This document shows, one piece after another, positions 1 to 64,000 of a stretch of 64,000 nt of DNA (position 1 is the first letter of the stretch; the number at the start of each line of letters is the position of its first letter). Origin of the DNA: Trichoplax adhaerens. Its lineage: Eukaryota; Animalia; Placozoa. The stretch lies in the NCBI RefSeq assembly GCF_000150275.1, contig NW_002060947.1:604695-668694 (forward strand), written 5' to 3'. The position numbers and the translations under genes were made by a program. The notes under the pieces were generated by a model. That model had not been told where the DNA came from. It worked only from the letters and a program-made list of their open reading frames with translations, and did no database searches.

Positions 1-2242
1 TCCTAATTATCGTAGATTTTTTTATCAATTACAAAATACTAGTGGTAATGGTCGAAAGTTAATTTATTTAATGGAGTATTTCTTCCAATTAGCAGTGCTA
101 GAAAGTGCCTATTCATTTGTTACACTCTTTTACATCATATAAGCGTTTTGGCAGCAATTGCGAAGCATTAAGCTTTAACCGATTTAAGTTATGTAATTTT
201 TTGAAATTAGTTGTAAATACACCTTTATACTTAGTATTAGTCGAAAATAAATAGAATAACACTCTCGGGTAGGGTACTATATCTAACATTTAGGCATTCA
301 TTTCTCCTCTATCGCTACTGAAAATAATAGTTTATAGAGAACGGTGTGGTGATTACTGTACATAAATTGAAAATATCCATTAACGGAATTTTGTATGTTA
401 GATGATGATGGTTATCGAAGGGGTAGGCGATTATAGAGCAGTTAGTGTAGACTTTAAAATATTTTGGATTAGTGCGTATTAAATTAAAGAAATATGTGTG
501 TCAAGGCAATTAGTAGATTTCAATATTTGAGTTTACCACAAGTTAAGGTTCTAAGTACTCTTTCGATTAGTCAGTTAAGAGGCGTTTAGTTGTAGAATTA
601 TTGAAAGTAAAGTCGCTAACTATCTGTCACAACCGAGATTGCAAGACAAAAATTAAGGGGCTTCTTGCCTCTAAAGTAGTCTTAACTATCTAAGTACCTA
701 ACTCTAAGCACTCTTTAATCTGCCAAACCTAGATTCGAGTCTTAGACGATAGAATACTCACGCTAAGAATCAAAACTTTATTCTAAAAGCTATTTATTAA
801 AATATCCAATTGAACTCACAACTTACAATCTGCTGCTAACCATTGATAACTGTCTGTTATCAACTAACTTATCAACTCCCTCAATTAAGAACTTTGAGGC
901 TTTTATATAGCCTCACAAACTTCGTTGGTGCAATACAATAATAAATTTATAGCCAAGTCTACATGCTAAGTAAAGCAAGAATCACAACACACTTTCTATG
1001 ACATTTTATATTAGTTAATTAATGGCTAGATTTTAACATATGATTCATTACTCAACGAAATTATATCATGGATGACGCAATAATTAATTAATTGCCATAC
1101 TATCAATCGAATTTGTTTTAAGTGAATGTTTATTGCAACGCTATATTAACGAGCTCTGTACTTGGTAGAGAGTAAATTCATTTCCACACCCAATAGGGCA
1201 CATTAAGTAAGAGAAAACTATTTCAATCATTCAAAAGTTATCGAGAAAAAATCTTAAATCACATTCAATCGAGTACTTAAAGTGAGGGAAGACTATTTCA
1301 ATCGTTCCTTGGTTTATAAAATCATACTTTAAACGTAATTAGTCAATTGGAGCCAAAAATCGAAGATAGGCTTTTCAATCATCAATTAAAGAAAAATAGA
1401 GTATTATGATCGTAATTAGTTATTCAATCGCTCGCGTTTAAACGTGCTGTAGTCGGACTTTTGATATAAATTTATAAGACAAGTCATAAGAATGGATTAG
1501 GTATGGGAGGAAATGTCTACTTCATGTCGATTAGTTGTTAAAACATCTACCTCATTTATTGACTAATTATGTACTTCGAGATTAAGCTTTTCGAAGTATG
1601 ACAGCTGGTACACACATTAAACACTATCGTATAGTATACTACCACCAAAAATTAAAAAAATTATATTTCTTTGCGATAACGTTTTACCACTTTGAACCGC
1701 AGAACAGACCTATAAATCTTGATATGATTCGTACCTTAAATATACTTTTGATACAATAGCAACGACTTTCTCCTGATCCAAAAGTGTTGTCAATCTTAAT
1801 AAAAAACTTCATGAATTCATAATAAATGTTATTTTGAGCAATTCCGATTGACTTAGTCACGTAAAACCATATTATAGAGACGTTACCTTATGGCAAATAA
1901 CGACGATAACAATTGATGTTTAAATACCCGTAGCTGGAGCCGTATTGCTTACTGTATCAGCAATTCACATTTTGGTAGCAGAAGTTATATATTTATGCTG
2001 AGTTGCAATAAGAGTACTACTGTTATTACATCCTTAATACGAAGAAAATCTTTCCTGTCTGTATTTCTGTAGTGTCAATTCAGAAATGTTTTGCTACTAT
2101 TGATATTGTTAAATTCTAAACTCTAAATTACCATCTCGCCTCATTATTAACGCTAGCATTATTTCTTTTACTAGCTCAAAATATTGTCGTCGAAGTTCCT
2201 GATATTAATAGAAATAAAAACTCAAATCATTTGGCAATACTT

Positions 2243-4112
2243 ATGGAGGAAAATATCTGTCGGAAGCTTTTTCCAATTCAGCATCGCCCACCTGCTTTAT
2301 CTAAAGTAGCTCTACAAGGAGTTCTAAAAGATCTGCTTGGTACCGACATTGGCATTAGCAGTGTCTATGAATTCTGCAGTTTTTGTGATAGAAATTATCA
2401 TATCCACATCGACCACGACAAATTTAAACATTACCTAGAGAGCAAAGACTTGCAACTACAAGATGATCAATTTAAACAAAATCAACAAAAACCATCTTTC
2501 GTCTTAAAAATTTTAAATCCTTGCTACCTTGAATACTACGAATTAACACTTGCTCGACTCAAATTGCTACAATACTTGCATAATTGTGGGATACGGTGTC
2601 CTAAGATATTACCGTTACATAATGGCAACATCATGAAAATAGTCCGACTTTCGGATGAAAAAGTTAAGAATCAGGCAGAAAGCATGGAACTCATTGCTTA
2701 CATACTAATTTTTATTGAAGGCCAAACTATAGCCAAAATTCATTCGAACTTCGATTTATGTTATAGACTGGGAAGATTTGCAGCAGAAATTGATATTAAA
2801 TTGCAGGTAAGAGTTTAAAGCTAGTGTAGCCATGTTTATCAAAGTAGCAGCCGTTTCGAATTGTAAACATAGGGAATACTGTTCTGTAATGTAAATACGC
2901 ACTCTTCATTGTGATACTAATTACAGATGGTAGTAAAAAAAGCAGGATCAAGTCCAAAGTAGGCTCTGCAATTCTAATAGATTATGGGCACGTCATAGTG
3001 TTTTGATAATTTATACAGTTATTACAAACCTAAATTTATAACTTGAGAAAAATAAAGCTACTACAGAAAACAAACACTCCGAAATTACTGTCAGATTTGT
3101 CCTCCTAATATTTGCCTACAGTACAACTCAAAGTACTAAAAAACTTCCATCGTCCATTACTAGACGAAAGTGAACCCCAACTTTATTGAAAATTGCTCAA
3201 TTCAAAGTAAATCTACCTAATTCTTTGTTATCAGTACATAGATAATATTATAAAAATATGCACTTATCTACTAAAAGCATGTAAAATATTACAGATAAAT
3301 TAATATTAACACATTCCTAGATAAGTAACCTTAAGGAAACGATGCTATGACAGCTGCGAATATATTACTCCATAACGATAGCACTTAGCTAAATCCTTTA
3401 TTTTTAATATTTTCTATCGTCTAAATGAAATGCAACATTCGTTTTATTTTTTAAGGCTTATTCTGATGAAACTATAAAGCAAGCCAACAATATTTGGTCT
3501 TTGCAAAATTTTCCAGCATGTAAATATTATTTAAAATATTGTTCAGACGAAAAAAGAGGCTTTTTGGAAAATATTTTCAATCAAATATGTAGAACCTACT
3601 TTAATAAACATGTCAAGAACCTACGAACCGCCATAATTCATGCTGATTTCAATCATGGGAATATCATTGTTAAATATAATAACGAAACTAATAACTACGA
3701 TATCAACGGAATAATCGATTTTGGTTTAGTGAATTATAGTTGCGTGGTCTTCGAATTAGCCGTTTTGATGGCTTACACTTTATTGACTGTGCCGCATGAT
3801 CGTATCAGAGCACTTGGTCATTTAATTTCAGGCTTTCATTCAGTATTTCCACTTACTGAAGTAGAATATAAAAGCATCTACACACTCATTATACTTCGAT
3901 TAGTGCAAACATCAATTTTAACAAAATACAGTTCCAATCTACAACCAGACAACGAATTTACTATGGATAGCTATGAAGAAAAGTTGGAAATTCTAAAATT
4001 TTTGTTATCAATACCTGAAAGAGATGTATATGCTGTATGGGATAAAATTGTTGGATTTTCAGTTGGAGAAGACGTTTATAATTATCTAGAAAGCGAAAAT
4101 ATTCAAATTTGA
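2243..4112 (+). CDS. HYKK: Hydroxylysine kinase-like (APH/choline-kinase-fold phosphotransferase), paralog 1; exons 2243-2806 and 3456-4112
   Basis: ORFs 2231-2818 and 3501-4112 join in frame across a phase-0 intron (TTGCAG|GTAAGA at 2806/2807; TTAAG|GCT at 3455/3456). Motifs: RPP..L, SFCDRNY, FVLKILN, Brenner motif IIHADFNHGNII, GIIDFG, FELAV. Confidence 0.85.
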
Positions 4113-4889
4113 CTAATGTAATCAAATTTTATATTCTTTATTCACATATTCGCATGAAAGGAGGTTACGAAATGATTTAATAGGGTTTTTTTCTATAGTA
4201 TAGTAATTGATAGCTAAGTAACTATGGTTTAATCGGGTTTGTATTTTATTTAAGATATATTTATGGTCCTTTCTAATTAAGACTATTTCGGAATATATAT
4301 ATATGGTAATACTTGATTTGGAAATATCATTGTAGTCAGCAATTTAACAATGTTTGATGATTGTATTTACAGTATATATAGCAGCAGTAACTATAATGTC
4401 ATTGTGTATTACGCTCTCTAAAACTATACACAGATACTCTTTATAAATTCATTTTATTCTATACCTCATAACAGAAAATTCTTTAATAGCTTTCTGAAAA
4501 ATGAATAGATTATAATAAAATATAAAAATAATTTAAAATAGCCTCACGGTTAGAATATCACCAAAATTGATCTGGGTCTCTGAAGGAATGCTATTAATTG
4601 GTATCAAATCTATCTATCGTTTAAAATTTTTTTCTATAATTTCAGTCATGAACTGTTATTGACAAAAAAATAGTATAATTGAATAATAATTTAACTTGGA
4701 AATGCATACTTAGACGATTTCTGTAACCTTATTCAATCAGTATTGAATTCTGTTCCTATGCCTCCGCGCTCATGATCTACAATTACTTTCTACCATTTTC
4801 ATTATTAATTCATCTGATTTATCAATTAATTTGTCAATCAATTATCTCATTTCTTTCGCTATATTGTAGTAATCCAAAACTTTATAGCA

Positions 4890-5554
4890 GGTTTGTAGTG
4901 ATTATAAGGTATCCACTTAACATTGTTTTTGATATAGTAGCTTACTGTCACTACTAGAAGAAGAATACTCATTTCACCCGTAACAAAAAGCTTGAGAATA
5001 TTGCTTTACTCGTATTGCTTGGCCACCAAACTTCCATAAAGTTCAATCCTGTTCTAAAGTAATAATGGATAGTCAATGTTTTTGTCGGATGTTTACAATT
5101 TACTATATGTTAAATGCCAAAATTATACCTCGACTAATGTTATCTTATAGTTATATACTACTGTATTCTGCTGATACAACAATGATTCCAATCAGTGCAA
5201 TATAGCAGGAATTATTGATGTTAGCCTAGTTCATTATGACTGCATAATCTTTGAATTAGAGGTATCATGATGGCCTATACGAGTATGATGCTAAGCCATT
5301 ACGTAGAGTCCTTGCAGGCTACTGGACACTTGATTGCTGGTTTCCATGAATTTTTCCAATTGCAGAAGAATAATATGGATTATGTAAAATTTCCACTGCC
5401 AGGCTGCTACAATCAATCATTATGACCGACTATACGCATGTAGTGTGTTAAAATTGACAAATCCTTATGTTTGAATGGCTATCAGGATAAATACAGAATA
5501 TTTCATTTATTAAATATGACACCGGAAAAGGAGGTTTAAAGTGTTTAGGAAAAG
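4890..5554 (+). pseudogene. Degraded HYKK-like paralog
   Basis: Fragments IAGIIDVSLVHYDCIIFEL (from 5202), MAYT..GHLIAGFH (after a frameshift), ARLLQSIIMTDY (~5398-5433) and PEKEV*SV*EK (5522-5554) align with paralog 1/2 exon 2 (INGIIDFGLVNYSCVVFEL, GHLIAGF, ARLFQSITLVDY, PERDVYAVWDK). The weak exon-1 remnant IVAY near 4934 makes the left boundary approximate. Confidence 0.8.
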
Positions 5555-6906
5555 TTTGTTTGGATTTCAAAATTAACAATGCGCGTAATAAAAGCTAGCA
5601 AATTCGAAAATAAATCTATAATACTTTGCAACTATTCGATTTCTGACATTAAAATTAAAATACAGCGGAAAAATTAAATTATTGATTTACACCGAATCGC
5701 ATGAGATATCTCGATTTGAAGACAGCAGGCTGCAAGAACTAGCTCCTAGTAATACGTATCTAACTGCAAATTGCATGTTACTTGGATAAAAGGCCAATTC
5801 AGTGATTCATGACTAGATGGAACGACACTGTATATTTGATAGGCTGCACAAAGTTAATACTAGATTAGTTTAAGATATGCGTATAGTGTATTAACTTTTT
5901 CACCTTTATGCATGTACTTTCTATTAATGTCTTGAAGTGTAGCGAAGATATGATCATTTGAACTCTGTTCTAGGATTTAGTATAATTTATTATTTCAGAT
6001 ATCCTTACACAAACATTTTTATGTTAACATTGATGAATATATTGAATATTTATATCCGAGTATTTCTTCTTATGGTACTTTTTTTTGTATTACATGATGC
6101 TAGCATCCTATCTTATCATTAGCTATTTCAGTAGTGATATTCACTATCTCTGTTAGTCATCTTAACTTCTACAGCCAAGGATTAGAAAAATTTTTTCAAA
6201 TATCTTGTGATATCGTAAAAAACGAGTAGATTTGATCTGTTCTAAAACATTTTAACATCCTATATATAATCTACGCGTTTCATATGCAATAAAACTCTTT
6301 GCATGATAAACATAACTGAATGTTAGGTTCCTATAAACGTAGTGTTACCTAGTAATGATATCATTGCTACTGCACTATCTTTCAAGTTAAAGCTTTCATG
6401 CAATTAATATGCTCTCTTACAGTTTCTGTTTTATAGATTTGAGCGGAAATTCGGTTTTAGGCAACTGCTTAAGATAATCCAATTAGCTAAAATGTGAAGG
6501 CAGCAATTGTACAGAATTGAATCGAAATTTATTTATACTGCTCACTATCGCTAGGTACGCCCTACTGCTCAAGGTTTTTAGCTCTAAGTCCTTCATTATC
6601 ATAAATTTCAATACTAGTATTAATTTCATGCTATGGAAACTGGAATACATTACTGCAATTGTATTGAATTCTATTGTGCTTCCCATAGAGACAAAGCAAT
6701 CATTAATTATTACATCAGCCATTAAGAATTGCATGTTGTATAGATCCTGGACATCAGCTCTATTCTTTACGGCCAATAATCCGTCTGGAGAGATTTTAAA
6801 ACGACGGTGCTTGTTGCACAATCTTGAAGCTTGGATACCGTTAGTTTCATGTGTTGAAGTTATACAAGATTACTTAACCATGCATACGGTTAATAATTCT
6901 ATTCTA

Positions 6907-8370
6907 ATGTTCTCACGAGTGAATTCGTTCCTCAAATGTAGCAACTATGATCGTGTAGCGTGCAAAGTCAAGGATTTCAAGTGTTTTCACTCCTCAGTAT
7001 ACCAAAAAATCCCCTTTACAGCCTTACCTTTGGAGAATAAGTGGCATCAGAAACGCCACTCTTTTAAGACACGTCCGCCAAATTTACCTAAAGATCAAGT
7101 CAAGGAAATTCTAACAAATCTTATAGGAGCTAATAACATTAATATTAACAATCTGAAGGAACTACCAAGCTACGCTGATCGAAATTACTACTTTCAACTA
7201 GATTATCCTATAATAAGCCGCCATTTTGGAAACTATCAAGATAGTTCCGTGCATACTTATAGTAAAATGGCCAAAGAAAACCAGTCTTACGTTTTGAAGA
7301 TATTAAGTTGTCCTGATCAAGAATCTTATGATTTACACCATGCTCGACTTTGCGCTATGAAGCATCTTTACAACACTGGAATTAATTGTCCTAGTCCAAT
7401 AAATCTAGCAAATCAAAAGTGGATAAAAACGGTCAAACTACCTCAACAGAAATTAAATGCTGGTAATCAAAGTATGGATAATTTCGAAGAACACATTGCT
7501 TACCTTTTAACCTATGTTGATGGTCAGACTGTAGCAACAATTCAGCCGAACGAAGACCTATTATACCAAATAGGAGGGTATGCAGGATTGCTCGATAAAA
7601 ATTTGCAGGTAAAAAAATTCTGCTCAGATCATGAACTGCTATCAGTGTCTACTGTGCATATCGATGATTTCTTATTTTCTACATGAATAGTCCAATTTCG
7701 TTATGTAGTAATCTATACAGCTAATTGCTGGTAATTACAAGCACTCTTTTTAATTTAGAATTTTTCGGATGACCGGCTAAAAGTAAATCGAAGTATTTGG
7801 TCAATTCACAACTTTTTGGAATTAAAACCCTATATCCAATATTGCCGAGAAGATAAAAGAGACTTTATGGAGCGAATTTATGATCGCTGCGCTAGCTATT
7901 TCCAAGTAAACATGAATAACCTACGTATCAATGTTATTCATAATGATCTTAACATTGATAATATTATCATTAAGCAAAATAATGGAGTAACTGGTTACAA
8001 AGTAGCAGGGATTATCGATTTCGGAGAAGTTGATTATGCTTTTACAATAAGCGAATTGGCTATCATGGTTTATTATGCAATGTGGATAATTAATCAAGAT
8101 CCACTTACAGCAGCTGGTCACTTAATTGCTGGTTTCAACTCTGTATTTCCTTTAACAGATATCGAATACAAGGGATTGTATACCATGATCTTAGCTAGAC
8201 TATTTCAATCCATAACTTTAGTAGATTATCATATTTCTTGCTTTCCAGAAAATGAATACCTAAAAGGGCACTATGACAAGAAATTAAAGATTTATGATTT
8301 ATTATCATGTGCCTCAGAGCGAAAAGTTTACAAAATATGGGATGAAATAATGAAAATTCGCAAGAACTAG
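6907..8370 (+). CDS. HYKK: HYKK-like phosphotransferase, paralog 2; exons 6907 (or 6880)-7608 and 7759-8370; N-terminal extension resembling a mitochondrial presequence
   Basis: Same phase-0 intron after LQ (TTGCAG|GTAAAA at 7608/7609; TTTAG|AAT at 7758/7759). Motifs: RPP, ELPSYADRNY, YVLKIL, VIHNDLNIDNII, GIIDFGE. The start codon is uncertain; the long upstream part of ORF 6517 is probably UTR/intergenic. Confidence 0.85.
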
Positions 8371-9284
8371 CCTATTCCATCCTTACTCGATGTATCAATC
8401 AATATCAGTTGTAATATCAGCTACTGTCAACAATTTTATAAATTATACTATATACTAATTTATGATCATGTGCTGAGTCAAGAAATTAAAGGTTTATCAT
8501 TCATTTTCATCAAGCTTGTAAAATAGTCATCAAAATTATAGTGGTACCGTTCAGACGCGAATATTGATCTATTCTGACGAGATTTGTAATTAAAATTTCC
8601 ATTGCAAGGACGACATCAAGGGGAAACTTTACAGTCTTTGCTGCAAAAATGCGAATAAGAGAGTTTACTACTGCGTGCTTGATAAATAATTGAATAACTT
8701 GTAAATTAATTACCCTCTGCTCTGGAATCAACTCCTAACCAATTACCCAACAAAGTTGTAAAATTGATGACAGTGATGTTAGCTTGTTCGAAATCAGGCT
8801 TCACCTAATTGCCACGTATAAAGATAGTCATTTTTGATTCAAAAGTTTGCAATTTTTATAAAAGATACGCAAAATGCCTCAATTTGATGACGTCCATTAT
8901 AGCCGGAAGTTAAATCAATACTCAATTTAATCAAGATATGGGCTGAAGTATAAATTTTTAGAGAACAAATTTCTAGGATAATATTACAACCAGAATCGTT
9001 CAAGAAATGATGGAATCGCAAGGAAATTATTATGTACAATTCAGATGCAAATTCAACTTTCACCTTTTGTATGTCTGCTTGCACTCGTATATGGTAGCAT
9101 CCAACTAACTCAAAATAGGAAGGGAATTGCGTATAAAGATATCAGGATAGCAATTAAAATGAAGAAAATTTACTGGCTTTCGGTTTTTCATCCTCGCCAA
9201 ACATAACTATTGAATATTATAAGCGAAAATCAAGGACATAAGGTCTGATTGAAATACTTCATAAAAAATAGTTGATTCTACAAC

Positions 9285-10840
9285 TGAATAAAGCCTATTT
9301 CATCATTTTTGTCATAAACTTTTGAGTCATTCTCTCACTGAATTAGATGAAGTTGGGATTAGAAAGAACGCCCATATCCTTTATTTAACAATCAAGTACC
9401 CTGTCGATTAAGAATCAAACTACTGTATAGTTAACAAAGTCTATCTTATCTAGCTTCTGCCTTGTGGTACCGCACTATGGAGACCATTAAAGAAGGACCA
9501 GTGATAAGTTAGCCTTTTATCGCAGTATATCCGCAGAAAAGAACTATCATATGAATCTAAGAGTTAAATCTACCGACAGTATAATAACCTGAACGATCTA
9601 CTGAAAACTACTACTATCTTTCTAAATACACCATCATTCATAAGCTTTACCGAGCTGTTAGTGATGCAAATCTAACGACCTTATCAGCCGACCATCTTCG
9701 AAATCGCAAAATCGCTTCAACAATAAAGCCTTCACAACAATAATTGTTAAGAAATTGATATAAATTGTTCACATCATGGTGTGATACTAAGTGAAATATT
9801 AAAAATGTTAACATCTATCATTAAGAAATAGTGGCTATCAAGTGTCTATTTGCTATTTCTTATTCCACTTTAATTAAATAAGAATGGTACGTTTCTAAAA
9901 CTTTCATCTATCTATTAATCTTTGAAACATATGTTATGGTTAGTCAATTTATATCATAAGCCAAAGCTGGAAATTCAATTATTAACATTACTCCATCGCT
10001 TGCCCTGGCAAATAATTCTTGTTTCAAACGAACATTGGGTAGTTCTTTTGTCTCTATTTATATAGAGAGCTTACTAAATAAAGCCAATCTCATCAATTTT
10101 GTCAAAAACACCTAAATCTTTCTTTTACGAAATAGATAAAATTGGAATAAAATTGACCGCTTGTATTCTTTATTTAACAATCAAGTACCACCACTATTAG
10201 GAATGAAACTGAAGTTAACAATATCAATCTCACCTAGCGGCTACATTTAGGTACATCACCATGGAGGCAACTAAGGGAGGACTAGTGATGAGTTATCCTC
10301 TTATCGCAGTAAACGCGTATCCACCGAAAGAACTCGCATGTGAATTTAAGAGTTGAATTAACCTACAAGCTACTGAAAACTACACTATTTCCTGACTTAA
10401 CTAACATTTATTAACTTTACCGAGCTGCTGGCGGTCAAAATCTTACAATTTCATCAACCTATCATCGTCTAAAGCCGCTCCAGTAAATAAGTCTTCATAG
10501 TAATAACTATTCAGAAACTAGTATAAATTGTCACATCGTAGATTTAATGCTAAGTGAAATATTAAAAGGTCAACAGCTACCATTGAGAAATGATTGCTGT
10601 AGAGTATCTATTTGCCATTTTTTATTCCATTTTAATTGAAATATAAATAGTTCGCTTCTAAAATTTTCATATGTCTATAAAGCTTTTTCGAAATAAATAT
10701 TATGGATAATCAAGTTATATTACCAGTCGAATCTGAGAATTATTTGCTACTGCATCATCGTTTGTCCTAGCAAATGATTCCTGATTCAAAAGTCCATTTG
10801 GTAATTTTTTTGTCTACATTTAAATTTAGAGCTTTTACTT
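9285..10840. repeat. Head-to-tail tandem duplication, unit ~790 bp (copy A ~9285-10075, copy B ~10076-10840), diverged
   Basis: Collinear matching anchors: CTTTATTTAACAATCAAGTACC at 9379 and 10168; CTTTACCGAGCTG at 9645 and 10415; CTAAGTGAAATATTAAAA at ~9787 and ~10550; AATAAAGCC.AT.TCATCA at ~9287 and ~10077. Confidence 0.85.
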
Positions 10841-13576
10841 GAGGTCTCTTCATTTTTTATTCGAATCAAATCGTGAAATGCTACGCATATTCAAGTAGAG
10901 GAAATGTAGTAAAAGCTATAAATTTGATAAAAGTGTTACAAACTATTATAATAAACTTATAGTAAACAGTCTATTAATTACCGCAATTCATATTTGAGTA
11001 TAAGATTTATTGGTTAATCTCAATTTATCCCTGTTTTAAAGCTGCATAAATGTTAATTGAAAGTTATTTCGTAGAAGCAATGCATTAAACTACAATAAAA
11101 TAATAGTGAGATTACTGGTAATGCTCTACTGTAAAAAGCGGAAAATTAGATCCAACAGTGATACTCAATGCTCCTATTTCGACCAGCGGACTATAAATGT
11201 ATTATGAAATTCTTGCATAGACTAGAGTATCAAAGTATTCAATTATTATTAAAATTTTACTTAGGAAAGGAAACTATATGTTTAAAATTGTGCATTATTA
11301 TGTAAATAGCTATTAAATCCGTATACTAGAAATACTATAAGCTTGGATTTGTATGCTTTGAACCGAAAATAAATTAGCTACTTTCAGTTTATCGTTTTTT
11401 AATTTATTTGGAGCCAATACTTTGACAAATTCTATGCAACCGTACTTGTAACGAATTTAAATTGTGGTTGGTGTAATGCAATAGTCAATTCAGTTGCATC
11501 TTGCAGGCAATAACTTCCATTAGTCTCCTTTGCCGCAAGATAATTATTGTCTGTCAGTTTAAAAATTGTAGAAATGCCATGACATATTATTTAATCATAA
11601 CAAATCGCCGGTTGCTAGGGTTATTCTAGATTTATGAAAGATTTACCGTAGTACCGTAACTAATGAAATCTTAGCACGAATAGAATTGAAGTTAGGCTGT
11701 AATTTATTATTATGATTTATGAATATAATGTAATATTCCATATGATATACTTTATCTTTTTCACTTAGAAAAGTAATTCATTCAATAATCACCATTAAAA
11801 TCCTTATATTGAGTTTGAAGACCTGATAGTGTAACAAATATCGATATTTGTAATATCAATATTTTCCAGTGACTATGATCAATTTCGGTGTTATCATGAT
11901 TTTTACTAATACTGAGATGCCTATAATCCTTATTGCCACATCGATAGCTTTACAAGCTTGAATAGAGCATTTCAAATTAATATGATCATTGATCAAACTG
12001 TAATTCGTTACATTTATCATGAAATTTTCCATAGTCTAACGATCATTTTCATGATTGCAAATTATTCAATCTTTCAATTAATGCCAAAGTCTCCGTTATA
12101 CTATTACTATTGAACTGTAACTTTAGCAACCTGTGTAAAGTACCTCGATAATATTTTGTACTATCAACGGTTATTGCTCATGATCTTGATTAAATTTTTG
12201 TAAGCTTGATGATTTTTGTTTATATTCTTAGATAGTTCAAATGAATTTAGTTCACTGTCAATTCGGTAACTTGAATAAAGTATTTCGTATTTATAGTAAG
12301 GATAGTGATAATTTCTTTGTAGTTGTAAAAATTTACTTGAAAATTAAAGGAAATAGCACATTTAATTCAATTATTTTATTCATGAAAAGCAACATCAAAG
12401 GCAGGACGAGAAAATTCTATGAGAATTAATTTTAAAATTATTTTCGTAAACATCATTTACCTTGAGGCATTAGCACAAATCTGTGACTATTTCTAACCTG
12501 ATTGTCAATATAAAAATCAACTTAAAAATATCATTTTAGTTTTTCTGTATTGTGTCTGTCATGTATAGAAGGAGCGAGTGACCGAAATTTACGTGATCTT
12601 ATTTTTCATTTAATTAAATAACACAAAATAAGACTCATTATATAATTCTAGCTCTAATTTGCATTCACATATAAGGACTAAAGTTAATTCAGTTACATTC
12701 TAGCCGGTGTTAAAAGTTGTGAATTGAATTAGAGCTAACTCATCCATATTTTTCAATTAAGTGAACTACTGCGTTGAATTGCACACTTGCTATTGTTCTT
12801 TTTGTCTACTTATTTTTTATTGTTGATATCTACAACAAATGCAGCACATAATATCAGACTGCATAACAAATTTATAATTATATTGTAATAGTTGCCCCTT
12901 CGCTATAAAAACAATCAAGTTACAATAGTTTGCTATACCTGAATTCAGCTAATGTAGAACTATTGTTAAGCATAAAATTTCATTATTCCATCATAACAAT
13001 TTGTCCGCCTATACTATAACCATGATTAAGTAATAAAAAATTGAACAACTCAAATACGTACTTTACTTCAAAGAACGATAGAAATGTTCTTAAATCCGAT
13101 GATTGTTACATTACAATAAGAAATATGGGTGAAAGTACTGTAATGCTAAAGCTTTTGTCATAATACTTATGGTAGTTTCCCAGGATGTTATATCTTTATA
13201 ATACATGTCTGCATAAGACTAGCAGTGTCAGGACGCTATTACCAACTTGCAATGGTCTCATACTGTAAGTTGACAAAATCCATACCTATTATTACCGCTA
13301 TCATCAAGGGATTACTAGTATATGGTAATCAATTAAGTCATCACTGACTTTGGTATACTGTACTTTCATAAGAACTTTTAAGCATCACTTTCATTAAGTT
13401 CCATTTACAACTTCAACGATGCCGTATTTAATAACCTACTTAGCCAGTTAGAAAGAAATATAGAATTGTCTGATTTGTCTATGTAATTAATTTTCAATTG
13501 TTGCAAAGCTGCATTCCAGGCCGTCGCTACACATTGAAGCTTTAGAAAGCCACTACTTGCTAATTCATTGAAAACA

Positions 13577-14176
13577 ATTTATGCAACAAGTTGCCATGGC
13601 ATCCTTGAATTTTATTCATAGCTATTTAGACGATTTTAAGTTTAAACAGTAATTAATTTCTAAATTAATACGCGTAGGATTTACAAGTTTATCTGATTTC
13701 ATATATCATTTGTACTTTTATTAGATCTTATTCGAAATTGAAAGTCGATTGTAACCTGATTGACCAACTTTCACGTTACTGTATTTCACGGACCTTAAAA
13801 AATGAAGTACGTGTAAAATGCTTCTAAATCAATAAACATTAATGTCAGTTTGAGACCAGACAATAATACATTCTTTCCCTGGGGGCTCTGAATTTTTGAA
13901 TGTATTTAATGAATAATCCTAGAACAGTAAAGTCCTCTAATAACAATGGATTCAAATTACTAATGTACAGCGTGCGGAAATAGTGCCGCAATTGAACAAT
14001 AGTAAAAACATTGTTACTTCTTTAAGGACGACGCCCGACATGTCCATATTGATTTACTGTAATAGTATTCACTTTTATGAGAAAGTAATCATATTTGATT
14101 CAATTCTTCTTTGTAGATATTGTAATACAGATGATAATTAAGACAGTTTCCCTATTATTTGTCAATGTGTATATAA
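13577..14176 (+). promoter_or_regulatory. Promoter of Arg-rich peptide gene A: conserved 18-mer (13577-13594) overlapping an X-box-like element, TTCCCTGGGGGCTCTGAA (13875), TATATAA (14170)
   Basis: The elements recur at nearly identical spacing upstream of gene B. A non-coding exon 1 ends at TGTAAG|GTAAG (14231/14232); its acceptor is TTATAG|GACT at 14416/14417. Confidence 0.6.
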
Positions 14177-14425
14177 GCAGGTATCTTTTAGCTTTCGCCT
14201 CATTTTTTTTCGATCCCACGGTAACTGTAAGGTAAGATGAACGCTAAGATACGGATAAATTGTTTGTGAAAAATATTTTCAAGAAACTGAAAATATTTCT
14301 AATGTAAAAGTATAATCTATGTCTCGTCATCAAGGCTCTTGTATAACTAATATCCTTTTAGTACAAATAGGTAAATAAAATTAATATAATTTAAATCTTA
14401 TAAACGCCACTTATAGGACTGAAAA

Positions 14426-15045
14426 ATGAATTTCAAATTGGTTGTCATCGCCGCTCTATTGTTTGTAGCCTGTGTTGCTGCCGCCGACACAGCTAAGAAA
14501 GCTGAAACCCCTGTCAAACAGGAAGCTAAAACTCCAGAAAAGGAGGAACCAGCAGAGAAGGAAGAACAAGAACAAGAAGAAGAAGAGGAATCTCCAGTTG
14601 AAGAACGTGAAGAAGATGACGAGGATGAAAACGCACTTCAAGAAAAAGAAAATGATGATGGTGAAGTAAAGGAAGAAGAATCCTCCGATAAGAGCGTAAG
14701 CAATAATCGCTAGCATCATTAAACAGTTATTAAAATTTCATGTAGAAAACTTTCGAGCTTCTCTATCACAAGTTTTGCATTGATAATTTGCTCAATGAAG
14801 TAATTAATTACATTGAATAACATTTCAATTTTATTTTATAGCTCTGGAGCCGCCGTCGCCGTCGTCGTCGCTTCTATATCCGCCGTCGTCGTTATATCCG
14901 TCGTCGTATCTTTCTCTACAGGCGTCGCTGCACCTGCTATTATAGACGTCGATTCTTATACAGACGTAGAGTCTTATTAAGGCGTAGAGTCTTCTTATTA
15001 AGGCGTAGATTCCTCTACAGACGTCGCCGCTTTGGCAAGAAGTAA
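14426..15045 (+). CDS. Secreted Arg-rich cationic peptide precursor A (157 aa; candidate antimicrobial prepropeptide); exons 14426-14695 and 14842-15045
   Basis: Signal peptide MNFKLVVIAALLFVACVAA, then a Glu/Asp-rich propiece. Phase-0 intron AGC|GTAAGC ... TTTTATAG|CTC. The last exon reads LWSRRRRRRRFYIRRRRYIRRRIFLYRRRCTCYYRRRFLYRRRVLLRRRVFLLRRRFLYRRRRFGKK*. AATAAA at 15274. Confidence 0.88.
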
Positions 15046-18000
15046 AAAGTTTCACGATAAGGATTTCGAAAAATTCAACAGCATTCAGTGAAGATGATGC
15101 CGTTAAAACTTGATTAATGAGATATTTTTTAGCTGTCTTTGAAAGTACCTTGTAGTATTTCATTGTTAGAAATCAATTTAGGCTCAAAAGGGTAGCACTA
15201 CTACTTAATTTCAGTTCGATTTTATATATTGTAAAATCTGTAGATCCCTTTATATGCTTGCAATTTAAGCATCAATAAAGAGACATTAGATTTGCATTAC
15301 ATGAACTTGTGTATTATATCTGCCTAAGAAAAGCTACAAGATATAATTCTGAATTTTAGCATGTTACCGTGCTTGCTTTGTCAGCATTCGATAAATGCTA
15401 CAGGAATAAACTAGTCAATACTATCAGTATCTACACACACAACTGATCCAAAGCCGACCGAGAGTTATACTGTACGTTAATATTAACGTTATCAAGCTAG
15501 GCTTGTGAACGTGATTTTCGTACAATTAAACTGACAAAATAGCATTAAAATAACAATCCATGTTACCAATTGATCGAATATAGTAAGACTCAATATGCTG
15601 TATTCATTGCTTAGTAATACTCGGCAAGTACTCTCCGCCAGTTAGTTTCCAGTAAGTGCGACTAATCTATCGTAGAGAGTATCTACTTCTCAATTATTTA
15701 AACGTGTTATACACCGTTAGACTAATCGAAGATTATTATTCGAAATTGTAATGGCAACAGAATCTCTTACTATTTCGTTGCTGTAGCTTTTACTAGCACA
15801 TAATCAAGTTATTGCCGAGATTATTGATATCTGGTTTGACTACGCGCAAAGTTCGCTACTATAATGGTAACTATATGCAATTTGCTGTTGATCAAATCGC
15901 TAAGGGCACCTTTCAGTAGCTGTTTTTATCATAAACTCTAACTTAATAAACTCATGCTAGTTAACTTACTCATCTGCCATGTTAAATGGTATAGAAATGG
16001 ATCTTTATGCAATTTTCAATATTAATTCCGAGGTTATTATAAATAGCAGTTTTTGGACTACCGGTATATTGTTTTATCGATTCAGCCATAGAAACAGTTA
16101 ATTGGTACTGATAGAAAATCCATTTTCAGCAGAAAGACAAGCATGCTTATACTAGTACGAAATTGTTTTATTTTACGTCAATATTACCGCCTACGTAGTT
16201 ATTTAAAAAAAATTGTTACATCATTTGCAAATAATTGAAACTCTAGAAACTCTAGCTTAATGATATAAAAGTTTCAGAAGATGTATGATTTACCTATACC
16301 TAACTTAGATTGCCATCTAAATATGATTGCAATATCACTTACCATCTTAGCTAAACTGAAGACTTATCAGAATATAGTACGCCTACTGCCTAGAATCAAC
16401 GTAATTTAATCGCTCCTCTTTATTTGTACCTACAGTTTTCTTAGGCGCCCCATTGGTTAGACTTGCAAGAATTTAATCTTAAAAAGGATCGGTCATAAAA
16501 TACGATTGCAAAACACTATTTTTCTACTATCTAGCTTAAAAAAAATTGCTTATGAATTTTGAGAAAAAAGTTCAAGTATAAAATTATATTTACATTTCCA
16601 GAAAAGATAATTAAGAAATGAAGATTAGTTACGTATAAAAAAGTTAACTGAATCAACTTAATCATCAATAACTAATTGAGAATACTAGCAAGTTTTTTAT
16701 TATTATCTGATGTAGGTATATTGACAAATGCTGTCTCTTCGTCACCTAATGACTCTAATGTCTGCGTATATTGTATACGGCACATGCTATCGTTACTAAA
16801 TAGTTAATTAATAAAAGTGTGTGCATAACGTACTAAAGGAATGCAATTTACCATTGAAAGGTTGCTATATGACATACTGATAGTATAGTAACTCAATAAT
16901 TGTACTTTACCGTTAATTACTGTACTAATTACTGAAGAATATACTAATAGTAGCAGCATCGATGATTAATTGGCTGGAAAGTCATCAAAACAAAAACTAA
17001 AGCTAAGTTCACTTTCTCTCCACTCGTTAATGTAAATGTTGTAGGCTCACACTCACATTCTCATAACGGAATAGCTATTTGAATGATTTGTGAAAGTTAG
17101 GCTACAGAAAATGTGAAACCAAAAGCAGTAAATATATTTAATAGCTTTTAGATACTATTCTTTCAATTACTGAAATTGCAAATACTGGTATCCTATAAAA
17201 TATTTTATGATACGTTATATAAGAGATTTACAGCTCAAATTAATTATATTGGTAAAATTGGTGACATGAAATAGAATTTTTACATCCTTTTAAAGGCGAC
17301 AACATGAGAATTAAAACAAAGAATAATCATTTAGAAATCTTTGGAATGAAATGTAAAATCAATGTCTAGAATATCCTTCAAGTGCATTAGTAAACATGGT
17401 TTTTTTAAATGTTTGTTTCTAACATGCGATCAATATTCATTTAGGATAATTAAATCATAAATAAATAGTTTAATTCGATGCTTAGACTGTTTTAACATTA
17501 ATGATAATTCTTATTTCGAGAATACCTTTCAACCTGGTAAGTAATATCTAGGATAACAATAACATTAAAAATCCAAATTATTATTTATAACAAACTTGCT
17601 GAACGTATCGCCTCAGATTATTGCTACTTCTAGCTCGGTAAGGTTACTCTGATCAGCACCAGATATTATTTTGTGGATTCTATACTGTTCCTAAAGGCAG
17701 AAGTTTTGAGAATTATAATGTCGGAGTGCGACTATTATTGTAGCATCGTTGTTCAACGTACGAAAGCATTCTAATGTCATGATGGATGAACACATATCTA
17801 TTTTTAATTTACTAGGAGAATAATAGTAGATTATAAGTGTGTTTGTAATTTTAAACCTAATTTAATACTTATTAATTGAAACATCCTACTTATTTAAGTA
17901 TTTGAGATTTTAATACTTATTAAATGGACACTCGAGATTCTGCATACTAAATTACCGATCATACTTGCATCTTCTTGGCAACTTTAAACGCTATTATGCA

Positions 18001-20560
18001 CGCAGAGTGTGCATAATACATGATATCGCTTGAATAACAAGGTACGAGTGCCGTATATTAGCATAGATGTAGTATCTATTAAATAGTTTGTTTGAGCTCA
18101 GGATTACTGGCATTTATTTAGATGCTGACCTGCTGCACTATTGATTAAGATTAGCGTTACTTTGTAATTGTATATCAAGTTAAAAGTTTACGATGATAGT
18201 TGTTACACAAATGACTGATATTTCATACTTACAATTCCGAGAGTTGGATTAATGCAGTGTTATTAAGGTATTATCGATAAATGATAAGTTGCTAATAATA
18301 ATTATAAAGGTCGAATACATTGGAAATATCTTTTTATTTTTAATATTACTTGATAAAGTATAATTATTTAGTTACTGATAGCAGCTAATTCCACATTGTA
18401 ACATATTCGTGTAAGAAGCAGCAAAACTCGGTTCATAGTGAATTTGTATATCCTTACAGCAGTACGTCGCTCAATTATATTTTTGTGCTTACGCTACATT
18501 ATTGACTGTAAACAACAACGATTTACAGTCATGTATCGCTCAGTAATTTTGTACGCTAAACTGTAGTAGTGTACCCGTCCAACTACAAAATCCAGTCTAT
18601 TCGCGAAACACCCAGTTGGTATAGTATTATATATAGCTATATATGTGGTAAATTTACGAGTTTAAATAAATTTTATTAGTCCTTGGAGAAGTGACGCAAA
18701 AGAAGTTATTAGGATAATTATAACCAATTTTTCAACTGAAAAGATATTTAGATAATTTTTATTACGCTATTCGTTTATTCGTCTATAATTGGTACTGTAG
18801 TCTAAGGCAATTATTATACCGTATAGGTTTAAAAAGCAACTCCGATAGATGAATCTACTTTGACTATTATTGAACCGGATAATAACGCCTTGTTACGGAA
18901 TAGCTTTGCATAGCTGTCGTAGCATAATTTTAATAAGTTAACTTATGTAATAACGTATTGATATTAATTTATCCATGGTGTCTTGTAGATTTAGTAGATG
19001 GTTGTATACTTTATTGTAATATCCATGACTGAAAATTTCCTATAAATTGGTTGACTTATTAATTAAGTTTGGGTTTAATTTTTATCTAAGAGAGACTAGT
19101 GCTTGCTGTAGCTACGGATGATGGTAGGATCGTCAATACTTAGATTCGTACTGTAGGTAGATGTCAGGGTGGATAAACCTGACAGTAAGCAAGTAAACTC
19201 ATAGTGTTATATTTCTAGTTGTAGTTTTAATTCTCTTAATATAAATTTCGGTTTGTAACACGCCTGAAATTGCATTGATACAAGATTTAATTACCACTTA
19301 TATTAAGATTTACTAAAAGTACAGTATAAATTAAATCAGTAAAAGTTCTTCGGCAAATTCTAAAAAGTCTTAGTTATATAATAAAAGATCGGTGAAATTT
19401 TTCCTTTAAACCCCCATCGCTTAATAACGTCCGTCTATCCAAAAAGTTATCTTGAAATGTAGACCGAGTTTAGTATAATACTAAGACGATAGTAGCATAG
19501 AATAAATGGTTATTATTATTAACGATATTAATTAAGCTTCCGTATCTCAATAGAACAAAAAATATCTTTGAAAGTACAGTAGATTATCTAAATATAATGA
19601 AGCGGTAGTCATTAAAACAATAGCAGTTGCTGCTATTATAGCTTGCTAAACTTTTAGTTTAGCTAATTTATTATTCCAGCAATTATTCTAAATAAACATG
19701 ATTGCTCGCTTTGTAATAATTTATTCACCTACCGAGTAATTTTAGCATATTTTTCATTAAAAAGTAATCGAATGACGTTCATAGCTAAATCATTATCCGC
19801 ATAATTGTATGGTGATGGCATTCATAAGTCACGCCATTTACTTTTATTTTAATGATAATTACTTGAGTGGAATACTAGCGTTTGACATCTAAAATTGTAG
19901 CCAATATTATCAGGACCGACGTCAAAGTGATTCCACTAAATGACGGCTTTCTAACAGTTTATTTATGAAGCAGTATTATTGACTAGACGATAATTTATGT
20001 GTTAATGATCAAATGGCAAAGTACTGGTGGTAGTTGAGAAGTTCATTACAGTACTGACATTGCCCACCTGTAGATTCGAGATTTACGTATAATTTTAAAA
20101 AAGTTATCAGTTTTAAGTTTGATCTTGTTTTCTTAATGTATTATTTTGATTTAGTAGACGTTGTAATAAATTTTATCCATTCTTGTATTTTAATAACAGT
20201 AGTGTAACGGGTACAGAAATAATATATTATGTTCATATGATCAACAGCGGTTTCATGCTAAGTCTGTACGGTACCTTTTGATAATTGAATTGTCGCAATG
20301 TATTACAGCAACACTGAATTTGAAAAGGTCTTATAAAAGTCAGTTTGAATGGCTAGAAGAGCTAAGAGCAAATAGAGATATTCGTTAACAAAATGTCCTT
20401 TAACTGTTATATTATTAGCATTACGTCGCAATGCTAATTATAAATGCTGCCTCCAATGGCAGATTTGCGTTATTGATTCTTATATAATGATATATATATT
20501 AGCGTAAAAATGGCAGTATACTGACAATAGGCGTTATAGATAAACGCAGTAATACAATTC

Positions 20561-21161
20561 ATTTATGCAACAAGTTGCTGTAGTATATTCTATTATAACT
20601 ATTAACAGTTAACTGTTATAAATTAAAACTTACAGGCTATTATTACATTGTCATACTACTATACATAGGCTTACAATGAAATTTTAACGGAACTCATAAA
20701 TTTTTGTAGCGATGATTGATTTAAATTAACTATTACTGGCTGAAATATAAGATGTTAAATATCCAATTGCTACGACGAAAGAACTAATCGTCCATCTATA
20801 CCTTATTCATAAACCGGCGAATTATCAATATGTATTTAACAATAAGTTTATTTTTTCCCTGCGGGCTTTGAAATTTAAATATTATATTGAATGAATTACT
20901 TCATTGCGTTATATTCAAGCAAAAGAAGAGGATTTTAATTGATAGTACTAATTGCCTGCAAGTGATTATCATAATTTAGACGAACCGTAGGGATTCTTAT
21001 TAATTCGAATGACGCATCTGAGTTATTCAATTTCAATTATTAGCATCTATATTTACCAGATAAATGATCTTCCTTATTTATTCCTTTATTGTTTTGCAGA
21101 GTCTTTGTGATAAAGTTACTAGCTAAAATATTGTCGTCATTAGCCGTGGAAAGGTATAAAA
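20561..21161 (+). promoter_or_regulatory. Promoter of Arg-rich peptide gene B: conserved 18-mer (20561-20578), TTCCCTGCGGGCTTTGAA (20855), TATAAAA (21155)
   Basis: Same motifs and spacing as gene A. Non-coding exon 1 ends at TGTAAG|GTAAG (21215/21216); acceptor CCTTAG|GACT at 21386/21387. Confidence 0.6.
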
Positions 21162-21396
21162 GTCACACATCTTCTGATTATCATCATATCCCGTTGTTGG
21201 AGCAATAATTGTAAGGTAAGGTGAATTTCGTATACATTAATGTATCGAGTGATAAAAATTGATCGAATACATATCTAAAACGTTTTGTTGAATGTTGCTA
21301 TATTTTATAATCTTATTTATTATCGATGTCGATATAATACATGTAGATATTAAATTGATTGGTTATCGTATTTTAAATAACCTTAGGACTCATAAA

Positions 21397-22218
21397 ATGA
21401 ATTTCAAATTGGTATTGATCGCTGCCCTTTTATTCGTGGCCTGTGCTATTGCAGCCAACACACCCAACAAAGCTGCTGAAGTACCGGCAGAAAAAGAGGT
21501 AGCTCCTCAAGAAGACAATGATGAAGCTCGTGAAGACAATGATGAAGAATTTCCGATAGAAGAAGTACGTGAAGATGACGAAGAGGAATCAGCTTTACGA
21601 GAGGATGAGCCTGAAATGAAGGAAGGCGTTGCACCTACTGTCGAAGAGAAAGCAGTAAGACATTTACTTAGATATCTAAAAATAGCGGTTATGATTACAT
21701 GAATAGATTATTTCTTAGGTCTATTTAATGTTACAGGTTCGAAGTATCAATTCTCTAAACGGAGTAAACAAATCCCGTATTTATTTAAACTTTAATTATA
21801 AATTTTTTAATTTGCTAGTGGTGGCGTCGTCGTCGTCGTCGTCGTCGTGTTGTCGCTCGTCGCCGTTCCACCGTCCACTGCCGCTGCTACGGTAAGAAAA
21901 ACTTCAAGATTGCCACAAAGACAGAAGAACAACCCACTACCGAAGAAGAAGAGGCTACTTCCGAAGAAAAATCGGTAAGTATTTTAGGGATAGACTCCCT
22001 ACAAAGTAGCAATTGCGGCGTTTATGCATAGAACTTATTGTAGCTTTTCTCAACCGTACTTTATGATTTGTTAGATACAGTGAACTAAATTAATTATCGA
22101 TCATGATGCATTCACTTTTATTTGACAGTGGGGAAGTCGTCGTCGTCGTCGTCGTCGTGTTGTTATTAGACGCCGTCGTGGTTGCTACTGCTATACTGTC
22201 TACCATGGCAAAAAGTAA
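21397..22218 (+). CDS. Secreted Arg-rich cationic peptide precursor B (167 aa, two peptide units); exons 21397-21654, 21819-21974, 22129-22218
   Basis: Signal peptide MNFKLVLIAALLFVACAIA, then an acidic propiece. Phase-0 GT-AG introns. Second coding exon: WWRRRRRRRRVVARRRSTVHCRCY-GKK-NFKIATKTEEQPTTEEEEATSEEKS. Third: WGSRRRRRRRVVIRRRRGCYCYTVYH-GKK*. AATAAA at 22461. Confidence 0.88.
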
Positions 22219-25200
22219 AAAAGTCCCATATTACATTTTCTGATAAATTTGATGCCAAAATATATCATGTATGGGGTGATAGAAAGTTTTTTACATTTAC
22301 AATGTACTTACAATTTACATCTAAAGAATGACATGATATATTTATAATTGGAAATTGTACTACTCGATAAGAATTACTCTTAGTATAGCTGTACCAAGTA
22401 AGCTAAACGTTTAGTTTTAATATCTGCATAATTGATAGAAACTTTCACGATTAAAATTTGAATAAAAATCATAGAGAATCGTAGATTTGCATTTCAAAAA
22501 GTATCCAACCATTATTGCGTACTAACATTTCGAGATTGAGTGGTATCTGTAATAGCAGTTTAAAATCTATACTGTACATTACAGACAAAGGAGTGAGGAA
22601 GTACGTGGTCTTAAAAATTTTGATTTCCAGTAAGTTAGTTACGGTCATTATTACTCTATGGGTGTTAATGTAAAGGCTATAGCGTTGGCTTAAGTCATAA
22701 CTGAAGAAGATTCGTATCTGTATACTTTATCGAGCGCCGCCTTTTTAATTTTAGCACTATTGCATTCAATGATAATCGAACTATTCTAGTTAAGATTGTT
22801 TTATTGATTAATTACTGTCTCTGATGTAAGATTTTTCACATTATAAGTAATATACGGTACAGCTAACGGTACGAGCATGGGTAGTGCATAAAAATTGGAC
22901 TTCATCGAAATAATTTACTGGTCATTTCTGCGATACTGTTCTTTTCTGCTTATCATTAGTATTTAGTCTATAGGAAGTTAGAGTTTAACTTTTATTGCAT
23001 TCATACATGCTATATAAGTACTGCCGAGCTAATATAAAGTACTGCTTCTGTCTGGGTTTTATTCCGATTAATGTTAAACTGATTTAATGAAAGTCGTAAT
23101 ACTTAATCATATTTAGGCTACAATAGGACGATGACGTTAAGCAATCAATATCTATTCTATAATATGTAGCAGATAGCTGCCATCATTGTCAATTCCATAT
23201 CTAGTAGTAATCACACTTTTCCCTAGAGAATTTAAATACTGGAGCGTTTAATGGCTACTTCACAGTATTAAAGATCTTACAAACAAAGCATTTGAAACTT
23301 TTGATTCGCAGTAGATTATTCTTATACCATGAATGTTAACTGAAAACATCTTTAATTTATATCTTACCTCTAGATTATTGTTTTGAGTGTTGTAGGTATA
23401 AATTTGTGGGAGAGTAGCCATAACCTTGCTGATCTTAACTTGTTGCTGATAATAATAAATCAAATTTTTGTTAGACTTTATTATGCCGTTCCATCTATGA
23501 TACTTCATTATCTCTCATTAACAAATTTTATACTATACATATGTAATTAGCTCCAGGGCGTCGTAATTTCATTTCATTTTATTCATTATTGCTAGTTAAG
23601 GTTATAGTACAGCTGTGTTACATCCTGAAAGCCTTCAACCCTATTTTCTTACTAAGATAGTACAGAATGCATGTTGTTTTGCAATATATTTGAGGAAGTG
23701 GATTTACTGAGTTTCTTACTATAGACGATACGTCGATGATAGAAAAAATGACTCTCTAAAAGCGATTTCGAACTCTATCTTGTTGCTTATTGTTGTTACA
23801 GTCAACACAGGTATTAACGTTGTTAAAGCCGGAGTGCCGGCTTAGGAAAAATCAGTAAATTGGGAAAATGATGTCGCACGATAATTGGAAGACAACAAAG
23901 CTCTAGCAGAAAGAGCGTGAAGCAGATGGAATTAGGCATTTCCCGACTAAATTTTGACCCTTCCCCAAAAATCCCTCGTTTCCCAGTTCTAATTTTGAAC
24001 AAATTTAACTACTTACTACCGCTTTTAAAAAAAACTACGAGACAGGAAGCGAGCTTACAATGTTAAAAGCCAACAAATAGCCCCAAATTTAGAACCCACG
24101 GCATATGATCGTAAATATAAAGTAAACTCTGCGTATATATTAGATTGATAAATGAAAAAAAAAGATTAGTAAGTTAAGAAAGGTGATGATAACGCAATGG
24201 GTTAAGCGATATAAGTAACATGAACTTGGTAGTTATCGCATCGCCAACTTAATTTTTTGTGACTTTATTTCAATGCGGTAATTGAAGTATAAATAGCTTC
24301 CGTTATGTTCTCTAGTGTGACACTAGGTCAATCACGCAATAATTGCTAGATATTACCAGTCTATCATACATAACAGCTTCATTGATCTTTATAGGTAGCG
24401 TAAAATTCAATCAACGAAATATTGTATTATTTCGAATCTGGTAGTAGTTATCAAGCCATCGAAGGGTTATTCTTCCTAGATGTCGTTGTATCTACTTAAC
24501 TCCGCTCTCTGTAAAGAGTTCAAGTACATCAAACCTTTAACTTAATTCGCGCAGGCAACAAAATAGAAAATCGCTGTTATTACTTCGATTTCATACAGTC
24601 ACATACAAGCCTATACTGTACAATGTATATCGCCTTTTTATGCAATAAACTATGCTACGTGGGTTACAGTATCCCTGCTAATATTCCCATGAATGATGTT
24701 GATTGCTTGATATTTCTGCTGACTGCTACATTATTCATGTTAAGATCAATGTTTTGTTTCTTTTTGGCTAATACGCGTATATAAATCATCGCATGTAATT
24801 GCCATACAAGTTACTTCTACATTTACGAAATAATAACGAATCTATTTTTTCTGAATGAATTCATGAAGGTTGTTGCCGGCGTTGCTTTATACAAAACATG
24901 CGTAGATATATAAAAAGATCGCAGGTTATTAGCTGCAACTCATCGGGAGAAGATGGATATGTAATTCATTTTAACGATGACTAATGGAATGTAAATATGG
25001 TGTAAGAGAGTAATCATGATAATTCAAGAATTATTGAGTATCAATGTCATTTCGTATACAGTAACTTGATGGTGGTGATCGTTGCTGGATTTTCCCAGCG
25101 TATCCTGTACTGTATACCAGAGTTCCGCAAAAAGGAAAATTTTGATGCTTGACAGTTTTCGTGTGGGTTGTCTGTAGCGTGATCCTTTTACAAAACTCTG

Positions 25201-25286
25201 CAGATAACTGAAACGAGACTAACAATACTTAATATTGAGGAAATATCCGTTAATTCAAAATGGCCCGTCTGCATACTACCACAACG

Positions 25287-26200
25287 AAGTGTTTAGCACA
25301 ATGTTTTGAGGAGATGAAGCTGGAAATGTCTGTCCGTCCACGAATGATGAGTCCAGGACTTAGACCTGACGGACAGACGACGTCAAGTCTGGTCCAGGTT
25401 TTCTTCTAGTAAGGTCAAGTACTGCATAGTGTACAGTGTACAGTACAGTATTCTACAGTACGTACTGTATACCGTACTGTACTGTACACTGTAGCGTTAT
25501 GGATGACTTGAAAAAAGTACGTGGAAACTCCTTTGGACGGACAGACATTGGATCTGACAGTATTTGGTCAATAAATTGTATGACATCTCCAACACTTCAT
25601 TATGATAGCACTTTAGTATTGCAGACAGTCGATTCTGTATTGAGTGGTTTTTTTCTAAATCAAGTCATATTACATCGCATTCCATTACCTGTTACTAAGC
25701 TCTGCTTAGAAGCTGTCAATTTTAGATTATAAATGATATTCAAATGAATACGAGTGATTTCGAAAACAGACACGGAAGATCTATACTGAGTCACTTTTTT
25801 TCCACACTTTCGGTCTTATCGGGTATGAAAAGTCCGTCCATCCGAGGAGAGATTCCAGTCTAGTAGTTCACGGTATAGTCAGGAACTATTAAGATTAGGG
25901 TACAGTATAGTACTGTACTGTAGAATGACCAGAAAAATGGTAAAACCCACTCATTATTTTGCACTGAACAGCCGCTATTAATTTTAATTAATAACAACAT
26001 CGACAATCTTATAGGACTGTCTCCAAGTGGAACTTAGTAACAGATAATGAGATTGAGCGTAATATTACTTAATTTAGAAAAGAATCATCAGTCTATGTAA
26101 AATCCACCATCAACATACTAAAGTACTGTCATAACAAAGTGTTCGACGCAATATTTTGGACGAGATGAGGCCAAAAATGTCTGTCCATCCAAGAGTGATC
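25287..26200. repeat. Cluster of direct and inverted copies of an AAGTGTT..GAGATG..AATGTCTGTCCRTCCA module around a GTAC/TACAGTA-rich core, upstream of HYKK paralog 3
   Basis: AATGTCTGTCCGTCCA at ~25325 and its exact reverse complement at ~25534. A ~60-bp diverged direct copy lies at ~26135-26199. GTCCGTCCATCC occurs at ~25832. Confidence 0.6.
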
Positions 26201-26357
26201 AGTACAGTATAGGCTAGTGTTATGCAAAATAATAACACAGTGTTGTTAATTTAGCTTGCTGAATTGATCGCTTGTTTTAGCTCTCAATTGAAGGCCAAGA
26301 ATTCGATTGCTATCATTCACTGTCGCTTGCCGCTAGCTTTTATTCGAGATAGAAAGG

Positions 26358-27865
26358 ATGCATTTAGATTCAGGTTCAGATTCAGGTACAGATTCAGGAA
26401 GTGATTCAAGCTCAGATTCAAGTACAAACTTCACTGCAGATTCAAGCCATGATTCAAGCTCTGATTCTGATTCTGATTCTCAACGACCGCCGCCTCTTTC
26501 AAATACAAAGATCAAATCCATGCTAGAAATAATGGTTGGAGTTCAGCCTCAAGTTATCATCGATATTAAAGAGTTACAAAGCTTTGTTGACAGAAATTAT
26601 TTAATTAAGATAAATTATAGTGGTATGTTAGAGTCTGCCTTTGCAGCTGATAATACTTCAGCAGACGAAGAATCAAGTACGATAGTGCAGGATAATGCCA
26701 GTCAACGTTATGTCTTGAAAATTTTAAATAGTAGTGATAGCCGAAATATCAATACAGCACTCGCTAGATTACACGCCATGAAATATTTGTATTCTCTTGG
26801 TATTAAGTGTTGCAATCCAATGACATTATTAGACGGTGAGCTGACGCTCAAATTACACCTACCAGTGCAGGAAGTGGATGATGCTGATGATAGAGAAACT
26901 ACTAGAGAGTATATTGCTTACTTAATGAATTATGTAGAAGGTGAAATACTGTCCAAAGTTGAGCCAAACCTTGATATATTTTGCAAAGTTGGAAAATATG
27001 CGGCTGTCCTAGATGGGCATTTGCAGGTGAACTATTACTAGTTGATTTGAATAGCTTGAAATAATTAAGTTACCAAGAAGCAAATTTGAAATTGTAAATA
27101 AAACTCGTACGGTACTGTATATGTATTAGATATTTTTCCTGTAGAACGGTACTTGTTCACAGAAACTGCTGATGCACTCATTTTGTGCAGCTTTTCTGTG
27201 ACTTAATTGACGTTGGATTGCAGCTAATTGAAAATGATTTGATTTTGCAGTCTTTTTCAGACGATCATTTAAAGAATTACCACGGTATGTGGTCGCTTAA
27301 GAGTTTCCTAAAGCTAGATAAATATCTGCGTTATTGTCCAAGGAGTAAAAGAAGATTTTTGAAGTGCATTTACCATTATTGTTACAAATTTTTCAAAACA
27401 GAGGTTCCAAACCTACGAACAGCAGTCATTCACAATGATCTAAACGATGATAATCTTTTGATAAAATTAAATACGCATACAAATTCATATGATATTGCTG
27501 GAGTCATCGATTTCGGCGATGTTGACCACACGACATTAATTTTTGAATTAGCAATTTTAATCATTCACATGATGGTTACATGTAATGATAATCCTATCGA
27601 ATTGGCTGGACATATTATCTCAAGTTATCATTCAGTGTTACCGTTGACTAAAGTAGAATATAATGGATTATACATGGTGGCGCTGGCTAGATTAGTTCAA
27701 GTAATTGTGCTATCAGAGTACGAGCATAAACATAGCCCCGATAACGACTATGTCATGTATCAATATGATGCGTTTTGGTCACTACTAAGGTTACTATGGT
27801 CTACTTCAGAAGAATCTGTATACCAGACTTGGAACAAAATCATCAATTGCAATTTTGATGTCTAG
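26358..27865 (+). CDS. HYKK: HYKK-like phosphotransferase, paralog 3, with an N-terminal Ser/Asp-rich tract; exons 26358-27026 and 27251-27865
   Basis: Same phase-0 intron after LQ (TTGCAG|GTGAAC; TTTTGCAG|TCT). Motifs: RPPPL, ELQSFVDRNY, YVLKILN, VIHNDLNDDNLL, GVIDFGD, FELAI. Confidence 0.88.
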
Positions 27866-29404
27866 GTGTGATATATTCGCCTATTGTTTATTTAGGATCT
27901 ATAATTCTGGATTTATTAGTTTGTGAGATAGGCTTACGAATGTCATAGATAATTCGACAGTCAATTTTTTACATATGGTACCTTGACAAATGTTGATTAT
28001 ACATAGTAATAACACGCGTACATTCATCTGTCTATAATGGCTGAAAGTTTTATCCTCGATATTAGAATATAATCTTGATACTTTTTAATAAGGCATGATA
28101 AATGTTAAAGAATTTATGATTTTAGGCAGATTAACTTTTGGTAAGAACTATTTTAAAGTAGATGATTCTATTATTTGAAGATTTAATGGCATAGATCTTA
28201 ATACTACTAACTCATTTTGAGAAAACACTACTAGACAATAAGCCTAGCCTATTCTGTTGATAGCAGATTCTCGGTATAGCTTATAAATCGTGCAAGATAC
28301 TCATTGAACGGTTTAGATATATAAGATATAATTCCAACTTTAGATTCAATTTTGAGATAGGCAATGGAGATATATTAAGCTGGTTGATAACATATCATAT
28401 TCATATTTTTCTTATTCGAAACAATTTTTTTTCTGCAAATGAAATGTGCTTAATAAATGTGAACCGACTGATTATATATTAATAAATGACTCAAGTACAA
28501 GCCAACGGATATAAGTGTTTGAATCTATTTAACTTTCAGTTAATTCACGTTATAATGTGCACTATAATGAATGGTTTGCGTACGCTATCGATATATAAGT
28601 GTCTTTTCCTTATACGAATATACTGTATGTGATTGGATATGCATCTATTACTTGTAGAGATTTGTAAACGAGAATGTGCTGTGCCTAACATTAATAACAT
28701 GTGTAAACGCTGCTATAGTATGATGCAGGTTCTGTATGCGTAGTGCTTACTAATGTGGTACTCAATCCTCCTCCTTGATAGACTTTATATGGTAATTCAG
28801 TAATAATGAAAATAGAAATATACACTGCATCATTACATGTTAGACTAGCATAAATACCCTATTTACTTATTAATACACCCTTTACTGCAGTCAGTGATAC
28901 ACTGGTAAATACTGACTATCGTTTTAATGCGAATCAGGCAATTTTAATCTATGCTGATATTGAAGTAGAATATGTTGAATAAAGTTTCCAGAACTTTAGC
29001 TAGAGTTGCTTATTTTTTCGGCGGAACCTGTGCTATTAGTCTTAGTTGCTGCACTTTTATTATAAATATGAATGACTTTCTGGTACTAAACGCTATGTAA
29101 TGGTAAAATGATAGAGAAACAATATTCTTGGTGGCATAGTTTTGTTTTCGCCATTTCTAGCCATTTTAATACAATTTTACATATGTGGCATAAACTTGTA
29201 ATATAAAATTCCTTCTAGATCATTTTAGGTACCATAATAATGAAAGGGGTCTTCTTACGGTATGCAATACTTCAGTTTTAAATAAGAAAACGCGTTACTT
29301 TGTCGATATAACAAGTTCTAAACTTTCATCGCTGTAATAGAGCGGGGGTTATTACTATGTGTATGATAATTTAATAGGATTAAGCTATATTTACGCAGAA
29401 TCTT

Positions 29405-30319
29405 CTAACAGTATCGTTTACGGAAATATGTGTATATGCAATGGACGTACTCTCGTTGTGCAGGTGTATTTTGATGACTGTAACATATAGCAACAATGCT
29501 GCCATTGTGATGTACAGACATTATTATGTCTGGATCAGTACAAATGTGATTGAAAAACTTTGCAGATAACTGAATAAAATCGTCGTCGATCTTTGATACT
29601 ATTATGGTCCACTGCAAGAAGAGCGCTGAACTATGATTAGTACTGGAGACTCCATAGCAACTTGGATTTAGCATGAAACTTTCAATAAATGAATCAATGT
29701 TAATTTTTGAAGGCGATATACTGGCTTTTAGCATAGTAGCTACGTAGAGCTTTGTACTTTATACTAATTTACGTGTATCTGCAAGTTCAGTAAATAATTG
29801 TTGCGGGCTTAAATTAACTACAAATCTAATATCAAACTTGCCCTCTTCAGCATTTGCCTTAAAAGTTGACGGTGAGCGATTACCACGAGGCCACCGACAG
29901 CGTATATTTCTGAATAGACTAAAGCCAAAATTCCAAGTTTTACTTAATTTTAATCAATTTATAGTTTGGCTGGGCAAATTCGAATTATAATTACTTAGAT
30001 GAGACTATGACATCATTCTGTTGCTTATATAAATGTGTACAAAATGACTCAATTAGTTATTATACTGTATATCGTACTTTCGTAAATTTTTAGTTAAACT
30101 ATCAAAACAAAAAGTATATTGCAGCTACCTCACAAGCAATTCTGTAGCAAGTACAGGCTTGTTTTCCTGCTGCAGTATAGCTATTATTAATGTAATTTAG
30201 TGGCTGATTCTGCTATAAAGTCTTAGTAATGCTCCATGTATAGCAGTCAATTCTTGAATTATATCATCGTTAAATAAATTATAAGACAACACAATAAGCA
30301 TTGTTATTGTTGATCTCAT
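29405..30319 (-). pseudogene. Possible disrupted two-exon gene of unknown function (30319-30129 and 29909-29405)
   Basis: A phase-compatible GT-AG junction joins MRSTITMLIVLSY... to NIRCRWPRG...LADTRKLV*STKLYVATMLKAS...KRYC*. There are two in-frame stops (one at 29759-29761). No family recognised. Confidence 0.3.
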
Positions 30320-32177
30320 TAGAACCAATTAAAAAAGGAATGTAAACTCTGTTACTATTTTGTAACTAGTATCATTCTGATGTACTCTATAGTGCCATGA
30401 ATTACTCAGAATCTATACAGATTTCTAGTAATTTCTAGTAGCTTATGAAGTACAGCACAATATTGACTTCTACATATAATTTTACACTAGAATACAAGAA
30501 TACATTTATATAAATTCTTAATATTAATTTTTGCACCGTATTTATTGTTTGGCACAAGTTGTAAGTTTAATACATTGTAACTATTGCCCCCAGTTTTTTT
30601 AATTTTAAATAACAATTAGCATCATATGGGATGAATGCGCGCGAATATGCTACGTGAATGAGTTACAAGTAAGTTATTATTAGCGTATGCAAGGCTGTTT
30701 CAATTCGAGAGACTGCATTGTTTAAATATTACAGTTATGTAGTTGAGATAAACGTTGCTAATATCGTGTGGAAATTCTAGCGTAAGCCCAAGATTTATTT
30801 CCTAAGTAACAATTTAATTTACGCAAGATTTGGGAGTTGAGAAATAATCAGATCAAATTACAACAAAGTGCTTTAGCTTATCAGCTATTATTTCGACTTA
30901 TTATGCCAAGTTAGATCATTCTATCGTTGCTATATTTTTACGTCACTACAAACTATCCAAAATTTAGCTCTGATATCGTATTATTATTGTATTGACTCAT
31001 AGATATTAAAATAAATGATACAATTTTATTATCGGCGTATTTCTAGCGGTGAGAAATAATCTTCGTTTGATTTATGCCTATTCTATTTTTAAAATTATTT
31101 ATTATGTATGTAATTTTCTGAATGTATTTATGTGAAACAGAGGTGATTAGCCAAAATTGATCTTATTGGAATACATTTGTTTTGTTACTTAACTCAGAAA
31201 AGTTCATTTGTCGAGAAATTACGTTGTAATTTAATAATATTTCAAGCTCCGTATATTTTAGTCTTTGGTGATAAACTAAGAGATTGATTGCTATGGAAAT
31301 ATGTGCCTATACTGATATATATCGTGCGAATATTTTGGCAATACGACGCGTCTACGAGTCTATGTATGCGAAAAATATAATAAACAGCTATAGAGTTAGG
31401 AGCTTATTTATGAAATTTCTTGATCTACATTAGTTATGACCTGAGTAGAAATGCACATTTAGGATATTGTGAAATTAGTAGAAAATTACCTACCATTAAT
31501 AATATAACATTGACATGGAAATTAACAATTCATGCTATCAGGATTAATCCATGGATTGTTCTTTTCTACTTTGTAACTTAACAACTGTTATTGTCATTAT
31601 TTTTGATCCATTTTGTCAATAAATATCTAGGTGTAGTAAATTCATTATTAAAAACCGACTCCCATTTTTTTATTCGGTATCCAATCATCATTTTATATGC
31701 AATTTATAATAATTGAATTTTGGGATCATTTTAATATTTCAATAGTATCGCTTGAAAAATACTATAAAGGACAATGAATGACCTTTTATTATGGGATAAC
31801 ATTTATCAATTCTATCTAACAATTAATCCTAACATTAATAAGTCATTGGTAGCTACTGTTTATTATTATAATTTATTACATTTAAGTTGATCAATATTTT
31901 AAGCATAAATTTCATTGTATAAGAATAAATTGAGGTGCTAGGTTGCAGATGTTATTTTAAGCCTGCTATAAGTAGGATCGTTGTAGGCGTAATCGCTTAT
32001 TGGCGTTAAATTTATAATAGAAACACTTTGAAACTAGAGTCAAACTGAAAGCAGCTTTTCTTATTTATAATATTGCCAATTAGGGTAGCGTTATTATAAA
32101 GAAAGGAGTTTACGCTATTTAGCATATAGTCTTGATGGAAGGACTGCGTAATCTTTACAGGACAATTTTTCATAACA

Positions 32178-35100
32178 TGAAGAAAAATTTGTATTATGTG
32201 ATACTTTTTTATTATTTTATACTTGTAATATTAACTGCAAGATGCGACTGCAGCTTTATTCATCAAAAAAGATCAGAAGTATCGAACTTTCACTTGGACA
32301 AGCTGATCGGGAGAGAAACTGGTAAGTGGCTGTGTCAAATTCATGACGAAGAATTCGATTTCATATCAGTTAGTTAGCGGTACTGTAAAATTTTTTAATG
32401 AAGTTCGCCAAATATGGTGTAGCTCTAAACTTAGTCTTACTTAATTTGTTAGCCCACTAATGTAATAGAGGCGGGAATAGATATTGATAAATTTTTCCTG
32501 CATAAAATAGTTTGATTTTTCGCTAGTTATTTCTTTACAACTACAACCTTCAACCAATATTATTTATACTATGTAACTTACAAGACTCCGGAAATATAAT
32601 TTGTTTTAAATGTCACGTCGACATTTTGGCTGTGAGCATATTCTAAATTGTCTATCAATTATCGTTATTCATCTGGATAGACATTAACAATCAGTTCTAC
32701 TAATAATGACTTCTATAAATGTTGACTGTAAATTGTTTATTATGTACCGTAACTTTCGATGGGATGTATCAACTTTCTTACTTGTCGTGAAATAGTTTTA
32801 GCTATTTAAAGTCTGTTTGATTAATGATCAACTTCGATTGTGCCTGTCGTAGGTGCATTAAATTTCCGAAATTTTGATTCATGCCAAAGGCTATTAGATG
32901 ATATGCAAAACTTGGTGACTTTATCCAAGCAAATATATCATCACGACCGCTCATTAAATGCATTGCTTGATACTAATTTGCTGTTACCATGGTAAGAAAT
33001 TAGTCATTCGCTTTCTACTTAATCCTGTTTTCCACTCTATTTTTCCTCCTATTTCTGAACATAAAGATTATGGAACTATTATTCTATATTTTATATTTGA
33101 TGGAAATAATCTGGTTTAGTAGCAGTAAAGAAATTATACATAGTCAATGAAAACCTAATTGTAGAATTGCTTTACCAAAACCAGAACTTACTGTTATTTT
33201 GATATTATTAAAGGCTTGGAGTTTGTCGATTATTTGATACTCACTTTGAAATAGTTTAATCTATATAGTACTTGCATAACGTCATAGATGGCATATTCTA
33301 CCTTTAAAAAAGTTGTAAAATTCTTGCTAGTTTTTGACAGAACAAAAAGATTCACTCAATTGCAAGTAGAAATAGAATTTAGGAAACTAAGTTCCTGTAG
33401 TATCTTACTGGGCTAATTTTATAGGGTCTATCTCAATCATTTAAGATGGGAGTTACAAAATTTCTTAAATTTATTTATAAGCATTATTACTTTAAACCCA
33501 AACATTAGCGCCAGTTAGCCTTATATTCGAATGATGGCTCATTCGATGACCATGACCATTATCCAAAAGATTAAGTAAATGCATATAATCTTTTCAACTG
33601 AAAGAAATTACTCAAAAAATATCATTCTATTGCAAAAGCCGTACCCTAAACTATTAATACATGGTCAGTTAAGTGGCAGAAATAAAGTTTAACATCATAG
33701 TATTTGGTAATAAATTTGCAACTGCTTATAGCAAAATGCGGTATCGTCTTCAGATACTGCGATTAGTGTTTTACTCTATGATACCATTTAGAAGTGAAAG
33801 TTGGGTGACCTCTACCACTCTCTTTCTTATAAAAGAAAGCAATTAAATATAGAATTAGGTTGCAATATCTTCTGTGGTATACTTTGGTTTATAAATAGTT
33901 CAAGGTATTACATAGACTTAGCTTGAATACAGTTTAAAAGTTGTCTTTCCAAGCATTCCTGTTATATATCTATTGAATTAATGATAATGCATTCGCGTTG
34001 ATTACTTCAGCGTCTTATAACATAAATTTGAGCATATAATTTTAATTGATATCAAATGAAAAAACAATTCTTTTAGTAATAAACAAACTGAAATTATTGT
34101 ATAAACATCTAAGACTGGATAAAGATATTAAGATTATACGGTTAATGAGATTGCTACATTTTTATCTAATTATTTAGCTCTCAGGAATCAGAAACAGATG
34201 TAAAGATTCAGAATCCCACAGTTACCGCTAGAATAATAACCTACTTAGACGTTCTATCAAATAAGAATTCTGCTTTACCATTGGATTCAAGTTAGTAGAA
34301 ATTATATCAATTGTAGAATGTAATTAAATATTGTTATTATTATTCTTATGAAATAGTTCTTGAAATTAGAGAGTTTCTTGCTCCTATTTATACAACTATG
34401 CCTAATTTTTGTTTAGTTATTTAAGTATGATCGTGTCTTTTGTACATTCTTATGATATATAGGTGTATGGAAATGCTTAAGTAAATGTTTCAAGGTACTG
34501 TTTTATTTATTTAATCTTGTATTACAATAAAACTTAGTCAGAAATGCTTACCTTTGTTATAAACTAATATTTATATTCTTTTCTATTGATTCTATGCTAC
34601 TTATGGATAATAATCTCGATACAGTGGAAAATAATTCTGTTGGGGTTGACTAAACTAAGACGTCATGACGAAAAACCGGCCTCTAGTGAAAATATTTATG
34701 ATCAGTGTTGTCAGATAATTGATTCATTACAGTATAATTATTTTCAGTACCTCTATCAACAACGTAAAAATTTTGATGGCAGCGTGAATCTATTTCAGGA
34801 AGAATCGCATAGCTACATACATCGCATGGCCGATAGAAAATTATTTAATAAATTCGCTAGGAGTCTCGTTCCATTTCGCGACCCAATATGTGCAAGTAAT
34901 TCTGTGTCCATATCAAGTTCGACTATGATTAGCCAGCCTATGGCAACAACTGCACAAGATATTTTCAATCAAGTTAGAGCTTCCACATTAAATGTAGCAA
35001 CAGCAAAGCATCGATATACGACTGAGACTTTATATTTATCCAAATTGCATGCAAAACGAGATATAAGAACTACACATAGGAATATAGATGAACTATACTC

Positions 35101-36457
35101 AGACCAGCATGATTCTAAAATCGTTCACGCTCTCCCATCAACAACACATCAGTTAGAAAAGGTAAACGTTGAATTAATATCTGCTAATAGGCTTCAGAAA
35201 TCGAATCCTCTTAATCAACAGCAGATAGAAAAATCGCAGCCTATATTTAAGGTTATTTACGATGAACAAGAAGCAAATATCAATTCTTCCGAAGCTTTTA
35301 CAAGTACATTCTGGGATTTCCGATCTACAATTATGGATATGAGTGATTATGACATTCCTATGGAAATGATAGAGATAGCTACTAAATTCGAATTGATATC
35401 TGATCATTATAATACTTATTCTATTTCCAATAGTCTAGATTATTCAAGTGTTAGACGCACAACAGAGACCATAGTAGATCGCACTTCGGTATTGCAAACG
35501 ACATTATTATCAGAATATTATTTTACCGGGGAAAGCTCTACTAGTGTCTTGAAAACGTCAGTTTTATCTACGAATCCTGTGATAATGTCTACCGCAGAAG
35601 TTGTTACGACATTGTTTTCAGATGCTATAACAGTTTCGCAATTATCACTGACTCCTGCTATTTCCTCAAGCTCGACTTTATCTATTACATCATCACAATC
35701 TACACCATCAATGGATACATCTTTGCAATATCCTCAGTTTATAATATCTTTTGGTCATGATTGTGGTTCCGTTTATCAGACTATATTTAAATTTGCTATC
35801 AGCGTTAAACAAGCTCTGTCTAAACTTCTGCAAGTGCCGATATTATCACTGACTGTACAGGAAGCTAGGTGCAATCCTTTTGAAGTTATAATAACCGGCA
35901 GTGTCTATAATTACGGCCAGGTTATAGATATGAGCAATAAGTTAAATTATGAAATTCAACATCATGGCTTAATAGTATTATACAATCAAGCTAATTATAC
36001 AGCATTGAATGCTAGTGTTACTTGGTATTCGTCAGTATTTACTCCCAATATACCCGAAACTACTAGTCCACCAACAACCAACCTTGTACCTTTGGCTATT
36101 ACACTGGGTTCTCTGGGTGTTATTTGCCTCGTAGGAGTTATTGTATTTTGTCTACGTGTTAATATTAAGCTAAGTACTATATGTCGATGCTTAAACTTAA
36201 GTCATCGGAGAAAAAATGCATCGCCTTTTGGTGGAGAAAGTGATAATCCGTTACAAAATTTTACTTCTATTGTTTCATCTAGCCGTATCAACAAAAATTT
36301 TGAGGAAATGGATGAAATATCAGAAATAGAACCTTTACATAGCAATGTTAATATTCCAAAAACGATCATCACTTCACCTAGTCTACATGTCTTCGTTGAT
36401 CCTATATTAGAGGATTCAGCTGAAGAAGAGGCAGGAGCAAATATAACTAGGATGTGA
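32178..36457 (+). CDS. Type I membrane glycoprotein: signal peptide, Ser/Thr-rich mucin-like stalk, SEA-like juxtamembrane domain, one TM helix, cytoplasmic tail
   Basis: Exon 32178-32321 (MKKNLYYVILFYYFILVILTARC..., G|GTAAG) and exon 32853-32991 are in frame. The large terminal exon lies within ORF 34586-36457 and has an S/T-rich region, TM LAITLGSLGVICLVGVIVFCL and the end ...ITRM*. Internal exons between 33.0 and 34.6 kb could not be resolved. Confidence 0.6.
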
Positions 36458-37808
36458 AACAACAATAAGTGTTCTTATAATTTTTACGATTCATCTTGTA
36501 AATAAATTGTTACGATATCCCTGGCAAAACCACTTTTGAAATAGCCTGTAAATTCGTAGAATAAGTGTTATAGTTTTCAGAGCAATTCTACTGGATTCAA
36601 TGGATGTGAAAATTCTTAGAAGTATTTGAATGATATTTCTGTTTTTTTATGAAATGATTGATTTTACGTCTTGTAATCAATATAACAAAGAAATTAACAC
36701 AGTAAATTGTGGTCCTACATCAGTATTTGCTACAAGTTAAGTAACAAAGAAACTTATTGCATACATCATGAAGTCTGCGCTACTAGTGTGCAAAAAATTT
36801 AAATGTACTAAAATTTAGGAGCGAAAGAATAATTTACGGCGCAGATTCTAAACTATAAATTTCAGATTAAATTTTGAAATATGATTTTTATAATTTTATA
36901 TCGATTTGAGATATACAGTATAGCGGCAGCATAAATAATCAATAAGTTAAAGAACTGTGTCTACATTTTAAAGGTAGCAATTTTACAGTAGTGCTATACC
37001 ATATGCATTTTCAGAATTAATTTAAACAAATAGCATTTTTGAACTATATTAATCAACGTGACAGCTGGTTTTACCTATCAACTTAGAGAAATGAACAACG
37101 TCATGAAAACTACGAGAAGTAGTGATATACATTGAAGCAGGAAATATTTCCATATAATCTCCGAATTTACTACCGAGTCATTGACTAAAAATACAATTTT
37201 CAAACGTTTGTTTATATATAGCGTTAGGAAAATTATGATTTACAGTTTCTGTTCTGGATTAAAGTCACTGCTAGTATTTCAGTAAAGATAAAAGAATTAC
37301 AACAGATGTGAATGATTTCTTTAACGTACACAGTGATGCAAGCTCATCGCTACTTTCTTTTGAGTTTAATGTTGCGCTCAATAAAGTAGTTACAAAGCAG
37401 AAGTTCAAGGCTAATATACTCAATCTAGTTTCTGATTTTAAAGCATACTGTACAGACCCCAGTTCCCTGCCAATGTTAGCATCATACTTTTCTTGGATTT
37501 TATCATTAACGCATATAGATACAGTGTGTAATTCTGAAGTCTATTATCCAGTGCCAGTCTGGAATGTTGTAAAATTGTGCAATAGATTATACTTTATTGC
37601 ATTGAGTTTAATTTGATTCCATCAGATTAATATCCATAAGCATTCTCGTTGTACAAACATTCAATACTGTAGTTAAATTAATTCAAATTCAGTTTGATGA
37701 ATTCTTTTGTAGTTACAAAATTACCACAACGCTCTATTTAGTCAAAGTATAGAGCAATAGCACAGAATTGTATTTCGAGTATCGCCAATTTTGATTGACT
37801 GCCAAGTA

Positions 37809-38434
37809 TTATTGTGTAGGAGGATTTGCTGTATTAGTTCCAGGAGATAAAAATGCCTGTTGAATTTGTTTGTCAGCTAATGGTCCATTTTCCGTAAATT
37901 GGTGCATGAATCTGTTGTTGGCATTGATCATTTTCATTGTACACAAATTTATACATTGTTTCTGAAAGGAAAAGTGGAAATGGCTATACGGTTAATAAAG
38001 TGATCTATCTTTATGTTCTATTTCTACCATTACAGATCGATTAGAAAACTAGCTACTATGAATCTCATATTTGAAATATTAGAGTCACCTACAACATATC
38101 GCGAAGTTCTTTAGCTATTGTAGTGTTCATTACTATTTCATAATACTTACTTCATCATCATCTGTATTTCTGTATTTAAAATGGGTAATGCAGGAAGAAA
38201 AGCATTTTTCAGTAATAGCATTGTAGACTATTAAAAATTGTCGAAACTAGGGGGAGAAAAATACAATATTAATACCTGTACGACTATACTGTAACTATCA
38301 CCCAAAATCCAACATTTTATCAAGCTATCTGCAATGACGTAGTCTCAAGCATGTTTTAGCTTAAGTTATTGGAAGATATTATTGTATCCATCATAATTAT
38401 ACAAAGAGTCATCACTTACATCGGCAATATCCAT
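37809..38434 (-). CDS. TIMM10B: Small Tim chaperone, TIM9/TIM10B (Tim9B/FXC1)-like, 87 aa; exons 38434-38420, 38246-38151, 37961-37809
   Basis: Spliced product MDIAD-FRQFLIVYNAITEKCFSSCITHFKYRNTDDDE-KQCINLCTMKMINANNRFMHQF... has the twin CX3C motif. FLxVYN and KxIxxNxRxM fit TIMM10B better than TIMM9. Absent from the ORF track. Confidence 0.85.
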
Positions 38435-38629
38435 CTCTATAATACAGTATATCAATTAATTTAATAAATGAGATAGAATAGCGTGCGATAATATTGGTAA
38501 TGAAGGTCTTTCACAAGGGTCTAAGCATCCACATTTCCTCCATCCTCTCCTGCGATACTTTGCTTTACTACTGCAGCTTGGAAAATGGTGTTGGAAGTTG
38601 GAACACTTTGACACTTGCATCGGTTGCAT

Positions 38630-38795
38630 GCTGAATGCTGTACCGTATGTGCTACAGTACAAGGTACGGTAGCGTACAGTGCAGAGTACAGTACTCTACG
38701 GACTGTAACTACTCTGTACTGCGCACTCACGGACTACTAACAAGTTTTTCTTTTAGTAGTCCCATGGTACTGTACACTGTACAGTAGAGTACTTT
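38630..38795. repeat. GTAC/TACAGTA-rich low-complexity tract in the divergent promoter between TIMM10B-like and NSDHL
   Basis: Dense TACAGT/ACTGTA/GTAC words, e.g. GTACTGTACACTGTACAGTA at ~38767. Confidence 0.65.
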
Positions 38796-38976
38796 TAAAA
38801 GAGGCCACGCGCACGCCATTGACGAAAGCCTATCGAATGGAGTCATAGTGATCCAGTAGTATTTAGTATTCTGCACGGCAAGAGTGTCATAAGAGCTCGG
38901 CTTCTGCTCCAATTGATGATATATTATTATTATTAAACCAGCATATCGAGTATATCGATTACGTTATTTGTTGGAA

Positions 38977-41252
38977 ATGGCTTTACAAAAGGTGAGTATC
39001 AAAGTTTTCATACCTGTCTTTCTTTAGCACTGCTACCAAGAACGATTATAATTTTGTATACGCCATTATACAGTGTTAATCTTAAAAATGCTGTCGATTG
39101 TTCAAAGTGATACGATTGTATCTCGTTGCACACGTAAAGTACTGGTATAAATTGCAACAGTCGCCATTGCCTATACTGTAGGGCCACAACTTCAATCATT
39201 GTCGTGGTCTTCTGAAAACGCCGTGAAGTTAATTAATTTTCTAGTGGAATGACCATATAGTACATGGATATTGTTGTTTCCAGCTTAGATAGCCTGTATG
39301 TTATGATGGCTTATTCGACTTTGTCGCTCAGTGGTTCTAAACTGTAATCGTAGAGCATAATGCAGAACTATTCTGTTAACTACTAATTTTGGGACATAAA
39401 GATATAGTTGAAGATGACCAATGAAATTGGTGCATTATCAAGGCATTTGTACAATGACTAATTTGCTTATCGATATATTAAAAGTGTACCGTTATCGGTG
39501 GTTGTGGATTTCTTGGGCGTCACCTAGTTACAATGTTACTTGAACGAGGATACCAAGTCAATGTCTTTGATATTCGCCAAAGTTGGGATAATCCAAAAGT
39601 CCGCTTCTTTACTGGAAATTTGTGCAAAATTGAGGTATGTTGTAGAATGAGTAGTAAAAGTATATCATACTGCTATTCGTTTTTGGACGATCTTACTTTG
39701 ATTCAGGGTTAAGAATGGTAAAGTTTGATAGCCATGCAATGCAAAAATACTAGACAGTATACGGACGTAATGTGACCTTTGATTCTGTTACTGAGATTAA
39801 TACGGGCGTACGATTCATATTTAGATTTGCTTACAATAAATGGATCGAATGTCATGTTATGCTGTAATCAATTTCTACCTCATGAAACATACTGTACTAT
39901 GCACATCTAATATTGTTTTGATGCTACAGGATCTAGTACCTGCCTTAGAAGGAGTGGATGTGGCTTTCCATTGCGCATCACCTCCATACACAAGCGGTGA
40001 TAAGTAAGTAGACACCTCAATAAGTTTTATCTACGAAAATCGATGTTACCAAAACTCGACATAAAATTGGCTGGAATAACCTGTTAATTTCTTCTATTTA
40101 AGGAAGCTATTTTACAATGTGAATTACTTGGGTACCAAGAATGTCATTGAATGTTGCAAGAAGGCTCGCGTCCAGGTAACTACTTTCCAAAGTGTTATCT
40201 AATTCGAAAATTTACCCAAAATAAATTCGTTTGTTGACAAATGAATGCAGTGTAATAAACTTTAACTTGTGCCGTAGAGATTGGTTCTAACCAGTAGTGC
40301 AAGTGTCGTCTATGAAGGGCGAGACATTTTAAATGGTACGGAAGAACTCCCTTATGCTTCGAAACCAATCGATTATTACACTGAAACCAAAATTCTACAA
40401 GAAAAGGTATATCTGAATTAGCATTAATATGCAATATCAGCAACTTGAGATTGTATGCTTGAATTTGTAGGAAGTTCGAAAAGCTTGTCAGGAAAAGCCG
40501 GATAGCGACGGTAACATACTACTTACCGTTGCTATTCGTCCGCATGGAATATTTGGGCCTGGTGATCCGCATATGTTGCCAACGCTAGTGGAAATGGCTA
40601 AGCAAGGAAAATCCAAATTTATCATCGGGTAAGTTAGCTCTAGCAGATCGTAATATGTGCTATAATTGTGGTAGTAGTATTTTTAATACAGAACAATAAT
40701 TTTACATTTTCTGTCGTAGGAACGGTAAAAACCTGGTTGATTTCACTCATGTATCAAATGTTGTGCACGGTCATATCTTAGCAGCAGAGGCCTTAAAGGT
40801 TGGATCGCGCGTTTGTGGAAAAGTAAGCTAACTAAATTATTACTCTATTTAATTACGACTATACAATATATCCATGCCGTTGTTTCCATCTCAGTTTAAA
40901 CCGTGCCATGCTCTTTCGATAGGCATATCATATTACAAATGATGAACCTATCTATTTCTGGACCTTTATGACCAAAATGCTGACTGGCCTTGATTACCCA
41001 GCTCCTCATATTAAAATTCCCTATCTATTGTTATACGTAATTGCTATGTTGCTTCAATTTTTGTGTATCATTTTAAAGCCACTCATTGTTATCAAGCCAA
41101 CATTTACTCCAATGCGTGTTGCTTTAGCTGGTACGCACCACTGTTACAGCTGTAAGAAAGCCAAGAAAGAGTTTAATTTTAAGCCTGTTATTCCATTAGA
41201 AGAGGCAATTGATGCTACTATCAAAGATTACAAGTCAAAGCATGCTCAGTAG
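38977..41252 (+). CDS. NSDHL: Sterol-4-alpha-carboxylate 3-dehydrogenase (extended SDR); 8 exons: 38977-38991, 39485-39634, 39930-40002, 40103-40175, ~40279-40407, ~40471-40628, ~40720-40822, ~40923-41252
   Basis: [15 protein letters not shown] Rossmann motif, [27 protein letters not shown] (YxxxK), [55 protein letters not shown]. Confidence 0.93.
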
Positions 41253-42159
41253 CTGATCGCCACGATATGAATGATTTGGCATTTGAATATTATGAAGTCT
41301 ACACTATTTTAGTGTAGAACGGTTGTACAATTTTTGTTTGATTGTCGATTTTTGGGGGATATTTTAAACTGATTTATATACATGCACTTGCTCTTAGCCA
41401 ATTCATCTGTAGAAAGTAAAGCGTGTAACGAGCCATCCGTTACCTTTTCAATATTAGATAGGTATAAATGATTACCCCTATTTCTTGAGTTGAATAACGT
41501 AAGCCCTAATTAATCCGACTAGTACTTGCAATTTGTTAGCAGAGTAAGTTTAAAATAGTTATCTTTGGTTATTTATACAGTATAGATAATTGGATATCAT
41601 TCGATATTGCAGAGCATTCCATTTATATTCGTACGTGATTAAACTTTGAGTTTTATCTATGATCTCTTTTTAAGCTACCGCTATTTAAGTTTTATCTGGT
41701 GAATATGAAGAAGCCACTACCATTTTGTTCAATTGAAATTTTGGATTTCTTTTAATGGATATTTCTTGCATATGATATAAAATCTATAATCATAAAAAGC
41801 GACGTTAAATCAGCTGATGAGTTTACACCATTGATAGATTTACTAAGCCCTAAAATAGTTATGTGTTTTTCATATTAAGATAAGAAATTCATGACTTGAG
41901 TTCTTGTAATGACAGCATTGCTGTGTGCAGACTCATGGCAAAGCTGTAACAGTCACTCTCACAAGCTGGAAACCATCCTTGACGACCGTATGCTAGGAAA
42001 TTGATCGCCTTTTCTAATTATGAAGTATGAACTGTAATAACTAACTTCAGTAAAGTATACTAAAAATCAGTGTCAGCGCTGCATCAACTATTCATAAAAT
42101 GGAAATTAATCCCATTCTCGGTGTTCATGTTGGTTTCAGTTACAGCTAAGGCTAAGAAC

Positions 42160-43410
42160 TTTTATAAAGTACAGTACAGTAGTCCTTTACCGGAGAGGAA
42201 GTTACTGTCTGTACTGTACACTGTACAGTGTACACTCTGTGTCCAGTACTGTCTTCACAATACAGTACTGCACCGTCTAGAAAGTCACACTGAAAGGCAG
42301 CGTACTGCATGCATTTGAGTAGTCTCCCGCAGTGTTCTAGTCCATACGCATCATTGCAAACTCTGTATACTGGACGCGTATACAGTATACAGTACGTACA
42401 CGATATATCACTGTTAACCAAATCTTTTAATATCATACAGATAAATTCTTATTCCTCTCTGGTTAGTATCAAATGCACACGTTTTATTTTGCAATGTATG
42501 ATCTAATTTTTAAAAATAAAAAAACTCACTATAAGGAGGTACGTGTTTATATCAAACAACCGCTACAGCTACTGTAAATAAATAATAATAATAGACTGTC
42601 ATAGAATAGAAAATATTATTGTCATTAATTTAATTTAATTAATTATACACTATAGAGTGAGTACTGTACGTAATAGAGGCCCCAAAAAATAATAATAAAG
42701 CGGAGAAATTTGCATCATTACTGTAAAGTACTTTACAGTACAATGAAAAATGAATCAATTACGCGTACTCATACTGTACTCCAAATTTGAAAGGAGGACG
42801 GACAGTAAATCGGACACATTTGCGCCTTAGGTCCAAAATATGTCTACAGTATGTACTGTGAAGTACAGTATGATGGGACATTTTTTCGAGCGGGATACTG
42901 TACTGCATGCAGACATACTGTACACTGTAGTACTGTATTTGCTGAGCTATTTGGATAGCTTTTAAAAAGTGCTACAGTGCTGTACGGCAGTACTGTACTC
43001 AGTGTACTGTATACTGTAGTACTGTACAGTACTGTACTGTACACTGTACAGTACTGTCTGGGTGGTTTACAAGTGCTTCGTATACAGTACTGTAGTACTG
43101 TACTCAGTGTACTGTACTGTCTGGGTGGTTTACAAGTGCTACTATACGTACTGTACAGTACACTATACACTATACTGTACAGTAGTATACTGTACACTGT
43201 ACCGTACAGTACAGTACAGTACAAGCTGAATTTCTCAAGTACTGTACACTGTACACTGTACAGTGTACAGCACAAAGTAAACCATGACCACCAGGAGTAC
43301 AGTACTGTACAGTAAGTAAGTAGCGTCATTACCTACTGTACTGCACACTGTACACTGGAGTCATAGTCATTTACTAGACTCTACTGTACACTGTACAGTG
43401 TACAGTGCAC
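42160..43410. repeat. Long GTAC/TACAGT/ACTGTA simple-sequence region upstream of the dynein heavy chain, including a short tandem duplication
   Basis: Very dense palindromic words (TGTACA, AGTACT, TACAGTA) at 42160-42400 and 42840-43410. GTACTGTCTGGGTGGTTTACAAGTGCT occurs twice (~43051, ~43114). Confidence 0.8.
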
Positions 43411-43742
43411 AAACTCACTAGCATCTGCATCCAAGCTGTGATCAGATGCGCAGCATTGAAGGCGTTTGGTTGGCTAGCCCAAGCAAAGAACGCCATCCTT
43501 GTATTAGAGAGAAAGTACAGTATATTGAATTGTATAGACGGTGTGGAGTTTTTTGAGGGTAAATTTCAAAGACCATATCGCTTTGCTGCCCGCGGTTAGA
43601 GCACGAAAGAGGTTCTCAATCGTAGCAAGCGTTCTCATTGTAGTCGAAATTATCCATCTTGTAAAGTTTATTTCTATCAGCAGCAATTATTTCAACGATT
43701 TTGATCGAAATCAACTTGACTTGTTGAAAAAGGGGCGCGATC

Positions 43743-60240
<16,498 letters not shown>

Positions 60241-61142
60241 GTAGTTAATATAAGAATTGTTGCTGTCATAGTAAAGAATAAAAAATTTTTATTTTATTTA
60301 ATTTTTGCTGTTTAATGTATTTTCTTCGTGATATAGTACGATTGAAATATGATACACGGCTTATCATAGAGCCAGCGAGCTTAAAACTGTTAGCGTGGTT
60401 TTGGTTTGTTTACTAATACTGATTATTTTGTGTATTTCATGTCAGACCTGTTGCGATTAAGAATTGTCTCTTTTCGTTCTCCGTATTTCTTATCTCATAA
60501 CTAAATTAATAAAATCCAGCTATAGTAGTATTTTTTCTCCTTTGTAAACTTTCCGAAATGCACTATATTAGAATGGGTTTTTGAAACTGAGGCATCATAA
60601 CATGTAATGCCTGCTGTGATGTTTCATTATTTCGTAGAATTTTTTTATTGATATTTCATAGCTGTTAAAAATTCTTCTAATAAATTTGAAACCTTTCAAA
60701 AGTCCACTAACGACTCTGGCTAGACATTTAGTCTATTACCATATATGTCTATACTTTGGCCTACGGTAAATGATACACTGGTTCGTGATAAGCATTCGTT
60801 ATACTTGTCGAGAGAAATTTGCTTTTATCACTGAAAGTGAAATCAACTTCTATTACACAGGGTAAATAAATAACACCGTATTATATACTGTATGTATATC
60901 TAATTCATCATCAAACTTAATTACTTATTTAAACAGCTATGCTTTCTATAAATTTATTATCCTCTCGTAGCTAGATGAATTTCATACCATCACAGAGTAC
61001 AGCTATAAAACACTTCAACAGAAGTAGGGCATCATACTGTACAAGTTTACATTGATATTATTAATCACGATGTACCCCAAAATGGGGTTTAACCGAACAA
61101 TATTGTTAATTATCAATTCAGAAAGTTGATCATATTGGCCAC

Positions 61143-62362
61143 TTAATCAAGTGGGATATCTATAAAATAATTAGAGAACGAGGGTTATTGTTAATAAGAA
61201 AATATTGTAAAGTTCGATAAATATTATATCTGGATGCTTTATGATTTAAGATTATCAGTCGTAATCTAACAACCAATCTTGCAACGGTTTAGCTACTTTA
61301 TAATGCACTAATATTAAACCAGTAGTTGCCTGTTCATCAAGTACTATATACAGAAAAGTTCCTACAAAAACCTTTTACTTACTCATATGAAATACTCGCA
61401 CAGTAGCGTATCAGTATAAATGAACTGATTTTTCAAATTTAATGTTATAGTCATTATAATTATTGGTTTTATATGATTATAGAGTCGATGTGATTTACCT
61501 TCCAAGAATGCAAAGTGATCTGTTGTCTTGATAGCGTCGTCTGTATAAAATAATAATGAAGATAATGCAGACATTAAGAATCATATTTTATACTTGTACT
61601 CAGATATTTAAATATTAAAGCAGATAAAAAATGATAGCATTTACTCAAAGGTTGGTAAATTACCTAAGTCTTTTCGCTGTAGTGTTTTTCTCTTATATTC
61701 GACCGTTCGTTTATGTGCTTCTTTTGTGAAGTATTCTACGAATAACTCCTACATACGCGTGTATTGAACATATACACAATATATGCAGTAGTAGGTTAGT
61801 AATTAGAAATGGATGATTAATTACTTTAGGTAAGACTAGTTATAGCAACTATCCAAAGCGATTTCATATGAAGACCTTCCAATATCCATTCCATGCATGC
61901 TGGTATATGCGAAGCTTGTATATGTAATTTAAATTACAATGACAAGTAATTCAAACATAAAGATATTAAAGCTATCAATGTGCGTTCTATTACAAATTGA
62001 AGACCAATCTGTGATAGAAATGCATTCATCAGCTATATCAACAGATTATCATCCGATTTCTTGAAGAACATCACGATGGGAAAATGTATGGAATCGAGCC
62101 CAATGAATAAGCAAATTACTCAATCTCTGCAAATGTCGAAGTTCTCCACTATATTAGTGTCTTAACCCTATTGAATACAACTCACCGTGGTCTTGGTAAT
62201 CAAGTATACAGCTTCAGAGCTAGCCAAAGTAACGTCATGATCTAGCTTAATAATATTTCTAACACGAGTTTGAGGTAATTTAGTCAATCTTATGCTAGCA
62301 TTGGCATTTTCGTTGAGCTGTTTTTCTTCATCGAGAACTTCTTCATTCCCCGCCATGAGCAT
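61143..62362 (-). CDS. POLE4: DNA polymerase epsilon subunit 4 (histone-fold, NF-YC-like); exons 62362-62186, 61748-61664, 61540-61499, 61159-61143
   Basis: Spliced product ...RLTKLPQTRVRNIIKLDHDVTLASSEAVYLITKTT-ELFVEYFTKEAHKRTVEYKRKTLQRKDL-DDAIKTTDHFAFLE-DIPLD*. All junctions are GT-AG and phase-consistent. The start is at 62362 or 62356. Confidence 0.88.
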
Positions 62363-62629
62363 TTACTTCTGCGCAGTGATGCCCATGGAGCCACCTCCAT
62401 TTCCAAGGAGCATCATCGTATACAGACATACGGATGTCGTGGCCAGTTCTGCTCCACTCCTCACTCTGTCTCACTTGCTCTTGCCCCACTTAAAATCTTC
62501 ATCTCCGAAATTTTGCTTTTCCATAATTGATACACGATTTGACGATTCTTTTATAACTTCTCTACAATTTTATCGTTATAGAAGGTATAGAATTTGGAAT
62601 GATTGCTTACCTACAGTGACTAATATCGC

Positions 62630-64000
62630 ATGGATATGGTAAAATTGATTAGGCTCATCCGATATCGGACGATTTCACAACCTTGGAGAAGGCAAGACTT
62701 CATCTAATATTTACTTGATGGTTAATAATTGTAATCTTGCACTAAGATCAGCCCTTACATGCTTACTAAATCATGATATAATGATTCAATCTCGATTAGG
62801 TACTGTAGTGGTAGTGAAGGTTGGAATTGGGAAGCTAAAGTAGGCTTAGAAGTTCATGCCCAAATTAACACATCATGCAAATTATTTTCATCCTCTCCTG
62901 TTCAATTTTATGCTCCTCCCAATACCTTGGTTTCATACGTTGATGCTGCACTTCCTGGAACTTTACCGGTATTAATGACAATTCTCATGTACTATAGCTA
63001 AAACGCATTAAATAGATGTAATTTTTGCTAAATTTTATCCAGCGATATGAACCACTAAATGCTATGGAAGTAGATATACGAGATAAACAACATTAGCTCA
63101 TATTTGTTATCTTTGCAAGATGAGCTCTTAACCGTCTGCATGTACTCAAGCTATATTTCGATGTCTAGGTGCTTAATAGAGAATGTGTCAAAGCTGGAGT
63201 AGCTACGGCTCTTGCTCTTTCCTTTAAAATTAATCGTAGATCTTATTTTGACCGGAAGCACTATTTCTATTGTGACCTACCGGTAAGTAAAGTATTAACC
63301 CAGTTCTTGAATTACCTTGTTGGGAAGCATCCCTTAATGGCGCACTGATTAGTAAAGTTATTATTGCCTAACACAATCAATGTAGCATGAAATAAGGTAG
63401 CATAAAACTAGATTCATCAGTATATTTGTTGTATAGTATATGATGTTGGGTTTTCTTGTTACTGAAATAAATTAAATTGCAAAAACTTGGTGTGAAGTAG
63501 AGAAGCGTTGCCATTCTGGTCTACTATTATCTTACTCGTACACTAGCTAAATTGATGACTACCTGACCAGCTGAAAACTGTTCTATATACTCAATACATA
63601 TAAAAAGAAAAGAACGTAATTAAAAATTGATTATTTTATCCGATGATATAATGCAGTACAGTGCATGGCTACTATATCGATGGCATACCAAGTAATACCC
63701 ACAGATTCTATATTTTTCATAATTATGTACGCGTATGTTCCATTACAACTAGCCAGCCTATGATATCTAAAATATTTCCGTTCTATAAAATAATTTATGT
63801 ATAAAAGGCCGGCTACCAAATCACTCAGCAACGGGTTCCATTAGGAGTAGATGGTGGATTAACTTCTTATGTCGTAAGTCCAAGAAAGGTCAATCATTTA
63901 ATTGATGGCACTTTTATGCCTCGTAAGACTTTATCGGTTCGATTAAAGCAAATTCATCTGGAACAAGATAGTGGTCGTAGTATTTATGATGGTTACGGCC
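62630..64000 (+). CDS. GATB: Mitochondrial glutamyl-tRNA(Gln) amidotransferase subunit B (PET112), 5' part, truncated by the window end; exons 62630-62691, 62800-62968, 63169-63282, 63808->64000
   Basis: [30 protein letters not shown]|[15 protein letters not shown]|AGYQITQ and QIHLEQDSG are GatB signatures. The first exon encodes an Arg-rich presequence ([20 protein letters not shown]). Absent from the ORF track. Confidence 0.92.

Follow-up and report, generated by a model that had tools for sequence, protein, structure and literature searches.

By their sequence, two genes of the placozoan Trichoplax adhaerens, here called genes A and B, are unannotated paralogs within a placozoan family of Trp-polyArg prepropeptides that comprises about 25–30 loci, and the best reading of their function is that of putative polycationic peptides for defence or prey lysis. 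Both genes lie in a 64-kb window (C1410:604695-668694, in an assembly of 105,631,681 bp and 1414 contigs), which is the whole stretch of DNA analysed here and is AT-rich, with a GC content of ~32%. The sequence-only reading of this DNA had offered the genes as a candidate new system, a claim overtaken by a 2025 report in which the family and its putative antimicrobial role were proposed on the basis of paralogs (Mayorova et al. 2025, PLoS One, PMC12013895); genes A and B are added members. What is new is that the two genes are unannotated, that their C-x-C-Y motif is specific to the pair, and that peptide A has a block periodicity of 6.5 residues without helical amphipathicity.

Placozoans digest biofilms externally, and, predictions aside, we know of no characterised host-defence or prey-lysis peptides in these animals. 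The family provides some of the feeding epithelium's most abundant transcripts, and most of its members are missing from public gene sets or mis-spliced in them. Only once the gene models are correct can these natural oligo-arginine peptides be probed by single-cell atlases, peptidomics or synthesis, and the C-x-C-Y pair makes a well-defined variant with which to ask if dimerisation is important.

Genes A and B separate an acidic propiece from Arg-rich exons

The initial description of two paralogous genes with near-identical signal peptides, an acidic propiece and Arg-rich exons set apart by introns agrees with our translations. The first exons of A and B share 50% identity (BLASTP, E 5e-15), the near-identical signal peptides being followed by the acidic stretch; signal peptides were judged from the sequence by their hydrophobic core and by the small residues in positions -3 and -1. 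Likewise, the Trp with seven or eight Arg, the C-x-C-Y motif and the terminal G-K-K attributed to three peptides could be read in all of them (A2, B2 and B3). The G-K-K, a candidate amidation signal, stands at the end of A2 and B3 and before the spacer in B2. The peptide of gene A exon 2 starts with L-W-S-R7, contains a single C-T-C-Y and ends in R-F-G-K-K before the stop codon. Every coding junction of both genes is GT..AG and phase 0 (Table 1).

Table 1 Features of genes A and B, numbered from the first nucleotide of the window
Feature	Positions	Strand	Description
Gene A TATA-like box	14170..14177	+	Putative, read from sequence; placed like the gene B box relative to the 5'UTR exon
Gene A 5'UTR intron	14232..14416	+	Predicted; donor and acceptor contexts near-identical to those of gene B's spliced 5'UTR intron
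Gene A coding exon 1	14426..14695	+	90 aa: signal peptide and acidic propiece (propiece net charge -23)
Gene A intron	14696..14841	+	Predicted; GT..AG, phase 0; position and phase as in paralogs
Gene A coding exon 2	14842..15046	+	67-aa Arg-rich peptide, 33 Arg
Gene B TATA-like box	21154..21161	+	Putative, read from sequence
Gene B 5'UTR intron	21216..21386	+	Joint 21213>21385 (cut +2), GT..AG, one X12 contig
Gene B coding exon 1	21397..21654	+	86 aa: signal peptide and acidic propiece, net charge -20
Gene B intron 1	21655..21818	+	GT..AG, phase 0; spliced in X6, X12 and X14
Gene B coding exon 2	21819..21974	+	W-W-R8 ... C-R-C-Y-G-K-K peptide, then acidic spacer
Gene B intron 2	21975..22128	+	GT..AG, phase 0; spliced in X6, X12 and X14
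Gene B coding exon 3	22129..22218	+	W-G-S-R7 ... C-Y-C-Y ... H-G-K-K, stop
Gene B 3'UTR	22219..22495	+	AATAAA near 22463; X6, X12 and X14 contigs end at 22478-22495

The list of open reading frames for the window holds the acidic halves of both genes and misses the Arg exons, because these contain no start codons, as had been pointed out from the sequence. Within the 64-kb window, the exons of genes A and B are the sole places with runs of at least five Arg (in the forward frames) or with the M-N-F-K-L signal motif, which excludes chance. The splice of gene A is inferred from canonical sites, phase and the identical architecture of paralogs, and the same type of splice design is backed by two paralogs with public spliced proteins (P0001 and P0013).

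Gene B is transcribed and spliced as a two-peptide precursor

For gene B, contigs from three sequencing runs of three studies (X6, X12 and X14; X6 is recorded as RNA) were aligned to positions 20900-22600. Both coding introns were removed in contigs of all three runs, in accordance with the splice forms anticipated from the sequence, and a single 752-nt X14 contig crossed all three coding exons, extending to about 22478. The spliced contigs had high depth. Runs containing gene B fell into two groups, one holding the whole stretch and the other approximately half of its sequence words, the latter as expected for mRNA. Contigs of a further run, X4, cover the gene B introns at low depth and are DNA-like.

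Gene B encodes a precursor of two peptides, each on an exon of its own. Its exons 2 and 3 share a long identical (CGT)n stretch, consistent with an exon duplication as judged from the sequence; this shared repeat also confuses contig assembly.

The pair belongs to a large placozoan family

All database and genome searches were run exon by exon. A search of the 105.6-Mb genome with exon 1 of either gene retrieved 13-15 loci, and a profile of ten first exons extended this to ~30 loci at E < 1e-3, at least 25 of which continue with a phase-0 intron and then a Trp-polyArg exon. The family is therefore far larger than the two genes first described. In the same genome, the gene A Arg exon found itself only and no paralog; low complexity defeats such a search, so the family census rests on exon 1. 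Against the profile, exon 1 of gene A scored 88 bits, and genes A and B and locus L004 together ranged from 84 to 90 bits, all three being rows of that profile. In pairwise terms, the first exon of L004 was matched by that of gene A at E 1.7e-4 and that of gene B at E 1.6e-5 (single genome).

The Arg exons of the family start with W, WW or WS followed by 4-13 Arg, and behind this head they usually repeat three Arg with two to four aromatic or aliphatic residues. Most members end in G-K-K, G-K-S.., G-K or G-R, and the junction context of Lys, then Ala or Ser, then Trp is conserved across the family. Tandem clusters lie at C1411 6.59-6.63 Mb, C1411 7.40-7.42 Mb and C1410 4.75-4.78 Mb. Three loci (L005, L006 and L042) have a single short peptide in each exon, and in two others (L003 and L010) identical short units recur in tandem between the Arg triplets. 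Among the family loci examined, C-x-C-Y was confined to genes A and B, so that the motif, initially taken for a family trait, marks the pair.

The same architecture was found in contigs of other placozoan-like organisms. In one Logan contig (L029), a diverged first exon with 38 identical positions in 78 columns relative to locus L015 is followed by the same intron and a W-S-R4 ... R-R-R-W-G-K-K exon. An AMP3-like gene built in the same way is present in two ENA metagenome contigs (L056 and L057).

These observations bear on the possibility that (CGT)n repeats in decaying or non-coding DNA have given rise to the Arg-rich frames by accident. The Arg codons of genes A and B are indeed mostly runs of CGT and CGC, and the trouble that the B2/B3 repeat causes in assembly could be cited in the same sense. 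This explanation is contradicted by gene B transcripts that are spliced, abundant and in frame; furthermore, at least 25 loci and other species share the frame, phase and ending, and two family paralogs have public 'expressed protein' records. We therefore regard it as scarcely credible.

Public records hold paralogs and lack genes A and B

Searching 1.84 billion representative proteins with the exon-1 profile returned 14 matches at E <= 0.001. The seven that were checked and carried a source name were all from Trichoplax, and the unnamed ones share the family signal peptide and acidic stretch. By word-indexed and profile searches, genes A and B were absent at any length from a collection of 15 billion proteins; word-indexed searches with the exon-1 open reading frames of A and B gave no match. 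Given that the profile search did find paralogs, we take the null result of the word searches to reflect absence from public sets and not want of relatives. No public protein covers either locus, and hence no existing annotation assigns them a different function; by the same protein searches, both genes also seem to be missing from the gene set used for the cell atlases. No exon of the two genes had a significant Pfam match. Three other members, TRIADDRAFT_64292, TRIADDRAFT_63910 and TrispH2_011546, are present in mis-modelled form, running into the intron and missing the Arg exon.

The two exons of L004 correspond residue for residue to P0001, which is TRIADDRAFT_60631; exact agreement of paralog products with Trichoplax adhaerens RefSeq proteins establishes the source organism. 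TRIADDRAFT_60631 (Ta 60631) has been named 'AMP3' as one of five 'arminin-like' prepropeptides, in which the signal peptide is accompanied by an acidic part on the N-terminal side, an alkaline one on the C-terminal side and a C-terminal Gly (PMC12013895). The arrangement that had been proposed for genes A and B, in which a signal peptide and an anionic propiece precede a cationic, Gly-dibasic peptide as in arminins, matches this published proposal for their paralogs. AMP3 is described as a putative antimicrobial prepropeptide and ranks with the most highly expressed genes of peripheral ventral epithelial cells, where high expression is reported for AMP1-3 only; fluorescence in situ hybridization for AMP1 (Ta 55945, annotated 'alpha defensin') and AMP2 (Ta 56030) labelled cells of this type that contain dense granules, and the antimicrobial label of the AMPs is a proposal from resemblance only (PMC12013895). 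AMP1 probably lies in the C1411 6.59-6.62 Mb cluster, since the first exon of locus L009 reproduces the 'alpha-defensin' annotation by just exceeding the PF00879 cut-off (23.7 versus 23.6 bits).

Charge, periodicity and processing point to a probable amidated polycation

Propiece net charges of -14 to -24 face cationic parts of +13 to +41, and the two sum to between -7 and +12 in nine of ten genes. Across the same paralogs, propiece and peptide charge were uncorrelated (r = -0.10, n = 10). The helical hydrophobic moment, calculated at 100 degrees per residue, was not high relative to shuffled sequences for any of the three peptides (z = -1.5 for A, -0.7 for B2 and -1.3 for B3), and peptide A has no strand amphipathic moment; a classical pore-forming helix is accordingly unlikely for peptide A. 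Its sequence does show a period of 6.5 residues (z = 6). AlphaFold2 modelled gene A exon 2, supplied as a single sequence, as one helix at low confidence (pLDDT 67, pTM 0.26). Given the missing amphipathicity and the 6.5-residue period of peptide A, we prefer a polycation of protamine-like or oligo-arginine-like kind, with Trp, Tyr and Phe as anchors, to a classical helical pore.

The genome encodes copper-monooxygenase (PHM-type) domains and convertase P-domains, and their presence makes both a cut behind Lys-Lys and the amidation feasible. The Arg triplets are potential convertase sites as well, so that processing may leave no intact peptide.

If convertases did use the Arg triplets, the genes could instead be multi-copy precursors of hydrophobic or aromatic signal peptides of three to five residues, with the last one alone amidated. 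Arg-Arg-Arg is a plausible convertase site, many short peptides serve placozoans as signals, and the identical units between the Arg triplets of L003 and L010 would be in keeping with such a design. A leading run of 7-13 Arg behind one or two Trp, however, has no rationale as a cleavage site, and the amidation Gly is found at the C-terminal unit only. Moreover, the units vary freely between paralogs and species, and what is conserved is the Trp-polyArg head and the C-terminal end. We consequently consider short signal peptides an improbable product.

On balance, we think it probable that genes A and B encode secreted, putatively amidated Trp-polyArg polycations that breach microbial or prey surfaces for defence and/or pre-digestion. 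The signal peptide would bring the precursor into the secretory pathway, where the acidic propiece would roughly cancel the cationic charge during transport and storage. The product would be one peptide (A) or two peptides (B), led by Trp and a run of seven to eight Arg, behind which further Arg triplets are interspersed with aromatic or aliphatic residues. Cleavage after Lys-Lys, removal of both Lys and oxidation of the Gly would then generate C-terminally amidated polycations, with peptide A ending in Arg-Phe-amide. Once out of the epithelial secretory granules, the peptides would most likely attach to the anionic surfaces of microbes or prey by means of their guanidinium and aromatic groups and then permeabilise or cross these surfaces, thereby acting in defence and/or pre-digestion.

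The same charge balance and periodicity could also serve a structural role, wherein the propiece and the Arg/aromatic peptide, once cleaved apart, form a complex coacervate that condenses granule cores, cross-links mucus or glues the animal's rim to the substrate in feeding. Such a precursor supplies polyanion and polycation 1:1 in rough charge balance, and the non-amphipathic blocks of Arg triplets with Tyr, Phe and Leu that recur every 6.5 residues in peptide A would suit phase-forming material, as would the very high abundance of the transcripts. The peripheral ventral cells in which paralogs are expressed contain unusually dense granules and lie where the animal seals itself to the substrate (PMC12013895). 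The conserved head of Trp and R7-13 and the C-terminal amidation are nevertheless more typical of bioactive peptides, and the fast diversification of the spacers fits defence genes; we judge a structural role to be unlikely.

A more elaborate version is conceivable. Here, genes A and B would form a Cys-bearing subclass whose C-x-C-Y motifs build interchain disulfides, linking amidated oligo-arginine peptides into covalent two-chain dimers (B2 with B3, or homodimers) that act as natural toxins of the cell-penetrating type and as a candidate agent for lysing algal prey in external digestion, and across the family propiece and polycation would make up the coacervate of the dense rim-cell granules. 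We offer this as a long shot.

Comparison with known systems

Two classes of known precursors were considered for the polycationic peptides and set aside. In a multi-copy neuropeptide precursor, the Gly and basic residues would not be restricted to the terminal unit, as they are in each of the present peptides, whose inter-Arg units are not conserved. The known placozoan RWamide and YYamide peptides came into question through the R-W-G-K-K or Y-Y-G-K ends of some family members, and were rejected because the published sequences are unrelated.

Alpha-defensin precursors (PF00879) resemble the family in a signal peptide and an anionic propiece that balances the cationic product, whereas genes A and B have no six-Cys defensin domain. 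Against the PF00879 cut-off of 23.6 bits, gene B scored 9.6 bits and gene A gave no hit; the match of L009 is probably compositional.

Protamines and the synthetic R8-R9 cell-penetrating peptides share with the family blocks of consecutive Arg with short neutral spacers, and oligo-arginine in the length range of the 7-13-Arg head runs crosses membranes. The placozoan peptides differ in their signal peptide, acidic propiece, predicted amidation and aromatic or aliphatic spacers, and have no nuclear or sperm context.

Hydra arminins follow the same design as genes A and B, in which a signal peptide and an anionic propiece precede a cationic C-terminal peptide. Arminin 1a has a Gly-Lys-Lys end and is amidated, and arminins mix Lys and Arg and are not known to carry long Arg runs. 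The exon-1 profile detected no sequence relationship to Hydra arminins among the 1.84 billion representatives, in which we assume arminins to be included; the Gly-Lys-Lys end and amidation have been noted as common to Hydra arminins and the Trichoplax peptides (PMC12013895).

The closest counterparts are AMP1-4, and AMP3 in particular. AMP3 has in common with genes A and B the signal peptide family, an acidic propiece with a conserved motif, a phase-0 intron that immediately precedes the Trp, the Trp-polyArg head and a Gly with basic residues at the C terminus; AMP1 and AMP2 are candidate members of the same family. Genes A and B stand apart from the other members of the AMP family in carrying C-x-C-Y and in being absent from public protein sets, and gene B does so additionally in encoding two peptides.

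Public gene models and further members of the Trp-polyArg family

Three members of the placozoan Trp-polyArg prepropeptide family, the loci L027 (G000:C1399:1380558) and L013 (G000:C1411:6624554) of this genome assembly and the H2 protein P0004, are represented in public sets by models that extend into the intron and lack the Trp-polyArg exon (TRIADDRAFT_64292, TRIADDRAFT_63910 and TrispH2_011546, respectively). Owing to such intron read-through, protein databases hold too few representatives of the family. At the family members L005, L006 and L042 (G000:C1411:7.40-7.42 Mb), several short exons each encode one small K-W-W-R5-6 ... G-K peptide, so that the precursor is a polyprotein built on one exon per peptide. 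The propiece of another member, L014 (G000:C1385:20149), carries a long poly-Asn run, and its Arg/Trp exon contains Cys and has no amidation signal.

Possible antisense transcription and neighboring genes

When aligned to the window, one contig from sequencing run X12 stopped at 22201 and resumed with letters identical to 23370-23399. Because the skipped stretch (22200-23367) has CT..AC ends on the forward strand, corresponding to a canonical GT..AG intron on the reverse strand, this single contig from a single run suggests a spliced minus-strand transcript overlapping the last exon of peptide gene B.

Peptide genes A and B are flanked by three tandem APH-type phosphotransferase paralogs (PF01636 E-values, 3e-7 to 7e-9). 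The final 3012 codons of the dynein heavy chain gene form one uninterrupted open frame (50805-59843), and short repeats generate long spurious ORFs on both strands.

Other features in the window
Feature	Position	Strand	Remarks
APH-type phosphotransferase-domain paralog 1	2231-4112	+	PF01636 match
APH-type phosphotransferase-domain paralog 2	6517-8370	+	PF01636 match
APH-type phosphotransferase-domain paralog 3	26358-27865	+	PF01636 match
Cytoplasmic dynein heavy chain gene	43743-59843	+	DHC_N2 domain match at 48378-50015
Short TACAGTAC-type repeats	25420-25500, 25900-25925, 42844-43329		some copies inverted

An array of putative amidating-enzyme genes

Elsewhere in the assembly, approximately nine tandem gene copies with a copper type II monooxygenase (PHM/PAM-type) domain lie within 105 kb (G000:C1411:2806091-2910315). 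This array is an unusually large cluster of putative amidating enzymes for an animal with many amidated peptides.
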